Below are positions 1 through 64,000 of a stretch of 64,000 nucleotides of DNA, in pieces. Position 1 is the first letter of the stretch; every line of letters begins with the position of its first letter. The notes beneath the pieces were generated by a model. The model ran no database searches and was not told the origin of the DNA. It worked only from the letters and a program-made list of their open reading frames with translations. Source of the stretch: Candidatus Doudnabacteria bacterium (GTDB taxonomy: Bacteria > Patescibacteriota > Doudnabacteria > UBA920); assembly GCA_016788665.1 (NCBI GenBank), contig JAEUSF010000006.1, positions 4,401 through 68,400 of the forward strand, written 5' to 3'. The translations under genes were made by a program, and so were the position numbers.

Positions 1-2
1 CC

Positions 3-704
3 AGCAAACCGTTAAGCCTAAAAGAAATTGCCAAAATTCTACAAATCCCTGAAAGCGAAGCGAAAACGGCACTTCAAGAACTTTTTACTGACCGCAAAGA
101 TTCCGGCATTGTCCTACTAGACAGCAACGACCAATACCAGCTTGCCAGCCATGCGGAAAATACTGCTATAGTTAAAAACTTTCTTAACTCAGAACTCAGG
201 GAAAAACTAACCGAAGCGACAATTGAAGTCCTAGCCATAATTGCCTACAGACAACCCGTCTCAAAAGCCGAAGTCGAAGCCATTAGAGGAGTAAATTCGC
301 AGTATTCAATAAGACATCTGCTCATGAGAGGCCTAATTGAAAAGGTTTCCAACCCTACCGACGCCAGATCTTCCTTATACAAAACCACGACCGAATTCCT
401 CCAGCATCTTGGCCTGAACTCGGTAAACGACCTACCGGAGTTTGAAAAATTAGTCGGACAAATTCAGCTACCAGAAACACCTGCGGTTGCAGAAAACCCA
501 GTTGTCCACCCCCTAGACTCTGCGAAGACAGAATTACCACCAGAAACAACAAAGCCCTATCAAAGCCAAGATTCTTTAAACACCAAACCTATAGCACAAA
601 CAAACGAAACCCCTCTGCCCTCCCCCACTCCAGAAGAACCAAAAGAAGACGAATTCGATGAGGATGACGAGGATGAAGATGAAGACGAAGATGAACAAAA
701 ATAG
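3..704 (+). CDS. scpB: segregation and condensation protein B (ScpB), 5'-truncated by window edge
   Basis: Open frame from nt 3; translation ..LSLKEIAKILQIPESEAKTALQELF..TEATIEVLAIIAYRQPVSKAEVEAIRGVNSQYSIRHLLMRGLIEKV.. matches ScpB winged-helix repeats; acidic DE-repeat C-terminal tail; track ORF 324..704 is its C-terminal part. Confidence 0.8.
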   Translation, partial: SKPLSLKEIAKILQIPESEAKTALQELFTDRKDSGIVLLDSNDQYQLASHAENTAIVKNFLNSELREKLTEATIEVLAIIAYRQPVSKAEVEAIRGVNSQYSIRHLLMRGLIEKVSNPTDARSSLYKTTTEFLQHLGLNSVNDLPEFEKLVGQIQLPETPAVAENPVVHPLDSAKTELPPETTKPYQSQDSLNTKPIAQTNETPLPSPTPEEPKEDEFDEDDEDEDEDEDEQK

Positions 705-941
705 CAAATTAAAACTCCGAAAGCAAAAGCTTTCGGAGTTTTCGATCCTAACAATTTTATACCCGCACCTTCCTACTTCCTACTTAGGCAATTCCCCATA
801 CGACTCCCTTGGGCTCGACGGAGTTTCTCGGGGTAAATCCATAAGCTCACAACCGGCGGCCACAAAAAGAAGCAGCGCAAAACTTAAAATTATTTTTTTC
901 ATAAATTGCAATATATTACCTAAAAATAACTAAACCACTTT

Positions 942-1700
942 TCAACTCTTTAAAAGCAATGCGGCCCCTACCGCACCAGCGTTTTCCAAATTGGAAACAA
1001 AAACTTTAATTTGTATATTTTTGTTTATTAGAAGCTTTTGAGCATATAAAACAGCTGCCTCTAAAAACTTTTCGTGGTTTTTTACTGAAACACTGCCCCC
1101 CATAACCACCAATTCAACATCTATTAAATTATATATATTAGCCAAAAGGACTCCAACAATTTTAGCCAGACGCTTATAGTCCGAAGAATCCCTTGCTTTC
1201 TGGTAATAATATTCAATAGTATGGTCAGCGTCCATCATAACATGTCCCACTTCGCCCGCACTCCCATGCGAGCCCAAGTATAACTCGTCCATAAAAAATA
1301 ACGCACCTCCCACACCTGTACCTAAAGTTACAGCAAAAAAATTCTTTAAACTTTTACACTGTCCCAAAACTGCCTCGGCTCTGGCAAAACACTTAGCGTC
1401 ATTATCCAACCTTACTTTATATTTTGGGAAAAGTTCTTTGAAGTTAAAATTTTCTATAAATCTCAAATTCGGTGAATGTAAAACTGTATAATTTTTACGG
1501 TCAACTATACCCGCCATACCTACCCCCAAACCTTCTATTTTCACATTTAAAGAAAGTGTTTCAACCAGTTTTAACAAGCTAGCTTTAAAGCTTGGCAAAG
1601 ACTTAGGCGTTGGGATCGTTAATGACCGCAACTGCTTTTTTCCATCAAAAAGCACGCCTGTAATTTTTGTCCCGCCTATGTCTAGTCCAATTATGTTCAT
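942..1700 (-). CDS. ROK family sugar kinase/regulator (glucokinase-like)
   Basis: N-terminal IIGLDIGGTKI ATP-binding motif, LGTGVGGA and HxxxD..GHVMMD-type ROK signatures. Confidence 0.75.
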   Translation of the reverse strand: MNIIGLDIGGTKITGVLFDGKKQLRSLTIPTPKSLPSFKASLLKLVETLSLNVKIEGLGVGMAGIVDRKNYTVLHSPNLRFIENFNFKELFPKYKVRLDNDAKCFARAEAVLGQCKSLKNFFAVTLGTGVGGALFFMDELYLGSHGSAGEVGHVMMDADHTIEYYYQKARDSSDYKRLAKIVGVLLANIYNLIDVELVVMGGSVSVKNHEKFLEAAVLYAQKLLINKNIQIKVFVSNLENAGAVGAALLLKS

Positions 1701-1763
1701 TTATTTAAATTTAGAATGCAGAATTTAAAATTTATAGTTGCCTACCATTTGTATTCTACGTTT

Positions 1764-2768
1764 CTAATCACGCATTAGCCCTTTTGCTTTTTCCCAAAAT
1801 TCCGGATGGTTTTGCTTTTGCTTCATATAGTACCACCATTCTACTCCCCATAAATACTGAGGAGAAAGCCTTGTAGTTTCTGCAACGTCGAGTATTTTTT
1901 CAAACTTTTGCATACTCATGGTTTTAAACTGTTCTTCAACAGAAGTATTAAGTATGCCTTTAGTTGTCCATGGCTCTGCCTGTAGTTCAATTATAGCAAC
2001 TTGTTTACCCGGGTTCAAAAACCTCAAAAATCCCGCCTTAACTCTATAAACCCAAAACGGAATATAGTTAACCCAGTAACGGTTAAGCTTGTCGCTAAAT
2101 ACATATCTGTACAAAGTCGTACCAAATAAGTCGCCTCTCTTTCCGGAGCTTATCCACAGGGAAAGCTCTCCGCTGTCTGTAATTAACACCGGCCTTACGG
2201 GATCCAATTTTTTTACTAAAGCAATCTCACTGTCTAAAAGACCCGGATCTGGCTTCGGGCATTCGCCAAAGCTGGCTAGAAAAGGTTCGTTCTCAACCTG
2301 CCAAATTTCAACCGCCCGACTATTTTTATACCGCAAAACCACAGTTTCCACAAAAGACAATAAAGCATTTTTTAATTGCTGTTGATTTAAGTTTTTTATC
2401 CAAGCTGGGTCATGGCATTCCGGCCATCTGGGCAAACGCCTGCCTACAGACAAAACAATGCTGGTGTCTGTTTTTTCAGCTTCTGCAATCATATAATCCA
2501 AATCATCGAAATTAAAGTTCCCAGGTTCCGGCTCAACCTTATTCCAATAAGCGGAAAGCCGAACTTTTTTCACTCCCAAATCGCCCAGCATTTGTTTGTA
2601 GACTTCTTTCCAATCCAGTCCTAAATCCATAGCTTGAACCTGGCTAAAAGTTACCCCGTACTCAATTTGTTTGTGGGATCCTGAGTTTAAATACAGTAAA
2701 AATAATAAAACAAATAATACAAACAGCCCACTTAAAATTTTGTGATTTTTTATTAATTCAAAAAACAT
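1764..2768 (-). CDS. membrane-anchored glycoside hydrolase, clan GH-A (GH5/GH113-like TIM barrel)
   Basis: N-terminal TM helix; WNKVEPEPGNFNF and catalytic-type ENEP motif; family not assignable from sequence alone. Confidence 0.55.
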   Translation of the reverse strand: MFFELIKNHKILSGLFVLFVLLFLLYLNSGSHKQIEYGVTFSQVQAMDLGLDWKEVYKQMLGDLGVKKVRLSAYWNKVEPEPGNFNFDDLDYMIAEAEKTDTSIVLSVGRRLPRWPECHDPAWIKNLNQQQLKNALLSFVETVVLRYKNSRAVEIWQVENEPFLASFGECPKPDPGLLDSEIALVKKLDPVRPVLITDSGELSLWISSGKRGDLFGTTLYRYVFSDKLNRYWVNYIPFWVYRVKAGFLRFLNPGKQVAIIELQAEPWTTKGILNTSVEEQFKTMSMQKFEKILDVAETTRLSPQYLWGVEWWYYMKQKQNHPEFWEKAKGLMRD

Positions 2769-2891
2769 AAGTAAATGAAAGTGTTAAAATCAAAATGAAA
2801 AATAACAGTTTAAAATTTTAATTTTTTAATTCTGAATTGTCATTTTGATTTTTAATATTTAATCTTTACACTATAAAATCTAACTTATCTC

Positions 2892-3776
2892 CTAAACAAA
2901 CAAAATAATAGTGCCGCCGAAAATTAAACAAATAGCCGCAAATTTCTGCCAAATTACCTTTTTATTTAATTGCTCCTGCAGCAAATGCTGATGTGTATAT
3001 GACAAAATCAGAGCAAAGAGAAATAAGAATATGTACCTAAATCCCTGTAAACCGTTTACGACAGAAATTTTTGAAAAAACAAGTAAAAAACTTAAAAACA
3101 CAAAGCTTACCCCGCCTAATATTTGCTTTAAGAAAAAAAGCAAAGATGTCTGTTTCTTTTTTTCCACATTCTTTACTCCCAATATATTTCGGCGGGCAAC
3201 TGGTAAAGCTAAAAGCAAAACCACTGGCAGAGCAGCGCCCAACCTGTTCCACATAAGGTGGTTAAGCACATTGCCGCCGGTAGCAGAATATTGCCAGACA
3301 GCATAATAAATACTCCAAAGCAAAGCGCTTAAAACCTTAAGTAGAATGTGCCTGCTTGAAAACACCTCTTTTTTATAAGCTATTAAAAAAGCTCCAGGCA
3401 ACAGCAAGCAGAGCGCGGAAAACTCTTTTATACTTAACAAATTAGCGCCAGTGAAAACAGAAACCAACAAGTCGGTTAAAGGCACTACGGCAAAAATAAA
3501 CGGCACTACGCGGCTGACCTCGCCTTCTGACACAGCTTTAAAAAACAAATACATGGCGACCGAAAAAAGCACGCCGGAAAACACGTCTAACAATATTCGG
3601 CTAAAGCCCAACGGCTCATAGACCCAAGGCCAAGCGAGGAGCAAAATAAGCCCCATAACCACCGTAAAAAAAGTGTAAGTCAACGGCCTAATCTTTCTAG
3701 CCGAAAGCAGCACCTTGTCCATGACATCAACAACGGAGGAAATGAGATAGAAAAAAATTATTAATAAATATGTCAT
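2892..3776 (-). CDS. polytopic membrane protein (possibly DMT/EamA-like), function unknown
   Basis: 294-aa ORF with about 9 hydrophobic helices; no diagnostic motif. Confidence 0.4.
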   Translation of the reverse strand: MTYLLIIFFYLISSVVDVMDKVLLSARKIRPLTYTFFTVVMGLILLLAWPWVYEPLGFSRILLDVFSGVLFSVAMYLFFKAVSEGEVSRVVPFIFAVVPLTDLLVSVFTGANLLSIKEFSALCLLLPGAFLIAYKKEVFSSRHILLKVLSALLWSIYYAVWQYSATGGNVLNHLMWNRLGAALPVVLLLALPVARRNILGVKNVEKKKQTSLLFFLKQILGGVSFVFLSFLLVFSKISVVNGLQGFRYIFLFLFALILSYTHQHLLQEQLNKKVIWQKFAAICLIFGGTIILFV

Positions 3777-3858
3777 CTTGTTATACTGGAAATGTTATTG
3801 TGATTATCCGATCCGGATATACTAACACCATCCAGATCTGCAGATAAATACAGATACT

Positions 3859-4233
3859 TTATTTTCTTGTTTCTCTTAAAACTCTATGCGGTTTTATATA
3901 CCTATCTCTAAAATTATAAATAATACCCAACTCCAAATTTAAGGCTTGTAAGTATACCTGGGTCTGATAATAATCCTGTTTGATTATAAAAGGCTTAGCT
4001 TTCATTTCTAGCACAATTTTATCAAAAACTAAAAAGTCCAGTTTATTACCCGTATCTCCCACTATTAACTCCCTCTTATAAACAATATTTTTATTTTTTA
4101 GAGCCTTTTCATAAGCATCGCAATATTGTTTCTCCCTTCCAAACCGGCTTATTTGATTCTGCACATTAAAAGCAATCCCATTTAAAATGTAACTCTCTTC
4201 TTCAAACAATAACTTATTGTTACTATTTAACAT
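3859..4233 (-). CDS. GxxExxY family protein (PD-(D/E)xK-like fold)
   Basis: EEESYILNGIAFNVQNQISRFG..DFLVFDKIVLEMKAK..LGIIYNF matches GxxExxY family; start moved to internal ATG (MLNSNNKLL) to remove the 70-nt overlap with the bgl stop and match the usual ~125-aa family length. Confidence 0.6.
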   Translation of the reverse strand: MLNSNNKLLFEEESYILNGIAFNVQNQISRFGREKQYCDAYEKALKNKNIVYKRELIVGDTGNKLDFLVFDKIVLEMKAKPFIIKQDYYQTQVYLQALNLELGIIYNFRDRYIKPHRVLRETRK

Positions 4234-4285
4234 ATGTTTATCGGATAAGTAGTCATCCGCAGATCCGGATTGCAGTATCCGTATA

Positions 4286-5530
4286 TCAGGATCGGTGTGC
4301 GGACAAAGAAGCATCGGGTTCGTAAACCATCTCATTACTTCCGCATATTTCTCCAAACTTTAAAGCACTATAACGTACTTTACGCTTTAAAAGACCTTCG
4401 CGGTCTATTTCTACAAGCCCAAAACGTGGACCAAACCCCATGAGCCACTCGAAGTTGTCGGTCAGGCTCCAGTACAAATAGCCTTTTACATTTACTCCCT
4501 GTTTAATGGCTTTGTGAACAAAATACAAATGGTCCTTTATAAACTTTTCTCGCTTTTTGTCATGCCTGTCTGCTATGCCATTCTCGGTTATGTAAACAGG
4601 TTTCTTATATTTTTTTAACGACAAAAGTACTCTTTCTAAACCTTCCGGATGTATACCCCAACCCAAGTCCGTCTGCTCGTGACCCGAATGGCTTTTGCGT
4701 CTTTTTCCAAGCCAACCCACATGGTGATGAAAATAATAATTGACTCCGACAAAATCACAAAAGTCTATGGTACGGTTTAAAATGTATTCGTTAGCCAAAT
4801 AATGCGCCAAGTATGTAATTGGCTCGCTAAAAATATTTACCGCTTGAATATCGGACAGGTGAAAAGCCATACTAACAGGCTTTTGAGAATGCATCCTGAG
4901 TATTTTATAAGACCGGTTGTGTGCAGAAATTAAATTCTGTAAAACTCTAAAAGATTTAAAAAAACTTTTTTCCTGAGGCGGATACAAACCCAAAAAATAC
5001 GAGAAAGAAACATAAACTTCAGGCTCGTTAAATGTCAGCCAAAAATCCACCTCTTCGCCAAATCTTTTGGCTATCACTTCAACATAGCGTAAGAAAAATT
5101 GAATATTTTCTTTTTTCTCAAACGCCCTTTTTTCAGCAAACCAAACCGGATTAGTATAATGGTGCAAAGTTAAAAATACTTTCAGTCCATTAAACCTGGC
5201 GGACTGAAGCATTTTTTCGTAATGGTCTAAAACATGTTGGTCAAACTCCCCTTCTTTGGGCTCTACCCGTGCCCACTCTATGCCAATGCGAATAGAGTTA
5301 TGGTTTAAACTTTTTGCTAACGCAAAATCTTCTTCGTAACGGTTATAAAAGTCACAAGCTTGTCCGGACATAAAATCTTCAGGTTTCTTACCCGCAGACT
5401 CAAGTACCCCTTGGCGCCCCAAACTTTTTTCCCACTTATACCAATCACTGTAAATATTACCCCCTTCGGTTTGGTAAGCGCTATTTGCCGTGCCCCACAA
5501 AAATCCTTGGGGAAATTTTAATTTTTGCAT
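4286..5530 (-). CDS. GH1 family beta-glucosidase
   Basis: FPQGFLWGTANSAYQTEGG N-terminus, catalytic TFNEP and ITENG motifs of glycoside hydrolase family 1. Confidence 0.9.
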   Translation of the reverse strand: MQKLKFPQGFLWGTANSAYQTEGGNIYSDWYKWEKSLGRQGVLESAGKKPEDFMSGQACDFYNRYEEDFALAKSLNHNSIRIGIEWARVEPKEGEFDQHVLDHYEKMLQSARFNGLKVFLTLHHYTNPVWFAEKRAFEKKENIQFFLRYVEVIAKRFGEEVDFWLTFNEPEVYVSFSYFLGLYPPQEKSFFKSFRVLQNLISAHNRSYKILRMHSQKPVSMAFHLSDIQAVNIFSEPITYLAHYLANEYILNRTIDFCDFVGVNYYFHHHVGWLGKRRKSHSGHEQTDLGWGIHPEGLERVLLSLKKYKKPVYITENGIADRHDKKREKFIKDHLYFVHKAIKQGVNVKGYLYWSLTDNFEWLMGFGPRFGLVEIDREGLLKRKVRYSALKFGEICGSNEMVYEPDASLSAHRS

Positions 5531-5618
5531 GAAAGATTTTTTATTTGTGTTTCAACTTCCAGAGCTCACATTTATCTAAATAATTATACAATAAATCTTT
5601 TATATTTACTAATTTTTA

Positions 5619-5647
5619 TTGACAAAAAATAGTATTTAAGGTATAAT
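5619..5647 (+). promoter_or_regulatory. consensus sigma70 promoter TTGACA-17-TATAAT, followed by AAGGAGG SD at 5685-5691
   Basis: Read directly: TTGACA 5619-5624, 17-nt spacer, TATAAT 5642-5647; drives the GC-rich ORF at 5700. Confidence 0.6.
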
Positions 5648-5699
5648 TTGCAGGCGCTTTTTTCACGATGCGCATACTTCAAATAAGGAGGCACACCAG

Positions 5700-6230
5700 A
5701 TGCCTAAGTACAATATTGTTTCGCCCGAGAACCCCGACTGGTTTGTCAGGAGGGTAAACAGTCAACAGGCCGTTGTTAGGGCTAAGCTGCGGCTGGACGT
5801 GGAAACCGGAAATGTGGACTACGAGTTTCGCATGTACTACCTCTACCAAGGCAAGCTGTACGAAACTACGTTTGCCACCTGGGAGCAAAAGTCAGGTGGC
5901 CTGCCAGGTACGGCTACCACTTACTTTAACTTCCGCCAACCCAGCCACATCACACTGCCCGCCGCCGCAGAATTTGTTACCAACTTTTGGCAAGGCGTCC
6001 ATAACACACTATGGATGTACGACGCGGAAACTATTACCATCGACAACAAAGGACCGAACGGCTCCTACCGAGTACTCGAAGGCGAAGAGAAAAACCTTGT
6101 GCTTTCGAGCCTGCTAAGAGGGCTTGTGAACGAACTCCGACTGCTGCTGCACATGTCGGACAACGACATGCACAAGCATTGCTACCAATACGCAAAGCAG
6201 GTGGCCGAAAGCTGCCTTGCCAACCTCTAG
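5700..6230 (+). CDS. hypothetical protein, GC-rich foreign-looking gene (no signal peptide)
   Basis: 176-aa ORF with markedly higher GC than flanks, perfect SD and promoter; no recognisable domain. Confidence 0.6.
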   Translation: MPKYNIVSPENPDWFVRRVNSQQAVVRAKLRLDVETGNVDYEFRMYYLYQGKLYETTFATWEQKSGGLPGTATTYFNFRQPSHITLPAAAEFVTNFWQGVHNTLWMYDAETITIDNKGPNGSYRVLEGEEKNLVLSSLLRGLVNELRLLLHMSDNDMHKHCYQYAKQVAESCLANL

Positions 6231-6459
6231 CCTACACAAACAACGTCCGACTGTAAAAATTTTAAAACTTTAATCTGGTATTAATATAAACTATTTTTAA
6301 AAGAAAAAAGATTCAACGAAGACCCGCGTGCGCCAAATATATCTGCCGCGGGTCTTCTTCACACCTAGAGTTGAAAAAAAACCCTTAAAATGCTAAACTT
6401 TCAAAAGTTAACTACTGTATACAATTTGAAATTTGATATTTAAACTTTGATATTTCTAT

Positions 6460-6534
6460 GGCGCTATCGTCTAATGGTTAGGACAGGTGGTTCTCATCCA
6501 CCAAATCGGGGTTCGATTCCCCGTAGCGCTACCA
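6460..6534 (+). tRNA. tRNA-Glu (anticodon CUC)
   Basis: Cloverleaf folded by hand: acceptor GGCGCTA/TAGCGCT (G1-U72 wobble), D arm GTC..GAC, anticodon stem GGTGG/CCACC with loop TTCTCAT, T arm CGGGG-TTCGATT-CCCCG, encoded CCA. Confidence 0.8.
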
Positions 6535-6540
6535 ATTTTA

Positions 6541-6570
6541 AAAACCCAACCATAAGGTTGGGTTTTTAAA
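6541..6570 (+). terminator. rho-independent terminator after tRNA-Glu
   Basis: AAAACCCAACC-ATAA-GGTTGGGTTTTT hairpin plus T-run. Confidence 0.7.
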
Positions 6571-6666
6571 ATTGTCCCGAGCGAAGTCGAGGGGCACTAA
6601 ATTTGTTCCGAGCGCAGGCCCGCTCTGCGGGCTGTAGTCGAGAGACACAAATGTTATAATATAGAC

Positions 6667-6921
6667 ATGTTTTACTTTTATCTACTCCGCACTCCCAACA
6701 ACACCCTGTACACCGGCGTCACAAGTAATCTTAGAGACCGAGAAAACCGTCACAACACTGGCCGCGGTTCAATTTGGACAACTACGCACCACGGCGGAAA
6801 AATTGTCTACACCGAAACTTTTCCTACTTTATCTAAAGCCCGCCTCCGAGAAACCCAAGTCAAAAAATGGTCTCGGGTTAAAAAAGAAAATTTGATCAAA
6901 ATGTCAAAAGTCAAGACTTGA
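6667..6921 (+). CDS. GIY-YIG nuclease family protein (small, UPF0213-like)
   Basis: FYFYLLR..NTLYTGVTSNLRDRENRHN..KIVYTETF..SKARLRETQVKKWSRVKK matches GIY-YIG catalytic module; TATAAT 7 nt upstream of the ATG and no SD, suggesting a leaderless or very short leader. Confidence 0.8.
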   Translation: MFYFYLLRTPNNTLYTGVTSNLRDRENRHNTGRGSIWTTTHHGGKIVYTETFPTLSKARLRETQVKKWSRVKKENLIKMSKVKT

Positions 6922-7107
6922 TCCCCTGTACTCTACTTTACCAAAGCAAGAAAAGTTTTCCATCCCAACTTCGCTAAAGCTTCTTCGGGCAAGCTGTCTC
7001 GACTTGGTCTAAAATGCTTCACCCTCGTGGCGGAGCTTTTCTTTCGTTAACAAAGATCATCTTTGTTTAAAAATAAAAAAAGCCGCAAAGTTCGCGACTT
7101 AACAAAG

Positions 7108-7572
7108 TTAGTCCGTTAAGGACTCCACAATCCCGCCTATAACCGCTCCGCAAGCTTCCAAGGCCGCATCCACCGCTACCTCAAAAACTGTTTCAGCAAC
7201 AGCCCCAGCAAGGCTCCATCCGGCTTCGCCCAAATCGGTACCGGTTACGGTAGATGGGTTTACAACCGGCGCAACTGCCGGCAAGGCACTTAAGGCTTTA
7301 CCGACTGCCTTTTTCGGCAGTTTTTTTGCTACCCGAATTTTGAGACTTCCCTTCTTTTTTTGCAGGGTCCCCTCCTTTTCAGCAGTATTATATTTTAAAA
7401 CAGGGCTTTGTTCAAGCCTAATATAATTTAACAAATTCCAGTAAATAAAAAACCAAGACTTGTTTAAGTTCTTGGTAAAGAAATTTCCGACTCGAGTATC
7501 ACAAGCACCTTTTTCAGGTACTGGTGGTCTGGGTAGTCTGCCGACAACAGTTTCAGCAAAGGAGCCACCCAC
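7108..7572 (-). CDS. hypothetical Ala/Val/Gly-rich protein, GC-rich; true start unresolved
   Basis: Track ORF starts at GTG; an internal TATAAT plus AAGGAGGGG precedes an in-frame CTG at about 7360, with no ATG; overlaps the upstream ORF in another frame. Confidence 0.3.
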   Translation of the reverse strand: MGGSFAETVVGRLPRPPVPEKGACDTRVGNFFTKNLNKSWFFIYWNLLNYIRLEQSPVLKYNTAEKEGTLQKKKGSLKIRVAKKLPKKAVGKALSALPAVAPVVNPSTVTGTDLGEAGWSLAGAVAETVFEVAVDAALEACGAVIGGIVESLTD

Positions 7573-8039
7573 GGGTTCAGGCTTTCGGCCAGAATCTGAC
7601 GAAGGTCAGCTTCGTCCAGCATACAGCCCAGGACCGCCAAAGCAATAGCGGCCGCCTCGTCCAGGTCCGGACAGTAGCTTGCAACTGCCAGCGCAATGGG
7701 CGCACCGAGGTGCACAAAAAATATGCCGCCCGCCGGAGTGTATGCACAAAGGCTTGTACACTGATTTTGGTTCTCTGCAACTGCAGCTACCCTCCACTTT
7801 GCAGACCCGCTCCAGAGCTGGAGGTCGACGAAGGACCATTTACACTCTGGCGCCATTAAAAGCTCATTTAGCAATGGCGGAGCGTACTTCAACCGGTCCC
7901 TGCTTTCACCTCCGGCCGAAACAAGAGTTACGACGCATCCTCTAAAAGGCCTTTTGCGGCCTTCGTTGAATGCGTCGCCGGCTAGCGCCTTTATGACTGA
8001 GCGCGCGTAGTTCCGAGTTCTTCCAGAAAGGGACGCCAT
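7464..8039 (-). CDS. hypothetical protein, GC-rich foreign-looking gene
   Basis: 191-aa ORF with GGAGG 7 nt upstream of the ATG at 8039; no recognisable domain. Confidence 0.45.
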   Translation of the reverse strand: MASLSGRTRNYARSVIKALAGDAFNEGRKRPFRGCVVTLVSAGGESRDRLKYAPPLLNELLMAPECKWSFVDLQLWSGSAKWRVAAVAENQNQCTSLCAYTPAGGIFFVHLGAPIALAVASYCPDLDEAAAIALAVLGCMLDEADLRQILAESLNPWVAPLLKLLSADYPDHQYLKKVLVILESEISLPRT

Positions 8040-8115
8040 TTTCGCCCCTCCTTCCTTATTTTGAAATACATTATAATATAGTAATCAAGCTATGTCTATA
8101 AACTAAAAAACCCTT

Positions 8116-8469
8116 ATGAATTTAAAGCCAACCAGTTACCCCAAAGAAAACGAACTGCCGAAACTTGTTAGAGACAACATACCAACCCTGTACCAAAAAC
8201 GAGCTGGCAAAATTGCACAAACTAGAATTGCCAAAAGTGACACTGAGTACTTAAAATACCTGCTAAAAAAAGTTACTGAAGAGGCCACAGAAGTTAAACA
8301 CTCGCTTAAGCACAATAACCTGCTGGAAGAAATAGCTGACGTTTACGAAGTTATAGAGGCTATACTTAAACTAAAGGGCTGGTCTTTAAAAGATGTAAAA
8401 AAGATACAGAATTCAAAACGAGAAAAAAATGGCGGGTTTAACAAACGCATAATTCTGCTCACCAAATAA
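8116..8469 (+). CDS. MazG/HisE-like nucleotide pyrophosphohydrolase family protein
   Basis: LVRDNIP...EYLKYLLKKVTEEATEV...LLEEIADVYEVIEAIL..GWSLKDV...REKNGGFNKRIIL matches the small all-alpha NTP-PPase family. Confidence 0.6.
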   Translation: MNLKPTSYPKENELPKLVRDNIPTLYQKRAGKIAQTRIAKSDTEYLKYLLKKVTEEATEVKHSLKHNNLLEEIADVYEVIEAILKLKGWSLKDVKKIQNSKREKNGGFNKRIILLTK

Positions 8470-8517
8470 AATATGGTATAATATATTTATATTAAAAAGT
8501 AAAAAGAAACTAAAAAT

Positions 8518-8994
8518 ATGAACAAGAAAGTCGCAGCTTTGCTTTCAGGCGTTTTCGCATTAAGCATGGCTATGCCTGCCTTTGCAGCCGAAGGCATGTT
8601 AAGAACAAACAGTATGAGAGTAGCCTCCTCCTCTCCAACTACAGTAGACCAAACTCAAGCAATAGCCTGCGTAGGAGCCGCCGTTAGCACCCGAGAAGCA
8701 GCTTTAGCTTCAGCCTTCTCTACGCACAGCCAAAGTCTTCAAACAGCCTATACTAACAGAGCTTCCGCTTTAGCCGCCGCTTACAAAAAAACTACCACCA
8801 AAGAAGTTAAAGCAGACGTAAAAGCTGCTTGGTCTGCGTTTACCAAAGCAAAGAGAGAAGCTTCCTCTGCTTGGGTTAAGTCTAAGAACACAGCTTGGAC
8901 AAGCTTTAAAACCTCTGTTAGAGCCTGCAAGTCATCTGTAGCAAACTCTGTCTCTGACTCAGGCAATTCTTCTTCTGAAGCCCAAGGTCAATAA
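8518..8994 (+). CDS. secreted Ala/Ser/Thr-rich protein, unknown function
   Basis: Signal peptide MNKKVAALLSGVFALSMAMPAFAA; low-complexity mature region; followed by hairpin terminator 9008-9036. Confidence 0.6.
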   Translation: MNKKVAALLSGVFALSMAMPAFAAEGMLRTNSMRVASSSPTTVDQTQAIACVGAAVSTREAALASAFSTHSQSLQTAYTNRASALAAAYKKTTTKEVKADVKAAWSAFTKAKREASSAWVKSKNTAWTSFKTSVRACKSSVANSVSDSGNSSSEAQGQ

Positions 8995-9062
8995 AACTTT
9001 AAAAAACCCGTCACTTCAAAGTGACGGGTTTTTTGTAAGTAAAAAAAAGCTTCCTAATAGCT

Positions 9063-9428
9063 TTAGGAAGCAGAAGCGACTTTAACGCTTGGGTGAATGT
9101 TTTGCTGCTCAATTATCCACAAAAGAGAAGTAATAAGGGCATCCAAGCCTGTTACCGCACAGACCCCCCTCACATGTTCACCTACAGTTTCGTAAGCAAA
9201 ATACAGCGCTCTGGCTTGGTTTATGTCCAAAGCCAAAGCATCGGCGACATTCAGCCCCGGGTCCACACCTTCGCAGACTACCACTTGCACAGTATTCCAA
9301 AAAAAACTACTCCAGTCCCCTGTGTGATTGTGTGCAAATACACACTCTACTCCTCTAAAAGCGGAAAAAATCTCGCTCCACAATTTCTTCTCTGCGTCCA
9401 AACTCAGGCCCACAATCGCGATTTTCAT
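9063..9428 (-). CDS. hypothetical protein
   Basis: Start moved to MKIAIVG with GGAGGA SD 6 nt upstream; no confident family assignment. Confidence 0.45.
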   Translation of the reverse strand: MKIAIVGLSLDAEKKLWSEIFSAFRGVECVFAHNHTGDWSSFFWNTVQVVVCEGVDPGLNVADALALDINQARALYFAYETVGEHVRGVCAVTGLDALITSLLWIIEQQNIHPSVKVASAS

Positions 9429-9519
9429 ATTCCTCCGCTCAGGAGGAGATAATACCCTAACTTTACGAATTATGTCAACTAAATATTCCAAATAAAAAAG
9501 CGCTGGCAAAAGCCAAACG

Positions 9520-9867
9520 CTAAAAGTGTACCAAGGTAAAACGAACAAACTTCCTTATCCGGGGCGTAAGTAGGCTTACGTCGTAAAGCCTGATTTTTCC
9601 AGTAATCTTGTTTGCACGCCAACAAACTTTGGCGTAGCCCCAAGTTTGGTTGCGAATAACAACGCTCGCGACAAACCCTAAACCCTGCGAAGACCCTCCG
9701 CCCTTACAAGCGCTCTTTACAACGACTCTAACATCCCCGGCCTCACGGGCGCATGTCTTCTTACTACGCGCAAGTAGCGCTATCACTCCTTCAGCCACAA
9801 GCCTACTAGCCAAACTAAAATCCACCATTGAGGCCTTGTTCTTAAAATACCCCAGCTCTGGCTTCAT
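9520..9867 (-). CDS. hypothetical protein, GC-rich
   Basis: ATG (MKPELGYF) preceded by GAGGAGGG and TTATAAT on the minus strand; GC-rich segment 9560-9900; could instead be noncoding. Confidence 0.3.
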   Translation of the reverse strand: MKPELGYFKNKASMVDFSLASRLVAEGVIALLARSKKTCAREAGDVRVVVKSACKGGGSSQGLGFVASVVIRNQTWGYAKVCWRANKITGKIRLYDVSLLTPRIRKFVRFTLVHF

Positions 9868-9988
9868 AACCCTCCTCAAAATTATAACAACCAAGCATTA
9901 TACAAAACTTTAACCCTTTTTTCAAGCCCAAAATAAAATCCCCGCACCTCTAGGTGTGGGGCATGCAGAATGCAATTATGATTGGCTT

Positions 9989-11053
9989 TTATTGCTGAAA
10001 GAGCCTTCGAGCCGTTTCAACTTTCTCCCTTAGGCCTTCAGTCTCCTTCTCTTTAGCTTGGAGCAAGCTGCGAAGATTTTCGTTCTCCTGAAGCAGATGA
10101 GTGACCTGTGCGAGCAGATTCTCCATTGCCTGCTGGGAATCTGCAGTTGCCTTTTTGGCTGCCGTTACAGCTTCGGCAAAAGCCGCCGAGGCACTTTGCG
10201 CGAGAACCTGTTCAATTGTCGGGGTGGATGGTTTCGCACCTTTTACCGACCGTGGCATACGAAGCTGAATTCCGCGGCTTTTTTCCAACGTTTTAATCCT
10301 GCCGTACAAACTTGCGTCCGAAATACTACTCCTATTAAACCCCATCGAACGGATTTCGCGGATAACATCCCGCTTGCTGCCCATGTGCCGGTCGTAAATG
10401 GAGCTCAACCCTGCTAAAACATCTTCGAGCCGGGGCCTGCTCATGACGGCAGGCTTCGGTCCCTCTGTTGTTGGTTGCCCGACGGATGTTTCCGGACTTA
10501 GCAAGGCCGGATGCGGTTGTTTTTCATGGGCTTGGTTCAGTCTTTTAGCCCCAGACTGATCAGCCATTGCTACGGTAACGGGCGCGGGTGTATGTTGAAG
10601 TTTCTCAGCATCAGGCTTAGGCAAGCCTACTGTCTTTGTGACCCCACCCAAACTTAAGCAGATGACACCTTTTTTGTCGCCTTGGAAAGATTCGACCATC
10701 CTATGCAAGAACGACGCAGCGTCAACCACCAACATTACGCAACCGGTCTTCTTACTACTAACCAATTTTTCAATGCTGGAAAGGATCTCGTCGCCAAGCC
10801 TCCCATTAACAGCAACAAACTTTGCGTTTGGCGAAAGCTGCGTTACATGCTTAGCCTGGTATACATTCCAGAAGACAACACGCCCATCAAGCTGGGCCTT
10901 GGACTTCTCTACCGCTGAATCATTTGCTCCGACTACTACCATATTTTCGCCGGGCTCGAGTCTGAATTCGAAGGACGTACCCTCGACTGCGGACGTTGCG
11001 ACAGCACTCATATACGTTCCTTGCAAAAAAGACACAAAGCCCGTAAAAGCCAT
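9989..11053 (-). CDS. hypothetical protein, possibly NYN/LabA-like nuclease domain with C-terminal coiled coil; GC-rich
   Basis: N-terminal MVVVGANDS...VMLVVDAASFLHRMV..GVICLSLGG loosely resembles the NYN fold; C-terminal heptad coiled coil; alternative start MSAVATS at 11011 has an AAGGA SD; terminator hairpin 9938-9965 on the minus strand. Confidence 0.4.
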   Translation of the reverse strand: MAFTGFVSFLQGTYMSAVATSAVEGTSFEFRLEPGENMVVVGANDSAVEKSKAQLDGRVVFWNVYQAKHVTQLSPNAKFVAVNGRLGDEILSSIEKLVSSKKTGCVMLVVDAASFLHRMVESFQGDKKGVICLSLGGVTKTVGLPKPDAEKLQHTPAPVTVAMADQSGAKRLNQAHEKQPHPALLSPETSVGQPTTEGPKPAVMSRPRLEDVLAGLSSIYDRHMGSKRDVIREIRSMGFNRSSISDASLYGRIKTLEKSRGIQLRMPRSVKGAKPSTPTIEQVLAQSASAAFAEAVTAAKKATADSQQAMENLLAQVTHLLQENENLRSLLQAKEKETEGLREKVETARRLFQQ

Positions 11054-11447
11054 GCATCCTCTTTAAGATTTAGCAGGTTTACCCTGCCAGTTAATACGTA
11101 TTATAGCAACCAAACGCTTTTAGGCAAACCAAAATTTTAAAAATTAAAAAACCACCTTTCGGCAAGCCTTAGGTGGTTTTTTATAAAGTTTTTATGCCCA
11201 TAACATTCCTTTGAATTCGCTATTTACGACTAGCGGAACGCCTCGCAAAGACTGGATTCTTAAAGAAATTTCTTTTACAGGACACCTATGATTGCGATTA
11301 TTTCCACACGCACAGTGTGCGCACAAACCCTGCAGCTGAGAAATAATGCTTAGTTTTGTTTGTTGTATTTCAGACATAAAATTTGAATTATCTTTTTAAA
11401 TCAAAATGTAAAAATCAAAAATCAAAGTTGCAATAAAAAATTTAAAA

Positions 11448-11819
11448 TTATTTTCTTCCCTTAAGTGTTAAAATACTCGAAGCTAAAATATTAGACACCT
11501 CAATCAATTCCTTTAATAGCCAATCTTGCTCTTTTGGCTCACCTTTTTCCAAATCCCTAAACAAAGTAATCCAGACTTTTGACTCATTAGAGGACTTAAG
11601 CGAATAAGTAAAAAAATTTATAAAATCTTTTTTGGAAGAAGCAGAGTTGGCTTCAACGTAGTTTGCCAAAACGCTTGTCCCGCTTCTTAAAAGCTGTTTA
11701 CCCATTACATCGTTTACAGAACTTTTAGGTAACGAGTCGATAAACTTAATTAGCCTTAGTACCCAAGAATACAACCGCTTTTTGAATTCAAATTTAAATT
11801 TTGAATTATCATTTTCCAT
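11448..11819 (-). CDS. four-helix-bundle protein (23S rRNA intervening-sequence protein family)
   Basis: KFEFKKRLYSWVLRLIKFIDSLPK..MGKQLLRSGTSVLANYVEANSASSKKDFINFF matches the TIGR02436-type four-helix-bundle family. Confidence 0.75.
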   Translation of the reverse strand: MENDNSKFKFEFKKRLYSWVLRLIKFIDSLPKSSVNDVMGKQLLRSGTSVLANYVEANSASSKKDFINFFTYSLKSSNESKVWITLFRDLEKGEPKEQDWLLKELIEVSNILASSILTLKGRK

Positions 11820-11861
11820 TTTGATTTTTCAATTTTAATTTTTGCGGCTTCGTACTACCAG

Positions 11862-12479
11862 CTATTCTAGGTTCCTAATAACCCCAACCACCTTCCCCTG
11901 CACCATCCACTCTTCTTTCGGATAAATGTCTTTATATTCCGGGTTTTCGGCTTTTAAGTACGCGCGGTTTTTAATTTGGATAAAACGTTTAACCGTTGCC
12001 TCGTCGTGTAACAGCGCTACTACTATGTCGTTATGCTTAGCTTCACGAGTAGGCCTAACAATAACCAAGTCACCCTCATAAATTCCCGCGTTTATCATAC
12101 TGTCACCTCTAACTTTAAGAAGAAAAACATCTCGCCGGCCTTTTACTAACGAAGAGGGTAAATTTATCCACTCTTCTATTTGTTGTTCTGCCATATGAGG
12201 ACTTCCGGCCTGAACCCTACCCATAAGCGGTACCGCTATAAGACCCTTTTCCAAACTTTCGCCTAGAGCGTTTAAAACTTCTATACCCCTAGCCTTACCA
12301 GAAATTTTTATATATTTGGCATCTTCCAAAGACTTAAGCAGCTTGGCAACAGCATTTTTGGAACTGACTTTTAAAAATTCGGCCATTTCTGAAATACTAG
12401 GAGGAAGATTGTGTTCGCGAACTTGTTTTACAATGAATTTTAAGAGCTCCTTTTGCCTAGAAGTAATTTCGTTTTCCAT
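11862..12479 (-). CDS. lexA: LexA repressor
   Basis: N-terminal wHTH, Ala-Gly cleavage region, S24 peptidase motifs VRGDSM (Ser) and KRF (Lys). Confidence 0.9.
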   Translation of the reverse strand: MENEITSRQKELLKFIVKQVREHNLPPSISEMAEFLKVSSKNAVAKLLKSLEDAKYIKISGKARGIEVLNALGESLEKGLIAVPLMGRVQAGSPHMAEQQIEEWINLPSSLVKGRRDVFLLKVRGDSMINAGIYEGDLVIVRPTREAKHNDIVVALLHDEATVKRFIQIKNRAYLKAENPEYKDIYPKEEWMVQGKVVGVIRNLE

Positions 12480-12600
12480 ATAATTTAGTTTAATGCTCTG
12501 TATTGGAATAATATACGAACGTACACCTCAAGTCAAAGGCAAAGAAAAACAGGGTAAACACCCGTTTACCCTGAAGTTATCCACAAGCCTATTTAAAAAA

Positions 12601-12837
12601 CTATTTTGTGTTGAGTAAAAATTTAACAATACTTACCAGCGCCGACCAAACATTTTTTAATATGGGCACAGAAGCCGGCAATAAAACAACCAACCCGACT
12701 AAAAATATCCAATCTTTTTTTAAAACTTTTATTGCTGAGTATACTAAAAAGACAGCCAAAGCAATAGACACGACCGGCCTGGTACTTTCTGGAAAATTGC
12801 CCAAAAACTGTAAATATATGTTTTGAATTTGCTCCAT
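12601..12837 (-). CDS. small two-TM membrane protein
   Basis: 78-aa ORF with two hydrophobic helices; terminator hairpin downstream on the minus strand at about 12545-12580. Confidence 0.4.
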   Translation of the reverse strand: MEQIQNIYLQFLGNFPESTRPVVSIALAVFLVYSAIKVLKKDWIFLVGLVVLLPASVPILKNVWSALVSIVKFLLNTK

Positions 12838-12888
12838 ATTTTTTAGTTAATCATAAATCAATATTGAATCCAACCTAAACCGGCATTT

Positions 12889-13449
12889 CTACTTAGTAAT
12901 ACTGTCACACACAACTAAATGTCTATAGTCAAAAATATCTTTTATAAACTTGTCGAAAGTATTGCGACGAGTTTTGAATTCAGCTTCAGACATAAGACTA
13001 TAATTTATTTCTTGGCCCATTAAGGTTTCCAAACGCTTTAAAAAATCTTCAAGCTTTTCGGCCTTAACCTTTCCAACTAACAGCAAATCCACCGGTAAGC
13101 CAGGCTCCCCTACAAACAACCCGCTCAAAAAGGCAGCCCTTACCTCTCCCAAATTCTTAATTGCAGAAAAAAGTTCATCCTGATATCTAGAACCATTTTT
13201 CAACAAATAGTCCCGTATTAACGGGAGTAGTTTATAACGAGGATTTACTAAATAATATTTTTTACCCTTTTTGCTAAAACTTTTAAGCTGTCCATGCAAA
13301 ACAAGCTTATTTAAAGTATGGGTAGTTTTCAAATAAGAGAGTTTAAGTCGCTTAGATATTTCGAAAGGCGAAAAGCTTCTTTCCGGCGCTGTCAAAAAGA
13401 AACTCAAGACCGATGCGTCGGCTTTGGAATTCAATATTTCTTCAAGCAT
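12889..13449 (-). CDS. winged-helix DNA-binding domain protein, unknown function
   Basis: N-terminal HTH-like segment (SPFEISKRLKLSYLKTTHTLNKLVLHGQL); C-terminal domain unassigned. Confidence 0.45.
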   Translation of the reverse strand: MLEEILNSKADASVLSFFLTAPERSFSPFEISKRLKLSYLKTTHTLNKLVLHGQLKSFSKKGKKYYLVNPRYKLLPLIRDYLLKNGSRYQDELFSAIKNLGEVRAAFLSGLFVGEPGLPVDLLLVGKVKAEKLEDFLKRLETLMGQEINYSLMSEAEFKTRRNTFDKFIKDIFDYRHLVVCDSITK

Positions 13450-13558
13450 TCAAAATGGCCTAATATTAAGCTAATTATAGCATACTACCTAAATGACTTA
13501 AAATGTTGTATAATTATATATATTGAATTTAAGAAAAACTCTGGAAAAAAGTCAAAAT

Positions 13559-15583
13559 ATGGACAAGCTAGAATCCCAAATAGCCAGAATTCAGCTATTT
13601 AGCCCCAAGCAAGCAGGAAATTTTGTTTTTGTTTCGGCCGAAAAAGCTACAGGCTCGGAAGCCGAGCTCTACATGGTTGCCGAACTTCCTCTATTTAACC
13701 CTGCGGCGGCAGACCAATGTGCCAAAATATGCCAAGCGGTGTGGGGAGTTTTAAAAAGAAGTTATAAAAAACCTCTAGAAGAGAGTTCTTTTGAAAACAT
13801 GGTGGCGCAAGTTAACGAAGAACTTGGTCACATGGCTGAAACCGGCCAGAATTATTGGATAAACAAATTCAACTGTATACTTGCTGTTAAACATCAGGAA
13901 ACATTTTCTATAACCACCTGTGGCAAAACCACGGCTTTTTTGCTAAGAGAAGGCAGTTTTGCTGACATCTCCACCGCAAACGGACAAAACCACCCGCTAA
14001 AAACTTTCGACAGTTTTGCCAACGGAAAAATTAAATTAAATGACATATTAATACTTTCCAATACTCAGCTTTTAAATTTTATTTCTGTTGACCGTTTAAA
14101 AGAGGTATTAAAAAAAGACAATTTTCTAGCTGCTGCACAAACTGTTATAGAACTTTTAAAAGAAACAGCTGGTCCTGCCGTTGCTTTCGGCACCATTTTT
14201 AACCTCCAACTGCCTTACGGGCAAGGAGTTTCAGAGGAAGTTGACTTAGAAAACTATATAGTCGAAAACCCTTACCATAAAACCGTGCTAAGCAAAGTCA
14301 CTGAGTTTATAAAAAGCATGACAGCAACAGACAAAAGCTTAAGGCAAAACAAAGCGGACTTACCCAAAATTTCTGCGAGCGAAAGATTCGCCATGCTAAA
14401 AAAAGCTAGCAAGCAAATGCTTTCAGGAACAAGGGAAGGCCTTACAGGAATTACCGGCAAAATTATAAATGCCGGACAAGCAGTCTCGCCCAGACAAATA
14501 AAAAAATTCTCTCCAGGCAAAAAATATTTACTGGGGTCAATTGCCATATTTTTAATTGCGGCAGTCCTAAGCGTAAGCGCTGCGGTCTACAACAAAAATA
14601 TAAAGCAAAAACAACAGAACGCCGCGGCACAGTTTGAACTTGTCACTCAAAACTTAAGCCTCGCTGAATCAGCTTTATTGTACAAAGACGAAAAATTAGC
14701 CAAGGAATATCTGGCCTTAGTTGAACAAAATTTGCCGACTGCTGAAAATATATCCAAGGACCAAAAAGAGCAACTTACGCAGGCTTCCCAACGATTAGAA
14801 AACTTAAAAAATCAATTCGAAAAGAAAAACAAAGTAGAAGCTGTTTCTTTAGGCAACCTTGCTTCGACAAATGAACTGTTAGACCTAAATGAATTTTTGG
14901 CCGTTACTTCCGGCCAAAGCATAATAACCTACGAAAAATCTTCGGGAAAAATTGAGGACGGCAGGCTAAAAACCGAGCAACCCATTTTAAATGCATACGC
15001 TTTTAAATCTGGACAAGCCGCCGTGTACAACGGCGAGGCACTTAGTATATGGAACTATCAAACCGGACAAACGGGTTCACCGCTAATATCTTCCGTACCG
15101 CCCAAAGACACTATTGCTGGCCTAGCTTTTTACCCCACGAACAACCGCATATATTTAATAGACAGGCAAAAAAGCCAAATAATTAGCTTTCAAATAAACC
15201 AGAACACTCTTCAAAAACCTGTGGTTTCTATAAGCGAACCCGGTTTGTCAGCGGCCGAGGACCTTGCAATAGACAGTAGTATTTACGTTTTAAAGCCAAC
15301 AGGTATAGTAAAATTCAGCGCAGGAAAACTGGCAGCCTTTGAAATGCCTTTCTTGTTTGACAGTTACACCGGTGGCGGTAAAATCTACACCCAAGTCGGC
15401 TGGAAAAACCTTTACCTCCTAGATATAGCAAAAAAGCGTTTGCTCATTATGGACAAGCAAGGCAACATGATTAATATGCTTGTAAGTGACAAATTCACAG
15501 ACCTTAAAGATTTTGTAATAGACGAAGAAAATAAAACAATATATTTACTTAACGGCACCGAACTTTTGAAAGTAAATTTTTAA
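13559..15583 (+). CDS. large membrane-anchored hypothetical protein (N-terminal cytoplasmic domain, one TM, C-terminal domain)
   Basis: Track start 13523 is TTG; first ATG at 13559 (MDKLESQ); TM helix YLLGSIAIFLIAAVLSVSAAVY near residue 335; the N-terminal domain is faintly PP2C/SpoIIE-like. Confidence 0.5.
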   Translation: MDKLESQIARIQLFSPKQAGNFVFVSAEKATGSEAELYMVAELPLFNPAAADQCAKICQAVWGVLKRSYKKPLEESSFENMVAQVNEELGHMAETGQNYWINKFNCILAVKHQETFSITTCGKTTAFLLREGSFADISTANGQNHPLKTFDSFANGKIKLNDILILSNTQLLNFISVDRLKEVLKKDNFLAAAQTVIELLKETAGPAVAFGTIFNLQLPYGQGVSEEVDLENYIVENPYHKTVLSKVTEFIKSMTATDKSLRQNKADLPKISASERFAMLKKASKQMLSGTREGLTGITGKIINAGQAVSPRQIKKFSPGKKYLLGSIAIFLIAAVLSVSAAVYNKNIKQKQQNAAAQFELVTQNLSLAESALLYKDEKLAKEYLALVEQNLPTAENISKDQKEQLTQASQRLENLKNQFEKKNKVEAVSLGNLASTNELLDLNEFLAVTSGQSIITYEKSSGKIEDGRLKTEQPILNAYAFKSGQAAVYNGEALSIWNYQTGQTGSPLISSVPPKDTIAGLAFYPTNNRIYLIDRQKSQIISFQINQNTLQKPVVSISEPGLSAAEDLAIDSSIYVLKPTGIVKFSAGKLAAFEMPFLFDSYTGGGKIYTQVGWKNLYLLDIAKKRLLIMDKQGNMINMLVSDKFTDLKDFVIDEENKTIYLLNGTELLKVNF

Positions 15584-15619
15584 TCTTTTACTTCTGAAGG
15601 ACAAAGCCCCCCTTTGTTA

Positions 15620-16684
15620 CTATTTTCCAAACTGTCTAACCACCTCTTCTGCTTCGGAGAGGTTTTTAGTTTCCAATAATTTAGCTCTCAGCTCAGAGCT
15701 TCCCTCAAACCCAGTTGCATACGCTTTAAAATGCTTGCGCATAATATAAAAACTTTTTTTTCCACCCAACTTTTCTTCAAACAACTTTGCATGCTCCAGC
15801 ATTATTTTAAGCCTTTCCTCCGCTTGAGGCATATAGCCATCCGGCCGAAAAAGCCAAGGGGTGCCAAAAGCACCTCTGGCTATCATAACGCCGTCGCACC
15901 CAGTCTCCCGAACCCGCCTTAAACCTTCCTCTCGTGTTTTAACATCCCCATTACCTATTATTAAAGTTTTATCTGCTCTTTCTGCCTGCAGTGCATTTCT
16001 TACTTCCACAGCTTTTTTAATTTCTTCCCAGTGGGCAGGGACCTTACTTTTCTCTTGCTTAGTTCTAGCGTGCAAAGTTATAGCAGGTAAATTGTGCTTT
16101 AATAAATACCCAATCCAACTCTCCGTTTCCGGCTTAGTATAACCAATTCTGGTTTTTACGCTGACCGGCAAACTGCCCGCACCCTTTTGTGTAGCTTTTA
16201 TTATTTCACTAGCAAGTTTTGGGTTTCTTATAAGCGCAGCACATGCACCAATACCTATTTCCTTATCCTGCGGACAACCCATATTTATATCTATACCGTC
16301 AAAACCCATACCCGCGACCAACTGGGCCGCCTTATAAAATTTTTCAGGATTCGTCCCCCATAGTTGCACAACTATTGGCCTCTGGTTTTCTGTAAATTCC
16401 AAATCTATTTTAAGCTTTTCAAAACCCACCGGATGCAATAGCCCGTCAACATTTATAAACTCTGTAAACATAACGAAAGGATTGTTACGAGTTACGTGTG
16501 ACGAGTTACGTGTTACATGAGTACTATGCAATGCAAACATTTCACGGAACACAACGTCGGTAACTTCTTCCATAGGAGCAAGAGCAAATAAAGGCTTTTC
16601 CATTCCGGCCCAAAAACCAGGGTTTACGGGTCCTGTTTTGATGCGGAATATAGGAATTATAAAACGGCGCAAAAATTCGAACAT
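15620..16684 (-). CDS. tRNA-dihydrouridine synthase (Dus family)
   Basis: FALAPMEEVTD, VQLWGTNP, FDGIDINMGCP and catalytic-region motifs of the Dus TIM barrel; contains an in-frame heptad-repeat duplication (SHVTRN x2) at 16485-16518. Confidence 0.85.
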   Translation of the reverse strand: MFEFLRRFIIPIFRIKTGPVNPGFWAGMEKPLFALAPMEEVTDVVFREMFALHSTHVTRNSSHVTRNNPFVMFTEFINVDGLLHPVGFEKLKIDLEFTENQRPIVVQLWGTNPEKFYKAAQLVAGMGFDGIDINMGCPQDKEIGIGACAALIRNPKLASEIIKATQKGAGSLPVSVKTRIGYTKPETESWIGYLLKHNLPAITLHARTKQEKSKVPAHWEEIKKAVEVRNALQAERADKTLIIGNGDVKTREEGLRRVRETGCDGVMIARGAFGTPWLFRPDGYMPQAEERLKIMLEHAKLFEEKLGGKKSFYIMRKHFKAYATGFEGSSELRAKLLETKNLSEAEEVVRQFGK

Positions 16685-16722
16685 AGTCTGTATTATAAAA
16701 AAAAGAGCCGAACTTGTCGACT

Positions 16723-17019
16723 CTAGTCGCGGGGAGTAACGTAAGTTATATGTTCTAACGCGCTATCCGCACAATAGACCATTATAGGAACACCTGGGGC
16801 AATCCCGGTGGGTCCGAAATTAACGTACTTTTCCGGCCCCCGTTTGGGAGCGAAACCTTGGACATGAGACCCTAGGAAAAAGTGTGCCGGCGTCCCAGCA
16901 CCGCTCCCTTTTGGCCTGAAATCTGCCGGGTAACTATATCTCACTTCAGTTGCGCCGAACAAACCAGCGCATTGAACAACTTCTGTCACCACAGCTGGTA
17001 ACTTGTGTCTTTTTGGCAT
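16723..17019 (-). CDS. hypothetical protein, GC-rich foreign-looking gene
   Basis: ATG (MPKRHKLPAVV) at 17019 with AGGAGG 4 nt upstream; about 98 aa; no recognisable domain. Confidence 0.45.
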   Translation of the reverse strand: MPKRHKLPAVVTEVVQCAGLFGATEVRYSYPADFRPKGSGAGTPAHFFLGSHVQGFAPKRGPEKYVNFGPTGIAPGVPIMVYCADSALEHITYVTPRD

Positions 17020-17216
17020 CGTGCCTCCTGGAGAAATTCTAACAAAAAACCAAAAACACAACAAACAAGTTTTTCCTCTCATTTCTAGAAAGAGTCTATG
17101 TGAGACTAGAATCTGCCCAAGACTCAGACGCGTGGTAAGGTTATTTTTCAACACACAAAAACACCGCCCCAAAAAGGCGGATAATATATTACATATCAGC
17201 TAAGTTAAACAAATTC

Positions 17217-17459
17217 TTACTTCAAAATACTTTCTATTTCCTTCATGTTAAAATGTTCAGCTAAGAACTTAAATACTCGTTCATGTTTTTCAACTTTGTC
17301 TTTTACATCAAAACGTTCGCGCATATCTTTAAAGCCATCGGCCACCATTCTAGCCAACTCGTCCTGACTTTCATCTATTCTATGGATAATATCCTTTTTG
17401 GTATTACTTAGTTGTTTCTCAAGAATTTTTTCAAATTCTTCTTTTGTAAGTTCTGACAT
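17217..17459 (-). CDS. small hypothetical protein (about 80 aa, charged, helical)
   Basis: ATG MSELTKEEF at 17459 lies downstream of TTGACA (17510-17505, minus strand); the longer track ORF would run through the rplL terminator. Confidence 0.4.
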   Translation of the reverse strand: MSELTKEEFEKILEKQLSNTKKDIIHRIDESQDELARMVADGFKDMRERFDVKDKVEKHERVFKFLAEHFNMKEIESILK

Positions 17460-17511
17460 AAATTTTTGCTTACTTATATTCAGAATATACCCTAAAAAAC
17501 CGAGTGTCAAA

Positions 17512-17541
17512 CGAACAAAAACACCACCCTGACGGGTGGTG
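17512..17541 (-). terminator. rho-independent terminator downstream of rplL
   Basis: Minus strand CACCACCC-GTCA-GGGTGGTG followed by TTTTTG. Confidence 0.7.
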
Positions 17542-17685
17542 TTTAGAAAGCTTGATGTTTTTATAGTAGTTGCCTCATTTATGAGGCCTTTGACTCGATT
17601 AATGCAACTTCGCATAAAGCTACGTCGCACAAGTCAAGCAGCTATATTTACCCCACTTTCATGAGGATGCTTTGAAATAAAGCTA

Positions 17686-18090
17686 TTATTTCAAAGCTAC
17701 CTTAGCTCCAGCTTCTTCCATTTTCTTCTTCATTTCTTCAGCCTGGGCTTTAGCAACGTTTTCCTTAACAACTTTTGGAGCACCGTCTACAATGTCCTTG
17801 GCTTCTTTAAGACCAAGACCGGTGATTTCGCGAACAACTTTAATTACATTAATTTTGTTTGCACCTGCTTCTGTTAATTCAACATTGAATTCGGACTTTT
17901 CTTCAGCGGCCGGAGCAGCAGCACCAGCGGCCGGCATTGCACCCATCATCATAGGAGCAGCGGCAGAAACACCGAACTTACCTTCTAATACTTTAACCAA
18001 TTCGGAAAGTTCCAAAACGGACAATTTTTCAATTTGTTCTACCAAAGCTTTAAATTTCTCTGGTACTTCAACTTTTACTTCGTCTGACAT
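17686..18090 (-). CDS. rplL: 50S ribosomal protein L7/L12
   Basis: Typical N-terminal dimerisation helix, Ala/Gly-rich hinge, C-terminal domain ..[31 protein letters not shown]. Confidence 0.95.
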
Positions 18091-18149
18091 ATGTTTATAG
18101 TTATTAGTTATTATTTATAAAATATTTACAATCCATGAGCAAGCCAAAT

Positions 18150-18665
18150 TTATTTGGTTGCTATGGCATTCAGCACATTAACCAAACCACGTAGGTTTGC
18201 TGCAAGTACGTTAACGAATCCGGAAACCGGAGCATTAATAGTACCCACAAGCTGTGCTCTAAGCTGGTCTTTAGAAGGCAAGTCTGCCAAAGCTTCCACC
18301 TGGGACTTGGCAATAACCGCTTTGTCTACAACACCTTCCAAAATTTTTATAGTCTTTATTTCTTTAGCCAAAGACTTAATAGCGCGCGCAGGAGAAGTTT
18401 CGTCTTCCTCGGAAAGAGAAAGAATAACAGGCGTCTTGTAGTCAGACACCTGGCCACTAACTCCGGCTTCTGCCAAAGCTTTTTTTACCAAAGTCAGTTT
18501 ATAAACTTTAGAGAAAACATTTTCTTTTCTTAAAGCTGCCCTAAACTTGGTTATGTCTTTTACAGTCGTGCCACGATATTCTGTAAAAACTATAGACTTG
18601 GCAGCTTTTACCTTGTCGGTAAGCTCACCTAAATCTGTAGTTTTTTGGGATTTTGATTTTGCCAT
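18150..18665 (-). CDS. rplJ: 50S ribosomal protein L10
   Basis: L10 family sequence immediately upstream of rplL, the conserved rplJL arrangement. Confidence 0.9.
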   Translation of the reverse strand: MAKSKSQKTTDLGELTDKVKAAKSIVFTEYRGTTVKDITKFRAALRKENVFSKVYKLTLVKKALAEAGVSGQVSDYKTPVILSLSEEDETSPARAIKSLAKEIKTIKILEGVVDKAVIAKSQVEALADLPSKDQLRAQLVGTINAPVSGFVNVLAANLRGLVNVLNAIATK

Positions 18666-18950
18666 AATGTAATTTATTTACTAATTTCTCGCTATCGGTT
18701 TCGACCTTTTTTGGTTAATACCCTGACTACCATCCTTTTTCTTGCCCAATTTAATTGGGCTCAAAAGAGGATTGTTTTCTTTAAAAGATTATAAAGCAAA
18801 CAAAAACTCGGGCAGACCCGAGTAAAAATACACTAGCTTGCATGCTTATTAACTTAATAAGCCTACGAGCTTTATATACTTCCTCGGTGGGCTTCCCAAT
18901 AAAGGAAATTTAACCCGCCGATTAGGCGGGACCAACTGTCATTGGATAAT
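18666..18950 (-). ncRNA. candidate ribosomal protein L10 leader (structured 5' UTR)
   Basis: About 285-nt untranslated region upstream of rplJ with hairpins (GGTCCCGCC-TAATC-GGCGGGTT; ACTCGGGTCTGCCCGAGTTTTT attenuator-like); assignment is by position only. Confidence 0.35.
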
Positions 18951-19064
18951 TAACTTAAAGCTATTATACCATGTTTAAAGTTACTGTCAACTGTAAATAT
19001 TGTGTTCAATTTGTTACAAAAACCGCTTGTATGCAATAATACAGGCTTCCAAGGGAGGAGAAAA

Positions 19065-19415
19065 ATGGGCCCCTTGCTCATACACCCCAAACCACCACGA
19101 CTCCAGCTCGTAAAAATGCTGGGCGTCTCTGCGGTCATCTGGATACTATCATTTTCACCCGCGGTCGCTTTCGCCCTCGCAGGGTCTGCTTTAGCAGACA
19201 AATATGAAGACGATACCCTGCCTCTACTGTTTTCAGTTTGCCTGCTCGTAATATTCCTTTGCTGGTTCGCCTTATCGCATGTGGTGTTCCACGTAAGCTA
19301 CCTGTACCAACACGTAGCTTACTACGAAAAGGCCGGCCACATACCACAAGCGTCTAGGGCAGAAAAAATGAAGGCGGCGTGGCAGCTGTATAAACAGCCC
19401 ATGAGATACGACTAG
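19065..19415 (+). CDS. small two-TM membrane protein, GC-rich foreign-looking gene
   Basis: ATG at 19065 with GGGAGG SD; hydrophobic helices; terminator hairpin at 19430-19465. Confidence 0.5.
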   Translation: MGPLLIHPKPPRLQLVKMLGVSAVIWILSFSPAVAFALAGSALADKYEDDTLPLLFSVCLLVIFLCWFALSHVVFHVSYLYQHVAYYEKAGHIPQASRAEKMKAAWQLYKQPMRYD

Positions 19416-19596
19416 CCTGAAAAGGCTACGACTTTCCGAAGACTAAACCCTTCGGCTTTTTATTTTTCATTCTTGTGTGTTTTGTGTTTTTGAAATTTGT
19501 CCTTTACGAAGAATCCAAAAAAAAGATAAAGGACGAACTACAAACTCCCCCTCGAGCTACTAGCTTCCGCCTACCAGCTACTAGCTAATTTGTAAA

Positions 19597-20178
19597 TCAT
19601 CCAAATAGAAATTTAGGCAAATAACTTACCATAGCTGCCATTTCCCGAAAATAATGAAAGACTAGCTCCCCTGGCTTATAGTAACTTGAAGTTTTAGGTG
19701 AGCTCCAATACACGTTTTTAAAACCTTGAGACTTAGCCATAAAAAAACCTCTAGCCAGATGGTAAGAATCGCTCACTACAATTATACTACTGGCCTTAGG
19801 CAACTTTTCTCTTGTGTTCTTTAAATTCTCATATGTACTACCCGAATGTTCTTCTAAAATAACATTAATGGGATTTTTAGAATTCTTGTCCATAACTCTT
19901 AACATATAAGTTGCTTCGGAAATATCTTTGTCGGAAATCCTCCCACCCGAAAGCACAACCACCGGGGCAAAACCTTCCTCGTACAGTCTTAGGGCTTCCA
20001 AGGTGCGGTTATAAAGCGCGGGAGTATTTATAGCGGCTCCAAGTATAACTATCGCGTCCGCTTTTTTTACATGAGGCGAGGTTAAGGCAAACCCAAAAAC
20101 CAGGCACGCATCTAGCAGAAAAGCGCCAACAAAAACAAATGCTCCTATTTTTACAGCTTTAAAAACTCGTCTTCTCAT
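19597..20178 (-). CDS. DUF218 (YdcF/SanA/ElyC-like) domain protein
   Basis: N-terminal TM anchor; DAIVILGAA...VVLSGG...SGSTYENL...IVVSDSYHLAR motifs of the DUF218 Rossmann-like family. Confidence 0.7.
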   Translation of the reverse strand: MRRRVFKAVKIGAFVFVGAFLLDACLVFGFALTSPHVKKADAIVILGAAINTPALYNRTLEALRLYEEGFAPVVVLSGGRISDKDISEATYMLRVMDKNSKNPINVILEEHSGSTYENLKNTREKLPKASSIIVVSDSYHLARGFFMAKSQGFKNVYWSSPKTSSYYKPGELVFHYFREMAAMVSYLPKFLFG

Positions 20179-20241
20179 AATTTTATTGTATCACAAAACA
20201 AGGGGGTCCTTATATAAAAAAGAATCTCCCCTTATAAAAAC

Positions 20242-21750
20242 TTATGCTAGGCCAGGAAAAAAGTCGGTCTTTATTTTACTGCGTTTAACACCCATTTCAA
20301 ACAAAGCCTCTTTCGCTCCTTCAACCATACGCTGAGAACCAGAAATATAGAAGACCCGGTCTTTATAGTCAGGCACTGCCTTTAAAATATTTTCTCTGCT
20401 TATGTACCCACTAAGCCCCGACCAACTTTTTGAAGGATTGGCAAGCGAATACCAAATTGTAATCCCTAACTTTCTACCTGCCTCGTCCCAAATTTCTCTG
20501 TAAGCAATTTCTTCTTCGCTACCTGTGCCGTATAACATAACAATATTGCGTCTCTCATTTTTATCTACCAAATACTTAAGCATGCTCCTAAAGGGCGTAA
20601 CCCCTATGCCGCCAGCCAAAAAAGCCAGCTTAATATTTTTATTCTCTGGCAACACAAACTCGCCCGCAAGTTGACCAGCCAAAACCGAAGCGCCGGGCAG
20701 CAAGCTGAGTAAAGAACTTTTAAAGGCACTCGGGTTTTCGTAAAATCTAACTCCTATTAAAGTTTTTTGCTCTGTCGGGGAAGATGCAATGGTTAAAAAC
20801 CTTCTATTACCCCTGCTGTCAAACCTCTTTACCCGCAAAGTCCACTCCATATATTGTCCCGGTAAAAACTTAAAAGCCCTACCCGAAAAGGAAAATTGCT
20901 TTATACCTTTTGCCAAATCTTCAATACTATTAAGCCGCAGCGAATATCGGAATTTAGGACTAACCAAGAAAGAAAAAATATTACCCAAAAGCAAAGCTAT
21001 TTCAGGCGTAAAATATAAGTTTCCCACATGAACCACCGGAGAAAAAAACACTCCAGTTACCATGCCATACAAAATTTGTTTAATTTTGGTTGGCGGAGTA
21101 GTTACAGGCTCGGTTAACATAACGCCCAAAAAAAACAAAAACGAAGAAGAAAGAAACAATTGCCTAGTTACCAAAAATACCGAAGCCCCAGATACAAACC
21201 AGGTTATACCAAAAGTTGCCCCCAAAAAACCTGCTGCCAACAAAAATTTCTTCAGCTTTCTTAATATAAGAAAACAGCCCACCAACAATGGCAAAAATAA
21301 AGGGGTGCTACCTACCCACCAAACTGCTGGCTGTGCTACAAACAATGCCACCGCAAAAATACCAAACGCAGCTGGGTTAAATATATGCTTACCCTTATAA
21401 TTTATGGCGTACTTGGAAATTTGGGCAAAGCCCGCTGCTCCTAAAAGTACCCACAATACACTCAAATATTGCCCGCTTACCGGCGGAACCAAAACTAAAC
21501 TTAAAATTAGTGCTGTAATATATACCGACTCAAAATTTTCAGATACGCGAAAAAATTTGGCCGAAATTCTATTGGTAATAAAAGAAGCGACAAGCAAAAC
21601 CGCTAGCGAATAAAGTAACCCAAAAGCGTCTATATGCAAGAGGCCAAAAAGCGCTAAAACTACGGACAAGCAATAAATAAAAACCAAAAAATACAGCACT
21701 AGCCTGTACATGGTTACGCGGTCCAGAACATGGTCAATATATTTAAACAT
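20242..21750 (-). CDS. membrane oxidoreductase with C-terminal ferredoxin-NADP+ reductase-like FAD/NAD(P)-binding domain
   Basis: About 330-aa polytopic N-terminal domain plus a C-terminal RFLTIASSP..GGIGVTPF..YISGS FNR module; track start 21828 is TTG and would overlap apbE; ATG at 21750 is preferred. Confidence 0.65.
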   Translation of the reverse strand: MFKYIDHVLDRVTMYRLVLYFLVFIYCLSVVLALFGLLHIDAFGLLYSLAVLLVASFITNRISAKFFRVSENFESVYITALILSLVLVPPVSGQYLSVLWVLLGAAGFAQISKYAINYKGKHIFNPAAFGIFAVALFVAQPAVWWVGSTPLFLPLLVGCFLILRKLKKFLLAAGFLGATFGITWFVSGASVFLVTRQLFLSSSFLFFLGVMLTEPVTTPPTKIKQILYGMVTGVFFSPVVHVGNLYFTPEIALLLGNIFSFLVSPKFRYSLRLNSIEDLAKGIKQFSFSGRAFKFLPGQYMEWTLRVKRFDSRGNRRFLTIASSPTEQKTLIGVRFYENPSAFKSSLLSLLPGASVLAGQLAGEFVLPENKNIKLAFLAGGIGVTPFRSMLKYLVDKNERRNIVMLYGTGSEEEIAYREIWDEAGRKLGITIWYSLANPSKSWSGLSGYISRENILKAVPDYKDRVFYISGSQRMVEGAKEALFEMGVKRSKIKTDFFPGLA

Positions 21751-22480
21751 AGTTTGTAAATTTTTCCGTAAATATTGTCTTTTTTTCAGATGTAATAAAA
21801 AATGCTGCCAGTGCTTTTTTTCGGGCAAATTCTATGCCGTACTCCCCCATTGCAAACAATGCTGTTGCAAACCGATCAGCCTCATAAACATTTTCCGCCA
21901 CCACGGTTACACTCGCCAGACCACCTAGGTCGTCTTTAACATTATGCGGATTATATATATGAGCTCCTCTTATATAGTTACCTGAGGTGGCCACGCCATG
22001 ATTTTGTAGGTTTAAAACTTTTACAAATTCCTTGCCGCCAAACGGGTTTTTCACACCAACTCTCCAAAACCTGTTTCCTTCGTAAGCGGTTTGTATATCA
22101 CCCCCGGCTTCGATATAAAAATTTCTAAAACCTTTTTTTTCCAACATCAGGCTTGCATTATAAACCGCCCATCCTTTTACAATCCCAGAGGGGTCAAACT
22201 TCTTGTCGGGCGTCTGAATGTTAAAATATCCTTCTGTTTCCGTTTTGGTACGCTCGGAAAGCGAAAAAATTTGCTGTACTTCCAAGCTATAATCCGCGGG
22301 TAAAATCTCACCTCTGTTTATTTTACTAATTTCGCTGTTTAACTTATAAGTACTAAACCTGCTATCTACTGCTAAAAAATATTCAAAAACGTCTTCCAAA
22401 TCTCTTTGAGTTGCGACTGCGTCTAAAACCTGCAATTCAACTGGCATACCCATTATTAACCTAACAGATTTTAAAGACAT
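21743..22480 (-). CDS. apbE: FAD:protein FMN transferase (ApbE family)
   Basis: IMGMPVELQV...FDPSGIVKGWAV...EAGGDIQ... ApbE motifs; adjacent to its likely FMN-accepting partners. Confidence 0.75.
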   Translation of the reverse strand: MSLKSVRLIMGMPVELQVLDAVATQRDLEDVFEYFLAVDSRFSTYKLNSEISKINRGEILPADYSLEVQQIFSLSERTKTETEGYFNIQTPDKKFDPSGIVKGWAVYNASLMLEKKGFRNFYIEAGGDIQTAYEGNRFWRVGVKNPFGGKEFVKVLNLQNHGVATSGNYIRGAHIYNPHNVKDDLGGLASVTVVAENVYEADRFATALFAMGEYGIEFARKKALAAFFITSEKKTIFTEKFTNYV

Positions 22481-22482
22481 AT

Positions 22483-22905
22483 TTATTCAGCCGCCTTCTG
22501 CAGAGCAGAACGCAAAGATTCCTTAAATGCCAAACTTGTATCGGTTGCACCTGTTATTATATCTACCTCGGCACTCTGAACATTCAATGCTTCTTCTATT
22601 AAGCCTGAAAGCGCTTGTCCGTTTACTACTTCCGAGGTTAAGCGAGATTTCGGAGAATCTTTTATAATAACCTCGGCCAGCTTCCCATCCAAAACAGAAA
22701 TAAAGACCTGCACATAGCCGTAAAATGCAAAACTAGTTTTACCCGTGTAATCCCCATCCTTTAAAACTGACGTTGTTAAAGACGTTTGTCCGGGCGCTCT
22801 AAAATTTAAAACCGGAGAATAAACCTGACTTATATTTCTGCCAAAAAAAACATACAGAGCAGCAAATGCAGAGGCAACAACAGAATAAATAATCTTCTTA
22901 AGCAT
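22483..22905 (-). CDS. FMN-binding domain protein (flavin acceptor with TGATxTS motif)
   Basis: N-terminal TM; C-terminal ..DIITGATDTSLAF.. FMN_bind signature with a candidate flavinylated Thr. Confidence 0.7.
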   Translation of the reverse strand: MLKKIIYSVVASAFAALYVFFGRNISQVYSPVLNFRAPGQTSLTTSVLKDGDYTGKTSFAFYGYVQVFISVLDGKLAEVIIKDSPKSRLTSEVVNGQALSGLIEEALNVQSAEVDIITGATDTSLAFKESLRSALQKAAE

Positions 22906-23061
22906 AATTAGATTTGGTTTAAAGTTACTACATATTTATTGGCTAAATATTTCCTCTAAATAAAGAGTTTTTGTCTAGAGATTGTAATATTTATGCCCTT
23001 TTACTGTATTATATAGTATGTTGGGCGAATATTAAAAAACAGTTGCTAGAGCTCAAAAGAA

Positions 23062-23622
23062 ATGCCGGAAAATACTGACGAAAAAATTGCAGAAGATGTA
23101 CAAGCGGGAAAAACCCAGGCCTTTGGCGAACTGGTTACACGCTATGAAAAAAAACTTTCCCGTTACGCAAAAAAGTTTTTATTTGACCACTTAGAAAGTG
23201 AAGATTTAGTGCAAGAAATTTTCTTAAAAGCTTTTTTAAACATACAAAGTTTTGACACCAAACGGTCCTTTAATTCGTGGGTTTATCGGATTGCACATAA
23301 CCTATTTATTAACGAAATTAAAAAGAAAGGCAAAGAACCTCTGCCTTTCTTTGACCCAGACACTCTTTTTCCACATCCCACTGAACCCAAAAAAGCCGAC
23401 GACGCAATAAAGGAAGAAGAGCTGCAAAAAATGATGAATGCGTGCCTAAGTAAGCTTAGCCCTAAATACAGAGAGGTAATGATCCTATTTTACGCAGAAG
23501 AACTTAGTTACGAACAAATATCGGACATTTTACGCATACCGGCTTCTACAGTCGGAGTCCGGCTAAGCCGGGCAAAAAAAGCATTAAAAGAAAATTATGA
23601 CAAACTCTACCAAGGAAAATAA
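23062..23622 (+). CDS. ECF-subfamily RNA polymerase sigma-70 factor
   Basis: Region 2 (LVQEIFLKAF..SWVYRIAHNLFINEIKK) and region 4 HTH (YREVMILFYAEELSYEQISDILRIPASTVGVRLSRAKKAL). Confidence 0.9.
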   Translation: MPENTDEKIAEDVQAGKTQAFGELVTRYEKKLSRYAKKFLFDHLESEDLVQEIFLKAFLNIQSFDTKRSFNSWVYRIAHNLFINEIKKKGKEPLPFFDPDTLFPHPTEPKKADDAIKEEELQKMMNACLSKLSPKYREVMILFYAEELSYEQISDILRIPASTVGVRLSRAKKALKENYDKLYQGK

Positions 23623-23635
23623 CTCCGAAGCTTCC

Positions 23636-24325
23636 ATGGAAAAAAAAGTTTTGGAAACCATTGAAAAAAACCGCCTTAAACCGCTTTCGCGCTGGTACTT
23701 TATAGCACAAAGTTCAGCCTTGGGCATAGGGCTTGTTGTAGTCGCCCTGCTTATTTTATTTTTTGCCAGCCTAATACTTTTTAACCTTAGAGAAAACAGG
23801 ACGTACATGGCGCCAGGCTTCGGCTTTTATGGCTTTGGCGTATTTTTTCTTTCACTTCCATGGCTACTTATTGCACTTGTGGCCGGACTACTTATTTTGT
23901 TGGAATATATTTTAAGACGCTACAAATTTACCTACCAAAGACCGATCCTATACTCCTTTGTAGCCATGGCTTTACTGGTTTCCGTAGGGTCAATTTTTAT
24001 TTCTCAAAGCAAAATGCACGAATCTCTTATGGCCAAATCCCGCCTTAAGCCTAAATTTTTTGGCAGCCCAATTTATAGACGACTAGGTCTCCCAAAAACC
24101 GACCAGCTGACAATAGGCAAAGTTTTCGAAACCAACGCACAAGGTTGCAGGCTAAATACTAAAGGGGGCGAAAGCTGGCAGGTATATATAAACGACGAAA
24201 CCCATCTGCCTCACGACTATAGTATTTCAAACGGAGACATAATAATGGTTATAGGGCCAAAATCTGAAAACAGCATAAAGGCCGTGGGAGTTAAGCCACT
24301 TCCGGGCTTGCCCATGAGAAAATAA
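23636..24325 (+). CDS. membrane protein, putative anti-sigma factor (by position)
   Basis: Immediately downstream of and overlapping the ECF sigma gene; several TM helices; no conserved anti-sigma motif recognised. Confidence 0.45.
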   Translation: MEKKVLETIEKNRLKPLSRWYFIAQSSALGIGLVVVALLILFFASLILFNLRENRTYMAPGFGFYGFGVFFLSLPWLLIALVAGLLILLEYILRRYKFTYQRPILYSFVAMALLVSVGSIFISQSKMHESLMAKSRLKPKFFGSPIYRRLGLPKTDQLTIGKVFETNAQGCRLNTKGGESWQVYINDETHLPHDYSISNGDIIMVIGPKSENSIKAVGVKPLPGLPMRK

Positions 24326-24399
24326 ACTAAATTGAAATACATTTGAAGTTTAATTGTAGTAATAGTCGAGGACCTCAAAAAATATTAATAAAAAAACTT

Positions 24400-24849
24400 A
24401 TGAGAAAAAAACTCGTTTCTTATGCAATCATCCCCGCCTTCGCTCTTACCTTAGTAGGAGCAGGCCTTGCTTCTGCTCACGGCTTTGGGTCAGGTTTTAA
24501 CAAAAACTTAAGCCCTGAAGAAATTGCCCAAAGCCAACAGGACCGTTTTACCGAGCAAGCAAACCTTCTTGGTATAAGTGTAGACGAAATAAAAAACGCT
24601 TGGGCGCAAGGCAAAACCTTGCAACAGCTAGCTACCGAAAAAGGCATTAGCACTGACCAGCTTAAAGAAAAAATGAAAGCACGGGCTCAAGAAAAAATGA
24701 AGTCCATGCTCCAGACATTAGTTCAAAAAGGAGTTATAACCCAAGCTCAAGCCGACCAGCGCTTACAACACATGCAAACCCAAATGCAAAATGCTGAAAC
24801 CAAGGGTTTTGGCGGACACAAAGGCAGCATGAAAATGATGGGACTTTAA
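24400..24849 (+). CDS. secreted Gln/Lys-rich helical protein
   Basis: Track start is TTG; ATG at 24400 gives signal peptide MRKKLVSYAIIPAFALTLVGAGLASA; bidirectional terminator hairpin 24875-24915. Confidence 0.5.
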   Translation: MRKKLVSYAIIPAFALTLVGAGLASAHGFGSGFNKNLSPEEIAQSQQDRFTEQANLLGISVDEIKNAWAQGKTLQQLATEKGISTDQLKEKMKARAQEKMKSMLQTLVQKGVITQAQADQRLQHMQTQMQNAETKGFGGHKGSMKMMGL

Positions 24850-24899
24850 TAGTTTAAAATTTAAAGATCAAAGTTAAAAATTTAAAACTCTCAAAGGCA

Positions 24900-25337
24900 T
24901 TATGCGTCTTTGAGAGTTTTTAGTTTAGTAATATATTCAGGCGGCAACATACACCTTTCCGCACCCTCTATAAGTTCTTCTAAATACGAACTGCTTGGCC
25001 GCGTTTCCAAAAACCCGTCTCTTAAATATATAACGACACTTTGAGCTCCGTGCGTGGTGTGGTTTACTAAAATTTCTTTTCTTTGGTAGTACTGAGGCAC
25101 ACCCTCGTACTCATCTAAAAATTTTAAATCAGGTTCAGAAATTTCAAACACAGCACCCCAAACTCTTCCACCCTCTTGCTTAATTACATTTGCCGTACCT
25201 CCACCTCGAATTTTTGACTGCCCGTCAAAAACTAACTTGTAATTCTCCAAGAGTGCAGGGTATAAAAACTTGGGACTCATACCTAACCTTGCCCAAGTTT
25301 TTTCGTTTAACAAAACCCCATAACAGAATAACTTCAT
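24900..25337 (-). CDS. gamma-glutamylcyclotransferase-like (AIG2/GGCT fold) protein
   Basis: MKLFCYGVLLN..YPALLENYKLVF..GGGTANVI..GRVWGAVFEISEPDLKFLDEYEGV matches the GGCT/AIG2 family. Confidence 0.6.
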   Translation of the reverse strand: MKLFCYGVLLNEKTWARLGMSPKFLYPALLENYKLVFDGQSKIRGGGTANVIKQEGGRVWGAVFEISEPDLKFLDEYEGVPQYYQRKEILVNHTTHGAQSVVIYLRDGFLETRPSSSYLEELIEGAERCMLPPEYITKLKTLKDA

Positions 25338-25344
25338 AAGTTAC

Positions 25345-25767
25345 CTATTTTGCCATTAAACTAAAAACCGCAGCAATAATAAGCATGTTACCCAAAGCCG
25401 CACCGCTCATAATGCCAATTTTAGACATTACCCATTCCGGTTTAGTCCCACCAAAAATTACAGCACTAACCTGGGTTGGCAATATAAAACCAAGCCAGAA
25501 AAAACCAGCCAAACCATATATATTCCAATCACTTGGAAACCCATTTATCAACAAGGCAAAAACAAAAGTTGTAACAAAAGTAAAAATAAGCTGCGTGCTT
25601 AAAGGCTTCCACATATTACGCATCATCTCTTTTTGCTTTTCCGGCGAAACCTTGTCGAACTCATGTATTCGACCCCACGTTTTACCAAAAATTGGCGTAT
25701 ACCAAATTGCGCTAAACACAAACTGCGCAATACTAGCCACTAACACTGCCCAATAATTTATAGACAT
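25345..25767 (-). CDS. DUF1761-like small membrane protein
   Basis: 140-aa, four-TM ORF; assigned from recalled family similarity only. Confidence 0.4.
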   Translation of the reverse strand: MSINYWAVLVASIAQFVFSAIWYTPIFGKTWGRIHEFDKVSPEKQKEMMRNMWKPLSTQLIFTFVTTFVFALLINGFPSDWNIYGLAGFFWLGFILPTQVSAVIFGGTKPEWVMSKIGIMSGAALGNMLIIAAVFSLMAK

Positions 25768-25856
25768 ATTTGTTAACTAATTAATTAGTTTAGTTATTAT
25801 AGCATTATTTTTTATATAAAAAAGTTCCGACCATCTGGTCAGAACAAAAGCGAAAC

Positions 25857-26270
25857 CTACAGCAAGCAGTACCTGCCTTCTTCGTAGTGCTGTGGCGACA
25901 TGGTCAGAATTAGCTCCTTTACCACGCCGTCCTTACCCAGCATTCTAAATCGTGGGCCTTGGGCCTTTTTGTCGAGGACGACCGTAACCACCCTGGGTCT
26001 TACAGCAAAAGTCCTGAAGACTGGCTTTCTGTCCTTGTCAACAAACGCGAGCTGAAAATACAGCTCTGCTCCTTCGCGGATTATGTAGTCCCCGCAGCGC
26101 ACCTGCGACGGAGATAGCTTTGTTAAAACCGGCAGCTTAGCCGGAAAAAGGTCGAAGCCCTTTTCAAAGGCCTCAGAAATCACGGCATTGATCTTGCCCG
26201 TGACCTCGTCTATTTCCTGCTCCTGGCCAGCAAACGCAGCCAACACCAAGCACGCAATAAGCAACTGCAT
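25857..26270 (-). CDS. small secreted protein, GC-rich foreign-looking gene
   Basis: ATG at 26270 with AGGAGG 4 nt upstream; signal peptide MQLLIACLVLAAFAGQ; the 40-nt palindrome lies just upstream. Confidence 0.5.
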   Translation of the reverse strand: MQLLIACLVLAAFAGQEQEIDEVTGKINAVISEAFEKGFDLFPAKLPVLTKLSPSQVRCGDYIIREGAELYFQLAFVDKDRKPVFRTFAVRPRVVTVVLDKKAQGPRFRMLGKDGVVKELILTMSPQHYEEGRYCLL

Positions 26271-26338
26271 ACAGCCTCCTGGACAAAAGCCTACCACAAA
26301 CCTTACACCTAGGTCAAAAAAATTCAAATTCAAAAAAG

Positions 26339-26378
26339 GCAAAATACCTCAATACTAGCTAGTATTGAGGTATTTTGC
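26339..26378. repeat. 40-nt perfect palindrome GCAAAATACCTCAATACTAG|CTAGTATTGAGGTATTTTGC (copy 1)
   Basis: Read directly; the second copy at 35078-35117 matches at 39 of 40 positions. Confidence 0.9.
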
Positions 26379-26701
26379 TAATTTAAGAAACCTTTGTTAA
26401 AACGCTAAATTTATAACTACAAACCAAACTCAAAATAAATAATTATATAAATTCTTAGTTATTTAAAATATCCCGTCACATCTATTACTTTTACAGCAAT
26501 TTGTAAACAATCGAAGCCTATTTTTACTTTACCAATTTTATACAATACACTCATAACTTACAAATTCTACATAAATTTACTTTTATTATATAACTTTGGA
26601 TCGGAAGACTTTTAATAAAACAAGGTGCCACTTATTAATCAATATGTCATATTGAAAATTTCTGCTGAATGCTCTATACTGTATTGGATTTGCTTTATAC
26701 G

Positions 26702-26728
26702 TTGGGGTGTCGTCCCGACTAGCCGGGA
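26702..26728 (+). repeat. direct repeat copy L: tRNA-Gln 5' fragment (TTGGGGTGTCG) fused to the GTCCCGACTAGCCGGGA hairpin
   Basis: 11 nt identical to tRNA-Gln positions 27003-27013, followed by a near-palindrome; copy R at 27111-27145. Confidence 0.85.
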
Positions 26729-26744
26729 TAAGGAGCCGCACAAC

Positions 26745-26983
26745 ATGTACACGACTTATATATTACAAAACCCTTTGGGAAAGCTTTATATAGGTTACTC
26801 CAGTAATCTTGATGTTCGGATTAGTTGGCATAATTCGGTAAATCAAAATTTACCAGAAATAAAGGTCCATGGAAGTTGTTTTATAGTAAAGAATTTCTGA
26901 CAAAATCTGAAGCTATCAAATACGAATATTATCTTAAATCTTTAAAAAGTCCGGAGTATATTAAAAAACTTATTGTGAAATAA
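26745..26983 (+). pseudogene. GIY-YIG nuclease gene with a 1-nt frameshift
   Basis: MYTTYILQNPLGKLYIGYSSNLDVRISWHNS then, after a single-base frame change at about 26833-26837, GKSKFTRNKGPWKLFYSKEFLTKSEAIKYEYYLKSLKSPEYIKKLIVK*; the joined product is a canonical about 80-aa GIY-YIG protein; AAGGAG SD at 26730. Confidence 0.75.
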
Positions 26984-27098
26984 TTTTTTCCTTTCACCTT
27001 CATTGGGGTGTCGCCAAGTGGTAAGGCAGGGGCCTTTGAAGCCCCCATTCGTAGGTTCGAATCCTACCACCCCAGCCAGGTGAAAGGAAAAAATTATT
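26979..27098. repeat. 20-bp perfect inverted repeat enclosing tRNA-Gln
   Basis: AATAATTTTTTCCTTTCACC (26979-26998) is the exact reverse complement of GGTGAAAGGAAAAAATTATT (27079-27098); the tRNA sits in the 80-nt loop. Confidence 0.9.
27004..27078 (+). tRNA. tRNA-Gln (anticodon UUG)
   Basis: Acceptor TGGGGTG/CACCCCA with U1-A72 as in bacterial tRNA-Gln, D arm GCC..GGC, anticodon stem GGGGC/GCCCC with loop CTTTGAA, T arm GTAGG-TTCGAAT-CCTAC, discriminator G, encoded CCA. Confidence 0.8.
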
Positions 27099-27110
27099 TT
27101 ATAATAGTAA

Positions 27111-27145
27111 GGTGTCGTCCCGACTAGTCGGGACCACCCCAGCCA
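27111..27145 (+). repeat. direct repeat copy R: GGTGTCG + perfect palindrome GTCCCGACTAGTCGGGAC + duplicated tRNA-Gln 3' end ACCACCCCAGCCA
   Basis: 13 nt identical to the tRNA 3' end (27066-27078); followed by terminator hairpin CACCAATAAACATTGGTG plus T8 (27154-27179). Confidence 0.85.
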
Positions 27146-27318
27146 AAAGAATTCACCAATAAACATTGGTGTTTTTTTTATGGTATAAATTATTTTGAAC
27201 CAAACTTTCAACACTTTCTAGGGGTGGACGTTTTTCTACATTTTTGCTAAAATACAAGGTCTCTTGTCAATGCTGCGGCAGTAGGAAGACTAGAGTGAAT
27301 GTAAAGGAGGTGAGAAGA

Positions 27319-27753
27319 ATGCAAAGTATTCGCGCGTTTGTACCGTGGACGTTTTTTAGAAAGCTGCATCCGTTCAATGCGGAGCTGCTGAAAAGCAACG
27401 CTATGCTTGTCAGAGCATGCGGCGCTAAACCCGCAGACGGCAGCATTTTACGGTCTAGGGGTTATTTGCTTTTTGGAAACGGAGTGGCCACACTCCTTCC
27501 TCAAGCAGAGACACTCGCACAAGGACTGAACGGCGTAAAAGGTTACGTTATGGAATTCGTCCAAAAGCGTGACCCTCGTAATGTCGCCTACTGGGAAGTC
27601 CAAATCTCAGTAGACCAGACGCGGGTCGAGCGGGATTGGAGAATTGAAGCGTCCTGCTTGCCGCCAGATTCGGACGAGGGCATCCACTTCACGCCCCTCG
27701 TCGAACAGCAAGGCAAACCCGGACAGTATTTCTACCTTACTTGCGTAGCTTAG
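27319..27753 (+). CDS. hypothetical protein, GC-rich (gene A of islet)
   Basis: ATG at 27319 with AAGGAGG at 27304-27310; 144 aa; no recognisable domain. Confidence 0.5.
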   Translation: MQSIRAFVPWTFFRKLHPFNAELLKSNAMLVRACGAKPADGSILRSRGYLLFGNGVATLLPQAETLAQGLNGVKGYVMEFVQKRDPRNVAYWEVQISVDQTRVERDWRIEASCLPPDSDEGIHFTPLVEQQGKPGQYFYLTCVA

Positions 27754-27868
27754 GGCGGACAGCAATGTTCGCTAAACCGTAACTTGGGGTTTGTTGTCCA
27801 AATGCGGCCACCTTGTGTGGCTTTCCATAATGTGACAAACCCTCCTTAACCCCAAAAGGAGATTTGTC

Positions 27869-28354
27869 GTGAGAAACTTAGTCTACGTATCCGGGGCATT
27901 GAGCGATGTCCCCTCGGCCATTCGGCCTCTGTACCTCGACTTTTACGAGTTGATCGGACGGAAAGTCGAGACTCTCGGACTTGCTTCATATGTCCCGCAC
28001 CTCAACACAGACCCGGTGCGGCACAAAAACGTAACTCCGAAACAGGTCGACCTCATCGACCGGACAGCAGTCACCTCAGCTATGCTGGTCGTAGCCGTGG
28101 CAGACAATCCGTCGCTCGGTGTCGGTATTGAGGTCGAGATGGCCTTCCATGCTAACAAGCCGGTTGTACTTCTCTGCCAACGAGAACGAATCGAGCAGCG
28201 GCTCATTAGCCGCCTAATCCGCGGCAACCCTGCAGTCATCCACGAGATTGTTTATGTGGATTTCGCCGATGCGCTCTCTTTACTTGAAACGTTCATTCTT
28301 TCATTCCTGAAAGAACAGGCGGAGAGTATTCTTCCAAAGACGCTCAAAGTCTAG
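27869..28354 (+). CDS. DNPH1/Rcl-like 2'-deoxynucleoside-5'-phosphate N-glycosidase family protein (nucleoside 2-deoxyribosyltransferase fold)
   Basis: GTG start with AAGGAG SD; VYVSGALSDV N-terminal phosphate-loop-like segment and VAVADNPSLGVGIEVEMAFHANKPVVLL..ISRLIRGN closely parallel the DNPH1 motif PSLGVGYELG..A..NK (recalled from memory, not searched). Confidence 0.6.
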   Translation: MRNLVYVSGALSDVPSAIRPLYLDFYELIGRKVETLGLASYVPHLNTDPVRHKNVTPKQVDLIDRTAVTSAMLVVAVADNPSLGVGIEVEMAFHANKPVVLLCQRERIEQRLISRLIRGNPAVIHEIVYVDFADALSLLETFILSFLKEQAESILPKTLKV

Positions 28355-28487
28355 CAATCAGGCGGTGTCGCATACAGCGATGCCGTTTTTTTTGGTAATA
28401 AATCCACGTCTCAGTTTAGCGTATTATAACTTTCTAAACTCGCCTAACACCCTAAGCTTCAAATAATTGTATATACAGCTAACACTG

Positions 28488-28540
28488 AGTAAAAATTAAA
28501 AAAACCGCGGGGCAGACTGGTTGGTCTGCTCCGCGGCTGG
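28488..28540 (-). terminator. rho-independent terminator for the secreted beta-helix-like gene
   Basis: CCGCGGAGCAGACC..GGTCTGCCCCGCGG hairpin followed by a U-run on the minus strand. Confidence 0.6.
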
Positions 28541-28551
28541 ATTACTTCTTG

Positions 28552-29808
28552 TTATTGGTTGCCGTACAGCTTCGCTTCACACTCCACCTTACCGGTAGAA
28601 GCCGCGTTGGTTTGCGCGGTAAACTTAACGGTAAAGCCGGTGTAAGTCTTGTTGCTAAACGACACCGAAGGCGCTGCGTAGCCTGCAAACTCCTGCACGC
28701 CACACCCCGACAGCGAGTAGTTGGCTACCCCCGGGAGAAAAGGCGTGAGGAAATTGACCACGTAGGTGCAGGTGGATCCTGCGACTGCCGCGGTCGTACA
28801 GTTACTCTGCGGGTCGGCGGCGGTAACCATACGCACGCTACTAAGTTTGGTTAGAACCCCGGTAGCCGTGCGTGTGTTGATGATGCTGCAATCCTTACAG
28901 GGCGTAACGCCGTCAGGACTTGAACCATTCGAGATGGTTGTGTTGTAAGCGGGAGTTTCCCCATTAGGACCCGCCGTATCTTCCGCAACAACGCCGCCAG
29001 CTCCGTTTCCGGAAGTCTGGACTCCATCCACAACGTGGTCAAGCCCTCGCAAACTCAGCCCCCTACTTCCATTCGTAACCCTGAGGCTGCGAAATGTGAA
29101 ATAGGTTGAACCCATAACGTAAGCACCGTAACCACTTCCGGAGAGGTTTATGTAACCTCCCCACACGTTTACGCGCACAAAGTTAGAGTTCGAAGACGGA
29201 TTTGATGGCACCGTTACCAACCCGTAGGTGAACACTCCGGTCCACACAACCTCGTGTAGGTCAATATCGCCGGTATAGCAAGGAGCGCTACCACCCTCCA
29301 CCGTGCAGAGCCCAGCAGGGCTCCAATAGGTATTCTTAAGCACCAAGCCATCGGTGCGGTAGCGGGTAGTATTTCTGTTCGCGAATATCACGTTCCGGAG
29401 TTTCGCCCGGATCATGTTGTCGAGCACCACAGCATTCGCAGTGTTACTGTTTGAGGTAGTCAAGTCGAAGATGATATCCTCGAACTGCACCCCGTAGGAA
29501 AACATGCCCGGAAAGCCCATTGTGAAGATGGTGCTGCAACCATTGCAGCTGAGCCTTACCATCCCGCCGTTCTTGGGCCGAAACCGCACAACCACCTCTG
29601 AGGGAATGGTATTCCAAAGCCCGACCGAGATTTTACAATCGGACTCGAACAGAACCTCGCCTCCCCCAGACAAGACAATCAGGGGGTAATTCTGTTGCAG
29701 CGACAACGACGCAGTACCATCTGCGCATGACGCTGCGGTTACCACGTAGCTTGTGGCAGCCTGTGTACTGGCTACGAGAGCCAGAAACAGGACAAGAAGT
29801 CTAAACAT
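28552..29808 (-). CDS. secreted Cys-containing Gly/Ser/Thr/Asn-rich protein, possible right-handed beta-helix; GC-rich
   Basis: ATG at 29808 with AAGGAGGAG SD; signal peptide MFRLLVLFLALVASTQA; repetitive N/G/S/T-rich segments typical of beta-helix adhesin/lyase folds; fold not proven. Confidence 0.55.
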   Translation of the reverse strand: MFRLLVLFLALVASTQAATSYVVTAASCADGTASLSLQQNYPLIVLSGGGEVLFESDCKISVGLWNTIPSEVVVRFRPKNGGMVRLSCNGCSTIFTMGFPGMFSYGVQFEDIIFDLTTSNSNTANAVVLDNMIRAKLRNVIFANRNTTRYRTDGLVLKNTYWSPAGLCTVEGGSAPCYTGDIDLHEVVWTGVFTYGLVTVPSNPSSNSNFVRVNVWGGYINLSGSGYGAYVMGSTYFTFRSLRVTNGSRGLSLRGLDHVVDGVQTSGNGAGGVVAEDTAGPNGETPAYNTTISNGSSPDGVTPCKDCSIINTRTATGVLTKLSSVRMVTAADPQSNCTTAAVAGSTCTYVVNFLTPFLPGVANYSLSGCGVQEFAGYAAPSVSFSNKTYTGFTVKFTAQTNAASTGKVECEAKLYGNQ

Positions 29809-30246
29809 TAACTCCTCCTTATGGGAGCTAGTGCCCGCACCTATAGCAAGGCGCAGATTTCCGAAATTATGACAGATTCCAGAGTGCACATTGAGGTCTC
29901 AGCGCAAATGACAAGCGCTTTATTTTGACCAGTGCCCGTTGGCACCTCTGTTGGCACAGAGGGTAATTATATTAAATATTCATTAAATTGTAAATAGTGC
30001 CCATATCCTAGCGGACAATTTACGCGAATTACCCACTAGGAAAATACTATAAATTAACTATACATGTAATAGCTTTTTAAAAGGTTGTTTGGTATTATTA
30101 CTAAAGTTAATAACAACTTTAGAATACCTTTTTAAACAAAAAATGTGTAATAAAATTACTAATGTAAAATAATTTTTAATATATTTATATTCTAAACATA
30201 AGCAAAACAATTTTATTTCATAATATACTTAGTTCAATACTCCCAT

Positions 30247-30636
30247 ATGACCAAAGACATAAAACAATACAATTCAAAACTAAAGGGCGAGGACAAAAAG
30301 ATTTGTAATATATTAGTAAAAGAAATATATGCAAATTTAAAAGAAGCGGAAAGCAAAGTCTGGCACGGGCATCCGGTGTGGTTTTTGGACGGAAACCCTA
30401 TAGTTGGCTACGGAAAGCTTAAGGCTTCAGTGCAATTGCTTTTCTGGAGCGGACAGACGTTTAAAGAAAAAGGGCTTAAGCCTGAAGGCAGTTTTAAAGC
30501 TGCCGAGGTACGCTATACTAAAGCAGAAGAAATAAGCACTACACACTTAACCAAGTGGTTAAAAAAAGCGAAAAAAATTCAATGGGATTATCAAAATATA
30601 GTCAAAAGAAAAGGTAAGCTAATTCGACTAAAATAA
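30247..30636 (+). CDS. DUF1801 (YdhG-like) domain protein
   Basis: ..VWHGHPVWFLDGNPIVGYGKLKASVQLLFWSGQTF.. matches the DUF1801 family; native AT-rich composition; bidirectional terminator 30643-30677. Confidence 0.6.
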   Translation: MTKDIKQYNSKLKGEDKKICNILVKEIYANLKEAESKVWHGHPVWFLDGNPIVGYGKLKASVQLLFWSGQTFKEKGLKPEGSFKAAEVRYTKAEEISTTHLTKWLKKAKKIQWDYQNIVKRKGKLIRLK

Positions 30637-30770
30637 CCTTGTTTACAAAACGCCTCTATGCCCATAGAGGCGTTTTGTATTTGTATGTATTAGCCTTCTA
30701 AATTTTTTTAGTTTATAATCTTAACATAGCGGGAAGTTGCCGCTCATCTTACCATGGTTCCAGGAGGACT

Positions 30771-31112
30771 ATGCTTCGCGCCAAAATCGCATTGGCCGCA
30801 ATGGCGGCCATGTCACTTGGTCTCTCAGCTCCCGCTGTTGAGACAACCCCCGAGCTCATTCCCGAGCTCGGAAAACAACAGCCCAAGTTCGCACCCGCTA
30901 CGGTCGAAGACGATACGGTCTGCGCCGTCGCCTACCAAGACGGCCCCAACCAAATTTTGGCACGTGAAAAAGACGTGCCGAAAGGGGCGAAGATTGTGGC
31001 AGTGTACACGGCCACAAAAAAAGAGTGCGCGCGCCTGGGACGACTCCCAAGCGTCAAAGCGCAAAAACGGGGTACGGTCATTCACTTTACAGCCCCCGCC
31101 CAGCCAAAGTAG
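30771..31112 (+). CDS. small secreted protein, GC-rich
   Basis: AGGAGG 5 nt upstream; signal peptide MLRAKIALAAMAAMSLGLSAPA; own terminator 31112-31137. Confidence 0.55.
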   Translation: MLRAKIALAAMAAMSLGLSAPAVETTPELIPELGKQQPKFAPATVEDDTVCAVAYQDGPNQILAREKDVPKGAKIVAVYTATKKECARLGRLPSVKAQKRGTVIHFTAPAQPK

Positions 31113-31195
31113 AGCACCTTGCTCTACTATTTTTTTGACCCTTTTTGTTTTTCTATTTATAATTCTCACACCAAGTTTAAGCCAGAGGAGGCCGA

Positions 31196-31612
31196 ATGCT
31201 GAGAATTCTGATTGTTCTATATTTCCTTTCTTGGGGCACATTCGAAGCCGCTGTGTGGCACCAAGAAGAAGTGGCGTCCGTAAAAACCCAAGGCCAAACC
31301 AAAAGCAAAGTGATCTTCCCCAGAGTCACGCTCGGAGAAAACTACCAAAGCGAAGTCGCTGTTATAAACACTTCACAAGCTGTTGGCTCATGTAGCCTGT
31401 CGGAGTACAGCCCAGAGCTATCACGGGTAGTGCGGGTAAGCCACACGCCAGTCATTGGCCCAGGAAAGCAGTTTAGTCTTCGGCTTGTGCCTGTCAAAAG
31501 CTTACAAAAGGCGTACATTGTAATAATTGCCAATTGTAACTTTGCAAGCACGGGCGTGCTCACAACGACTAACCTTCAAAAAAAACTCGCCACTGTAGAA
31601 CTGGCCTACTAA
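31196..31612 (+). CDS. small secreted protein, GC-rich (paralog pair with 31696)
   Basis: TTGACC-17-TATAAT promoter at about 31127-31155, GAGGAGG SD, signal peptide; shares the FP..x..S..N....C motif with the next gene. Confidence 0.55.
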   Translation: MLRILIVLYFLSWGTFEAAVWHQEEVASVKTQGQTKSKVIFPRVTLGENYQSEVAVINTSQAVGSCSLSEYSPELSRVVRVSHTPVIGPGKQFSLRLVPVKSLQKAYIVIIANCNFASTGVLTTTNLQKKLATVELAY

Positions 31613-31695
31613 AAGCACCTAAAGTTTCGGGTGCTTATTTTATTGACGAAAATGCTTTTATAAAGTAAGCTTTCAAGTTAACAAGGAGAGACGAA

Positions 31696-32124
31696 ATGAA
31701 GAAAGTAACAGGACTGTTTTGGGTCCTATTTTGGCTCTTTCTAATGACCAATGTTGTGGGTTTCTTGCGGAGCAACCTGTCTGAGTACACCGTGGTCAGA
31801 AAAAACTCAAAGAAAAAACGGGTTAAACTGGTATTTCCGAGCCTTAGCCAGGCGGAAAGCTACATGTCTACAATATGGCTCACCAACTACGGCAGAGCCA
31901 CCGCAAAGTGCCAAACGGACTACTACCTGGCCCACGGAAACGGGGAAAGATACTGGAGAGTGACCTCTACAATCTCCCCCCACTTCACCCACGTAGAGCC
32001 TCCTCCAGGCTATTCCGCCAAACAAACCGAGTACTCGGCCGTTTCTACGTGCGATGCCGGAGTTAGAGGCTACGCCATAGTCTACGGACCCAGTGGCGCC
32101 GTAGCTCTGTACGACGCCAAATAG
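31696..32124 (+). CDS. small secreted protein, GC-rich (paralog of 31196)
   Basis: AAGGAGAG SD, signal peptide MKKVTGLFWVLFWLFLMTNVVG; LVFPSLSQAESYMSTIWLTNYGRATAKC aligns with VIFPRVTLGENYQSEVAVINTSQAVGSC of the previous gene. Confidence 0.55.
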   Translation: MKKVTGLFWVLFWLFLMTNVVGFLRSNLSEYTVVRKNSKKKRVKLVFPSLSQAESYMSTIWLTNYGRATAKCQTDYYLAHGNGERYWRVTSTISPHFTHVEPPPGYSAKQTEYSAVSTCDAGVRGYAIVYGPSGAVALYDAK

Positions 32125-32215
32125 ACCGCCCCACCAAAGCAGATTTCTCTGCTTTTTTTATTTTTCCCAAATTATATAAAGTGCTATAATTAAGCATTAT
32201 TAAACATAAAATTTC

Positions 32216-33307
32216 ATGATAATTGTAGGCTTCCTTAGCTTTGTCCAGCTAACCCTGTTTTTCGGACATTTCATAGTGTATAAAACTTTTGTTAAATTTT
32301 TTCAAATTACCCATCCACAAAATCTTTTATACACACGCTTGGTTTTCCTTTTGCTTTCTATAAGTTTTTTGGTAGCCTCTGCACTTGCTTACAAGTTTTA
32401 TGGCAGTTTTGGCCGCACAGCATACGCCAGCGCAGCGGTATGGCTTGGAACTTTGTATTGGTTAGTCTGGGCAAGCCTTTTTGCCTGGATACTCTATTTC
32501 CTTCTCCCCCACTCCATCTCGCTCAAACTTGGTCAAAGTTTGTTTATTTTAGCCTTGTTAGTCAGCGCCTACGGTGTTTGGAATTCTTACCAAACCAAAG
32601 TTAAACATATAACCATCACAATTCCTAACTTACCATCTGAATGGCAGGGTAAAAAAGCAGTCCTTGTTTCCGACACTCACTTAGGCAACGTAAGAAGCTT
32701 AAATTTTTCAAAGCGGATAGCTGAACTAGTTAGCGCTCAAAATCCGGACATAGTATTGGTGCCTGGTGATTTTTACGACGGACCTCCCGCTAATTACGAG
32801 GAACTTGCCGAGCCTTTCGGAAAAATAAAATCGACCTATGGTGTTTATTTTGCTGCCGGCAACCACGAGGAGTTTGGCGATGCGGGACCTTTGTTGTCAG
32901 CCATAGCTAAATCCGGTGTTAAAGTTTTAAACAACCAAATAGAAAACGTAAATGGCCTGCAAATTATTGGAGTAGGTTACGGAGCCACTGTAAATAAGAC
33001 TTCGGAAAAAAGTATATTAGACGGATTAAACATAAACCGCGACCTTCCCAGCATCCTTCTTAAACATGCGCCTACGAACATAGAAACCGCAGAAGCTGCC
33101 GGAATCTCCCTGCAAGTTTCCGGACATACCCATTTAGGCCAAGTTTACCCGTTTAGATATTTAACTAAAAAAATCTACGGAAAGTTCCACTATGGAGCTT
33201 CGGCTTTAAACAACACGCAGGTCGTAACCACCAGTGGAGTCGGCACTTGGGGCCCGCCGCAAAGAGTCGGCACCAATTCAGAAATAGTTGTTATAACTTT
33301 TAGGTAA
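32216..33307 (+). CDS. membrane-anchored metallophosphoesterase (calcineurin-like)
   Basis: N-terminal TM helices; VSDTHLG, GDFYDG, GNHE, GHTHLGQ metallophosphatase motifs. Confidence 0.85.
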   Translation: MIIVGFLSFVQLTLFFGHFIVYKTFVKFFQITHPQNLLYTRLVFLLLSISFLVASALAYKFYGSFGRTAYASAAVWLGTLYWLVWASLFAWILYFLLPHSISLKLGQSLFILALLVSAYGVWNSYQTKVKHITITIPNLPSEWQGKKAVLVSDTHLGNVRSLNFSKRIAELVSAQNPDIVLVPGDFYDGPPANYEELAEPFGKIKSTYGVYFAAGNHEEFGDAGPLLSAIAKSGVKVLNNQIENVNGLQIIGVGYGATVNKTSEKSILDGLNINRDLPSILLKHAPTNIETAEAAGISLQVSGHTHLGQVYPFRYLTKKIYGKFHYGASALNNTQVVTTSGVGTWGPPQRVGTNSEIVVITFR

Positions 33308-34182
33308 TGACCGAAACAAAAAAAGGCGAATCTTATATTTTGGCAGAAACCCTGCTCTGGAGCTTGTTCCCGGTAATTACAGTTATATCTTTAAACCAAC
33401 TAAGGCCAATGTTTTCATTGGCCTTAAGCTCTTTTTTTGCTGCTATTTTTTTTGCTTGTGTAATTACTTATAAAAAACTTTGGCATGAACTCAAAGAGAG
33501 AAAAGCACTTTGGGACGTACTGTGGGGAACCTTGCTTTTAGGAATAATATATTACTTACTTCAATTCGCCGGATTGTCGCTCTCCACCCCAGGAAACGCT
33601 GCCCTCGTTTCGCAAATGGAAATACTTTTTAGTTTTTTATTGTTCAATGTGTGGAAAAAAGAACGCATAGATTTTTTGCACCTCACTGGCTCTGGCTTAA
33701 TGCTAATGGGTGCCGCTGTCGTGCTCTTACCCAAAGGTTCCGGCGTTGCCTTAGGCGACCTACTCATATTAATTTCAGCTGCCGTAGCTCCGTTTGGCAA
33801 CCTGTTCCAAGGCCGCGCAAGGAAACAAATTAGCAGCTATACCATAATGTTTCTGCGCAACGCAATAAGTTTTCCGGTCATACTTTTTATTGCTTTTTTG
33901 CTTGGACAAACGCACAGCGAAGTCAACACTTTCAAATCTTTATGGCCAGTTATTATTAACGGCATTTTTCTTCTAGGCATCTCAAAAATATTATGGCTGG
34001 AAGCAATTCACCGCATTCCGGTAGTAAAAGCAAACGCTTTCAACTGCATAGGACCTGCCTTCACTCTAATTTATGCTTATTTGCTTTTGGGTCAGCGCCC
34101 GAATGCCTTTCAAATTTTTTCCTTAGTACCAATATCGATAGGTATATATTTGCTTACCCGACCAGCCAAACAAACTCCATAA
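33307..34182 (+). CDS. DMT superfamily (EamA-like) transporter
   Basis: About 10 TM helices in two repeats typical of EamA; overlaps the upstream stop (ATGA). Confidence 0.7.
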   Translation: MTETKKGESYILAETLLWSLFPVITVISLNQLRPMFSLALSSFFAAIFFACVITYKKLWHELKERKALWDVLWGTLLLGIIYYLLQFAGLSLSTPGNAALVSQMEILFSFLLFNVWKKERIDFLHLTGSGLMLMGAAVVLLPKGSGVALGDLLILISAAVAPFGNLFQGRARKQISSYTIMFLRNAISFPVILFIAFLLGQTHSEVNTFKSLWPVIINGIFLLGISKILWLEAIHRIPVVKANAFNCIGPAFTLIYAYLLLGQRPNAFQIFSLVPISIGIYLLTRPAKQTP

Positions 34183-34315
34183 ATTAAACGAGTAATACAA
34201 ACCAAATAGCCGCTTACCAATCTTCCCTGGGAAGATTTTTTATTTAATTACTTCTTAAGTTTTTTTAGCTATGGTGTACTTAGTCAATAAAATTTTAAAC
34301 TAATTGCACAAACTT

Positions 34316-35035
34316 ATGCCACAAAATTACAAGAAAGACTTAAGTCCGCCCAAAAAAACACTAACCCAACAACAGCTCGAACTTATTCGTAATACCGTAG
34401 CCAAAGGTGCCACGCCTGACGAGCTAAAACTGTTTTTAATAGTAGCCAACAGAGCCGGTCTCGACCCTTTTACAAGACAAATACACTTTGTAAAGAGGGG
34501 TGGCAGAGCCACAGTACAGACTGGTATAGACGGCTATAGAGCCATAGCAGAAAGAAGCGGGAGCCTGGCGGGCATAGAAGACGCATTATACGACGCCGAA
34601 GACCAAGTCCACCCGAACAAAGCCACGGTGACAGTTTATAGAATGGTGAGTGGGCAAAGAGTTCCGTTTAGTGCTTCTGCCAGATGGGATGAATACGTGC
34701 CCCAAAGCGGACAAGACTTTATGTGGCGGAAAATGCCCTACTTTATGCTCGGTAAAGTTGCGGAAGCATTAGCTTTAAGAAAAGCATTCCCAAACGACTT
34801 AAGCGGACTTTACATTCACGAGGAAATGCAACGTGACGACAACAGTACGGAAAATGATTCAGAAGCGCTAATAAATCACAACAGCACCTCTCAAGAAAAA
34901 GAAAGTTCTTTAGACCCCACATTAACTGCCGCAAAAGATTACTCAAAAAAATTCTGGTCCCGCGCCGAACAACAAACACCTGCCTCAGAAAAACAAGCGC
35001 CTGTTTACCAAAAAGAAGCACTAGACGAGCCCTAA
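34316..35035 (+). CDS. recT: RecT/Bet-family phage single-strand annealing recombinase
   Basis: LTQQQLELIRNTVAKGATPDELKLFLIVANRAGLDPFTRQIHFVKRGGRATVQTGIDGYRAIAERSG is a textbook RecT (PF03837) core; track start is TTG, ATG at 34316. Confidence 0.8.
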   Translation: MPQNYKKDLSPPKKTLTQQQLELIRNTVAKGATPDELKLFLIVANRAGLDPFTRQIHFVKRGGRATVQTGIDGYRAIAERSGSLAGIEDALYDAEDQVHPNKATVTVYRMVSGQRVPFSASARWDEYVPQSGQDFMWRKMPYFMLGKVAEALALRKAFPNDLSGLYIHEEMQRDDNSTENDSEALINHNSTSQEKESSLDPTLTAAKDYSKKFWSRAEQQTPASEKQAPVYQKEALDEP

Positions 35036-35077
35036 AAAAAGCTTGTAAAGAGTAAGGGTTAACAAAACAACAAAGCA

Positions 35078-35117
35078 GCAAAATACCTCAATACTAGCTA
35101 GTATTAAGGTATTTTGC
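35078..35117. repeat. 40-nt palindrome, copy 2 (39 of 40 palindromic)
   Basis: GCAAAATACCTCAATACTAGCTAGTATTAAGGTATTTTGC; the single mismatch is at 35106. Confidence 0.9.
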
Positions 35118-35177
35118 TAAATAACACGCAGTGACAGACTAATGGATACATGCTAAAATTCTCTGCAAGGAGGCCGC

Positions 35178-35555
35178 ATGCTTGTACTTCTAGCACTGGT
35201 CACGACGATTTTCGCCGCTGAACCCACGCAAAAAAATCTAGACGCGAGTCCAGGCTTCGTCTGGGGCTACATAGCCCGCGAAGTTAGTTGGATAACGCGG
35301 TCAGAAAGCGGGTACCTGGAACTCGTTCGTGCAGACTTGGTCTGCACCGACAAAACCGAGCGGCGCTGTGCTGCTCTTAGGCAGTACCTTATTCCACTGC
35401 CGAAGACCAACTACATGATATTTACGAAAAAGGACTTCCCACTGGGAAGTCCGAAACAACCCCGCGACGAAAACCCTGCGAGGTTAGTAAGTCCGGGGGT
35501 TGTAATCCCCCTGCTTCAAAAGCTCCAACAAGAGCCCGGGCATTCTAATCAATAG
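35178..35555 (+). CDS. small secreted protein, GC-rich
   Basis: AAGGAGG SD, signal peptide MLVLLALVTTIFAAEP; terminator hairpin about 35528-35578. Confidence 0.55.
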   Translation: MLVLLALVTTIFAAEPTQKNLDASPGFVWGYIAREVSWITRSESGYLELVRADLVCTDKTERRCAALRQYLIPLPKTNYMIFTKKDFPLGSPKQPRDENPARLVSPGVVIPLLQKLQQEPGHSNQ

Positions 35556-35567
35556 AAATGCCAGGGC

Positions 35568-36560
35568 TTATTTTTTTATAAAGCTAGCCTCAAAAGCCCA
35601 AGCCGTACACTTGCTTAATTGCTCTTCAGACATAATACCGTGCTTTTTCAAAAATTCTTCTTCATGCACGATATTGCTTTTATACATTTCTGGCCCGTCT
35701 GTATTTATTGTGAACTTAACTTTATTTTGCAATAAAGTTTTTACTACCAAAGCTAATTCGCCAATATTTTTTAAAACGCTATTTCTTAAATTTGAAGTCG
35801 GACAAATCTCCAAAGTTATATTATTCTTTACGATATCAGCCATAACCTTTTTGTCTTTCACGCACAAAATTCCATGGCCAATTCTGTCAGGTTTTATCTG
35901 CCTCACAACATACCTTAACTCTTCTAAACTCCCTGCCTCACCCGTATGTATGGTTACTCCCAAACCAGCCGCTCTGGCTTTTTTAAAAAGGGGAGCATGT
36001 TTTTTCATAGAAAAAGTTTTTCTCTCCGGGTCAGCTATGTCAATGCCAATAACTCCTTGAGATTTATACTTTATGGCTTTATCGAGAATTATAGAATTCT
36101 GCTCAAAAGACAAAGATCTTCCCATCATAAGAATAATCCCAGCTCTAACTTGAGGATATTCAAGCATGGCCCTTTCCGTTCCCCACAAAGCTGAATAAAT
36201 AATGTGGTCCAAATCCCGCTCTCCTCCTCTGTTTCTTTTCATGGGATTAAACCTCAGCTCATGGAGCACGATATTGCTTTTCCTATAACCTCCAGCGATC
36301 GTACCTTTTACTGACTCTTCTATCGCTTCCGGGGAAGACTGAATAAGTTCGGTCCAATGGTAAAATTGCTTATCCATTTGGTCAAGGTTTTTATTTTTTT
36401 CCTCACCAGTCATGGTTATAAGGTCCTCAAATTCCCAATAATTTTTGGTCGGTAACTTAATCCCCTGCCGGTGAGCAATCGCCCAAAGTATAGAAGGATG
36501 CACAGCCGCTCCTAAATGAGAATGAAGTTCAACATGTTGTTTGAATATTTTTTGTGGCAA
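35568..36560 (-). CDS. adenosine/AMP deaminase family protein
   Basis: HVELHSHL metal-binding HxH, THTGE and NTDGP motifs of the adenosine deaminase TIM barrel; TTG start. Confidence 0.7.
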   Translation of the reverse strand: MPQKIFKQHVELHSHLGAAVHPSILWAIAHRQGIKLPTKNYWEFEDLITMTGEEKNKNLDQMDKQFYHWTELIQSSPEAIEESVKGTIAGGYRKSNIVLHELRFNPMKRNRGGERDLDHIIYSALWGTERAMLEYPQVRAGIILMMGRSLSFEQNSIILDKAIKYKSQGVIGIDIADPERKTFSMKKHAPLFKKARAAGLGVTIHTGEAGSLEELRYVVRQIKPDRIGHGILCVKDKKVMADIVKNNITLEICPTSNLRNSVLKNIGELALVVKTLLQNKVKFTINTDGPEMYKSNIVHEEEFLKKHGIMSEEQLSKCTAWAFEASFIKK

Positions 36561-36664
36561 GTGTTTAATTAGCTGTTAATACTTAAAAGTTAGTAGGTGA
36601 TAGTTTGTAGCCGAACAAAATTTGCTAATTGCTTACTACCAGCCCCTAAGGGGCCCCTTCGGGG

Positions 36665-38389
36665 CTATCTGGTTGGGGCAACCTGATAATAGTTTAATAT
36701 AAATTTAGCAATTTCGCCAAATGCTGGGGCAGCGGTACTCTCGGCATATTGCACAGTTTTTGGCTCGTCTATTCTCACAAGCATTAAAAATTTTGGATCC
36801 TCTACAGGACCAAATCCTATAAAACTTCCAATTGTAGCATGCTCCTCATAGCCTAAACCATTTTGTTTTGAAATCTGCGCAGTGCCGGTCTTACCCGCAA
36901 TATAATACCCCGGAACTCCAGCCCTTTTACCATGACCATTCTCAACTACATTTACCATCATGGCTGTAACCGTATTGGAAGTTTGAGCAGAAATAATATC
37001 TTTTAATATGGATACTTTTGTATCCTGCCTGTTACCAAACGGATCTATTTTAGAAGCCACAATATATGGTTTAAGCATCTTACCCCCATTTGCAATAGCT
37101 GTAAAAGCCTGAATCATTTGAATGGGCGTTACAGAAATACCCTGGCCAAAACTTGCGGTAGCATAGTTAATTTTGATTTTAAACTTTAAATTATCCAAGC
37201 TACCTTTTTTTTCTGGAAGCTCTATGCCAGTCTTTTCTCCAAAACCAAAATCTTTCAAATACCGCAAAAAAATATCGTCCCCAATTTGGTCTTTTGCAAA
37301 AATAACACCTGTATTCAATGATTGCTCAAGCACCTGCGTCATAGTCTGCACACCTCGGGGTTTAGGATCCGAATTCTTTATTACCTTGTCATCTATTTTT
37401 ATCTGACCTTCGTCAACATAAGTAGTATCTGCCTTAATTTTTCCCTCATTTAAGGCAGCGGCTAAAGTAAGAGGTTTAAAAATCGAGCCCGGTTCATAAA
37501 CCCCCGTAACTGTTTCATTATTAAAAGCAGCCGGATCAACAACCTTATTAAACTGGTTAGGGTCAAAAGTAGGATACGAAGCCATAGCTAAAATTTTGCC
37601 AGTCTTAGGGTCGGCAACTATAACTGAACCGCCAGTTGCCCCATGCTTTACTACAGCATCCGCCAAAATCTCCTCGGCTTTATACTGAATATTTTTATCT
37701 ATTGTGAGAATTAAAGAATCACCATCCTTTACCGGCTCTGTCTGTCTTTTGCCTCCAAATATCCATGCCCCACTTATATCGCCCTCCTGTTTGACCACAC
37801 CCTCTTTACCAGCCAAAGCTTCTTCTTCATATCCTTCTAAACCATAAATACCTTGTCTTAAATCACCCTTATAACCAACAAATCCTAGCACGTGGGCAAG
37901 TAACTGACCTTGAGGGTAATATCTGGCACCCTCATTGTCAAAATATATTCCACTTAAATTCAAAGTTCGAATTTTTTCCTGGTCTTCTTCCGTCAACTGC
38001 TTTTTTAAAATTATATATTTTTTATCCTTATTAACAAGCTTGGGTAATAAATCCTCTTCTGGTAGTCTCAAAACTCCCGACAGGCTTGCCGCAACAAGAT
38101 TAGGATTTTGTATTTCTCCTGGAACCGTATACACCAAAGGCTTTTGAATATTGGTAGCCACCGGTAATAATTGTTGAGTTGAACGGTCAATTATACTAAT
38201 TTGCCCTCGGCTTGGCAATAACCTTAGTACCATACTTCGCTGATTTTCTGCTTTTTGCCTATTTTCGTTCCCATTAACTATTTGTAACTGAGCTAATCTA
38301 GCTATTATTGCCAGAAAGCCAAATACGAAAAAAGCAGCTAACAAACTGCTTCTTTCCAAATTTAAACTTTTATTTTTTTTACTAACCAT
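36665..38389 (-). CDS. ftsI: penicillin-binding protein 2/FtsI-type transpeptidase
   Basis: N-terminal TM, dimerisation domain, SxxK (GSIFKP), SLN and KTGT motifs; position in the dcw cluster. Confidence 0.85.
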   Translation of the reverse strand: MVSKKNKSLNLERSSLLAAFFVFGFLAIIARLAQLQIVNGNENRQKAENQRSMVLRLLPSRGQISIIDRSTQQLLPVATNIQKPLVYTVPGEIQNPNLVAASLSGVLRLPEEDLLPKLVNKDKKYIILKKQLTEEDQEKIRTLNLSGIYFDNEGARYYPQGQLLAHVLGFVGYKGDLRQGIYGLEGYEEEALAGKEGVVKQEGDISGAWIFGGKRQTEPVKDGDSLILTIDKNIQYKAEEILADAVVKHGATGGSVIVADPKTGKILAMASYPTFDPNQFNKVVDPAAFNNETVTGVYEPGSIFKPLTLAAALNEGKIKADTTYVDEGQIKIDDKVIKNSDPKPRGVQTMTQVLEQSLNTGVIFAKDQIGDDIFLRYLKDFGFGEKTGIELPEKKGSLDNLKFKIKINYATASFGQGISVTPIQMIQAFTAIANGGKMLKPYIVASKIDPFGNRQDTKVSILKDIISAQTSNTVTAMMVNVVENGHGKRAGVPGYYIAGKTGTAQISKQNGLGYEEHATIGSFIGFGPVEDPKFLMLVRIDEPKTVQYAESTAAPAFGEIAKFILNYYQVAPTR

Positions 38390-38479
38390 GAATGCGGTAC
38401 CTTACTTGGTAAATCTTAGTAAAAATTATACTAAAAAAGCCCTAAATTTAAACTTCATAATATACAAGCTCAACTGTAC

Positions 38480-38851
38480 TTATTTTAGCATAGCCGTATT
38501 TTCAGAGCCCACTTTTATATATTTAGGCGCATCAGCAGACACAAAGCCGGCATTTTCAAAGTCCTGACTAAGAACCGAAATAGCTGTAACTTCCGAAAGC
38601 TTTAAGTTCAAAAGCCTTTGCTCTTCACCTAGCTTTACTGTCTGTTTTTCCAACTGCTTTATTTCATACCCCGTAGAAGCCTGCGTATTAACACCCAGCA
38701 AGTAACTTAAAAGCAAGGCAGTGTTTACAGCAAATAATGCATAGACCAAGAAAAAATTTTTCGTTTCCCCTTCCACCGAGAATGTCTTACGAGTTAAGAA
38801 AGCATTTGAACGAACAGAAAAAATATTTGTAATAGCGTCAACTTTTAACAT
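38480..38851 (-). CDS. ftsL: cell division protein FtsL-like (single TM plus coiled coil)
   Basis: Small bitopic protein between rsmH and ftsI; assigned by position and architecture. Confidence 0.55.
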   Translation of the reverse strand: MLKVDAITNIFSVRSNAFLTRKTFSVEGETKNFFLVYALFAVNTALLLSYLLGVNTQASTGYEIKQLEKQTVKLGEEQRLLNLKLSEVTAISVLSQDFENAGFVSADAPKYIKVGSENTAMLK

Positions 38852-38863
38852 TGTTTTTTTGTT

Positions 38864-39811
38864 TTAATTTTTGACAATTGCCCTAAGTTTAGCGGGCTTA
38901 GATCGAGAGTTTTTTTCAAGTTCTGCCTCGGAAGGAATAACAGGCTTTTTGGTAAGAATTTTTGCCTGGGGATTTTGACCACATATGCACATTGGAAACT
39001 CCGGCGGACAAACACAGCCTTTACTTAGCCCATTAAAATATTGTTTAACTATCCTGTCCTCTAATGAGTGAAAACTTACTACTACAAGCCTGCCTCCAGG
39101 TCTTAAAATATTAAATGCTTTGGGCAAAAACTCTTGCAAATTTTCCAACTCATGGTTTACTGCTATTCTTAAGGCTTGAAAAATTCTTCGGGCACTGTCG
39201 TCGGCTTTATGCTTAAAAGGTTTTGGCAAAGCGTCTTTTATTACCTCATAGAGTTCCCTGGTCTGCTTCAAACTTAATTTATTTAACTTATACTGTGTAA
39301 TCTTTTTAGCTATTAGGCCAGCAAACTTTTCCTCACCAAAATCTTCAAATATTTTTCTAAGCTCCGCTTCAGTTTTCGAATGTAAATAAAAAGCGGCATC
39401 TTCGGGCTGACTCTGGTTAAAACGCATATCTAACGGCTCAGACTTCTGAAAACTAAACCCTCTACCCGATTGATCGAGCTCAAAACTCGAAAGTCCTATA
39501 TCGGCAACTATTCCTGAAATGTTTTCAAAATTATGACTTTTTACAATTTTGTCTATATGTTGGAAATTTCCATGATGCAATACAACCCTATCTGCATTAA
39601 TTTTGTAATTTTGAATTTGTAATTTGAAATTCTCAAGAGCAACCGTATCCAAATCTATACCCAAAACTTTTCCATTCGCTTCCGTATGTTTTAAAATCTC
39701 TAAACTATAACCACCTCCGCCCAAAGTAGCATCTACAAAATTTTCGTCTGAACCAGGCTTAAGGTACGAAATAACCTCTTGTAAAAGGACAGGAATATGA
39801 TCATATAACAT
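38864..39811 (-). CDS. rsmH: 16S rRNA (cytosine1402-N4)-methyltransferase RsmH (MraW)
   Basis: MLYDHIPVLL.. N-terminus, SAM-binding DATLGGGG, and other RsmH family motifs. Confidence 0.9.
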   Translation of the reverse strand: MLYDHIPVLLQEVISYLKPGSDENFVDATLGGGGYSLEILKHTEANGKVLGIDLDTVALENFKLQIQNYKINADRVVLHHGNFQHIDKIVKSHNFENISGIVADIGLSSFELDQSGRGFSFQKSEPLDMRFNQSQPEDAAFYLHSKTEAELRKIFEDFGEEKFAGLIAKKITQYKLNKLSLKQTRELYEVIKDALPKPFKHKADDSARRIFQALRIAVNHELENLQEFLPKAFNILRPGGRLVVVSFHSLEDRIVKQYFNGLSKGCVCPPEFPMCICGQNPQAKILTKKPVIPSEAELEKNSRSKPAKLRAIVKN

Positions 39812-39896
39812 TTTTTAATTAAATCTTTCTTCCCTCTAAAGGCGGATATATCTCTAGCACACGGTTCGCAAATTTTACTTAATTTTAATTTATTCC

Positions 39897-40328
39897 TTAA
39901 ACTCCCAAACTTCCAAGCTGTTCAGCGATACTATTACTTGCGGCTTCTGTTTGTTGCTTATAAGCCACCCATAGCTCTTCACTCCATATTTCTATACGAT
40001 TATACAAACCGGCCAAAACAGCCTTTTTATTTATTTTGGCAAATTCCTTTAAGTAACTTGGTAAAATAATTCTTCCTTGCTTATCTATCTCACAATCCAT
40101 TGCTCCAGCTAACATAAGACGACTAAAAGCTCTAGTATTAGCAGTAGCTATTGGTAAAGTTGAAAGCTTCTCAGCCAACTTTTTCCACTCTTCCATGGAA
40201 TACAAAAACAGAGAATTATCCAAGCCCCTGGTAACCACAACCTTGTTTTTTAATGCCGTTCTAAACTTCACGGGAATTAAGACCCTACCCTTTTCGTCTA
40301 TACTTGCCTGATATTCACCAATAAACAT
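39897..40328 (-). CDS. mraZ: transcriptional regulator MraZ
   Basis: Tandem MraZ/SpoVT-AbrB domains (MFIGEYQASIDEKGRVLIPVKFR.. and ..IDKQGRIILPSYLKEFA). Confidence 0.9.
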   Translation of the reverse strand: MFIGEYQASIDEKGRVLIPVKFRTALKNKVVVTRGLDNSLFLYSMEEWKKLAEKLSTLPIATANTRAFSRLMLAGAMDCEIDKQGRIILPSYLKEFAKINKKAVLAGLYNRIEIWSEELWVAYKQQTEAASNSIAEQLGSLGV

Positions 40329-40404
40329 ATTGTAATTAGCTTTTAAACGAAGTGCTGTGATTTTTTTATAAACAATTAGGCAAAGCCTAGTAAAAAACAG
40401 ATAT

Positions 40405-40480
40405 CCACGAGTCTACCCACTTTTTCCCACTTTCAACCACTTTTTGACATCTAAGTGAATTATATACCACCCTAAACCAC
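40405..40480 (-). promoter_or_regulatory. array of GTGG(G) direct repeats at about 10-bp spacing upstream of mraZ (candidate MraZ operator)
   Basis: Plus-strand CCAC/CCCAC at 40405, 40416, 40426, 40437, 40467 and 40477, i.e. GTGG(G) on the coding strand. Confidence 0.55.
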
Positions 40481-40636
40481 TTGGTCAAAGATATACAAAC
40501 AACAAAAAAACCCCTTTTTAAAGCGGTTTTATAGCTAACTATGTTGCAAATTACTAGCTACCTACAAACTATCCACAGCTTTTAATTCAAATGCGTAAAA
40601 TTTAGCAAAAACAATTCCAAGTTTAGCAAACAGAAA

Positions 40637-41161
40637 TTATTTCAACACATTTTTTAAATTTTGCGAAATAACGTAAGCAGCCACACCAAAAGCCACACTA
40701 ACATTTAAGCTTTCTTTTTTCCCATACATAGGAATTTCCACAATTTTGTCGCATGATTTCAAAATTTTTTTATCCACACCCCCCACCTCTTCGCCCAAAA
40801 CCAGCGCAATTGGATCTGCACACTTAAACCTATTCAATTTAGTAGACATTTTAAAACCTGGGCCCAGGTTATTTTCCAAAGCAACAACCTTTAATTTTTT
40901 ATACTTTAATCTTAAATTTTTAATGGCTTTTATTGCCGAGTTATTATATTCCCACAAAACAAACTCCTCAGCTCCCAAAGCGGTTTTATTGATTTTTATT
41001 TTGTGCTTTACGTTATCTAACGTAGGAGTATAACCTGTTAAAAATATTTTTGACACCGCAAAAGCATCGGCTGTCCTAAAAATCGCTCCCACATTAAAGA
41101 GGGAGCGAATATTATGAGCTATGACAAAGAATTCGTTTTGTTGACGCTTATAAACTTTCAC
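40637..41161 (-). CDS. SpoU/TrmH-class RNA 2'-O-methyltransferase
   Basis: SPOUT knot motifs ..ALENNLGPG.., ..LVLGEEVGGV.., ..IPMYGKKESLNVSVAFGVAAY. Confidence 0.8.
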   Translation of the reverse strand: MKVYKRQQNEFFVIAHNIRSLFNVGAIFRTADAFAVSKIFLTGYTPTLDNVKHKIKINKTALGAEEFVLWEYNNSAIKAIKNLRLKYKKLKVVALENNLGPGFKMSTKLNRFKCADPIALVLGEEVGGVDKKILKSCDKIVEIPMYGKKESLNVSVAFGVAAYVISQNLKNVLK

Positions 41162-41170
41162 AGATTCAAA

Positions 41171-41539
41171 TTAATATACCACTTCCTTTTCCAGTTCACA
41201 ATTATTTTTCACCCAATCTCGGTCAAACTCAGACAATTCTTTCCTTTGACCCTTGTATACATAGTACTCGTTTGGCTCCGAGCTGTCGCTCATACCAGGC
41301 ATTTTATTTTCGTACCAATTTTCAGGGCAAGACTTCATGGCGCCTTTATGTCTTAGTTTAAAATTTACTCCCGGCATCAAACTGTTTATTTCCTCTTCTA
41401 CACTTTGATTGTACAACGCCCAAACCAAAGACCCACCAACTAAAGCAGAAACTAATGCCACAACCACCATTGGCCAAAACGACTTAAGGCGCTTAATTTT
41501 AGATTCATTTTCTGACAAACTTGTACTTTTGTTTTCCAT
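41171..41539 (-). CDS. membrane-anchored hypothetical protein
   Basis: Single TM near the N-terminus (FWPMVVVALVSALVGGSLVWALY); no domain recognised. Confidence 0.4.
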   Translation of the reverse strand: MENKSTSLSENESKIKRLKSFWPMVVVALVSALVGGSLVWALYNQSVEEEINSLMPGVNFKLRHKGAMKSCPENWYENKMPGMSDSSEPNEYYVYKGQRKELSEFDRDWVKNNCELEKEVVY

Positions 41540-41586
41540 TTTGTTATTACCTTAAATTATATAAAAATTTAAAAATTTTCCCAATA

Positions 41587-42006
41587 TCACTCCAGCAATT
41601 TAAGATTAGTCTCCTGGTCAAGCTTTCGCTCCATTTTACCTTCAAGTTTTGTTAAAAATATTTCGCAGGTCACAGAAATCACGAGCTTAAACACATGCCC
41701 ACCTAAACACGAAAAATCTGTTCGGGAAAACATACCATGCGCATGTATAAAGGGTTTATTATCCACCAAGCAGCCATTACCCAGAAACGATACAAGTTCC
41801 AATTCCTCATAAAAAGGCTTTTTTCTATAGTCTTTTAGATGAGTGTTATAATAACCTATTTCCACCTCACTAGTTGCGCCTATGCCAGTAAACACACAAG
41901 CCGAAATACCTTCTGATTGCATAAACTTTTCTACCTCAGAAAAAACTTCTTCACCTCTACTGAAACGAAGTATATATTGGCCTCGATCTGTTACCACCAC
42001 TTTCAT
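41587..42006 (-). CDS. DUF296/PPC-domain (predicted DNA-binding) protein
   Basis: About 139-aa beta-rich ORF with GxEV..E...FM...G.....F.GIG..S.V.IG pattern recalled for PPC/DUF296. Confidence 0.5.
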   Translation of the reverse strand: MKVVVTDRGQYILRFSRGEEVFSEVEKFMQSEGISACVFTGIGATSEVEIGYYNTHLKDYRKKPFYEELELVSFLGNGCLVDNKPFIHAHGMFSRTDFSCLGGHVFKLVISVTCEIFLTKLEGKMERKLDQETNLKLLE

Positions 42007-42098
42007 ACACCAAATGAGTTAAAATAATAAGCAAATTTCCCGAATCTTCTAGCTATAATTCCTGTTGTTTTAAACTTTGATATTTAACTTAGAAGCAA

Positions 42099-42482
42099 CT
42101 AAGACAGTTTTATATCTCTGCTCAGGACGTCCCTAACCTTCTTCATAACCTCATCTATAGACTGGTCACTCTTAAGCAAATAATCTGTCGCCCCCGCTTC
42201 CAGAATTTTACTTATGGTTTCCATATCACCCATGTTTGTAAGAACTATGACCGCCACACCTTTAGTTTCTGGATTGCTTTTCAATTCCCACAAAACAGAA
42301 ATGCCGTCTAATTTGGGCATCATTATATCAAGCAATAAAAGATCCGGCTTTATTTCCTTAGCTTTTGCCACTGCATCTTCACCATCATAAGCAGGCGTTG
42401 CTTCATGACCCTGACTCTTTAAAGCGTCACACAAAGAAGCTGAAATTAACTTATCGTCTTCTGCTACCAATATTTTTGCCAT
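42099..42482 (-). CDS. single-domain response regulator (CheY-like receiver)
   Basis: ILVAEDD..., phospho-acceptor LLLLDIMMP, ..VIVLT.., K in DYLLKS. Confidence 0.9.
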   Translation of the reverse strand: MAKILVAEDDKLISASLCDALKSQGHEATPAYDGEDAVAKAKEIKPDLLLLDIMMPKLDGISVLWELKSNPETKGVAVIVLTNMGDMETISKILEAGATDYLLKSDQSIDEVMKKVRDVLSRDIKLS

Positions 42483-42573
42483 ATATTTATAAACTATTTA
42501 TTAAAATTGCTTGTAACTATTATAGTAAATATACCAAAAAAGTAAACTTTAACTCACAATACGGACAAATCCG

Positions 42574-44247
42574 TCAATTGGGCAAAGAAAAATAAAAAGT
42601 AGACCCTAGGTTCTCCCCTGGGCTTTCTACCCAGATCTGTCCACCATGGGATTCGATAATTCCTTTAGAAACCACCAGTCCAAGTCCTGTACCCTTTTTA
42701 GACCTGTCCCCACTTTTTAGTTGTTTAAACTTAGAAAATAAAACAGGCAAATCTTCCCTCGAAATCCCAATACCAGTGTCTTTTACCCCCACCACAACCC
42801 GTTTATTTGCCTCATCAACCAACAAACTTACAACTATTTCACCGCTGTCAGAATATTTTATTGCATTGCTAATAAGGTTACCCAAAACCTGCGAAACACG
42901 TATTCTGTCAAACTTGGCCTTAAGTTTTTCAGGCGAACTTAAACTTAAAGCCAAATGTTTAACTTCGGCCTGAGGCTTAAATACTTCGACCTGTTGCTTT
43001 GCCACTTCGGCCAAATCGTATTCCTGAGAATTCAATTCAAACTTACCTGCTTCAATTTTTGCGACGTCTAGCAGGTCGTTAACCAACTCCAGCATATTAT
43101 TGGAAGCAGTTTCTATTGTTACCAAAGTATCCTTAACCTTGCCCGGTTCTGAACCTGTTGCCTGGGCTAAGTTTTTAAGCATAGACTCGCTTGACCACCT
43201 AACAGCAGTTAAAGGCGCCCTCAGTTCATGTACCATCATTGCCGTAAACTCTTGCCGCAATTTTTCCAAAGACTTCTCCGTAGTAATATCATGAAAAACC
43301 ACATTAGCACCAACTTTTTCACCGATTTCGTTCTTTACTGGTGTAATATTTATTTCCAAAGCTCTATTTTTCAAAACCACATCTGGAACAAAAATGCGCT
43401 TGTCTTCAGCCAAAGCTTGATCGATTTTCGTCCTTAAATCAGTTTTACCTGCCAAAGCATCTACAATATCGAACATTGTTATGTCGCTTACTTCAGAACT
43501 CTTTGCAGGTGCAATTTCCAGAATCTCCCTCACAGAAGGATTGGCAACCAAAAGCTGGTGGCTTAAGTCTACAGATATTATACCGTCAGTTATAGAATCT
43601 ATAACTGCCTTCAGTTTACCTCTTTCACTTCTCAAAACCCCTTGTAAGCGAGTAACAGCCAAAGCAGCCTGGTTAGTAATAGTGTACAAAATGGAAGCCT
43701 CGTTTTCCCCAAAACGACCAAATTGACCAGAAGCGACATTTATAACCCCCACTAACTTCTCTCCAATAAATACAGGTAAATTAAAATACGACTTCACCCC
43801 CACCCGTACATTGTCATCCAATAAATTTCCAGTCACACTTTCATCAAAACGACTCGGCTTAACGTCTAGGTTTAAAATGCCGGAAAAAGCCATTAGAATT
43901 TTATCCTTTACTTCTTCTATAAATTCATGACTAACGCTATTTTCCACATGGCATTTAAAAACTGCTGAGTTGTCAGTTATCAACATGTAGGAAACAGTAT
44001 CGTAGGGCAGTAAATTCCCCAGACTATTGGTAATAATTTCTACCACTTTTGTCGTATCCAAAGAATACCCAATACGCTCGCTTATTTCCTTTAACACCTG
44101 AGCCTGATAAACTTTTTGCTGTAACTGCATGCTTTGACTTAGACGTGTGCGCAAATAAGCCCTTTCCCTAAGGGTACGAAAAATATACCAAGCCATAACA
44201 ATGGCAAGGACAATAAAATCTGCAACCAAAAGTATGTTTATTATCAT
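42574..44247 (-). CDS. sensor histidine kinase (TM, GAF/PAS-like sensor, HisKA, HATPase_c)
   Basis: H-box MMVHELRAPLTAV, N box LISNAIKYS, G boxes DTGIGI and GTGLGL. Confidence 0.9.
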   Translation of the reverse strand: MIINILLVADFIVLAIVMAWYIFRTLRERAYLRTRLSQSMQLQQKVYQAQVLKEISERIGYSLDTTKVVEIITNSLGNLLPYDTVSYMLITDNSAVFKCHVENSVSHEFIEEVKDKILMAFSGILNLDVKPSRFDESVTGNLLDDNVRVGVKSYFNLPVFIGEKLVGVINVASGQFGRFGENEASILYTITNQAALAVTRLQGVLRSERGKLKAVIDSITDGIISVDLSHQLLVANPSVREILEIAPAKSSEVSDITMFDIVDALAGKTDLRTKIDQALAEDKRIFVPDVVLKNRALEINITPVKNEIGEKVGANVVFHDITTEKSLEKLRQEFTAMMVHELRAPLTAVRWSSESMLKNLAQATGSEPGKVKDTLVTIETASNNMLELVNDLLDVAKIEAGKFELNSQEYDLAEVAKQQVEVFKPQAEVKHLALSLSSPEKLKAKFDRIRVSQVLGNLISNAIKYSDSGEIVVSLLVDEANKRVVVGVKDTGIGISREDLPVLFSKFKQLKSGDRSKKGTGLGLVVSKGIIESHGGQIWVESPGENLGSTFYFSLPN

Positions 44248-44259
44248 AAGCTTAAAGGC

Positions 44260-44523
44260 TTAATAAGCCATACTTGGGTACTTTTGTTTTAAAACATTTA
44301 ATGCCATTTGAGTAACATAACTAGAAAGAACGGTATATTCTTGAGCAACGCTTCTCAAAACCATAACCGGATCACCTATTATTTCCAAAACCACGCCGTC
44401 ACCAGCAATTCTAATTCCCGGAACCTTTCTCGCTGTATCCAAGGCAATATTCGGACCCAGAATCACCATTTGTTTTTGTATAAGTTCAGTTAAAAGTTTT
44501 TTATAATCTGCCTGCTCGGACAT
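44260..44523 (-). CDS. small hypothetical protein adjacent to the two-component pair
   Basis: Track start is TTG; ATG MSEQADYKK at 44523; no family recognised. Confidence 0.35.
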   Translation of the reverse strand: MSEQADYKKLLTELIQKQMVILGPNIALDTARKVPGIRIAGDGVVLEIIGDPVMVLRSVAQEYTVLSSYVTQMALNVLKQKYPSMAY

Positions 44524-44690
44524 CGAACTTTTTCTCCTTATTATCTGCTCAGGGTTTGAAAAAAAAGTTTTCAAAAATGAGCTTAAAACTATTTTTTAAT
44601 TTTTATTTCATGTCAATTTTTTTGATACTTTATTATACCACATTTTTTACGCACCTCAAAAATTAAACACCCAATCTCATTTCTTACCAT

Positions 44691-46103
44691 TTACACCTCC
44701 TTAACCCTTCCAAACCCCACACTGTCCCTAAATACCTTCCCCGCCTTAAGCACAGGGGTATAAGAAACCGTAAATTTGCCATATTTAGCATTTATAACAT
44801 CTATAGCTATCATAAGAGCGCCTTTAGATGTATGCTTTTTAAACAAAGCCTGTTGAAACACATAAGGCTTTAAATTATCCACAGTAACCCCCACTAGCTT
44901 ACAATTAGCAATAACTTTTTCTGCTTCGAGAAAATTTCTCAAAATTTTCCGGCTTTCACAAAACAAGTCCCTTGCATCAAAAATAGGTTCACCCAAAGTT
45001 ACAGAGTTGCCATAAGAGTTATACTCTCCATCTCTTACATAAGCAACCAAAACATTACCCCACAGCTTCTTCCGCCTAAGCCTTTCAGCCACCATTTCGC
45101 AAAGCTTATACAAAACCGGTTCAAAAAAATCCCGGCCCCTATACTCTTTAGGTAAGGTATACATATGACCAATGGACTTAATAGTTTGGTCATGATGAAC
45201 TTTGGACTTCCAGCTACCATCTAATTTACCCATATGGTGAAGATGATACCCGCTTATACCAAACACTCTCACAAGTCGGCTTAAAGGAAAATCTCGCAAA
45301 TCTTTTAAAGTCCTAATCCCCAACTCATTAAGCCTCTTCTCCTGCCTCCTAGCTATTCCAGGAATATCAGTAAGTTTAAGTTTTTCATATAAATCTTCTT
45401 TAGTAAAATTTAAGAATTTAGAATGACAAATGCAGAATACAGAATTTTTACAAAAACATTCTAAATTCTTAATTCTCAATTCTGCATTACTTATAATTAC
45501 CAACCCATCAGGTTTCTGCATATCACTGGCTATTTTAGCCAAAAGTTTATTGTCCGCAACCCCAATACCGCAGGTTAAATAGTCTCCCACCTCTCTTTTT
45601 ATTCTCTGCTTTATTTCCCAAGCCACCCTCACGGCCTCTTCAAATGGATTAACTGATAGATAATAATCCAACTTTGCCTTATGGAAGTATTTTAGTTGAT
45701 CATTTTTAGATTTTGTAATTTGTATTATTTTTTGAAACTTGTAATTTGGAATTTGTAATTTAATATTACAGCTTGCTGTAATGTCTACGTACGCTTCATC
45801 TATACTTGCAGGCTCAACAAAACTACTATAGTCCCTTAAAACTTTTAAAAACAATCGGTGATAATGCCTATAAGCTTCTGCCCTGGTGTGGGTTAAAATA
45901 ATTTTAGGATAAAGCTTTTTAGCCTCCCACACAGGTGTACCGGTTTTTATACCCCAACGTTTTGCCTCTATACTTGCAGCTATTATTATGCCACCTAAAT
46001 GCTCGCACACACCTAAAGGCTTGCCTCGCCACAACAAATTATCCTGTTGTTCAACCGAAGCAAAATAACTATTCATATCCAAATGAAGAATAACGGGGGT
46101 CAT
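44691..46103 (-). CDS. dinB: DNA polymerase IV (Y-family, DinB)
   Basis: ILHLDMNSYFASVEQ, catalytic SIDEAYVDIT, little-finger domain; contains an in-frame heptad-repeat-derived insertion (LQIPNYKFQKIIQITKS) at 45711-45775. Confidence 0.85.
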   Translation of the reverse strand: MTPVILHLDMNSYFASVEQQDNLLWRGKPLGVCEHLGGIIIAASIEAKRWGIKTGTPVWEAKKLYPKIILTHTRAEAYRHYHRLFLKVLRDYSSFVEPASIDEAYVDITASCNIKLQIPNYKFQKIIQITKSKNDQLKYFHKAKLDYYLSVNPFEEAVRVAWEIKQRIKREVGDYLTCGIGVADNKLLAKIASDMQKPDGLVIISNAELRIKNLECFCKNSVFCICHSKFLNFTKEDLYEKLKLTDIPGIARRQEKRLNELGIRTLKDLRDFPLSRLVRVFGISGYHLHHMGKLDGSWKSKVHHDQTIKSIGHMYTLPKEYRGRDFFEPVLYKLCEMVAERLRRKKLWGNVLVAYVRDGEYNSYGNSVTLGEPIFDARDLFCESRKILRNFLEAEKVIANCKLVGVTVDNLKPYVFQQALFKKHTSKGALMIAIDVINAKYGKFTVSYTPVLKAGKVFRDSVGFGRVKEV

Positions 46104-46106
46104 AGG

Positions 46107-46155
46107 AGTAGTGAGTAGTGAGTAGTGAGTAGTGAGTAGTGAGTAGTGAGTAGTG
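46107..46155. repeat. (AGTAGTG)x7 perfect heptanucleotide tandem array abutting the dinB start codon
   Basis: Counted directly: seven exact copies 46107-46155, immediately 5' of the ATG at 46103 (minus strand). Confidence 0.95.
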
Positions 46156-46212
46156 CTACGGATCCCGTTACTACCGTCAACTACCCGCTACTTATTACCT
46201 GCTTTTTTAGCT

Positions 46213-46261
46213 AAACGTTCGTTCACCTTGTTATTTTATGACTATAATAAAAATTGTGCAA
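46213..46261 (-). promoter_or_regulatory. dinB promoter (TTGCAC-17-TAAAAT) with a GAACGAACGTTT LexA-box candidate just downstream of the -10
   Basis: Minus strand -35 at 46261-46256, -10 at 46238-46233, box at 46224-46213; same ACGAACGT core as upstream of lexA. Confidence 0.45.
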
Positions 46262-46390
46262 ATCAAAAAAACCACATTCACCATATAACAAAAAAGCCTA
46301 TTTTAAAAACAAGCGATTGTCTTCAAAAAAGGTCTTTAAATATGCTATTAATACTGGGCTTACTGCTTTATATGCTCTCTCAAGCATTAT

Positions 46391-46780
46391 TTAATGATGC
46401 CCATGATGATGAGCGTGCTGTTCCTTGCGTATATGAATATGTCTTTTTTTATGCAGCAAAAATACCACTGCCAACATTACAAAATAGCCAATCCATAATT
46501 CCCATCTTAGAAAAATCCCCGTGCCTAAAATCGCCGAGGTAACAATTAAGTCTAAAAACAGGTCAAACCCCAACCAAAATATACAAACAAAAATTGCTTC
46601 AAAATAACTAATAACCCCAAAACGCCTGACCAAAACCAAAGTAACAAAAGCAATAAGGAGGAAGTACAAATAAAAAGCAAAATTCCCCTGCCCCAAGTAC
46701 CCGTCGAAATAAAAAAATCTAAGTAACAATAAAAAAAGCCATTGGAAAAAAGTTATAAGAAAGAAACGGCTTAAATTCAT
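46391..46780 (-). CDS. polytopic membrane protein with His-rich C-terminus
   Basis: 129 aa, 3-4 TM, C-terminal HAHHHGHH; overlaps the upstream gene by ATGA. Confidence 0.45.
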   Translation of the reverse strand: MNLSRFFLITFFQWLFLLLLRFFYFDGYLGQGNFAFYLYFLLIAFVTLVLVRRFGVISYFEAIFVCIFWLGFDLFLDLIVTSAILGTGIFLRWELWIGYFVMLAVVFLLHKKRHIHIRKEQHAHHHGHH

Positions 46781-47361
46781 ATTTTCTTACGAGCTTTTGG
46801 GGACCTAACGACTTTCTCTTTTAACTCCAAATTTGACCTCAGAGCCGTCCGTCTCGTCTTTAATGGCTTAACAGAAGTTTTTTGTCTTAAAAATGCCGGG
46901 GCCTGTTTTGCTAAAGCTTCCAGATCATTTAAATTATTTTCTAACCTTAGCGCCACATGCTCCAACTTATTTTCAAAAATTTCTGGCTTGCTTTTTGACT
47001 TTCCAGTAAAAAAACTTCCTATGTGGTCTATTAAACCATTGTGAGTATTTTCATGATACACAACTTTATACCAATACTCACCTATCCACATGCCATAGAC
47101 CAAACCAACCACCATCGAGAAAGAAAGAGTTATATAATCCCAAAGTAAAAAAGTATTATATTCAAAAAATACATCAGCGGAAGTAACTATTAATAAATAT
47201 AAAAATATTGCAATTCTGTGCAATATAAAAAATATCAACAAACCCATAAGGCCTGAAAGAATAAGGTAAATGGACCTCCTGAATACGTTTATCATTTTAG
47301 TTTCTAAAGTTTGTTTATTTCTACTATTATAAAATAAATTCAAACCTAAAGCAAACAGCAT
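46777..47361 (-). CDS. membrane protein, unknown function
   Basis: 194 aa with N-terminal TM helices and a charged C-terminal tail. Confidence 0.45.
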   Translation of the reverse strand: MLFALGLNLFYNSRNKQTLETKMINVFRRSIYLILSGLMGLLIFFILHRIAIFLYLLIVTSADVFFEYNTFLLWDYITLSFSMVVGLVYGMWIGEYWYKVVYHENTHNGLIDHIGSFFTGKSKSKPEIFENKLEHVALRLENNLNDLEALAKQAPAFLRQKTSVKPLKTRRTALRSNLELKEKVVRSPKARKKI

Positions 47362-47462
47362 TTGTCCACAGATTTATATATTAACGTTTAAGCATCTCAA
47401 CACGCTAAAAAAGCTTTTAGCTTAAACGCATGGAATTTTACCCAAATAAAATTATCGAGAAG

Positions 47463-48470
47463 CTATCTAACACTCAAAATGCTCCTCTTATAACTATCTA
47501 AGTTATCGAGCGCCACTCCCGTACCCTTCGCCACACAAAGAAGAGCGTCCTCTGCCACATAACAAGGAACACCGACACTTTGAGCAATATATTTATCTAA
47601 ATTTCTTAGCAAGGCCGTACCTCCAGTCATAACCATTCCCTTATCTATAATGTCCGATGCGAGCTCAGGTGGAGTTTCTTGCAAGACAACCTTAACCGCC
47701 TTTGCTATTTCATATAAATCTTCATTAATAGCATCTACTATTTCGTTAGTTGTAACACTTACGGTTTTAGGCAGACCAGATACCATGTCGCGCCCTTTAA
47801 CCTCCATAACCTCTTCCTCTTTTAAATGCAAAGCGCTACCAATAGTAATTTTTATTTCCTCTGCCGTCCTATCGCCAATAGCAATTCCATGTTTTTTTCT
47901 GACGTAGTCAATTATGGACTGATCAAGCCTGTTACCTGCAACGCGAACCGAAGTAGAGTTAACAATACCCCCTAAAGACAAAACGGCGACATCGGTAGTA
48001 CCCCCGCCTATATCTATAATTAAATTACCGCGTGCCTCTGCGATTGGTATACCAGCGCCTATGGCCGCAGCCACAGTCTCTTTTATTACATAAGCCGCCC
48101 TTGCTCCAGCCGCCTGTGCTGCTTCTATTACCGCGCGCCTTTCGGTAGAAGTTATGCCACCAGGGACAGATATCATTACCTCCGGCCTAAAAAATCTTAC
48201 TTTGCCCAAAGCTTTGTTAATAAAATATCTCAACATGGCTTCCGTTACCCTATAATCAGCAATTACCCCATCTTTCATCGGCCTGCTGGCAACAATAGTT
48301 TCAGGTGTCCTTCCCAACATCTCTTTAGCCTCCTGTCCTACTGCCAAAACGTGGTTATCGCTTATAGAAATAGCAACCACGGTAGGTTCATTTATAATTA
48401 TCCCTCTTTTAGGTAAAAAGACCAAGGTGTTAGCAGTGCCCAGATCTATGCCCACTTTTGAATCAAACAT
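47463..48470 (-). CDS. mreB: rod-shape-determining protein MreB
   Basis: Actin-fold motifs GIDLGTANT, DIGGGTTDVAV, GGTALL. Confidence 0.95.
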   Translation of the reverse strand: MFDSKVGIDLGTANTLVFLPKRGIIINEPTVVAISISDNHVLAVGQEAKEMLGRTPETIVASRPMKDGVIADYRVTEAMLRYFINKALGKVRFFRPEVMISVPGGITSTERRAVIEAAQAAGARAAYVIKETVAAAIGAGIPIAEARGNLIIDIGGGTTDVAVLSLGGIVNSTSVRVAGNRLDQSIIDYVRKKHGIAIGDRTAEEIKITIGSALHLKEEEVMEVKGRDMVSGLPKTVSVTTNEIVDAINEDLYEIAKAVKVVLQETPPELASDIIDKGMVMTGGTALLRNLDKYIAQSVGVPCYVAEDALLCVAKGTGVALDNLDSYKRSILSVR

Positions 48471-48622
48471 ATGGGTTAATTTCGGCTTTTTTTAGTAAAA
48501 TAGTCAGACCATTATATCAAATAGTAACAATTGAAACAACTCCATTAATACTGTAAAATATGGATATTCCCTTAAATAATTTAAGCTACCCTAAAAAATA
48601 GCACGCCCCCTGGAAAAAAATA

Positions 48623-49906
48623 ATGACCAAACGATCACGCTACTTATTAATAGCCTTAGGCGCCTGTATTTTTGCCGTACTAGCTCCAGCCATTGTAATA
48701 TACTCAGCCGGCTTATCAATAGATTGGAAAAATAAAAAAATTACCCGAACGGGAATAATTGCTTTTAAAGTTGAACCTAAAAATCCCAATATTTTTTTGA
48801 ACGAACAAGATAAAACCGGTAGCGGCGAAAATATAAAATTTTTAAAATCCCAAGATTACGAACTTCGTTTTGAAGCAGAAAGTTATTGCTACTGGCAAAA
48901 AAAACTACTTGTCACTCCCGGGGAAGTTACGTGGGCCAGCCCATACGGGGGCAAAATTCATTTACTAAAAAACAGTCCCCCGGCAAAAATTATTTCAGAA
49001 TCAGTAGATGATTTTTTCTATTACGGCAACACTCTTTACTCTGTAAAAGAAAATTTATTTTCGACTCTTGACCTAGGTAATAATTCTACACATACTTTAA
49101 CGTTACCAAAAGACGTAAAAAATATAAGCCATATTTCCGGCTCCGACAAATTTTTAGTTTACAACAGCTCCGAAATGACATCTGGTATTTTTTTGGTGGA
49201 CGGAAAAAACACAACTCTTTACGACTTAAGCAAAAACTTCTCCGAACTTCCGAAAATCTTATATTCAGGCACTTCGATCTTTGCCCTGGAAAACAAAACG
49301 CTGTACAAAGTTAGTTCCGACTTTTCTACAAAAACAGAATTTAAATCAAATGTACTTGACTACAATATTCTAAATGACTCCTTATACTATATATCGTCCA
49401 ATGCTTCTACGACTGAATTAATTGCTTTTTCCCTAAACGAAAATCAAGAAACCTTGATTTCCACCCTACCTCAGTTATTAACCGCCAAAGTGTTAGTCAC
49501 AGGGCAAAAACAAATTTTTGTTGAGGGCGACAACCAGCTTTATCAAATTGGCTTTAATCAAAAAAACCTAGGCCCCATAACCACAAAAGACTTCGAAGCC
49601 TCTTCACCCAAACTAATATATATTGGTGGCGGGGAAGCTAATTTCTACGACTTTAACAAGAACGAGACACGCCTAATCTCGAGAAGCAGCCAAAACCTTC
49701 AAAATCCCATCCTTGCCACCAACATTGGCTATGCTATTTGGCAAAAAGGCAACATAATAGAAGCTGTAGAACTAGATACCCGCGACCATCAAAATTCTTG
49801 CGAACTTTTCAAAAGCCCGACAATACAAAAGTTTCAAACCGACGAAGAAAATCGCCGGTTACTTATTTTGGACAACAATCAAATAAAAATAATTGATATC
49901 CAGTAA
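48623..49906 (+). CDS. membrane-anchored hypothetical protein (N-terminal TM, large extracytoplasmic domain)
   Basis: 427 aa; TM YLLIALGACIFAVLAPAIVIY; Asn/Ser/Thr-rich; no domain recognised. Confidence 0.5.
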   Translation: MTKRSRYLLIALGACIFAVLAPAIVIYSAGLSIDWKNKKITRTGIIAFKVEPKNPNIFLNEQDKTGSGENIKFLKSQDYELRFEAESYCYWQKKLLVTPGEVTWASPYGGKIHLLKNSPPAKIISESVDDFFYYGNTLYSVKENLFSTLDLGNNSTHTLTLPKDVKNISHISGSDKFLVYNSSEMTSGIFLVDGKNTTLYDLSKNFSELPKILYSGTSIFALENKTLYKVSSDFSTKTEFKSNVLDYNILNDSLYYISSNASTTELIAFSLNENQETLISTLPQLLTAKVLVTGQKQIFVEGDNQLYQIGFNQKNLGPITTKDFEASSPKLIYIGGGEANFYDFNKNETRLISRSSQNLQNPILATNIGYAIWQKGNIIEAVELDTRDHQNSCELFKSPTIQKFQTDEENRRLLILDNNQIKIIDIQ

Positions 49907-49941
49907 AATCCATCTTTATCAGACAAGAGACAAAACTACGG

Positions 49942-50364
49942 TTATACTTTTAAAGCCGCGTCCAAAGCCATGTTTACCAACTTGTCAGCTTCTTTGTTTT
50001 GCTCCCTTGGGACGTGAGAAAAATTTACACTTCGAAAATTTTTGCACAGTTTTAGCACCTCTTCCGCTACAGGCTTGAGCCCCAGATCTTTTATTTTATA
50101 ACGCCCTTGCATTTGCCTAACAATTAGCTCTGAATCCATTCTTATTTCCAAATCCAAACTACTGGTCTCTAAGTCTGCAATTTCAGACACACCTTTTAAA
50201 GCTCGCAGCAGTGCTCTATACTCGGCTTGATTATTGGTTGTCTCACCTATAAATTCCCCAATTTCAAGCAGTATACTCCCCTTCTCATCTTTGACAATCG
50301 CACCTATCCCTGCCGGTCCAGGATTCCCCCTTGACCCACCGTCTGTATTTATAAATAGTTTCAT
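49942..50364 (-). CDS. rnhA: ribonuclease HI
   Basis: DGGSRGNPGPAGIGAIV..., catalytic D/E/D residues in an RNase H-like fold. Confidence 0.85.
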   Translation of the reverse strand: MKLFINTDGGSRGNPGPAGIGAIVKDEKGSILLEIGEFIGETTNNQAEYRALLRALKGVSEIADLETSSLDLEIRMDSELIVRQMQGRYKIKDLGLKPVAEEVLKLCKNFRSVNFSHVPREQNKEADKLVNMALDAALKV

Positions 50365-50371
50365 TTAATTA

Positions 50372-52084
50372 TTATTGGATTTTGATATCCAAAATTTTTA
50401 ATTTTAATTTTTTTTGACCATTCCAACTATCTTCCAATAGCTCGCACACGGCTTGAACTTTTGACCCATTTAAAATATTAGCAATTTTTGACCCCATGTT
50501 AAACCCAATGGCTGAAAAAGTTTTATTTTCTTTTTGCAACTGAAGCTGAACATGCTTACTCCCTTGTCCTACAATTTTATGCGAAACCACATCCAAATCC
50601 CTTATTAAAAATTTAGGAGCCGGATTTCCTACACCATAAGGCTCCAAAATCATAAGAGCAGATGCCGTATATAAATCAAGCTCAGAGACCAAAAGCTCTG
50701 CTTCTATTTCAACCGAAGCAATCAAGTCATCGGGTCGTAAATTACTTTTGGTAAACTCCAGCACTTTAAGATAAAAATTTTCAAAATTACCCGCGTGAAG
50801 CGTTAAACCTGCTGCCTGCTTATGACCCCCAAACCTTACCAAATTTTCTGACGCATACTTTAAAGCATCAATAATACTAAACTCGCCTACAGTTCGAGCA
50901 GAACCCGTGGCATAATCCCCTTCTTTAGACAAAACTATTGTTGGTTTGTTAAATTCTTCTGCAATTTTACCCGCTGCCAGACCCACCACGCCCTTGCTCC
51001 ACCCTTCTCCCATAAGTACCAAAAAATTTCTGTCAGCAATTTTCTGCGCCTCCTCTCGCGCTTCACTCATAATCCGCTCAGTCAATTCCTGTCTTCTCTT
51101 GTTTACAGTTTCCAAATACTCCGCCTTTTCACCTGCAGCAATTGGATCCTCTTCCAACAAGACACCCAAAGCCACGTCTGCATGTTCTAGCCTTCCTGCG
51201 GCATTCAAACGAGGTGCCAGAACGAAACCCAAAGTATACGCATCGGGTTTTTTTGTTTTAAAATCCAAACCCGCCTTGTTACATAGAGCCTTCAGACCTT
51301 GCCATTTGGTTTTTTCCAAAACCTTCAAGCCATACTTCACCAAAATCCTGTTTTCCCCTAACAGCTCGTGACAATCCGCAACTGTGCCTATGGCCACCAA
51401 ATCCAAAAGCCACTTTTCCCAACCCGGTTTTAATTTAGGATTTAAAATTTCAGATTTAAGATTTTGCAAAACCGCAGAAGCGAGTTTAAAGGCCACACCC
51501 ACGCCGGTTATGTCCCTATACGGATAGGTGTCCGAAGGATTTTTCGGGTTTATGAGGGCAAAAGCCTGGGGGGTAGGACCAATAATTTCGTGATGATCGG
51601 TAATAATAAAATCAACACCATTCTCCAAACACCAATCCGCCACATCACAAGAATTAGTTCCGCAATCTACAGTTATTATTATTTTTGTCCCGCTCTCTTT
51701 TATTTTTAAAACAGCATCCAAATTTACTCCATAACCCTCCGTAAACCTGTCAGGTATATAGCTATAAACATTTGCCCCCAATTCTTTAAATGCCAGCCGT
51801 AAAACCGCATTAGCTGTTACCGCATCAGCATCGTAGTCACCATAAATACAAATTTTTTCGCCCAGTTCGATGGCTTTCCAAATTCGATTTACCGCTTTTT
51901 CCATATCCAAAAATAAAAACGGAGCATTAAGCCCCTCGTACTTCGGATCCAAAAATTCTTTTACTGCCTCCTCGTCGCGTATTTTACGATTATACAAAAT
52001 TTTCGCAAGTACAGAAGGAAGATTTTCATAAACTTTTAAATCTTCTGCAGAAACATTTTCTTTTAATTTCCAGATTTTTTGCAT
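50372..52084 (-). CDS. recJ: single-stranded-DNA-specific exonuclease RecJ
   Basis: DHH motifs (IYGDYDADAV..., TDHHEI) and DHHA1 GGHKQAAG. Confidence 0.9.
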   Translation of the reverse strand: MQKIWKLKENVSAEDLKVYENLPSVLAKILYNRKIRDEEAVKEFLDPKYEGLNAPFLFLDMEKAVNRIWKAIELGEKICIYGDYDADAVTANAVLRLAFKELGANVYSYIPDRFTEGYGVNLDAVLKIKESGTKIIITVDCGTNSCDVADWCLENGVDFIITDHHEIIGPTPQAFALINPKNPSDTYPYRDITGVGVAFKLASAVLQNLKSEILNPKLKPGWEKWLLDLVAIGTVADCHELLGENRILVKYGLKVLEKTKWQGLKALCNKAGLDFKTKKPDAYTLGFVLAPRLNAAGRLEHADVALGVLLEEDPIAAGEKAEYLETVNKRRQELTERIMSEAREEAQKIADRNFLVLMGEGWSKGVVGLAAGKIAEEFNKPTIVLSKEGDYATGSARTVGEFSIIDALKYASENLVRFGGHKQAAGLTLHAGNFENFYLKVLEFTKSNLRPDDLIASVEIEAELLVSELDLYTASALMILEPYGVGNPAPKFLIRDLDVVSHKIVGQGSKHVQLQLQKENKTFSAIGFNMGSKIANILNGSKVQAVCELLEDSWNGQKKLKLKILDIKIQ

Positions 52085-52124
52085 TTCTCAAAAATCAACG
52101 AATTAAAACCAGTCCATTTTACTA

Positions 52125-53723
52125 CTACATATTCTCCAGTAAATTTATACCTGTCATTTCCTCAGGTCTTGGGAGATTTAGCAACGAGAGTATGGTAGGA
52201 GCAATATCTGAAATTACACCACCCGGCATTTCCGAAGCCAAATCTTCATACCTTTTATTTGCCGGGATTTTAAACTTCCACTCATTACTTATAAACAAAC
52301 AAGGTACGGGATTAGTCGTATGATCCTTATCTATTTCTCCAGTTTTCACCGAAATCATCTCCTCTACATTACCGTGGTCAGCAGTAATTAGCAAGGCTGC
52401 GCCAGCCGCCAAAGCAGCGTCCGCAACACGTCTTAAATAGGTGTCTATAAACTCGACCGCCTTTATACTGGCTTGCAAATTGCCGGTATGACCTACCATA
52501 TCACAGTTTGCATAATTAGCCACAAAAAAATTAGTATTAGTACTGATTATTTTCTGCGTCAAAACATCAGTCATTTCATCTCCAGCCATCTGAGGACTAT
52601 CTACATAATTCTTTGAATTGTTAGGACTTGTAACTATTTGCCTCTCTTCACCCGGATAAGGGTCGGTTTTCCCGCAGTTAAAAAACGAAGTTACATGGGC
52701 ATATTTTTCGCTTTCGGCTATATGATACTGCGTAAACTTATTTTGTGACAAAACTTCTGCCAAATTATTTTTTAAGTCCGATGGTGGAAATGCCACATGA
52801 ACCCGAGTCAGGTTCTGTGAATACTCTGTCATGGTGCAAAAGTATACATTTTGCAAAACCGGCCTTCTAAAGCTTTCCGGCACCTGCTCAGGGGCTGTAA
52901 ATATCTGAGCAAGTTGCAAAGCTCTATCCTGCCTGAAGTTAAAAAACACCACGCCGTCGCCGTCTTCTATTTTTGCCATGGGCTTTTGCTCAAAATTAGT
53001 CAAAACAGTTGGGGGTATCATTTCATCAAAAATCTGTTTTTCGTAATTTTGCCTCACCACCTCTTCTGCAGAGGTTCCAACCGGACCTTCGCCCTTAACC
53101 AAAACTTTATAAGTATCAAAAGTCTGGTTCCAATGTCCACCACGATCCATAGTATAAAACCTTCCGCCAATTGAAGCGACAACCCCAACCCCTATACGCA
53201 TTATCCTTTCTTTGATCTTATCTATTGCCTGAAGAGCAACTCGTTCAGCTGTATCACGACCGTCAGTAAACATATGAATAAATACCTCCTTCAAACCCAT
53301 CTCGGCAGATAACCCGAGTAAAGCAAACATATGCTCGTCTAAACTGTGCACGCCGCCGTCTGAAACCATGCCCACCAAATGCAACTTTGATTTATTTTTT
53401 ATACAATGCTCAACCGCGTCCCTCAAAACAGAATTTTTAAAAAACTCTCCATTCTGTATAGCCATGGTTATACGAGGCAAATCTTCTCCTACAATCCTAC
53501 CCGCACCTATGTTCAAATGCCCGCTTTCACTGTTACCCATTTGCCCCCAAGGCAAGCCGACCAGAGGACCACTGGCCTGCAAGGTCGTTGAAGGATAATT
53601 GTTAACCAAACTGTTTAAAGTTGGTATACGTGCCCGCAAAACTGCATTGCCAGTAGAAGGGCCAGCGACGCCGAAACCATCCAGAATCACCAGGACAACT
53701 TTTTTGTAAATTTTATTTTGCAT
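52125..53723 (-). CDS. gpmI: 2,3-bisphosphoglycerate-independent phosphoglycerate mutase
   Basis: LVILDGFG N-terminus, catalytic Ser region, ITADHGN near the C-terminus. Confidence 0.9.
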   Translation of the reverse strand: MQNKIYKKVVLVILDGFGVAGPSTGNAVLRARIPTLNSLVNNYPSTTLQASGPLVGLPWGQMGNSESGHLNIGAGRIVGEDLPRITMAIQNGEFFKNSVLRDAVEHCIKNKSKLHLVGMVSDGGVHSLDEHMFALLGLSAEMGLKEVFIHMFTDGRDTAERVALQAIDKIKERIMRIGVGVVASIGGRFYTMDRGGHWNQTFDTYKVLVKGEGPVGTSAEEVVRQNYEKQIFDEMIPPTVLTNFEQKPMAKIEDGDGVVFFNFRQDRALQLAQIFTAPEQVPESFRRPVLQNVYFCTMTEYSQNLTRVHVAFPPSDLKNNLAEVLSQNKFTQYHIAESEKYAHVTSFFNCGKTDPYPGEERQIVTSPNNSKNYVDSPQMAGDEMTDVLTQKIISTNTNFFVANYANCDMVGHTGNLQASIKAVEFIDTYLRRVADAALAAGAALLITADHGNVEEMISVKTGEIDKDHTTNPVPCLFISNEWKFKIPANKRYEDLASEMPGGVISDIAPTILSLLNLPRPEEMTGINLLENM

Positions 53724-53849
53724 GTTTTAAGCCAAACATTTTTACTATATCCAGCTTCCTAAATTATAACACAAAAAACACCTCTTAACGCCAGAGGTGC
53801 TTTAAACTAATCCAGATAGTTATTTATATAAGCATGTGATAAAAACCAA

Positions 53850-54155
53850 CTATCTTGGTTCATCAATTTCCCGATGAACCAAAGCGTATACTATTAAAGA
53901 AAAATATGGAGCAGTTAAAAAGAATAAATAAAGCTCCAGTGGCAACCCATAAAAATATACACCTACCATGCCTTTACCCGGATAAAGCCAAGCTTTAAAA
54001 AACCAAAAATTTATAAACTCCCACCCCATTAATACAATAAAAATAAATCCTAAGACTAATAGCCTGGTCTTTAAACTCGAAAAGAGTTTTATTTTATACT
54101 TAATTTCTAAGGACACGGCTGCTAATAAAAAAATTATATCTATTAATAGATTCAT
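53850..54155 (-). CDS. lycopene-cyclase-domain protein (CrtYd-like half)
   Basis: About 101-aa three-TM protein with W...G.W.F and GLPLELYLFF (PxE-type motif). Confidence 0.5.
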   Translation of the reverse strand: MNLLIDIIFLLAAVSLEIKYKIKLFSSLKTRLLVLGFIFIVLMGWEFINFWFFKAWLYPGKGMVGVYFYGLPLELYLFFLTAPYFSLIVYALVHREIDEPR

Positions 54156-54457
54156 CTTGTTTTTCTGTCGACTTCGACGGCCCTATAAATAGTTAAACAA
54201 AAATAAGGGACTATTAGAAACCACATAAATTCTTCAATTGGAATAACTCCCACGTATATTCCCAGAATGCCCTTACCGGTAAATACCCAGTGGCCGTTAG
54301 GGATTGCATACTGATCCCATAAAGTTCCAATAAATAAAAATACCAACGCCCAAACCAGCCTTGCCTTTAAATGCTTAAACAAATGTTCCCGATAAATAAA
54401 TTCAACTATCAACCCAAAGACCAACAATATCAAAGCAGAAACGAAATAAAAATACAT
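54152..54457 (-). CDS. lycopene-cyclase-domain protein (CrtYc-like half)
   Basis: Paralog of the previous ORF; WDQYAIPNGHWVF..GVIPIEEFMWF matches the lycopene cyclase domain PxEE signature; overlaps by ATGA. Confidence 0.55.
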   Translation of the reverse strand: MYFYFVSALILLVFGLIVEFIYREHLFKHLKARLVWALVFLFIGTLWDQYAIPNGHWVFTGKGILGIYVGVIPIEEFMWFLIVPYFCLTIYRAVEVDRKTR

Positions 54458-54461
54458 AAGC

Positions 54462-55679
54462 TTATTTTAATGCTTCTATTCCTGGCAATTTTTTGCCTGC
54501 TAAATACTCAAGCATGGCTCCCCCACCAGTAGATACATGATCTATATGACTAAACTGGTGAGCAAGTCTTACGGCATCTACAGTCTCACCGCCACCCACA
54601 ACAATAAAGGCCTTTCCTTTTCCCCGACCGCCTATCAGTCTTGCTAAGGCCATTGTTGAATGATGAAAAGGTTTTGTCTCAAACTTACCCAAAGGTCCGT
54701 TCCAGACCAAAGTATTGGCAAGTTTAATATACTTTGACCATTCCAAAATAGTTTTTGGCCCAGCGTCCAAAATAACTTCTCTTTTACCCACTTCATAAGG
54801 AGCGACACATCTTATTGAACTCGGGTCCATGTCTTTATTTGCCACTACCAAATCTAAAGGCAGTAAAATTTTGTTTTTAAAATTTTTCTCCAATTGCCAC
54901 GCTATCTTAACCCCGGCTTCTTCAACTTTTGACAGACCAGTCTCATAACCCTTGGCTTTAAAAAATAAACTCGCAATTCCCCCTCCTAGCAGCAAATGGT
55001 CAGCTTTCTCGCCAATATTCATAAGAGTCGCAACTTTATCTACAAGTTTTATACCACCCATCATTATTACAAAAGGTTTTTTTGGTTTTTTTAGCAACAC
55101 ATCCAAATTTTTTATTTCCGATTCCAGCAACAGCCCTGCATAAGAGTTCAAATATTTATTAACGCCGACCAAAGAAGCTGCTTCCCTGTGATCAACCCCA
55201 AAAGCATCGTTCACATAAACATCTGCCAGCAAAGAAAGCTGTTTGGCAAAATAGGCGTCGTTTTCATCCTCGCCCTTATAAAATCTTAAGTTTTCCAAAA
55301 ATACCAAATCCTTACTTGGCACATTTTTTATTTGTCTCTCATGCTTCTCCTGCCTTATATCACCAGTATAAAAAATTAAGTGCGGTACATGGTAATCGGG
55401 CACCCTGTGCTCGGTTTCGACAAACTTCATTTTCAATATATCCGCCAATAAGGATGCAACCGGTTTCAATGATAACTTCTCTTCACGCCTGCCTTCTGGT
55501 CTACCTAAATGTCCGCAAATAATAACTTTATTTTTATTCCCCAACAAACACTTTACAGTCGGAACAATTTGCTCAATTCGAAAAGCATCCATAACTTTCC
55601 CATTCTCAACCGGCACATTCACATCTACCCTTAAAAGTACGGTTTTATTTTTAATTGAACTGTTTTTTAAATACTTCAT
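54462..55679 (-). CDS. pgk: phosphoglycerate kinase
   Basis: RVDVNVP, GHLGRPEG, hinge and C-terminal ATP-binding motifs; track start 55706 is TTG, ATG at 55679 (MKYLKN) is preferred. Confidence 0.9.
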   Translation of the reverse strand: MKYLKNSSIKNKTVLLRVDVNVPVENGKVMDAFRIEQIVPTVKCLLGNKNKVIICGHLGRPEGRREEKLSLKPVASLLADILKMKFVETEHRVPDYHVPHLIFYTGDIRQEKHERQIKNVPSKDLVFLENLRFYKGEDENDAYFAKQLSLLADVYVNDAFGVDHREAASLVGVNKYLNSYAGLLLESEIKNLDVLLKKPKKPFVIMMGGIKLVDKVATLMNIGEKADHLLLGGGIASLFFKAKGYETGLSKVEEAGVKIAWQLEKNFKNKILLPLDLVVANKDMDPSSIRCVAPYEVGKREVILDAGPKTILEWSKYIKLANTLVWNGPLGKFETKPFHHSTMALARLIGGRGKGKAFIVVGGGETVDAVRLAHQFSHIDHVSTGGGAMLEYLAGKKLPGIEALK

Positions 55680-55931
55680 AAATGATACTAATATAACTTT
55701 TTCCAATTATCTATTCTAACTTAGGGAATAAATTTTATTTTCCTTTCATCGAAAATCCTTTTGGCTACATCACAATACTGTTTTTCCCTTGCACAACACC
55801 CAAGTTCGTTATGAGTCGAAAAGAGCACACCTCTAATTTCATAGTTAAATCTTTGTAAATTAACTCATTGTTTTTTATATCTGTATTATTAGTATCATCA
55901 GCATGCATTCGCATATTAGTATCTCATACAG

Positions 55932-56948
55932 TTAGCCGATCAAACTAACCATTTCTACCAACCTGTTACTATAGCCAAACTCGTTGTCATACCAAGCCAC
56001 TACCTTCACAAAATTCCCGTCCACAACCTGGGTTAAGGACAAATCTACAATTGAAGATGCCGGGTTACCTACTATGTCTTGCAAAACTAAAGGCTCTTTT
56101 GAAACTTCTAAAATTCCTTTATACCTTACCTCTTTTGAAGCTTCTATAAATGCCTCATTAACTTCGTCTTTAGTTACATTCTTTTTTAAAAGTAAAGTAA
56201 AATCTGACAAACTGCCCACCGGAGTCGGTACTCGAAAAGAAACTCCGTCAAACTTACCTTTTAGACTCGGTATAGCCTGTGTTGCGGAAATTGCTGCACC
56301 TGTTGTTGTCGGTATTATATTCACTGCCGCTGCTCTTGCACGACGCAGGTCGTTTGACTTACCGCCCGGCGGAGGCCCGTCCACTAAATTCTGTTCCGCA
56401 GTATAACTGTGAATAGTAGACATTAGCGCCTTTTCCACTCCAAATATTCTATGCATTATTTCTAGAACCGGCGCAATACAATTGGTAGTACAAGAGGCGT
56501 TGCTTATTATTGCCTGTTTATGATATTCCTGGTTATTTACCCCCAAAACTATTGTCGGGGTTATGCCCTCATCTTTAGCAGGAGCACTTATAATAACTTT
56601 TTTGGCGCCTGCCTTAATATGTGCGCTAGCCTTTTCACTGTCCGTAAACCTGCCAGTCGACTCTATAACCACATCTACAGAAAGCTGCCCCCAAGGCAGT
56701 GCGGTCGGATCTTTCTCTGCAAAAACTTGGTACTTTTTTCCGTCAACAATTATATTATGAGCGTCAAAAGAAATATCATATGAAGACCTGCCGTAGTTAC
56801 TGTCATACTTAAGCAAATGAGCCAAAACGTCCGTTCCTGTCAGGTCATTTATCCCAACGACTTCAATATCTGGTTTTTCCAAGGCAATCTTAAACGCCTG
56901 TCTTCCAATACGACCAAAACCGTTAATAGCTAATCTAATCTGACTCAT
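55932..56948 (-). CDS. gap: glyceraldehyde-3-phosphate dehydrogenase
   Basis: INGFGRIGR NAD-binding, catalytic SNASCTTNCIAP. Confidence 0.95.
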   Translation of the reverse strand: MSQIRLAINGFGRIGRQAFKIALEKPDIEVVGINDLTGTDVLAHLLKYDSNYGRSSYDISFDAHNIIVDGKKYQVFAEKDPTALPWGQLSVDVVIESTGRFTDSEKASAHIKAGAKKVIISAPAKDEGITPTIVLGVNNQEYHKQAIISNASCTTNCIAPVLEIMHRIFGVEKALMSTIHSYTAEQNLVDGPPPGGKSNDLRRARAAAVNIIPTTTGAAISATQAIPSLKGKFDGVSFRVPTPVGSLSDFTLLLKKNVTKDEVNEAFIEASKEVRYKGILEVSKEPLVLQDIVGNPASSIVDLSLTQVVDGNFVKVVAWYDNEFGYSNRLVEMVSLIG

Positions 56949-57001
56949 ATTTTTAAAAGTTAATTATTCGTATTCTTACCGCAAACTTTAAATAAAGTTT
57001 G

Positions 57002-57036
57002 TAATTTCTAATTTGAAATTTTGAATTTGACATTCC
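57002..57036. repeat. heptad array TAATTTC-TAATTTG-AAATTTT-GAATTTG-ACATTCC between gap and the pfkB-family gene, preceded by palindrome CAAACTTTAAATAAAGTTTG (56982-57001)
   Basis: Read directly; the array abuts the pfkB-family stop codon. Confidence 0.8.
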
Positions 57037-58073
57037 TAGTCATTCTTCTTACTAACTAAATTTAAAACCTCTTGCTTTATTTTTTCACTGCTTATTACCA
57101 CAATCTTAAAGCTTTTCATTTTCTTTAGCCTTGTCTCTATTTCATGCATAGTAAGCAAACCTGCCTGCGGTCCAACTTGCTGTACCACACTGCCAGCATT
57201 TACCGGACCCCAAGTCAGCGCCTCCTTATGAGACTTGCCGTGCACCAACCCTGCAATATAGGCAGTAGTAAAACTATCCCCAGCTCCGGTAGCTTCAAGC
57301 CTAGGCCCTGGATATTCCGGACAATAATAAAACCCTTCTTGGCTAAAACTATACGCCCCTTTTCTCCCATCAGTTAAAGCAATAGCTTTAGGACCCAATT
57401 CCATTAAAGCCTGGCATAACTTTTCCGGATCTCTACCCAAATCGCCTACCCAGCTTTGAGCTTCCTCTACATTTAATGATAGCACGGTGGTCCTCTTAAG
57501 CATTTCGGAGTTAAACTTTGGGCCCTTCCTTAGTTGAAAAGTGCCTGGATTGAAACCGAGGCTTACCTTATATTTGTCCAAATATTTTGCCAAATCTTTA
57601 TAAATTTTTTCAAAACCTTCGCCCATGCTAGTTAAATACACCCAGTGAGCCGGAACTAAATTCGGCAGCTTGTAATTTCTGTGCTCATGGTGAACCAAGA
57701 TTGTTCGTTCCCCGTCATAACTTATAACAAAAGATGCATTAGTCCCCTGCTTTTCGTCTATTACAATATACCTGTCAGATACACCTTCTTTTTTCAATTT
57801 ATAAATTATTTCCCTACCGCCTGCGTCATGCGCCAAAACAGTATAATAAGCCGCCTTAAGCCCTAAACGGGCACTCCCCACCGCATTGTTCGCCGCATTT
57901 CCCGCCACTGTTCTATACATTTTATCTACAGGCAGTTTATCACCCCAATTCAAAATAGCTTTTTGCTTACCCTCGATATTTTTAATTTCAATATCGTGAA
58001 TAAATAAAAAGGTATCTATAGTTGCGTCACCAATTGAGATAATGTCAAGCATTTTTTCGCTTATATAAGTCAC
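57036..58073 (-). CDS. PfkB-family carbohydrate kinase (ribokinase-like)
   Basis: N-terminal sugar-binding segment, GG dipeptide region, C-terminal GAGDSF anion hole; GTG start, or ATG at 58052. Confidence 0.75.
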   Translation of the reverse strand: MTYISEKMLDIISIGDATIDTFLFIHDIEIKNIEGKQKAILNWGDKLPVDKMYRTVAGNAANNAVGSARLGLKAAYYTVLAHDAGGREIIYKLKKEGVSDRYIVIDEKQGTNASFVISYDGERTILVHHEHRNYKLPNLVPAHWVYLTSMGEGFEKIYKDLAKYLDKYKVSLGFNPGTFQLRKGPKFNSEMLKRTTVLSLNVEEAQSWVGDLGRDPEKLCQALMELGPKAIALTDGRKGAYSFSQEGFYYCPEYPGPRLEATGAGDSFTTAYIAGLVHGKSHKEALTWGPVNAGSVVQQVGPQAGLLTMHEIETRLKKMKSFKIVVISSEKIKQEVLNLVSKKND

Positions 58074-58093
58074 AGAGGACGGCCCTCTATAAT

Positions 58094-58128
58094 TATTTGA
58101 AATTTGTTATTTGTTATTTGGAATTTTT
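58094..58128. repeat. heptad array TATTTGA-AATTTGT-TATTTGT-TATTTGG-AATTTTT overlapping the tkt C-subunit stop, upstream of the pfkB-family gene
   Basis: Read directly. Confidence 0.8.
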
Positions 58129-59094
58129 TCTAGATATTACTTTTCTGATAGCAGCTTTTATTGACTTAATTCCCATACAATACTTTTCTATTAACTCCTC
58201 AGGCTGACCAGACTCTCCAAATGAATTAGGCATGCCTACCATTTCAACCGGCACAGGAAAATTTTGGGCCAATACTTCACACACAGCGCTACCACACCCA
58301 GCCATCGTTTGATGCTCTTCCACAGTTACCACGGCCTTACATTTTTTCGCAGCTTCAATAATTGTTTCCGAATCTATAGGCTTTATTGTGTGGTTATTTA
58401 TAACCATGCAACTTACGTTTTCCTTTTCCATTTCCGCCGCAGCAACCAGCGCATTGTAAAGCACTGGCCCGCTCCCAATAATTACCACATCCGAACCGTC
58501 CTTGAAAACCTCAGCTTTTCCTACAGTAAATGAAGAACTGTTTGTCGTAATAATTGGCGTCTTAGAACGACCGAGACGAAAGTAAGCTGGACCGGCCATC
58601 TTTCCCAAAGCAACCGTTGCTTTTCTGGCTTCCAGGGCATCACAAGGCACAACAACAGTCAAATTGGGCAACACTCGGGTAATAGCAACATCTTCTAAAG
58701 CTTGATGAGTGGCTCCATCGGGCCCAACCGTAACACCTGTATGAGCTCCAGCTATTTTTACATTTGCCATACTATAACAAACACTTACCCTTAATTGGTC
58801 CCAATTCCGTCCCGGGGAAAAAGTAGCGTAAGAAGAAACAAATGGCACTTTACCATATAAAGCCAGACCTGCTGCAACACCCATCATGTTCTGCTCAGCT
58901 ACACCGCATTCCACAAACCTTTCGGGATACTTTTTAGCAAAATCTAATACCATAGTGCTTTCAGCCAAGTCAGCCGTTAAAACTACAACATTTTCATCTA
59001 TTGCTGCCAAATCTAAAAGCCCTAAGCCGTAACCTTTGCGCGTTGGCTCTTGCTCAATATCACTATTTCCAATTTTGGGATTCAAATAAGTCAT
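58114..59094 (-). CDS. transketolase, C-terminal (pyrimidine-binding plus C-terminal) subunit
   Basis: Split-transketolase C half with conserved Pyr-domain motifs. Confidence 0.85.
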   Translation of the reverse strand: MTYLNPKIGNSDIEQEPTRKGYGLGLLDLAAIDENVVVLTADLAESTMVLDFAKKYPERFVECGVAEQNMMGVAAGLALYGKVPFVSSYATFSPGRNWDQLRVSVCYSMANVKIAGAHTGVTVGPDGATHQALEDVAITRVLPNLTVVVPCDALEARKATVALGKMAGPAYFRLGRSKTPIITTNSSSFTVGKAEVFKDGSDVVIIGSGPVLYNALVAAAEMEKENVSCMVINNHTIKPIDSETIIEAAKKCKAVVTVEEHQTMAGCGSAVCEVLAQNFPVPVEMVGMPNSFGESGQPEELIEKYCMGIKSIKAAIRKVISRKNSK

Positions 59095-59336
59095 TTCCTT
59101 TTATATTGATTTTCTCCTGTCACCATTTTACGTCTCACCACCATCTGCCTATTAAACTCAGGCTCCTTTAAACCATACCCTTCTGCTAATATCAAATAAT
59201 CCACCCGTGAATTGCATTGTCTTAACTCTTCTTCTAATTTGGTCAAAGCCTCTTCGGGTTCTTTTGCTCTTGCAGAAACCCACTCGACTATAATACTTTC
59301 TGCGTACGAGCTATTAAAATTTTCTTCTTCAGTCAT
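59091..59336 (-). CDS. small acidic hypothetical protein between the two tkt halves
   Basis: 81 aa; overlaps tktC by ATGA; no family recognised. Confidence 0.35.
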   Translation of the reverse strand: MTEEENFNSSYAESIIVEWVSARAKEPEEALTKLEEELRQCNSRVDYLILAEGYGLKEPEFNRQMVVRRKMVTGENQYKRK

Positions 59337-59380
59337 AATTCCTAATTCCTAATTCTAAATCTTACATCTTACATCTTACA
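59337..59380. repeat. two adjacent heptad arrays, (AATTCCT)x2.5 then (ATCTTAC)x3, filling the intergenic gap between the tkt N-subunit stop and the small ORF start
   Basis: Read directly. Confidence 0.9.
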
Positions 59381-60232
59381 TTACTTATGCTCGCTATCTA
59401 TCTGACCTCTTAAAGTCCTTAATTCCTCTAGAGCTACTTTTGCCTGCTCCTTATTTGGCGGACTACCGTGCCATTTAAAATCACCTTCCATAAAATCCAC
59501 GCCCTTCCCAGGTATAGTATGCGCAATTATCACCGTTGGTTTTTCATAAATGGCTTTTGCTTCCATACATGCGTTTATAATAGCTTGATGATTATGTCCA
59601 TCCACCTCCAAAACATGCCAATTAAAAGCTTCGTATTTGGCTTTTAAATTATCTAAAGGCATAACATCCTCTGTGTAACCGTCTATTTGTATATTATTGC
59701 GATCAATTATTGCCGTAAGATTATGAAGTTTGTACTTTCCTGCAAACATAATCGCTTCCCAAACCTGACCTTCCTGCTGCTCGCCGTCAGACATAATTAA
59801 ATAAACCCTCTGAGACTTTTTTCTGTCCATATAAAGTCCGTAGGCCATACCAACCGCCTGACTTGCTCCTTGTGCTAAGGGTCCTGAAGAAGTTTCTATC
59901 CCAGGCAAGCTTAAATTATGCGGGTGGCCGTGCAAACGGGTTCCAAATTTTCTTAAAGTTTTAAGTTCATCTTTCATAAAATAACCTGCCTCCGCCAAAC
60001 TTGCATATAAAACGGGACATATATGCCCACACGACAAAACTAACCTATCACGTTCTTCTAGCTTGGGTCTTTTTGGGTCATGATTCAGGACACTAAAATA
60101 CAAACAAGCAAAAATATCGGCCATACCTAAAGGCCCGGCACTATGTCCGCTACCTGCTTCTAAAAGCATTTGCACTATATCTTGCCGTATATCGTTGGCT
60201 TTGTATTTTATTTCGTTTATAGATAACTTCAT
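59381..60232 (-). CDS. transketolase, N-terminal (TPP-binding) subunit
   Basis: GSGHSAGPLGMADI..., GDG-type TPP/metal-binding region. Confidence 0.85.
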   Translation of the reverse strand: MKLSINEIKYKANDIRQDIVQMLLEAGSGHSAGPLGMADIFACLYFSVLNHDPKRPKLEERDRLVLSCGHICPVLYASLAEAGYFMKDELKTLRKFGTRLHGHPHNLSLPGIETSSGPLAQGASQAVGMAYGLYMDRKKSQRVYLIMSDGEQQEGQVWEAIMFAGKYKLHNLTAIIDRNNIQIDGYTEDVMPLDNLKAKYEAFNWHVLEVDGHNHQAIINACMEAKAIYEKPTVIIAHTIPGKGVDFMEGDFKWHGSPPNKEQAKVALEELRTLRGQIDSEHK

Positions 60233-60354
60233 AATATTGAAGCAACCTCTCCCTGCCCTCTCCTAAAAAGGAGAGGGAAAGGCTACAACTGCATTCCTCT
60301 CCCCTCCTAGAATAGGAGGGGTGTCCCGATTTATCGGGACGGGGTGGTAGAGAC

Positions 60355-60689
60355 CTACGATAAATACCTTTTTATTTCTTGAACAACTCCATTTAAATCA
60401 CTTAATACTTCTTTATTTTGGAATCTAATTATTTTAATACCCTGACTCTCTATAAACCCTGCGCGTTTTATATCATTCTGATAGCTTACAGCATTATCAT
60501 GAGTAGAGCCATCTAGCTCAATTCCCAAACGTAACTCTGGGCAATAAAAATCTAAAGAATAAATTCCTACACCATATTGCCTTCTAAACTTTTTACCTAG
60601 TTTATTACCTTTTAATTGTCTCCAAAGTATAATTTCCGGAAGGCCAAGGTTGTTTCTGAGTTTTTGCCTTAGGCCTTTTTAATTAGCAT
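60355..60689 (-). pseudogene. DUF559 (Vsr-like restriction-endonuclease-fold) gene with an N-terminal frameshift
   Basis: Minus-strand translation LRNNLGLPEIILWRQLKGNKLGKKFRRQYGVGIYSLDFYCPELRLGIELDGSTHDNAVSYQNDIKRAGFIESQGIKIIRFQNKEVL matches DUF559; the only ATG (MLIKKA, 60689) is in another frame and hits a stop after 6 codons; one frame change would restore a ~113-aa protein. Confidence 0.65.
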
Positions 60690-60846
60690 TGTTGTATAAG
60701 TAGTCCATACTCTACCACCTCCCGTCGCTAGCGCGACGTACTCCTCCTGTTCCAAGAGGAGAATACTGCAACAGCTTTCTTTCTAATACAGAATTCCAAT
60801 TTTACTTTACTTAATAAAATACTTCTTTTTTATCTTTTAGGTTACA

Positions 60847-61482
60847 TTAATTGGCATTCAACTTTTCAAAAGCCTCTTTTGGGTTTTCAGTTTTTACAAT
60901 AGCACTACCCACAACAATTAAATCTGCACCTGCCTCTTTTATACTTTTTATATTAGTTTCATTGACGCCACCGTCTATTTCTATTATAGCATGCGGCAGT
61001 AAAGCTTTAAGCTCTTTGATTCGTTCGAGAGTTTCCGGAAAAAAAGGAGAGCCTTGAAACCCAGGCTTAATTCCCATTAACTGAAAATTTTTCAAAAATA
61101 CGTAATCCGTCAAATATGACACAGGAGTGTCTAAATTCAAACAAACAGCAGGCTCTAACCCTAAATCTTGAATTTGCTTTAGGGCTTGGGTTAATAAATT
61201 CTTATTGGAATAAGCCTCATAATGCAAAACTACCTTTTTGAATCCACAAATCTTGTAATCTAAAAAATCTTTAGGCTCTTCGCACATAATATGAGCTTCC
61301 CAAATAAAGGCAGGATTTAACGCATCAATTTCAGCTACGGGAAGTAAGGTGTTGGGAACAAATTTTCCATCAGCAAAGTCCACCTGGATTCTTTCGACAC
61401 CAGGAATTTTTGTAACCAAAGAAGAGGTGGCAGAAAATTTTTCTTTAGTTTGCTCTAAAATTGCCGGAATAATAATAGCCAT
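60847..61482 (-). CDS. rpe: ribulose-phosphate 3-epimerase
   Basis: VDFADGKFVPN, ..HIMCE.., IEIDGGVN TIM-barrel motifs. Confidence 0.85.
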   Translation of the reverse strand: MAIIIPAILEQTKEKFSATSSLVTKIPGVERIQVDFADGKFVPNTLLPVAEIDALNPAFIWEAHIMCEEPKDFLDYKICGFKKVVLHYEAYSNKNLLTQALKQIQDLGLEPAVCLNLDTPVSYLTDYVFLKNFQLMGIKPGFQGSPFFPETLERIKELKALLPHAIIEIDGGVNETNIKSIKEAGADLIVVGSAIVKTENPKEAFEKLNAN

Positions 61483-61487
61483 ATTTC

Positions 61488-61943
61488 CTAATTCCTATTT
61501 TCTAATTCTATAGAATTAATCTTTTCTATTCTCTTCACATGTCTGGCACCTTCAAAACCCGTCTCAATCCATAAATCCACAGCTCTCATAGCTTCTTCGG
61601 CTGTTATAAAATGCGCGCCCAAAGAAATCACATTAGCATTGTTATGCTGGCGAGAAAGCTTAACAACTTCCTCCGGACCTCCATAAAAGACCGCAGCTCT
61701 TACACCCTTTGCTTTATTAGCAACTACGGCTTCTCCCTGCCCGCTATAACCTATGACAATACCCATACTACCAGCTTTGTGCCCAACTTTTACCGCACAC
61801 GGATAAACAAAGTCAGGGTAATCGTCTTCGTGTTTGTATTCAAAAGGCCCGCAGTCTTCTACAGACTGCCCCGACGTCTTTAAATGGTCAATTAACTTGT
61901 TTTTCAATTCAAATCCTGCGTGGTCTGAGGCGATATAGATCAT
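61488..61943 (-). CDS. rpiB: ribose-5-phosphate isomerase B
   Basis: MIYIASDHAGFELK.., GIVIGYSGQG.., RpiB/LacAB family. Confidence 0.85.
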   Translation of the reverse strand: MIYIASDHAGFELKNKLIDHLKTSGQSVEDCGPFEYKHEDDYPDFVYPCAVKVGHKAGSMGIVIGYSGQGEAVVANKAKGVRAAVFYGGPEEVVKLSRQHNNANVISLGAHFITAEEAMRAVDLWIETGFEGARHVKRIEKINSIELENRN

Positions 61944-61997
61944 TTTAGCTATTAGCTAGTAGCAAGTAGCGTGTAGCACTGCTAGCTACTAGCTACT
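61944..61997. repeat. heptad array TTTAGCT-ATTAGCT-AGTAGCA-AGTAGCG-TGTAGCA followed by inverted copy GCTAGCTACTAGCTACT, abutting the rpiB start
   Basis: Read directly; AGTAGC units are related to the AGTAGTR family. Confidence 0.85.
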
Positions 61998-62006
61998 CCC
62001 TACAAA

Positions 62007-62690
62007 CTATAGATTAATAATTTTATTAAAATAACTTGGAACCAAGCTGGCACCACCCACCAATAAACCATCCACATTCCTTTGTGCCAAGAACCCTTGG
62101 GCATTACTTGGGTTAACACTACCTCCATAAAGAACTTTTTCTACACCATAGCGGTTTTTTATAAACAAAGCAATTTTTTCAGTATGATCTGGCGTAGCCG
62201 TTTTACCACTCCCAATTGCCCATACCGGTTCATACGCAACCACAACTTTTTCGGCCTCCAGCCCTGCCAAACCTAAGTCTAACTGATTTTTTATAATATC
62301 GGTCACCTCCATGTCGTCCTGCAAAACAGTTGTTTTGTACCCAACACATAAAACAGGAACAATATTGTTCGCCAAAGCAAGCCTAATCTTGGCGTTTACC
62401 ATATGATCATCATCACCCGCAAAACGTCTTTCACTATGCCCAACCAAAACATACTTAATTTTAAAATTTTTAAGTTGTAAGGGGCTGACCTGCCCGGTGA
62501 AAGCACCTTTCTCTTCCCAAAAACAATCTTGCGCACCTAAATTTGGATACTTCACCGAAGACAAAAAGACATGAGGCGGACACAATACCACAGTATTTTT
62601 TTTTGTCTTTTCTATTAAAGAAGTAAGCTTAACAGCTTCTTTTAAACTTACCGGATTTAATTTCCAATTTCCAATTATTAATTTTTTCAT
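62007..62690 (-). CDS. tpiA: triosephosphate isomerase
   Basis: IIGNWKLN, catalytic VGHSERR and AYEPVWAIGSG motifs. Confidence 0.9.
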   Translation of the reverse strand: MKKLIIGNWKLNPVSLKEAVKLTSLIEKTKKNTVVLCPPHVFLSSVKYPNLGAQDCFWEEKGAFTGQVSPLQLKNFKIKYVLVGHSERRFAGDDDHMVNAKIRLALANNIVPVLCVGYKTTVLQDDMEVTDIIKNQLDLGLAGLEAEKVVVAYEPVWAIGSGKTATPDHTEKIALFIKNRYGVEKVLYGGSVNPSNAQGFLAQRNVDGLLVGGASLVPSYFNKIINL

Positions 62691-62785
62691 TTTTTATTCT
62701 TTAACTGTTTTAAAAACATTTTTATTTTGCAAGCAGATACTACAATATTTTACTAACTTTGACCACGTAAACTTAATCTTGTTAA

Positions 62786-62820
62786 CTTACTTCTTACTTC
62801 CTAATTCTTCATTTACCTAA
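62786..62820. repeat. heptad array CTTACTT-CTTACTT-CCTAATT-CTTCATT-TACCTAA overlapping the galT stop codon
   Basis: Read directly. Confidence 0.85.
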
Positions 62821-63827
62821 TCCCCTCTCAAAAACTTTGCAGTTACTTCAGGCGGTATGGGGTTAACAGGAATCCCTGTCGCATACTCAAAACCTGCCCA
62901 TGTGGTAATACGAGGAAATATAGTCAAATGCCACCTGAAAGCCTGTTCATTATAAGTCTTACTCTCTTTTCTTAGAGGCATATTGTGAACATAAAAATTC
63001 AAAGGTGGATCTGAAAGTTTTGTATACAGCTGTCCCAAAGTCACCTTTAAAACAAAGGATAAATGTTTTATTTCATCTTCCGTCATATCTTCAAACCTGG
63101 CTGACTGCCTTTTTGGAATTATCCAAGTTTCAAACGGCTGACGCGAAGCATAAGCAGACAAAATAACAAAATGATCGCTCTCGTGCAAAATTCTATCTTT
63201 AACTTTTAATTCTTCCTTTAAAATATCTCCGTAAATATCCGTACCGTGAATACCGTAATAATGCTGACAGCCCATTATTTCGTTATGAATGTGGGGTGGC
63301 ACTATAGGGGTTGCTAAAAGTTGGTAGTGCGGATGCACAATCGAAGCGCCTGCGTCGCGCCCATGGTTATGAAATAACTGCACATAAGCCAATTCCCCAT
63401 GCCTCGAAAGCTCATTAATTCTTCTTATAAAAACTTTTAAAGTACTTTCGACTATTGAAATAGACTGCAGAGCAACAGGCTCGTTGTGTTTTCTTGTTAT
63501 TATAACTTCATGGTCTCCGTCACCCGAATGAGAAAAATAAAATTCTTTATGACTATAAGCAGTTGCGTGCTCTAAAGCCGCAAACTTATTAGGAATTATG
63601 CGAATCTCCCACTGATCAGATCTTAAATCGAGCAAATTTCCCTCCTGGTCAAACCTTTCTATTTCCGGATTTAGACTTTCATTACCAGGACAAAACACGC
63701 AAGTCTTATCATGCTCAGGTACACCATGCATTACGCTATATGTTTTGTACTCATCAGGCCTCTTATTCCTACCAGGAGCTATAAGCACCCAAGATTTGGT
63801 TATTGGATTTTGCCGAAATTCTGACAT
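62817..63827 (-). CDS. galT: galactose-1-phosphate uridylyltransferase (HIT superfamily)
   Basis: Zn-binding Cys/His N-terminal region and HPHYQ (HxHxQ-type) active-site motif. Confidence 0.7.
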   Translation of the reverse strand: MSEFRQNPITKSWVLIAPGRNKRPDEYKTYSVMHGVPEHDKTCVFCPGNESLNPEIERFDQEGNLLDLRSDQWEIRIIPNKFAALEHATAYSHKEFYFSHSGDGDHEVIITRKHNEPVALQSISIVESTLKVFIRRINELSRHGELAYVQLFHNHGRDAGASIVHPHYQLLATPIVPPHIHNEIMGCQHYYGIHGTDIYGDILKEELKVKDRILHESDHFVILSAYASRQPFETWIIPKRQSARFEDMTEDEIKHLSFVLKVTLGQLYTKLSDPPLNFYVHNMPLRKESKTYNEQAFRWHLTIFPRITTWAGFEYATGIPVNPIPPEVTAKFLRGD

Positions 63828-63830
63828 ATA

Positions 63831-63880
63831 AGTAGTAAGTAGTAAGTAGTAAGTAGTAAGTTTGATACCTACTACTTACT
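63831..63880. repeat. (AGTAGTA)x4 heptad array abutting the galT start, with inverted copy TACTACTTACTA (63868-63880) forming a potential hairpin over the ruvX stop
   Basis: Read directly. Confidence 0.9.
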
Positions 63881-64000
63881 ATTTATTTCTGTCTAAATAA
63901 TTTTGTAAAAATATTTGCGCCGCTAAACTATCAACTTGTTTTTTTCCACCAGGTAATTTTTTTGCCATGGAGGAGCTAAGTCTCTCGTCTTGCGTTTTAA
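63879..64000 (-). CDS. ruvX: Holliday-junction resolvase-like YqgF/RuvX, C-terminal fragment (gene start beyond window)
   Basis: Minus-strand ..MAKKLPGGKKQVDSLAAQIFLQNYLDRNK* resembles the RuvX C-terminus (..KKEVDSEAAVIILESY.. in E. coli, recalled from memory). Confidence 0.45.
   Translation of the reverse strand, partial: KTQDERLSSSMAKKLPGGKKQVDSLAAQIFLQNYLDRNK

Follow-up and report, generated by a model that had tools for sequence, protein, structure and literature searches.

A candidate nucleotide-pool cassette of Patescibacteria composed of a variable small gene, a structured spacer RNA and a DNPH1-like gene

BlsM, BcmB and MilB are bacterial CMP or hydroxymethyl-CMP N-glycosidases of nucleoside-antibiotic pathways, and MilB works together with a ThyA-like hydroxymethylase. 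In the pyr operon of Bacillus, the gene for the regulator PyrR comes first and RNA control sites are found both in the leader and between cistrons; PyrR itself is a basic, phosphoribosyltransferase-related protein that acts by transcription attenuation. To our knowledge, the 2'-deoxyguanosine riboswitch is the only class that senses a deoxynucleoside. Human DNPH1, a 2'-deoxynucleoside 5'-phosphate N-hydrolase, clears 5-hydroxymethyl-dUMP from the nucleotide pool (PMC10603095). Nucleotide-metabolism enzymes can also serve as restrained toxins beside structured RNA, as illustrated by type II retron effectors similar to nucleoside deoxyribosyltransferases (PMC7736814), and the type III toxin-antitoxin system AvcID pairs an RNA antitoxin with a dCMP deaminase as the toxin (PMC10511110).

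We analyzed a 64,000-nucleotide stretch (the window) of a Candidatus Doudnabacteria genome, in which an earlier note had described a GC-rich islet adjoining tRNA-Gln; all of the genes and sequence features it listed are present at the positions given. GC content is 0.49-0.52 at 27-30 kb compared to 0.34-0.44 over most of the window. A GC3-rich patch at 27.2-32.1 kb (0.50-0.62 versus 0.30-0.42 for native genes) begins directly past tRNA-Gln(ttg) (27004-27078, + strand; ARAGORN and Rfam), which neighbors the cassette described below and lies outside it. By gene, GC3 is 0.55 for gene A, 0.61 for gene B, 0.62 for a 418-aa gene and 0.61, 0.50 and 0.62 for three small genes, while a DUF1801 gene inside the patch has native composition (0.36). 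Further GC3-rich orphan genes are dispersed across other parts of the window, and a RecT gene is located 2 kb beyond the patch.

The conserved unit within the patch is limited to positions ~27225-28393 (~1.17 kb) and consists of a promoter, a leader, gene A, a structured 115-nt spacer, gene B and an intrinsic terminator, in that order and on the + strand. A consensus scan placed a sigma-70-like promoter (TGGACG, 17-nt spacer, TG-extended TAAAAT) at 27225-27253, and the gene A 5' leader follows at 27254-27318, with a UUCG/UGCG-loop hairpin and the ribosome-binding site AAGGAGGTGA (27304-27313). This leader is conserved among the closest cassettes and not in more distant ones, and one pair of its hairpin stem is changed on both sides yet still paired in the alignment (GGC/GCC to GTC/GAC). 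The cassette ends in a terminator with a 12-pair stem and T-run at 28360-28393 (28360-28388 in the terminator scan), and an equivalent hairpin and T-run lie downstream of B in other loci. The same scan found a terminator-like site at 27154-27171, between tRNA-Gln and the cassette.

A and B are adjacent in 19 of 19 other loci recovered from Saccharibacteria, Adlerbacteria, Kerfeldbacteria and metagenomes, with B 110-140 nt downstream of A, as is the case for each A homologue in this clade. All close B homologues with upstream sequence have A directly upstream, and even a very distant A homologue (profile E 6.6e-4) has a B homologue, 38% identical, 103 nt downstream. ORF clustering revealed no third gene common to the A-B loci. 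Cassette GC is 52-55% compared to 40-51% for the hosts, and the flanks are unrelated, with DNA similarity beginning at the promoter and ending after the terminator; unrelated genes, not nucleotide genes, surround it in most loci. By these sequence comparisons, A and B are a genuine, undescribed two-gene unit, and the cassette is autonomous and laterally spread among Patescibacteria. The suggestion in the earlier note that the pair could be an undescribed system is thus borne out by strict linkage and by recurrence in other genomes; what that reading overlooked was the conserved spacer RNA, the presence of a dedicated promoter and terminator, and the mosaicism of A.

Gene B (27869-28354, + strand, GTG start) encodes a 161-aa DNPH1/Rcl/BlsM-like protein, as assigned from profiles, an AF2 model and Foldseek. 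It matched the Pfam family Nuc_deoxyrib_tr (PF05014) at an E-value of 4e-4, but its 20.9 bits fall short of the gathering score (28.8); many of its close homologues carry precomputed PF05014 matches. A profile of the B family matched Rcl (1e-8), BlsM (2e-8), BcmB (4e-8), DNPH1 (~1e-7) and MilB (1e-4). When the AF2 model (pLDDT 93.5) was compared to the PDB, Foldseek ranked human DNPH1 first (E 1.6e-7, TM 0.70-0.81), with NDT and BcmB, a CMP N-glycosidase, next. The catalytic triad Y6, D64 and E88 is invariant in 46 sequences and aligned with the catalytic residues of Rcl/DNPH1: Y6 with the Tyr of VYFCGS, D64 with the catalytic Asp and E88 with the catalytic Glu of GVGYELG. Likewise, S114 aligns with the Ser of SAMIRG, which in DNPH1 enters the 5'-phosphate site from the adjoining subunit, and S114, R115, R118 and G119 are nearly invariant. 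The N-terminal loop reads SGALSD, unlike the DNPH1 phosphate loop GSIRGG, and an additional motif, Y-x-P-H-x-x-x-D-P, never varies. As judged from profiles, alignment and the predicted fold, B is a member of the nucleoside 2-deoxyribosyltransferase superfamily with its catalytic residues, in agreement with the DNPH1/NDT assignment first made for this product. A nucleoside or another substrate is also possible for B because of its score below the Pfam gathering threshold and its SGALSD loop in place of GSIRGG.

Four independent lines, drawn from gene neighborhoods and a fusion, link both genes to thymidylate and pyrimidine-dNMP metabolism. In Nostocales, B homologues belong to an operon of ThyA-like/pterin-binding, DCD-like, B and dCMP-deaminase genes; one A homologue heads an operon encoding a Tmk-like protein, dCMP deaminase, ThyX, a kinase and dUTPase; in Adlerbacteria the cassette is located between glyA-dut and thyA; and in P0095, dCMP-deaminase domains are fused to a B-like region. 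Two functions had been put forward for the enzyme, and because of these thymidylate-pathway contexts a role in nucleotide-pool metabolism appears favored over that of a nucleotide-depleting effector.

Gene A (27319-27753, + strand) is an ORF for a cytoplasmic, mostly beta protein of 144 aa from a tiny orphan family; its first 60 residues are conserved and its C-terminal part varies. Because this N-terminus is conserved, we preferred the 144-aa start, which has AAGGAGGTGA upstream, over the NCBI call of 116 aa. Its lack of a recognizable domain, already remarked on, was upheld by searches of Pfam, NCBIfam, PADLOC and PHROG, none of which returned a match, and the product matched neither the fold of any enzyme nor any other family or fold. 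Over 33 A sequences, only F52, G55, W92, L127 and Q136 never vary, and no plausible catalytic set is conserved. Its mosaic character shows in three cassettes whose B proteins are 100% identical but whose A proteins share just 52-70% identity. With a median pI of 6.1, the family is slightly acidic, which lends no support to RNA binding by A. Some A homologues stand alone, with a terminator next and no RNA element. Overall, A looks non-enzymatic and probably acts as a regulator or protein partner for the nucleotide enzyme encoded after it.

Between the two genes, the spacer proper (27754-27868) overlaps a structured RNA at 27785-27874 (+ strand), defined by alignment and a covariance model, in which two UCCCUAAUG-like repeats flank a hairpin and the next hairpin sequesters the Shine-Dalgarno (SD) sequence of B. 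Along the + strand, the P1 5' strand (27786-27796) is followed by repeat 1, UCCAAAUG (27797-27804), the P2 hairpin (27806-27822), repeat 2, UCCAUAAUG (27824-27832), a switch strand composed of GACAAA and the anti-SD CCCUCCUU (27834-27847), the SD AAGGAG (27856-27861), the 3' strand UUUGUC (27863-27868) and the GUG start of B at 27869. In a 15-locus alignment, 90.6% of cells pair compared to 82.4% after shuffling, a level reached by 0 of 500 shuffles, and sliding the partners as a control reduced pairing to <=65%. Changes on both sides were found in 14 RNA pairs, with part of the apparent covariation in the SD/anti-SD helix being due to alignment shifts. The covariance model recovered the held-out loci L010 and L011 (E 5.7e-9) and found no second copy in the window. 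Searches against Rfam 15 gave no family match at E-values up to 10 in the window and up to 5 in five other loci. The same architecture of repeats, hairpin and sequestor also precedes a Tmk-like gene (L045 and L047) and occurs in the distant locus L046. Alignment therefore indicates that the structure of this RNA is conserved and that pairing of the sequestering hairpin is supported.

Folding prediction with the SD constrained to stay unpaired further suggested an alternative P1, seen in 17 of 18 sequences. This helix outperformed shuffled 5' strands (combined p 2e-6), with a weak signal in the L001/L002/L038 group of close relatives. A predicted upstream pairing that is mutually exclusive with the SD-sequestering hairpin is possible.

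We consider it slightly favored, at a probability of roughly 55%, that the cassette acts autonomously, with B as a dNMP-pool glycosidase, translation gated by the RNA and A as a partner. Under this model, B would most likely convert a pyrimidine (deoxy)nucleoside 5'-monophosphate to free base and (deoxy)ribose 5-phosphate, and might serve to control or cleanse the dUMP/dCMP/dTMP-related pool in an organism dependent on scavenged nucleotides. By default, B would be poorly translated because its SD and the bases beside the start codon are locked in the conserved hairpin. If the upstream strand instead pairs with the 5' side of this hairpin and the first bases of the anti-SD, the ribosome-binding site is predicted to be freed, and this alternative state would close a domain displaying the two conserved UCCCUAAUG loops around the small hairpin. 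We infer both the stabilizer of the second state, a ligand or a protein, and the direction and trigger of the switch. A, always ahead of the RNA, would probably be the regulatory or protein partner of B. Against this model, foreign composition, mobility and a hypervariable A are traits commoner in conflict systems than in housekeeping metabolism; the unrelated genes around the cassette in most loci, the solitary A homologues, the acidity of A and the weak P1 of one group also count against it.

More tentatively, the spacer between A and the enzyme could represent a new, Patescibacteria-specific class of regulatory RNA, either an orphan riboswitch for a pyrimidine deoxynucleotide or thymidylate-cycle metabolite or a target of protein A, that in both cases switches on translation of a dNMP enzyme while A alleles are exchanged by recombination. 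If so, the RNA would turn on dNMP-handling enzymes of different kinds, namely a DNPH1-like glycosidase or a Tmk-like kinase and dTTP-synthesis operon; A alleles would be exchanged inside conserved RNA and promoter anchors; and, were the RNA a target of A, A would represent a novel type of small sensor-regulator.

An alternative that we regard as unlikely is a toxin-antitoxin or abortive-infection system, in which B is a nucleotide-depleting toxin restrained by the RNA hairpin and by A, acting as antitoxin or infection sensor, and the variability of A reflects an arms race with phages. It would account for an autonomous cassette of 52-55% GC in 40-51% GC hosts with unrelated flanks, for an upstream gene that is made first while the ribosome-binding site of the putative toxin is occluded, and for the three identical B proteins beside divergent A, and it has precedents in the NDT-like effectors of retrons (PMC7736814) and in the dCMP-deaminase toxin with RNA antitoxin of AvcID (PMC10511110). 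However, a B-specific antitoxin would be expected to co-vary with B, whereas A diverges by 30-48% beside identical B. Moreover, A homologues head an apparent housekeeping dTTP-synthesis operon, the L012 cassette lies within a glyA-dut-thyA neighborhood, and the neighbors are not defense genes. No PADLOC model matched A, B or their homologues, searches of Pfam and NCBIfam with A gave no known toxin, antitoxin or defense family, and both genes were absent from IMG/VR viral contigs, INPHARED phages and PLSDB plasmids. We found no evidence for a defense system.

It is improbable that A and B instead carry out successive reactions on a modified pyrimidine nucleotide, like MilA and MilB, with the spacer serving only to attenuate translation and so adjust their ratio. 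BlsM, BcmB and MilB, which act in such pathways, are among the closest solved relatives of B, and the Nostocales homologues adjoin a ThyA-like enzyme, as MilB partners MilA. Nonetheless, the five invariant residues of A form no catalytic set, A matches no enzyme fold, and its extreme allelic divergence beside identical B fits a fixed catalytic partner poorly.

The patch genes outside the cassette are unrelated orphans. The 418-aa gene (28552-29808, - strand) is convergent with B and, as first described, has a signal-peptide-like N-terminus; its product (JNN11_03770) is an ORFan whose only match among 5.8e9 proteins is itself, and the gene is absent from other A-B loci and so falls outside the conserved unit. 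The DUF1801 gene (30247-30636, + strand; Pfam E 1.5e-7, 32.1 bits, above the cut-off) is native, as proposed. The three small genes (ORFs at 30771-31112, 31196-31612 and 31696-32124, + strand) encode hydrophobic N-termini, are each followed by their own terminator-like site and lie outside the cassette. They had been read as a trio of secreted proteins with the last two as paralogs; the 31196 and 31696 products are weakly similar, being 26% identical in a 42-aa stretch that contains the FP..S..N..C residues (pairwise E 9e-6), and the 30771 product is unrelated to that of 31696.

Also improbable is that the whole of 27.2-32.1 kb is one island integrated at tRNA-Gln that brought secreted effectors together with A and B, as its shared elevated GC3, the adjoining tRNA with a duplicated 3' end and the nearby RecT gene might suggest: the ORF list and Pfam revealed no integrase at 27.2-32.2 kb, the sole copy of the final 12 nt of the tRNA (CCACCCCAGCCA, at 27134-27145; 0.18 matches expected by chance) lies 56 nt past the tRNA and not at the distal border, a native-composition gene interrupts the patch, comparable GC3-rich orphans occur elsewhere in the window, and other loci share A and B only, in a different context each time. 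We found no evidence for a tRNA-integrated genomic island, and the islet is not a single unit.

How the cassette relates to described systems differs from case to case. Unlike retrons and AvcID, it has no adjacent reverse transcriptase, msr/msd, tandem-repeat RNA antitoxin or PADLOC match; neither a reverse transcriptase nor msr/msd was found near it in the window, and an RVT_1 gene located ~5 kb away in L006 and L007 is not conserved elsewhere. With PyrR and the pyr operon it shares a small first gene, an intercistronic RNA with predicted mutually exclusive pairings and pyrimidine-metabolism genes thereafter, but A is unrelated to PyrR, slightly acidic and beta, and the cassette RNA occludes a ribosome-binding site. 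As in translational ON riboswitches, a conserved domain is predicted to be closed by P1, whose 3' strand would be shared with the SD-sequestering hairpin, and, as for the 2'-deoxyguanosine riboswitch, the element is found near deoxynucleotide metabolism genes; unlike ON riboswitches, it lies between two genes, always after A, and has no Rfam match. BlsM, BcmB and MilB belong to the same superfamily as B, with comparable profile scores (2e-8, 4e-8 and 1e-4), and act on pyrimidine nucleotides, and the Nostocales operon of B with a ThyA-like gene recalls MilB and its hydroxymethylase, whereas the Patescibacteria cassette has no antibiotic-biosynthesis genes nearby. From DNPH1, B differs in its low identity (~21-25%, below the Pfam threshold), in SGAL(S/T)D replacing GSIRGG, and in having the invariant Y-x-P-H-x-x-x-D-P motif, a partner gene and an RNA element. 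Nonetheless, DNPH1/Rcl is the best structural match of B, the PSLGVG-x-E motif, the Tyr/Asp/Glu triad and the Ser of S-x-x-I-R-G all align, and the association with thymidylate genes is consistent with action on the dNMP pool.

Gene A (27319-27753, plus strand; 144 aa) and gene B (27869-28354, plus strand; 161 aa) recur as a pair. A collection of 5.8 billion proteins held 96 homologues of B, of which 55 were 57-94% identical, ~160-170 aa long and mostly from Patescibacteria, and only 21 homologues of A. Profile searches with A gave 30 matches among 1.84 billion cluster representatives; two of them, the long P0142 and P0143, were repetitive sequences and were dropped as spurious. The contigs retrieved for B homologues had a gene for a 144-aa homologue of A directly upstream of B. 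A tblastn survey found A at every close-B locus (at least 68% identity) with upstream DNA available, including Saccharibacteria, Adlerbacteria and Kerfeldbacteria genomes, and in metagenome loci retrieved with A as query, B followed 116-139 nt downstream in seven of seven cases. ORF clustering of 15 loci recovered A and B as the only common genes, with the other clusters being their out-of-frame shadows. The earlier note had proposed an undescribed two-gene system inside a larger islet; because only A and B are common across loci, the two-gene system is real but the wider islet, whose 418-aa protein has no homologue, is not a unit.

The pair is preceded by a sigma-70-like promoter at 27225-27253 (TGGACG, 17 nt, TG-extended TAAAAT). 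Gene A starts with ATG at 27319 behind a strong ribosome-binding site, a 115-nt spacer follows its 3' end, gene B starts with GTG at 27869 downstream of AAGGAG, and a terminator at 28360-28393 (12-pair hairpin and T-run) follows the B stop, with an equivalent directly 3' of B at every other locus. When the closest cassettes are aligned together, their DNA is similar from promoter to terminator and unrelated on both sides. The A-B pair has 52-55% GC at every locus compared to 41-51% in surrounding contigs. These limits of similarity, together with a GC content independent of the contig, indicate that the cassette is self-contained and has moved between genomes, and we consider its boundaries, the A-RNA-B linkage and its lateral spread to be firmly established. 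No integrase, transposase or terminal repeats were found to account for this movement; at one locus (L013) a tyrosine recombinase adjoins the cassette. IMG/VR viral contigs, INPHARED phages and PLSDB plasmids contained no relatives of A or B, so a phage or plasmid origin is unsupported. The 5' leader of gene A (27258-27318) contains a small hairpin with a UGCG/UUCG loop, in which one pair is changed on both sides relative to the closest cassettes and still paired; it is not kept in more distant cassettes.

As a single sequence, B matched Pfam Nuc_deoxyrib_tr with an E value of 4e-4 (20.9 bits, under the 28.8 threshold). A profile of 46 family members matched rat Rcl (1e-8), BlsM (2e-8), the CMP N-glycosidase BcmB (4e-8), human DNPH1 (about 1e-7), an NDT (8e-7) and MilB (1e-4). 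The AlphaFold model is confident (pLDDT 93.5), and its best PDB matches are DNPH1 (E 1.6e-7, TM 0.70-0.81), then a cyanobacterial NDT and BcmB. Family profile and predicted fold thus agree with the earlier assignment of the 27869 product to DNPH1/NDT. The invariant residues of the family include Y6, D64 and E88, which HMMER aligns to the catalytic Tyr, Asp and Glu of Rcl/DNPH1, and S114 lines up with the Ser of SAMIRG that contacts the phosphate. B is therefore very probably an NDT/DNPH1-fold enzyme with an intact catalytic triad, and within the superfamily it appears nearest to the NMP/dNMP N-glycosidase branch. It differs from DNPH1 in its N-terminal loop, SGAL(S/T)D rather than GSIRGG, and in an extra invariant motif, Y-x-P-H-x-x-x-D-P; with such a loop, its substrate may also be a nucleoside or another compound. 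Within a known enzyme superfamily, B forms a new subfamily. Some homologues (P0033, P0043 and P0086) are named 'XRE family transcriptional regulator' in NCBI and UniRef; because no HTH domain is detectable in them, this looks like a propagated misannotation.

Four independent contexts point to pyrimidine deoxynucleotides. B homologues of ~40% identity in Nostocales lie within a conserved operon (L018 1481-5059, L024 1292-5039) with a ThyA-like protein carrying PterinBD-DUF4346, a DCD-like protein and dCMP deaminase, an arrangement that resembles MilA/MilB-type hydroxymethyl-pyrimidine chemistry. The DCD-like protein of this operon has a hydrophobic C-terminus. A second operon (L047, 130-4588) is headed by a distant A homologue (P0140) and an RNA element of the same type, followed by a Tmk-like kinase, dCMP deaminase, a long ThyX (430 aa), an AAA_17/18 kinase and dUTPase/DCD, and is a complete dTTP route under one leader. 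At L045, the A homologue P0141 likewise precedes a Tmk-like gene. An Adlerbacteria genome (L012) has the cassette between glyA-dut and thyA, and in the database protein P0095 dCMP-deaminase domains are fused to a B-like region. From this context, B probably acts on a pyrimidine (d)NMP for pool control or cleansing.

The spacer between A and B retains its sequence and architecture across loci whose proteins are down to 45-70% identical. In 5'-3' order, it comprises a G-rich strand, two UCCCUAAUG-like elements on either side of a short GC hairpin, a 6-nt strand (GACGAU; GACAAA in the window), an anti-SD (CCCUCCUU) and, beyond a loop, the SD (AAGGAGG) and the complement of the 6-nt strand, which abuts the start codon (AUCGUC; UUUGUC in the window). 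RNAalifold predicted the resulting sequestering hairpin. In an alignment of 15 sequences, 90.6% of cells were paired compared to 82.4% after shuffling, none of 500 shuffles reached the observed value, and slid partners gave at most 65%. The outer helix was 97.8% paired, and five sequences there have swapped U-A for A-U; alignment shifts account for part of the apparent covariation seen in the SD/anti-SD helix. Overall, the SD-occluding hairpin is well supported. A covariance model made from the aligned sequences found the held-out loci L010 and L011 at an E value of 5.7e-9. Among the Tmk-type loci it detected L047 weakly (E 0.06) and missed L045; MAFFT could not align these two spacers to the others, and their common architecture rests on sequence reading and folding. 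No second copy of the RNA was found in the 64-kb window by the covariance model, a loosely set regular expression for the repeat-hairpin-repeat motif matched outside the spacers only at chance-like sites, and Rfam had no family match in the window or five other loci.

With the SD and 3' strand held unpaired, 17 of 18 sequences folded into a single alternative architecture. Here the 5' strand forms a helix (P1) with the 6-nt strand and the leading Cs of the anti-SD, and both repeats and the small hairpin lie inside it. The same fold occurs in the divergent L045, L046 and L047, with differing P1 sequences (UGCCAU/GUGGCA, AGCUG/CAGCU). The sequestered state is favoured over the alternative by 4.6-15 kcal/mol. 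Shuffled 5' strands formed the alternative state less well (combined p 2e-6 across 13 loci), and in L001, L002 and L038 this state was not favoured. As modeled, the spacer is built like a translational switch with 'off' as its default state, and there is an even chance that the second conformation turns translation on. More tentatively, the element might be a new class of Patescibacteria regulatory RNA whose ligand is a pyrimidine deoxynucleotide or whose action requires protein A. Only one riboswitch class is known to sense a deoxynucleoside.

Gene A belongs to an orphan family in which only F52, G55, W92, L127 and Q136 are invariant among 33 members, a pattern more in keeping with a binding or structural role than with catalysis; that A and B are two enzymes of one pathway is accordingly improbable. 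Conservation is good over the first 60 residues, beyond which the sequence is variable; the slightly acidic character of the family (median pI 6.1) is not suggestive of RNA binding. The RNA element lies 3' of A whether the next gene is B or a Tmk-like kinase, and some distant A homologues stand alone behind a terminator. A may, less probably than not, be the trigger of the RNA switch or a partner of the downstream enzyme. At three loci (L048 477-1863, L049 349-1735 and L051 856-1329), a solitary A-like gene and a terminator precede the promoter of an RND efflux operon; at the first two, the A-like gene is divergent from an Exo_endo_phos gene (ExoIII/AP-endonuclease superfamily).

Three cassettes (L001, L002 and L003) encode B proteins that are 100% identical, with B DNA identity of 91-100% per 60-nt window, and A proteins that are only 52-70% identical (DNA 51-83%); identity returns to 69-91% in the promoter-leader and in the 3' half of the spacer. 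Evidently, different A alleles have been swapped in between the conserved flanks. Such a near-identical enzyme gene beside a partner diverged by 30-48% is unusual in a metabolic operon and hints at selection on the partner gene. This mosaic variation is the main reason for keeping alive the principal rival, a toxin-antitoxin or abortive-infection module. Against that reading, PADLOC defence-system models had zero matches to A, B or their homologues, PHROGs likewise gave nothing meaningful, and both genes are absent from the viral, phage and plasmid collections searched, leaving a conflict system unlikely. A DGR or retron, suggested by an RVT_1 gene at L006/L007, was rejected because this gene lies ~5 kb away and is not conserved, and because the window contains no template-repeat copy of A. 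For the combined explanation of the cassette overall, we estimate a probability of about 55%.

Window GC is mostly 34-44% but 0.47-0.52 between ~27.2 and 32.1 kb. Every ORF listed for this patch in the earlier note is present where it was placed. GC3 is 0.55 in A, 0.61 in B and 0.62 in the 418-aa gene; the three small genes have values of 0.61, 0.50 and 0.62, compared to 0.30-0.42 for clearly native window genes; the rise is located at the third codon position and is thus compositional, not a matter of amino-acid usage alone. The embedded DUF1801 gene, claimed to be native, has a confirmed identity and a native GC3 of 0.36. The 418-aa protein (28552-29808, minus strand; N-terminus MFRLLVLFLALVASTQA) had zero Pfam matches. 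Each small gene encodes a hydrophobic N-terminus and is followed by a terminator-like hairpin after its stop, and a promoter-like site lies upstream of the second. The second and third, called paralogs in the earlier note, are weakly similar over 42 residues; the first is unrelated to the third. None of these patch genes occurred near A-B at other loci in the ORF clustering. A single island integrated at tRNA-Gln(ttg) (27004-27078), the terminal 12 nt of which are indeed duplicated at 27134-27145, is an improbable account of the patch: because GC3-rich genes (0.52-0.66) without a Pfam match also occur at 5700-6230, 7464-8039, 9989-11053, 25857-26342 and 35178-35555, the patch is the biggest cluster within a scattered class of foreign-looking genes and not a unique island. 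The scattered ORFs are interspersed with genes of native composition, and some have signal-peptide-like N-termini. Exact-sequence look-ups of B, NCBI's 116-aa version of A and the phosphoesterase at 32216 matched no record, so they led to no related genome with an empty site from which to define island borders. A RecT-family single-strand annealing protein (34304-35035; Pfam E 1.8e-30) is encoded 2 kb downstream of the patch.

Around the tRNA, a tRNA-Gln-derived mini-element occurs twice. The copy at 26703-26728 consists of the first 10 nt of the tRNA (TGGGGTGTCG) and a hairpin, TCCCGACTAGCCGGGA; that at 27111-27145 consists of GGTGTCG, the same hairpin and the tRNA 3' end CCACCCCAGCCA, and could fold as an acceptor-stem-like minihelix. 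Its 23-nt core has 2 occurrences compared to 0 expected by chance. A 29-nt inverted repeat (26971-26999 / 27078-27106; 93% complementary) exactly brackets the tRNA, placing it at the tip of a long potential stem. Upstream, a GIY-YIG (UPF0213-like) gene (26746-26993) has an apparent frameshift near 26850-26865: its N-terminal half matches Pfam GIY-YIG in one frame (E 3.4e-6) and the expected C-terminal half (KGPWKLFYSKEFLTKSEAIKYEYYLKSLKS...), judged from the sequence, would read in another and stop just before the tRNA. Either a pseudogene or an assembly error could explain this.

Patescibacteria lack their own nucleotide synthesis and depend on supply from host cells, and how they police and regulate the salvaged pool is largely unknown. 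B, whose catalytic residues are clear, would be a bacterial counterpart of the human nucleotide-pool sanitiser DNPH1. The RNA is a compact, Rfam-absent, predicted gate on translation of deoxynucleotide enzymes, and it is always accompanied by A, a protein of no recognisable fold. Even on a cautious view, a new and widely transferred regulatory cassette joins the few characterised gene-control mechanisms of Patescibacteria. A literature search found no account of the cassette, the RNA or the Nostocales operon, and nothing in the libraries and papers searched describes a counterpart of the complete cassette; this covers its orphan partner, the mosaic pattern of that partner's gene, an Rfam-absent RNA predicted to gate a deoxynucleotide enzyme, and a promoter and terminator of its own. 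The underlying principles of ribosome-binding-site occlusion, a regulator-first operon and a laterally moving cassette are already known elsewhere.

Follow-up and report, generated by a model that had tools for sequence, protein, structure and literature searches.

The ASRAH superfamily was described in 2009 by de Souza, Iyer and Aravind (PMC2739507), and its domains were predicted to bind small molecules or sugars in a cleft that is completed at the dimer interface. The hallmark of these domains is a nearly invariant Asn that ends strand 2 and is followed by a tight, gap-free turn, and strand 1 opens with a polar residue that is followed by a conserved Trp (PMC2739507). The ASRT/TM1070 proteins (Pfam PF07100; PDB 2II7 and 1NC7), on which the superfamily was founded, are cytoplasmic, stand-alone single domains of ~100 residues that form an eight-stranded β-sandwich and carry the signature SHEshChhN, with its ligand-contacting His and Cys. 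The families outside ASRT are dyads or tetrads, which fits a cleft completed at the dimer interface, and include extracellular families that are fused to an N-acetylmuramoyl-L-alanine amidase in Chloroflexi or form lipoprotein dyads in Actinobacteria; these are exported, and predicted to bind cell-surface carbohydrate (PMC2739507). The actinobacterial lipoprotein dyads are probably, by our own inference, the family listed in Pfam as DUF5719 (PF18986). Here, we analyzed two adjacent genes, A and B, within a 64-kb stretch of Candidatus Doudnabacteria DNA (the window). On the AlphaFold2 (AF2) models, A and B would constitute a new member of the ASRAH superfamily, a divergent family of known fold whose function is predicted only.

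Genes A and B lie in tandem on the forward strand, as do all features below unless stated, at 31196..31612 and 31696..32124, in agreement with the original prediction, and encode 138 and 142 residues from ATG starts. The product of gene A (JNN11_03785 at NCBI) is identical to an NCBI protein of a Candidatus Doudnabacteria metagenome-assembled genome, while gene B (JNN11_03790) is annotated by NCBI as a 122-residue product from an internal start. Each gene is preceded by a Shine-Dalgarno sequence, AGAGGAGG for A (31184..31191) and AAGGAG for B (31683..31688), as read from the sequence; the latter favors the ATG at 31696 over the internal start, and GGAGG is found at the same position upstream of the A orthologues in the loci L001 and L002 of two related genomes. 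Terminator-like hairpins with T-runs follow A (31613..31636) and B (32136..32155), and a putative promoter lies upstream of A (31135..31163; TTGACC, a 17-nt spacer and TATAAT), assigned by its match to the consensus at 11 of 12 positions. Values of dN/dS are 0.20–0.26 for the orthologues of A in L001 and L002, and 0.20–0.39 for those of B in the syntenic loci, P0003 (69% identity) and P0005 (38%). A and B are real genes, each with its own Shine-Dalgarno sequence, ATG and terminator, in conserved synteny and under purifying selection.

The two products are paralogues. Both contain the motif F-P-x9-S-x5-N-x7-C (F41 to C66 in A, F47 to C72 in B), as had been proposed, and the similarity reaches beyond this 28-residue core to their length, layout and two invariant cysteines, with F41, P42, N58, C66, I87, P89, P99, C114 and G120 (numbered as in A) invariant in four- or five-way alignments. 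BLASTP aligned A with B at merely 26% identity over 42 residues (E = 9e-6), and neither protein passes the threshold of any database family, from which one might argue that the resemblance is due to chance or that the ORFs are non-genes. However, the Smith-Waterman score of the pair was 62 relative to a mean of 27.6 (sd 4.7) for shuffled controls, giving z = 7.4 with none of 300 shuffles reaching 62, and a profile-profile comparison of the two families by hhalign returned a probability of 79.5% (E = 1.5e-5, 86 columns). In three genomes, the orthologues show purifying selection and keep their Shine-Dalgarno sites, and the models of A and B are confident and share one fold. The chance or non-gene reading is already effectively refuted, and we give it next to no credence.

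The original prediction had grouped A and B with three further small ORFs at 30771, 35178 and 25857 (C, D and E) as a family of five, expanded by duplication. These ORFs exist, are GC-rich (GC3 of 0.56–0.64 versus 0.30–0.42 in their neighbors) and have hydrophobic N-termini, yet these are the only traits that they have in common. C, D and E proved unrelated to A and B and to one another in pairwise shuffle (z < 2) and profile tests (hhalign probability < 1%), and we therefore rejected the five-member family. The duplication holds for A and B, on the Smith-Waterman, hhalign and layout comparisons, and no additional A/B paralogues were found within the window. Gene C (30771..31112) is predicted to encode an unrelated small exported protein of 113 residues, and has its own Shine-Dalgarno sequence and terminator. 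It lies directly upstream of A–B in all three genomes, as context and not as a family member.

We used AF2 to explore the structures of A and B, from shallow alignments of five sequences only. The models have pLDDT values of 81 (A) and 79.6 (B), near 90 in the domain blocks, and each contains an eight-stranded β-sandwich. In A, this domain comprises residues 37–136 (31304..31603), with strands at 37–47, 50–58, 66–72, 77–83, 92–97, 106–114, 118–126 and 131–136 (pLDDT ~90), and the core motif at residues 41–66 (nt 31316–31393); C114 is the second of its conserved cysteines. In B, it comprises residues 43–140 (31822..32115), with the core motif at residues 47–72 (nt 31834–31911), and the cysteines are Cys72 and Cys119. 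Foldseek comparison with the PDB ranked TM1070 from Thermotoga (1NC7) first for both models (E = 6.5e-6 and 1.7e-5, probability 1.0; TM-score of 0.56–0.69, rmsd of 3.0–3.3 Å, 109–111 columns), followed by entries 2II7–2IIA of ASRT, the sensory rhodopsin transducer from Anabaena. Against the PDB sequences, a profile hand-assembled from 22 sequences (A5) also placed 1nc7 first, at a borderline E = 0.0039, whereas the five-sequence profile (A3) gave no matches. Thus, the original statement that no family is recognizable was wrong, TM1070/ASRT being the best structural match of both models and TM1070 the first match of A5.

In the A5 alignment, the invariant Asn of the A/B family (A N58, B N64; conserved in 22 of 22 aligned domains) coincides with the Asn of the TM1070 stretch CIMN, whose residues correspond to the N32 and C29 named previously (PMC2739507). 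This Asn ends strand 2 in both models (50–58 in A, 57–64 in B). Strand 1 of A and B is without the Trp and instead has K-x-x-F-P, in which the Phe is nearly invariant and the Pro invariant; HMMER aligned TM1070 from a point past this strand. A transitive link is provided by P0010, which is matched by A3 and itself matches ASRT (E = 4e-4) and DUF5719 (E = 3e-11). Searches of A and B against Pfam and NCBIfam returned nothing above threshold, the Pfam ASRT model (PF07100) being without a match even at E ≤ 1, and a PHROGs scan likewise gave nothing above threshold. The positions equivalent to the ligand-contacting H25 and C29 are Q51 and A55 in A, and Met and Trp in B. Unlike A and B, the ASRT/TM1070 proteins have neither a hydrophobic N-terminus nor a Cys pair. 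The missing PF07100 match, the replaced His and Cys and the export-like N-termini together place A and B outside the ASRT-like family proper, so that they would belong to the superfamily only.

Among other folds, we considered the seven-stranded, Ig-like ASH and PapD-like/CFAP74 domains (PF15780 and PF24771), whose strand-1/strand-2 sequence pattern resembles that of A. The scores of A, 20.7 and 14.6 bits (E = 5e-4 and 0.04), fell below the cut-offs of 29.2 and 27, B had no match, and structural searches returned no ASH, MSP or PapD structure; we rejected this assignment. A structural search of BFVD returned only generic β-sandwich matches with TM-scores below 0.47.

Signal peptides had been predicted for both proteins. 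The conserved hydrophobic N-termini (KD11 ~2.5) stood up to analysis, but a canonical A-x-A cleavage site is missing. In A, residues 1–16 (31196..31243; MLRILIVLYFLSWGTF) have a KD11 of 2.48 and an apolar run of 13 residues, and AF2 predicts a helix at residues 2–30. In B, residues 4–24 (31705..31767) have a KD19 of 1.99, the predicted helix covers residues 3–31, and the hydrophobicity is kept in P0003 and P0005. A cleavable Sec signal peptide would have a positively charged n-region, an h-region of 7–15 hydrophobic residues and small residues at -3 and -1. Of these, both proteins show conserved n- and h-regions, while the -3/-1 candidates are weak and would put cleavage between SWG and T in A and between VVG and F in B. 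No LPXTG motif or other C-terminal sorting signal was found in either protein. A type IV pilin N-terminus was dropped as a candidate, since the Gly comes after the hydrophobic stretch, not ahead of it, and position +5 is not a Glu. The hydrophobic N-termini argue for export, and both proteins are probably exported; a signal peptide is plausible for each, with a signal-anchor or transmembrane anchor as the alternative.

The nearest sequence relatives outside the three genomes were detected at E = 8e-9 to 1e-3 (HMMER, 1.84 billion proteins). They include two types of domain from metagenomic proteins, an unannotated tandem-repeat domain with the pattern LLFPxV..GFDT.I.I.NTSQDP..G.C...FY....GY.IA.CNFP and a domain of NHL-repeat proteins with the pattern YYFPHLAVG.SWQTTITYINYS..VTCQTDF. 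Both keep the FP, the Asn and the two Cys positions of A and B. These domains are 17–30% identical to A and occur mostly in multiple copies inside proteins of 400–2400 residues, and since they are covered by no Pfam or NCBIfam model they bring no functional information with them. P0012 has the same architecture as A and B, a single domain within 146 residues behind a signal peptide (A-R-A), while P0008, P0009, P0011 and P0044 have tandem repeats with both cysteines, in proteins that also contain Big_2, Kelch or BACON domains. The extended family consensus and several members have DUF5719 as their best Pfam match, at sub-threshold scores (E from 1e-3 to 3e-11, inside larger proteins). The comparison exposes a sizeable extracellular ASRAH branch, marked by FP...N...C...C, which current Pfam and NCBIfam models leave uncovered and to which A and B would belong. 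They have its strand-1 F-P, the Asn that ends strand 2 and the conserved Cys pair, which probably forms a disulfide. However, the described extracellular families have two or four domains per polypeptide and are enzyme-fused or carry a lipobox, whereas A and B are two adjacent one-domain genes that lack both features. Judged from their arrangement, A and B, which are paired in three of three genomes, may amount to a dyad in trans.

One weak profile match, P0025, has the motif in a region that matches Pfam Slr4 (E = 2.8e-12), an experimentally identified S-layer protein (PMC7821379). A and B might thus build a surface lattice or fibre, resembling an S-layer or a pilus/Ena assembly, instead of acting as ligand-binding modules; the β-sandwiches would polymerize and the Cys pair would stabilize the structure. 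Ena2A fibre subunits were among the low-ranked structural matches, and surface lattice proteins likewise evolve fast. We consider such a role unlikely, as A and B themselves have no Slr4 match, the Ena match is poor (TM-score of 0.20–0.28), the best structural matches are soluble ASRT/TM1070 tetramers and the neighborhood is without secretion or assembly genes.

Close members of the A/B family were found in only three genomes, in a search of 5.8 billion clusters and a full HMMER scan of 1.84 billion representatives. A scan of genome contigs with the neighboring Metallophos gene as query returned 80 loci, with A/B homologues only on the already known contig, and metagenome contigs queried with the B and C families yielded no relatives. 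Synteny of the C–A–B–Metallophos block extends to L001 and L002. The dN of A and B is 5–6 times that of the neighboring genes, and between L001 and L002 the flanks are 96–100% identical while the β-sandwich of B is only 48–59% identical. On these alignments, the pattern is one of allele replacement of the B β-sandwich between otherwise near-identical strains, reflecting fast and mosaic evolution. Its confinement to the mature domain of B points to selection on an exposed surface; the replacement and the fast divergence together suggest diversifying selection on the bound or exposed surface. They also lend a degree of indirect backing to the original suggestion that A and B may be host-interaction factors.

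This bears on the orientation of the domain. The best structural matches of A and B are cytoplasmic proteins, no canonical cleavage site was found and a conserved membrane Metallophos gene lies directly downstream. Furthermore, in B the part behind the hydrophobic segment is more positively charged than the part in front, so that a cytoplasmic domain could be favored by the positive-inside rule. Membrane-tethered A and B could then act as ASRT-like sensors of a metabolite or sugar that regulate neighbors such as the Metallophos or EamA products. However, domain-confined allele replacement is typical of exposed proteins, and the nearest relatives are clearly extracytoplasmic, with signal peptides or with Big_2, BACON or Kelch domains, and have the Cys pair of A and B, both cysteines of which are absent from TM1070. 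The SHEshChhN signature of ASRT is also absent from A and B, and the acidic stretch directly after the hydrophobic segment of A favors an N-in/C-out topology. We regard the cytoplasmic sensor as improbable.

The composition of the locus could also be explained if A and B were morons, carried by a mobile element or a prophage remnant, serving for example in receptor masking or superinfection exclusion and acquired with other GC-rich genes. The putative cargo genes have a GC3 of 0.50–0.62 versus 0.30–0.42 in the native neighbors; genes for tRNA-Gln, a GIY-YIG protein and RecT are close by, and at least one relative is found on a 64% GC contig with Acidobacteria-like neighbors. The Rfam scan of the 64-kb window identified two tRNAs and nothing else. 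However, neither an integrase nor phage structural genes are present in the neighborhood, the PHROG scans gave no matches, two scans of the viral contigs of IMG/VR revealed no relatives, and the BFVD matches were generic. The block lies between housekeeping genes in all three genomes and dS is saturated, which indicates that it is old and stably inherited. Mobile cargo is a quite improbable account of these genes.

We favor, at slightly better than an even chance, a reading in which the tandem genes A and B encode exported ASRAH β-sandwich proteins, displayed on or released from the surface, that oligomerize and bind a ligand. Each protein would consist of a Sec-type hydrophobic N-terminus, cleaved or retained as an anchor, a short Lys-rich linker and the eight-stranded ASRAH β-sandwich. 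On or beyond the cell surface, A and B would assemble into homo- or hetero-oligomers, and their ligand would be a glycan or another surface-borne molecule, whether on the cell wall, on a host cell or in the matrix. The oligomerization and ligand binding in this proposal follow from the prediction of ASRAH domains as sugar binders and from the cleft at their dimer interface; by analogy with these domains, the ligand is probably a glycan. With their placement in the ASRAH superfamily, two proteins so far classed as hypothetical become candidate surface lectins that can be tested.

CPR bacteria (Patescibacteria) encode a wealth of small exported proteins that lack annotation, and the mode by which these bacteria attach to their hosts is largely obscure. 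A bolder extension, which we think rather improbable, is that H–C–A–B, perhaps with the GC3-rich genes D and E, is a surface repertoire that an episymbiotic CPR bacterium acquired horizontally and that recombines; A and B would then form a heteromeric lectin whose swappable β-sandwich alleles set the host or cell-wall glycan to which the cell attaches. If true, the A/B lectin would be a small host-range determinant comparable to the receptor-binding cassettes of phages.

Gene H (28552..29808, reverse strand) is transcribed divergently and is part of the conserved H–C–A–B block, where we treat it as context only. It encodes 418 residues from Met28 of the listed ORF, a putative exported right-handed β-helix protein, and is homologous to L002:7472-8728 (31% identity, E = 1e-29). 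The latter has sub-threshold matches to PF12708 (pectate-lyase-like, E = 1.4e-4) and NosD (E = 6e-3). The block that contains A and B thus has a sugar context, in that its conserved gene H resembles pectate-lyase-type β-helices at this sub-threshold level.

We examined two adjacent small genes on the forward strand of this Candidatus Doudnabacteria (CPR/Patescibacteria) MAG, A (31196-31612) and B (31696-32124). Both open reading frames are present as originally described, with products of 138 and 142 residues. The product of A is identical to NCBI protein JNN11_03785, and that of B matches JNN11_03790, for which the NCBI start is an internal codon that yields 122 residues; this annotation omits the conserved hydrophobic N-terminus of B (31696-31755). 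Strong Shine-Dalgarno sites (AGAGGAGG in A, AAGGAG in B) lie 5-8 nt before the ATG codons, and two other genomes keep both elements in their orthologues. The 142-residue form of B is favoured by its Shine-Dalgarno site, its ATG and their conservation in three genomes. A near-consensus promoter-like site is found upstream of A and a terminator (hairpin and T-run) follows each gene, such that A and B each appear to be a self-contained transcription unit. Orthologue comparisons indicate purifying selection on both genes, with dN/dS values of 0.20-0.26 in A and 0.20-0.39 in B, while the flanking genes have values of 0.04-0.06 and a dN 5-6 times lower. Two further ORFs, of 213 residues (30754-31395, +) and 138 residues (30825-31241, -), overlap A and its upstream neighbour C in other frames; these are unlikely to be genes and are probably by-products of the GC-rich composition.

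A and B are paralogues. BLASTP aligned them over 42 residues (E = 9e-6). Their Smith-Waterman score, 62, exceeds the shuffled controls by 7.4 sd and was reached by none of 300 shuffles. With orthologues added, HMM-HMM comparison of the two families (hhalign) covered 86 columns at a probability of 79.5% and E = 1.5e-5. In the multiple alignment the proteins are collinear end to end, sharing invariant residues F41, P42, N58, C66, I87, P89, P99, C114 and G120 (A numbering), and the proposed motif FP-x9-S-x5-N-x7-C matches both exactly. The original prediction extended this family to five small secreted proteins by including C (30771-31112, +), D (35178-35555) and E (25857-26270). We rejected the five-member family, as C, D and E showed no similarity to A and B or to one another (pairwise z < 2, hhalign probability < 1%). 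No further paralogue was found in the window, so the family has two members there. Thus, the prediction holds for a paralogous, lineage-restricted and probably exported family, and fails on its membership and on its lack of recognisable relatives.

Single-sequence scans of A and B against Pfam, NCBIfam and PHROGs gave no match above threshold, the sole sub-threshold matches being Ig-like (CFAP74, ASH) and to A only. We built AlphaFold2 models from a five-sequence alignment (mean pLDDT 81 in A and 80 in B, about 86-95 in the domain blocks). In both, a helix at the N-terminus is followed by a disordered Lys-rich linker and then by eight β-strands. Foldseek comparison of both models to the PDB ranked Thermotoga maritima TM1070 (1NC7) first (E = 6.5e-6 and 1.7e-5, probability 1.0, TM-score 0.56-0.69, rmsd about 3 Å), followed by entries for ASRT, the sensory rhodopsin transducer of Anabaena. 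These two proteins are the founders of the ASRAH superfamily (de Souza, Iyer & Aravind 2009, PMC2739507). What defines the superfamily is a sandwich of eight strands in two four-strand repeats, and its hallmark is a nearly invariant Asn that ends strand 2 and fixes a tight turn (PMC2739507). Strand 2 of the models also ends with an invariant Asn, N58 in A and N64 in B.

The sequence bridge to this superfamily consists of weak matches from a scan of 1.84 billion proteins, which form three groups. The first comprises proteins of 400-2400 residues with tandem repeats of the form 'LLFPxV..GFDT.I.I.NTSQDP..G.C...FY...GY.IA.CNFP' (P0006-P0011, P0044), the second P0012, a single-domain protein of 146 residues that bears a canonical A-R-A signal peptide, and the third NHL-repeat proteins with 'YYFPHLAVGASWQTTITYINYS..VTCQTDF'. 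The repeat family itself is covered by no Pfam or NCBIfam model. In an alignment of 22 domains (A5), the Pro and Asn are invariant, the Phe is nearly so, and both Cys are found in most members. The A5 profile matched TM1070 best among PDB sequences (E = 0.0039), aligning its Asn to that of TM1070 'CIMN', whose Asn and Cys correspond to N32 and C29 of PMC2739507 when a ~22-residue tag offset in the deposited chain is allowed for. The best Pfam match of the A5 consensus was DUF5719, below threshold, and one bridging protein matches both ASRT and DUF5719. From the TM1070/ASRT fold matches, the strand-2 Asn, the A5 link to TM1070 and the DUF5719/ASRT bridge, we assign A and B to the ASRAH superfamily, within a predicted extracytoplasmic branch without a model in current libraries. 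The analysis points to an extracellular ASRAH branch not modelled so far.

The hydrophobic N-terminus is conserved in all six A/B proteins (KD11 2.5-2.8), as are exactly two Cys at conserved positions in the mature part. The predicted N-terminal signal peptides were borne out in this hydrophobic segment but not in a canonical A-x-A cleavage site, which was not found in the A/B proteins. The relatives carry signal peptides or adjoin Big_2, Kelch or BACON domains and, judged from these features, are plainly extracytoplasmic; the contig of one is 64% GC, and its neighbours there (DUF3738, MacB/FtsX) are of Acidobacteria type. A and B are probably exported, with a cleaved signal or an N-in anchor both possible. 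In B the positive charge is greater after the hydrophobic segment than before it, and a cytoplasm-facing tether is possible, if less likely. That A and B are cytoplasmic ASRT-like sensors has some support, though less than the surface ligand-binding role proposed below. Membership of the ASRT-like family proper was rejected: A and B lack the SHEshChhN signature, including the His and Cys that contact the ligand, PF07100 gave no match, and neither of the two conserved Cys is present in TM1070. C66 starts strand 3 and C114 ends strand 6; these strands share one sheet in the ASRAH topology (PMC2739507), making a C66-C114 disulfide plausible.

ASRAH domains are predicted to bind small molecules or sugars in a cleft lined by strand 2 and completed by the dimer interface, and the non-ASRT families are invariably found as dyads or tetrads (PMC2739507). 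Wherever they occur, the one-domain paralogues A and B are adjacent, an arrangement that we infer amounts to a dyad in trans. We propose that A and B, once exported, would assemble at or close to the cell surface, as homo- or hetero-oligomers, and may bind a glycan or similar ligand. A role as structural lattice or fibre subunits has some support, though less than ligand binding. H (28552-29808, -), a conserved, divergently transcribed neighbour that encodes an exported protein, has an L002 homologue with sub-threshold pectate-lyase-like and NosD-like β-helix signatures, a weak hint of a carbohydrate context.

Close members of the family were found in three genomes only (word-indexed search of 5.8 billion clusters; full HMMER search of 1.84 billion representatives). 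No more were found in scans of JGI metagenomes or IMG/VR, and 78 other loci, reached by way of the conserved Metallophos neighbour, all lacked an A/B homologue. A and B are a new, narrowly distributed family, without demonstrated function, inside a known β-sandwich superfamily. The two syntenic loci, L001 (a 3.4-kb Logan contig) and L002 (a 25-kb contig of GCA_964523855.1), both have the block H(-)-C-A-B-Metallophos, and L002 additionally has E, EamA, RecT, D and an adenosine deaminase gene in the order of the window. A low-GC DUF1801 gene (30247-30636; Pfam E = 1.5e-7) lies between H and C in the window and is not present in L001 or L002, where the gap is ~356 bp. In a pattern-limited scan, the next-best GTDB-representative relatives of the Metallophos membrane protein (32216-33307) outside the lineage were 35-48% identical, many from Acidobacteriota MAGs beside various CPR groups. 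The contig CAZGAF010000013 (L002/L003) is titled 'uncultured Candidatus Saccharibacteria bacterium', yet its housekeeping proteins are 80-95% identical to those of the window, labelled Candidatus Doudnabacteria, and it is therefore likely that one label or the other is mistaken.

Sliding comparison of L001 and L002 showed flanks of 96-100% identity, falling to 48-59% across the β-sandwich of B (L001 1773-2059; window 31822-32124) and to 58-71% in mid-C (L001 808-1004; window about 30850-31050). In its B segment, L001 instead shares 71-80% identity with the window. The pattern is one of cassette-like allele replacement through recombination, restricted to the mature domains, and together with the fast evolution it fits an exposed protein under diversifying selection. 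The L002 orthologue of A (9492-9920) has a tandem six-residue duplication, YEVVAW YEVVAW, just after the hydrophobic N-terminus, and is 142 residues long compared with 137 in L001.

GC3 is 0.50-0.64 in A-E, in H and in F and G, two genes specific to the window, against 0.30-0.42 in their neighbours, and more GC3-rich genes lie at 5.7-11 kb. In all, genes with GC3 of 0.50-0.66 are scattered at 5700-6230, 7464-8039, 9520-11053, 25857-26270, 27244-28354, 28552-29808, 30771-32124 and 35178-35555, all others being at 0.30-0.42; they are mostly hypothetical, many with hydrophobic N-termini. Since they are interspersed among genes of native composition, and several are kept in L001 and L002 with saturated dS, these are not recent insertions. 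The contrast is old, and may reflect either a bias that has been maintained or genes acquired horizontally long ago from a donor of high GC. A and B as mobile-element cargo has some support, though less than the surface ligand-binding role. A stand-alone RecT-family single-strand annealing gene (34304-35035; L002 12597-13313; Pfam E = 1.8e-30, PHROG 2780 E = 4e-47) separates EamA from D; it is conserved in L002 at 80% identity and has no other phage genes close by. Two GC3-rich groups adjoin tRNAs, tRNA-Glu (6460-6534) and tRNA-Gln (27004-27078). The latter is on the + strand in the window, where a gene for a GIY-YIG fragment (26625-26900, Pfam E = 3e-6) lies upstream of it and F and G lie downstream. 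Its L002 counterpart (7049-7472) is on the - strand, flanked by the homologues of E and H, and F and G are absent there. This difference (window 26625-28354) indicates an inversion and an insertion or deletion at the tRNA.

Follow-up and report, generated by a model that had tools for sequence, protein, structure and literature searches.

Heptanucleotide repeat hairpins abutting start codons in a Doudnabacteria genome: a candidate gate on translation initiation

Since 2007, heptanucleotides have been recognized as the most frequent class of long simple repeats in prokaryotes, and their role is almost wholly obscure. Cyanobacterial STRR heptamers, with CCCCAGT among their units, were reportedly described by Mazel et al. 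in 1990. A survey of prokaryotic long simple sequence repeats (LSSR) found units of seven nucleotides to be the largest class; they are mostly intergenic, and an origin by slippage was proposed (Mrazek et al. 2007, as reported in PMC4679880). The only dissected heptanucleotide case found in a literature search was a phase-variable adhesin of a pathogen. The (ATCTTTC)n repeat in the 5'UTR of H. influenzae hmw1A forms a long hairpin, which is processed by RNase III and sets expression (PMC12721329). TAACTGA heptamers occur in marine Beggiatoaceae, some Cyanobacteria and Bacteroidetes, and a role in translation initiation has been proposed for them (MacGregor 2015, PMC4679880).

The window analyzed here is a stretch of 64,000 nucleotides (64 kb) from Candidatus Doudnabacteria bacterium, an uncultured, genome-reduced Patescibacterium, and most of its genes have no Shine-Dalgarno (SD) sequence. 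An earlier note on this DNA had described three heptanucleotide arrays, located directly before the AUG of SD-less genes, pyrimidine-rich on the mRNA and accompanied by inverted copies able to pair with them. This anatomy was borne out: the arrays abut the AUG codons, they are G-free as well as pyrimidine-rich, and the predicted folds pair them with the inverted copies. The copies had been placed downstream of the arrays, which holds on the forward strand only; in the sense of the mRNA they lie 5' of the arrays. A GTAG/CTAC density scan of the 64 kb returned exactly three clusters, at dinB, galT and rpiB; three or four such clusters, each with a different sequence, are present in all.

On the forward strand, positions 46107-46155 consist of exactly seven perfect AGTAGTG units, the copy number that had been claimed, and TRF reported an array at 46106-46155 (period 7, 7.1 copies, 100% matches, score 100). 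On the minus strand the region reads (CACTACT)7-CCT-ATG, with the array 3 nt from the dinB ATG. In the leader RNA the G-free (CACUACU)x7 tract (46107..46155), followed by CCU-AUG, forms the 3' arm of a hairpin, the 5' arm of which (46156..46193, minus strand) reads AAGUAGC GGGUAGU UGACGGUAGU and includes a small inner hairpin, ACGGGAUCCGU. The GUAG units of the 5' arm are complementary to the CACUACU units. The minimum free energy (MFE) fold of the leader (-29.3 kcal/mol, z -1.1) pairs only about three of the seven CACUACU units.

The dinB gene (44691..46103, minus strand; Pfam IMS/IMS_C) encodes a DNA polymerase IV of 470 aa. The ATG at 46103-46101 is the first start codon of this ORF and was taken as the dinB start because the catalytic N-terminus ILHLDMNSYF requires it. 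The window DinB is 100% identical to the NCBI entry "DNA polymerase IV [Candidatus Doudnabacteria bacterium]", a record which starts at a later methionine and so removes the catalytic N-terminus. Upstream from the hairpin, a conserved box (46212..46225, minus strand; window copy GTGAAC-GAAC-GTTT, consensus aGGTGAAC-N4-GTATACtATA) is followed further upstream by a weak sigma-70-like promoter match (46233..46262, minus strand; TTTGCA-18-TAAAAT or TGCACA-16-TAAAAT, 9/12 matches). The box is a putative LexA/SOS-type operator; it was found in 25 of 32 orthologues, in one of which (L135) it is the perfect palindrome AGTGAACGATCGTTCACT, and TTGACA-17-TACTAT promoter sequences surround it in the dinB orthologues. 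The promoter-like site and the conserved box therefore place the hairpin in the 5'UTR of dinB. We also weighed pairing of the leader with the anti-SD sequence but discarded it, since the terminal CUCCU of the leader is of the same sense as the anti-SD.

The galT-like gene (62817..63827, minus strand; galactose-1-phosphate uridylyltransferase family, Pfam GalP_UDP_transf) is preceded, as the earlier note had it, by an array. It reads (CUUACUA)x4.7 at 63829..63861 on the minus strand (TRF 63829-63861, period 7, 4.7 copies, 100% matches) and ends 1 nt before the galT ATG. This array is the 3' arm of a ruvX-galT intercistronic hairpin. Within the 5' arm, AUAGUAAGUAGUAGGUA (63866..63890, minus strand), lies the UAG (63879-63881) that ends the upstream RuvX-like ORF, a gene that was identified as RuvX in relatives. 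The sequence TACTACTTACTA, complementary to the array, is located at 63870-63881, the inverted-repeat arms (63828-63848 and 63866-63886) are 90% complementary, and the hairpin folds with -24.3 kcal/mol (z -4.7).

For rpiB (61488..61943, minus strand; Pfam LacAB_rpiB) a variant array with an inverted copy had been described, and both were found: the arms (61943-61969 and 61979-62005) are 27 nt long and 78% complementary and form a degenerate GTAGC/GCTAC palindrome. On the minus strand the 5' arm (61979..62005) begins 1 nt after the tpiA stop codon (62007-62009) and reads UUGUAGG GAGUAGC UAGUAGC UAGCAG, and the 3' arm (61944..61969) reads GCUACAC GCUACUU GCUACUA GCUAAUA GCUAAA-AUG. The fold has -28.8 kcal/mol and a z of -2.75. 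What matters is the hairpin as a whole, which spans the stretch between stop codon or promoter and the start codon, and not the array alone.

Such hairpins might be terminators, attenuators or 3'-end stabilisers of the upstream gene, not tied to the downstream start. Two observations fit this idea: across phyla, the median distance of GTAG arrays is 36 nt to stop codons, with 30 of 110 arrays at 10 nt or less, but 92 nt to starts, and these arrays are commoner in convergent (32) than in divergent (12) spacers, and a U run directly precedes the ATG in some dinB leaders (L132, L148, L144). A scan of the three window hairpins, however, found no intrinsic-terminator-like site, that is, no G+C-rich stem with a U run, and intrinsic termination was rejected for the arrays; their stems continue into CACUACU or CUUACUA. 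In addition, the dinB hairpin is located downstream from its own promoter, at least 235 nt from the previous gene, and termination inside the pentose-phosphate/glycolysis operon would cut off rpiB and galT. We regard this as the least probable of the explanations considered.

Comparison with relatives showed the same architecture built from other sequences. About 30 dinB orthologues have, behind the conserved LexA-like box, a hairpin made of repeats which reaches the ATG and differs in sequence among them. Among the 31 orthologues folded (DinB 44-80% identical), the leader has z <= -2.0 in 21, and the last paired base is inside the AUG or at most 4 nt from it in 26. Their units, among them UUAUCAA, GGUCAAA and UAUGGUU, fall into at least eight families without relation to one another, and UAG units are absent from most of these leaders. 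Similarly, the tpiA-rpiB spacer of four genomes contains a repeat hairpin reaching the ATG, made of four different units. From one orthologue to the next, the position of the hairpin is thus retained and its sequence replaced.

Some orthologous leaders carry particular features. AAGGA units occur in the 3' arm in L146, L145 and L001, so that an SD-like sequence and the AUG are both sequestered, and the 5' arm of L136 begins TAACTGA TAATTTA TAATTGA. Surplus unpaired units in one arm are common, as in the window dinB (seven against about three) and in L140, which has additional TTTGACC units. The array in L002 was read as coding sequence by a gene caller. GUAG recurs at 7-nt spacing in the 5' arms, with three copies in phase in rpiB, four in L002, and two plus one out of phase in dinB. 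HutP recognizes UAG-N4-UAG-N4-UAG, a target of period 7, and HutP and TRAP bind (N)AG triplets at fixed spacing. An Rfam scan of the whole window gave no family at the arrays; only two tRNAs reached the gathering score.

A crude genome-wide count of stems touching the start did not separate the lineage from distant ones and was replaced by accessibility computed from base-pair probabilities. The mean unpaired probability from -9 to +6 was 0.39 for 32 dinB leaders, compared with 0.54 for the 215 ATG genes that served as controls from the same loci (Mann-Whitney p = 7e-6), and that of the AUG itself 0.25 versus 0.48 (p = 7e-7), in a comparison where the dinB orthologues are phylogenetically non-independent and the starts of the control genes were called crudely. 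The predicted accessibility of dinB starts is reduced accordingly. Two results count against a gating function: the start region of the window dinB is comparatively open (unpaired probability 0.67), and alignable leader sub-families show very sparse covariation by column (2 of 27 pairs in one, 0 of 19 in another).

The explanation that we tentatively favour, at a little below an even chance, is that the start-abutting arrays are arms of transcribed heptad hairpins, made by slippage, which mask SD-less starts. The (NNGUAGN)n arm starts at or just after the upstream stop codon (ruvX for galT, tpiA for rpiB) or, in dinB, a few tens of nt behind the SOS-box promoter of the gene itself; a short loop separates it from the G-free (NCUACNN)n run, which ends 0-3 nt before the AUG. 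In mRNAs without SD, initiation depends mainly on an unstructured start region, and we therefore propose that the hairpin lowers or conditions translation initiation. The dinB hairpin may damp translation of the error-prone polymerase, and in the two operon spacers a ribosome that stops at the termination codon within or beside the 5' arm could open the stem and expose the following AUG (translational coupling). The part of the G-free array left unpaired, in dinB about four of its seven units, may provide an open landing tract.

According to this proposal, repeats would arise and be resized by slipped-strand mispairing, with the strong preference of this lineage for period 7, and the unit balance between the two arms would set the free share of the start region. 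This would amount to tuning over evolutionary time and not to a rapid on/off switch; the hairpins probably gate translation rather than act as an on/off mutation switch. That the hairpins are transcribed as drawn is inferred, as are their effect on translation and the coupling at stop codons, and processing by RNase III is a further presumed step. Motifs of RNase III and Rho were looked for in the loci retrieved, which cover the related lineage to a small extent, and gave no match there.

The earlier note had read the arrays as phase-variable. As contingency loci, they would gain and lose units frequently in the population and so switch or grade the expression of dinB, galT and rpiB. The perfect arrays (100% matches) are prone to slippage, the dinB array is absent from L001, the nearest available relative, and is thus recent, and a heptamer example is known in hmw (PMC12721329). 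The galT locus, the only one at which the idea could be tested, gave the opposite result: in GCA_964523855.1 (L209), whose GalT is 93% identical, the length of the ruvX-galT spacer is unchanged, and so is the 28-nt array (0 changes). About half of the positions differ in the adjoining 5'-arm/loop segment (alignment columns 41-69), and about one in eight in the remaining aligned flanks; the rebuilt 5' arm still pairs with the array.

The earlier note had invoked slipped-strand mispairing as the source of variation. Two 13.4-kb contigs of a relative, otherwise identical, differ solely by five units of a (AAGCATGT)n 8-mer leader array; slippage does operate in this lineage. Indels in the near-identical contig pairs L177/L178, L196/L201 and L159/L160 were not repeat-related. 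Contigs with identical DinB or GalT share their upstream regions, and none carries a perfect multi-copy array. Look-ups with the exact proteins (window DinB, window GalT and the NCBI DinB, P0001) found no contig, and a metagenome scan for the unique dinB flank with the first repeats (GGGGGTCATAGGAGTAGTGAGTAGTG) gave 0 matches. Phase variation is also at odds with the nature of the genes, since dinB, galT and rpiB are housekeeping genes and not surface, virulence or restriction-modification genes, and with the length of the arrays, 4-7 units compared with a reported minimum of eleven in natural hmw isolates (PMC12721329). We consider it very unlikely.

The window contains 23 arrays of period 7, 14 or 21, whereas 20 dinucleotide-preserving shuffles gave 2.0 on average and never more than 4. 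This enrichment of about 10-fold excludes chance; periods 8-10 are near the shuffle level. The intergenic DNA of the lineage as a whole shows periodicity at lags 7, 14 and 21, with a lag-7 match fraction that rises from a baseline of about 0.30 to 0.346 over the 42 nt preceding starts, and a lag-7 excess of +0.0156 in 37 kb of intergenic DNA of relatives versus only +0.004 in distant lineages. The arrays at dinB, galT and rpiB are the extreme of this lineage-wide heptad periodicity and not three special cases.

Further heptad arrays lie next to starts and stops in the window, all on the minus strand. Two direct arrays without a hairpin fill the whole spacer (59336..59381) between the stop of the transketolase-N gene and the AUG of an 81-aa ORF: UAA-GUAAUG UAAGAUG UAAGAUG UAAGAUU UAGAAUU AGGAAUU AGGAAUU-AUG. 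A direct array, also without a hairpin, precedes the rpe AUG (61482..61508; UAGAAUU AGAAAAU AGGAAUU AGGAAAU-AUG), an AUAACUA-like array (18098..18118) lies 7 nt upstream of the rplL AUG, and a (GUAACNC)x4-5 array (16483..16513) about 12 nt upstream of the likely dus start. GUAG-type heptads lacking an inverted partner (19555..19595; AGC-UAG-UAGCUGG UAGGCGG AAGCUAG UAGCUCG) start at the stop codon of a DUF218 gene (19597..20178), and an A/U-rich repeat hairpin with 44-nt arms (2775..2863) has its 3' arm within 6 nt of the AUG of gene 1764..2768. That several start-adjacent heptad arrays fold into no hairpin counts against the gate model.

Heptad arrays were also found inside the dinB ORF. A heptad-repeat hairpin at 45410..45488 (minus strand; GCAGAAU UGAGAAU UAAGAAU UUAGAAU ... 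AUUCUGU AUUCUGC .. AUUCUAA AUUCUUA) corresponds to hypervariable insert 2 of DinB and is translated, in the sole frame that avoids its stop codons, into NAELRIKNLECFCKNSVFCICHSKFLNF; its inverted repeats (I21, 16 nt, 100% complementary; I22, 18 nt, 89%) fold with -20.7 kcal/mol. A degenerate UUACAAA-like array of 7.4 copies at 45712..45761 (minus strand) corresponds to hypervariable insert 1. Heptad hairpins therefore arise regardless of leader function.

These observations bear on the possibility that the arrays are a neutral or selfish by-product at the DNA level, with no regulatory role. A mutational bias of the lineage, consisting of slipped-strand expansion of 7-bp units and template switching that creates or repairs quasi-palindromes, would fill unconstrained spacers with heptad arrays and inverted copies, and the arrays would abut start and stop codons because these are the nearest constrained bases. 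Besides the in-frame inserts in dinB and the presence of arrays and hairpins in spacers of all kinds, the complete turnover of units between orthologues and the surplus unpaired units in one arm are in agreement with such a bias, as is the status of period 7 as the commonest prokaryotic long-SSR class, ascribed to polymerase slippage (Mrazek et al. 2007, as reported in PMC4679880). Sense and antisense strands of 39 leader hairpins also fold equally well (23 versus 16, Wilcoxon p = 0.25; G-U pairs 106 versus 81). There is, therefore, no clear RNA-specific signature, and the stems could be maintained at the DNA level.

Neutral palindromes, however, should decay, whereas dinB leaders keep the position of the hairpin over DinB divergence down to about 50% identity, and tpiA-rpiB spacers keep it as well. 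The start region of dinB is significantly less accessible than those of neighbouring genes, the galT array has no change in 28 nt next to a segment of which about 50% has changed, and the CUUACUA unit recurs before different genes: (CUUACUA)n-AUG was found before galT, rpiB and mreB in different genomes. On this evidence we judge a purely neutral origin to be a serious but rather unlikely alternative to the masking of starts by hairpins.

The same invariance of the galT array, next to a diverged partner arm, would also be expected if the G-free (NCUACNN)n tract were a sequence-specific cis element that promotes or regulates SD-independent initiation, with the GUAG arm as an optional masking partner. 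The tract could be a landing site for the ribosome, S1 or another RNA-binding factor, or the target of a GUAG-containing trans RNA. CUAC-type arrays occur before AUG without a GUAG arm in L123 (mreB), L078 (rpe-tkt, Saccharibacteria) and L013, and across phyla unpartnered CTAC-sense arrays lie near downstream starts (median 28 nt) and GTAG-sense arrays near upstream stops (median 5 nt). A comparable function has been suggested both for the TAACTGA repeats (PMC4679880) and for the heptamers of Nostoc (bioRxiv 10.1101/2022.06.06.494920). Yet most dinB orthologues have quite different units, so that no single motif is required, a candidate binding factor was not found, and the leader is not complementary to the anti-SD; a sequence-specific element appears decidedly improbable.

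Among arrays from many phyla, a partner in phase was located downstream in 15 cases and in 0 cases upstream, a 5'-GTAG...CTAC-3' polarity which in this strength comes only from the cross-phylum arrays. In the 5' arms of all local inverted repeats, stop triplets are modestly enriched in relatives (338 versus 258, p = 0.002) and are not enriched in the window. A broader reading is that heptad hairpins are a general, evolvable gate at the gene boundaries of SD-independent bacteria, coupling termination to re-initiation or setting basal translation. It would combine a stop-rich (NNGUAGN)n arm at the upstream stop, a G-free (NCUACNN)n arm at the next AUG, the polarity seen across many phyla, and an origin and retuning through 7-nt-biased slippage or template switching; we hold it to be improbable. 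Were it true, the long-known excess of heptanucleotides in prokaryotic genomes would gain a mechanistic function, and hypervariable in-frame inserts in proteins such as DinB would be spill-over of the same process.

If the hairpins gate or couple translation in this lineage, they would be a simple and evolvable layer of post-transcriptional control in a major, poorly understood branch of the bacteria. Annotation of gene starts should then take them into account, as the NCBI DinB start and the L002 array illustrate, and heptad DNA would supply proteins with novel segments, of which the two DinB inserts are examples.

Several known systems resemble parts of this arrangement. REP, REPIN and BIME elements, including SMAG of Stenotrophomonas, are imperfect palindromes of intergenic DNA that frequently come as inverted pairs and have a conserved GTAG on their 5' side; they are found near gene ends and are transcribed within operons. 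REPs are unique sequences of 20-40 nt, present in tens to hundreds of near-identical copies and tied to the RAYT transposase. In contrast, the arms described here are tandem heptads, and the copies differ between loci; a AAGTAGTAGGTA core is common to the window galT spacer and the L213 rpiB spacer. No Y1 transposase (RAYT) was found among 20 of the approximately 75 window ORFs scanned against Pfam. Rickettsia palindromic elements (RPE) insert in frame in protein genes and produce new variable protein segments. In Borgs, tandem repeat DNA lies in frame in coding genes (PMC9879509). The likeness to both is limited to the two in-ORF DinB inserts; sequences, mechanisms and hosts differ.

The LSSR work, as reported in PMC4679880, is a statistical description and gives neither a stop-hairpin-start arrangement nor positional conservation across orthologues. 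In Nostoc PCC 7120, deletion of heptamers near starts and promoters changes reporter output, and a genome-wide regulatory role has been proposed; the unit (TTTTGAA) and the phylum are different, and no conserved ATG-ending hairpin is described (bioRxiv 10.1101/2022.06.06.494920). The TAACTGA repeats are closer, being short direct arrays (2-6 copies) a few nt upstream of the starts of genes without a canonical RBS, essential ones included (PMC4679880). In Beggiatoaceae, however, one unit dominates, related heptamers are rare and there is one indirect repeat among 170 sets (PMC4679880), whereas here many unrelated units occur (CACTACT, CTTACTA, GCTACNN, AGGAATT and others) and inverted hairpin pairs are typical.

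The resemblance to hmw1A/hmw2A (PMC12721329) concerns a heptanucleotide repeat located between promoter and start in the 5'UTR (for dinB by inferred transcription), which pairs with a complementary tract into a long hairpin, acts, here presumably, at the post-transcriptional level and changes in number by slippage. There are also differences: the hmw partner arm is a G-rich region and here an inverted heptad array, natural hmw isolates have at least eleven repeats and the present arrays 4-7, and hmw is a truly phase-variable surface adhesin of a pathogen with demonstrated RNase III cleavage. Here, by contrast, the genes are housekeeping genes of an uncultured Patescibacterium, and the galT array is stable between genomes. 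The hmw 5'UTR heptamer hairpin of H. influenzae and the TAACTGA repeats of Beggiatoaceae are the closest precedents; what is distinct here is a repeat-built hairpin kept in place with its sequence replaced, at housekeeping and SOS genes.

The window derives from a metagenome-assembled genome of Candidatus Doudnabacteria (Patescibacteria/CPR), has a G+C content of about 0.36-0.43 and carries the majority of its genes on the minus strand. The ORF at 44691..46103(-), coding for 470 aa, matched the NCBI entry 'DNA polymerase IV [Candidatus Doudnabacteria bacterium]' at 100% identity over 98% of its length and was confirmed as dinB by the Pfam domains IMS and IMS_C; the identities of a galT-family gene, rpiB, tpiA, rplL and a split transketolase were also confirmed by Pfam. 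The GalT match points to the same source. The true dinB start is the ATG at 46103: the conserved catalytic N-terminus (I/V)(I/L)HLDMNSYF lies between this codon and the later methionine of the NCBI record. Gene callers were misled by the repeats: the NCBI record (P0001) starts at Met10 and misses the catalytic N-terminus, and the dinB call of L002, a locus of another genome, begins at a TTG within a GTAG array (1107-1166), adding about 20 spurious residues.

The earlier note had reported heptad arrays before the dinB, galT and rpiB starts. The dinB array was found where described, at 46107-46155(+), as seven perfect AGTAGTG units (TRF score 100) reading (CACUACU)7-CCU-AUG on the coding strand. 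The galT leader array is (CUUACUA)4.7, at 63829-63861, and that of rpiB reads GCUACAC GCUACUU GCUACUA GCUAAUA GCUAAA. A scan of GTAG/CTAC density over the 64 kb detected these three clusters only, and all three are hairpins in the mRNA sense. For galT, the structure AUAG-UAAGUAGUAGGU / loop / (CUUACUA)n-UAU-AUG folds at -24.3 kcal/mol (z-score -4.7) and includes the stop codon (UAG, 63879-63881) of the preceding ORF, which is RuvX in relatives. For rpiB (-28.8 kcal/mol, z = -2.75), the 5' arm UUGUAGG GAGUAGC UAGUAGC begins 1 nt past the tpiA stop and the 3' arm ends 5-12 nt short of the AUG. In the predicted dinB fold, about three of the seven CACUACU repeats are taken up by pairing with three GUAG units (46193-46164), and some 20-28 nt of G-free leader stay unpaired; the perfect repetition of the 3' arm allows more than one pairing register. 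A small inner hairpin of this leader contains a GGATCC (BamHI) palindrome (46161-46166), which gave no sign of being other than chance. No intrinsic-terminator-like site was found by scanning at the three hairpins, nor any Rfam match.

Shine-Dalgarno (SD) sequences are absent from most window genes, whose upstream regions are A/U-rich; AAGGAGG precedes a minority. SD-independent initiation depends mainly on an unstructured start region, so a stem reaching the AUG is expected to be inhibitory. The best-supported reading of the sequences and predicted folds is that the arrays are transcribed repeat hairpins that would mask SD-less start sites. Such a hairpin would damp translation of dinB and would tie rpiB and galT to the cistron before them, with slippage building and resizing the structures.

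The three arrays are real, and they are not isolated cases: TRF identified 23 non-overlapping arrays with a period of 7, 14 or 21 in the window, whereas 20 dinucleotide-preserving shuffles gave 2.0 on average and never more than 4. Counts for periods 8-10 were near the shuffle level. Seventeen of the 23 are intergenic, compared with about 17% of the window, and most of these adjoin a start or stop codon. The start-adjacent arrays of rpe, an 81-aa ORF, rplL and dus are direct repeats without a hairpin. Intergenic self-match in the window was 0.304, 0.301 and 0.299 at lags 7, 14 and 21 (about 0.285 otherwise), a signal that remained after removal of the dinB, galT and rpiB clusters. In the window and six related loci, the 42 nt upstream of starts gave 0.346, 0.338 and 0.329 versus about 0.30, and the signal was also present downstream of stops. 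Relatives (DinB at least 50% identical) showed a lag-7 excess of +0.0156 over 37 kb of intergenic sequence, against +0.004 over 70 kb from distant lineages (DinB 31-38%), where no lag-14 signal was found; the periodicity is thus lineage-specific.

Transketolase is encoded by separate N- and C-terminal genes in the window (58114-60232) and in the related loci L209 (14055-16163) and L213 (11481-13011). Between them lies a conserved 78-81-aa ORF without Pfam match, which shares 4 nt with the C-terminal gene; two heptad arrays make up the whole of the spacer that precedes this ORF.

Heptads also occur within dinB. In this lineage the protein carries a pair of hypervariable inserts, located after CN(I/V) and after KPDGLVV. 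In the window, insert 1 is a degenerate UUACAAA array (45712-45761) and insert 2 a heptad hairpin (45410-45488) with 16-nt, 100% complementary arms (45410-45425 / 45457-45472), read in the frame that avoids the UGA, UAA and UAG of its units; the inserts of locus L127 are (CAAAUAU)5.6 and (AGUGAGC)5.6. Across the DinB alignment (A1, columns 135-180 and 231-268) the inserts are translated arrays or hairpins in the stop-avoiding frame, varying in length and sequence among orthologues of 423-510 aa. Whatever process generates such elements thus operates whether or not they serve as leaders, which favours the main rival explanation, that the hairpins are a neutral by-product arising at the DNA level. 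That both strands fold equally well and that column-wise covariation is poor point the same way.

About 30 dinB loci were gathered from relatives. The motif aGGTGAAC-N4-GTATACtATA was present upstream of dinB in 25/32, among them L137, L144, L146 and L156, often with TTGACA 3 nt ahead; L135 has it as a perfect palindrome, AGTGAACGATCGTTCACT. The Gram-positive-type LexA (Cheo) box is GAAC-N4-GTTC, and the dinB motif looks like such a box within a sigma-70 promoter, a resemblance that suggests an SOS regulon in these Patescibacteria. The window box, GTGAACGAACGTTT, lies at 46225-46212 (-) with a weak promoter match ahead. The 50-100 nt between box and ATG are nearly always a hairpin built of repeats, mostly of 7 nt, whose 3' arm reaches or includes the ATG. 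The unit differs wholly between orthologue groups: UAAUUGA/UUAUCAA, UGACCUU/GGUCAAA, UUAACAA/UUAAUUG, AACCAUA/UAUGGUU, AGAUUAA/AUCUUUA, UUAUCCU/UAAGGAU, AUACUAG/CUAGUAU and GUAGC/GCUAC. L124 (5790-5960) departs from the heptad pattern: its hairpin is a long palindrome with CGTCATTGCGAG...GAAGCAATC / GATTGCTTC...CTCGCAATGACG, a motif that recurs frequently in environmental genomes as a palindromic repeat.

Fold z-scores were -2.0 or lower in 21/31 orthologues, and the final paired base lay within the AUG or at most 4 nt from it in 26/31. Mean unpaired probability at positions -9..+6 was 0.39 for 32 dinB leaders versus 0.54 for 215 other ATG genes at these loci (p = 7e-6), and the AUG alone gave 0.25 versus 0.48 (p = 7e-7). 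Expansion of its 3' arm places the window dinB start at the open end of the range (0.67), its box-to-ATG distance being 123 nt versus a typical 85-95 nt or so. This accessibility contrast, and the fact that deeply diverged orthologues keep a hairpin in the same position, argue against a neutral by-product.

In four genomes the tpiA-rpiB spacer is a repeat hairpin reaching the ATG, each with a unit of its own: GUAGC/GCUAC in the window, GUUACGG/CUUGUAA in L209, CGCUGA/UCAGCG (period about 11) in L210 and AGUAG/CUUACUA in L213. In L209, whose GalT is 93% identical, the ruvX-galT spacer equals that of the window in length and its 28-nt CUACUUA array is invariant. About half of the positions differ in the 5'-arm/loop segment (alignment columns 41-69) and about 1 in 8 in the remaining aligned flanks; the 5' arm, though rebuilt (UGUAGUGGG), has kept its pairing with the array. 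(CUUACUA)n-AUG also occurs upstream of rpiB in L213 and of mreB in L123, L133 and L149, and arrays of CUAC type stand before tkt in L013 and a Saccharibacteria MAG. The invariance of the galT array and the recurrence of one unit before different genes likewise speak against a neutral by-product.

Phase variation by slippage, as the earlier note had proposed, is the least supported reading: galT, the one of its arrays open to comparison, is stable. Contigs with identical DinB or GalT had identical upstream regions, and in L001, the closest available relative, the dinB array is missing and a UCAAGGA-type hairpin stands in its place. Slippage is nevertheless active in the lineage, since L127 and L128, contigs of one assembly without mismatches over 13.4 kb, differ solely by 40 nt, five units of (AAGCATGT)n (11.6 versus 6.6 copies; L127 12955-13047), about 26 nt upstream of a SpoU-methylase ATG.

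One genome per species was scanned for (GTAG-N3)x3-GTAG. The matches listed, including L003-L122, came from Acidobacteriota, Bacteroidota, Cyanobacteria, Verrucomicrobiota, Planctomycetota, Gemmatimonadota, Chloroflexota and several Patescibacteria. Among these listed matches the array was often followed by an inverted (CTAC-N3)n array, forming the same kind of hairpin; an in-phase inverted partner lay downstream in 15 of 139 GTAG arrays and upstream in 0, a strict polarity. In the same set, GTAG arrays were closer to stops than to starts, with more convergent than divergent spacers; unpartnered GTAG-sense arrays lay at the upstream stop (median 5 nt) and unpartnered CTAC-sense arrays closer to the downstream start (median 28 nt). 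A GTAG array accompanied by an unrelated second heptad array was seen in L008, L049, L091, L099, L103 and L119.

Elsewhere in the window, two copies of one palindrome of about 40 nt (GCAAAATACCTCAATACTAG|CTAGTATTGAGGTATTTTGC; 26339-26378 and 35077-35118) bracket an 8.7-kb segment with mostly plus-strand genes and G+C up to 0.52. It holds a RecT gene (34304..35035), ORFs without Pfam matches and a tRNA-Gln (27004-27078) directly flanked by a 29-nt, 93% complementary inverted repeat (26971-26999 / 27078-27106). The segment probably represents an integrated mobile element or what remains of a prophage.

No account of heptad-repeat start hairpins in the candidate phyla radiation turned up in literature searches. 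Among dissected systems the nearest is the (ATCTTTC)n 5'UTR hairpin of Haemophilus influenzae hmw1A, which is processed by RNase III (PMC12721329). Among descriptive studies, the nearest parallels are the TAACTGA repeats that lie upstream of start codons (PMC4679880) and the heptamers of Nostoc at repair genes under LexA control (bioRxiv 10.1101/2022.06.06.494920). The Doudnabacteria case differs from these known systems in that the heptad pairs are inverted, the unit sequences are many, the position is conserved at housekeeping and SOS genes alike, and the host belongs to the Patescibacteria.
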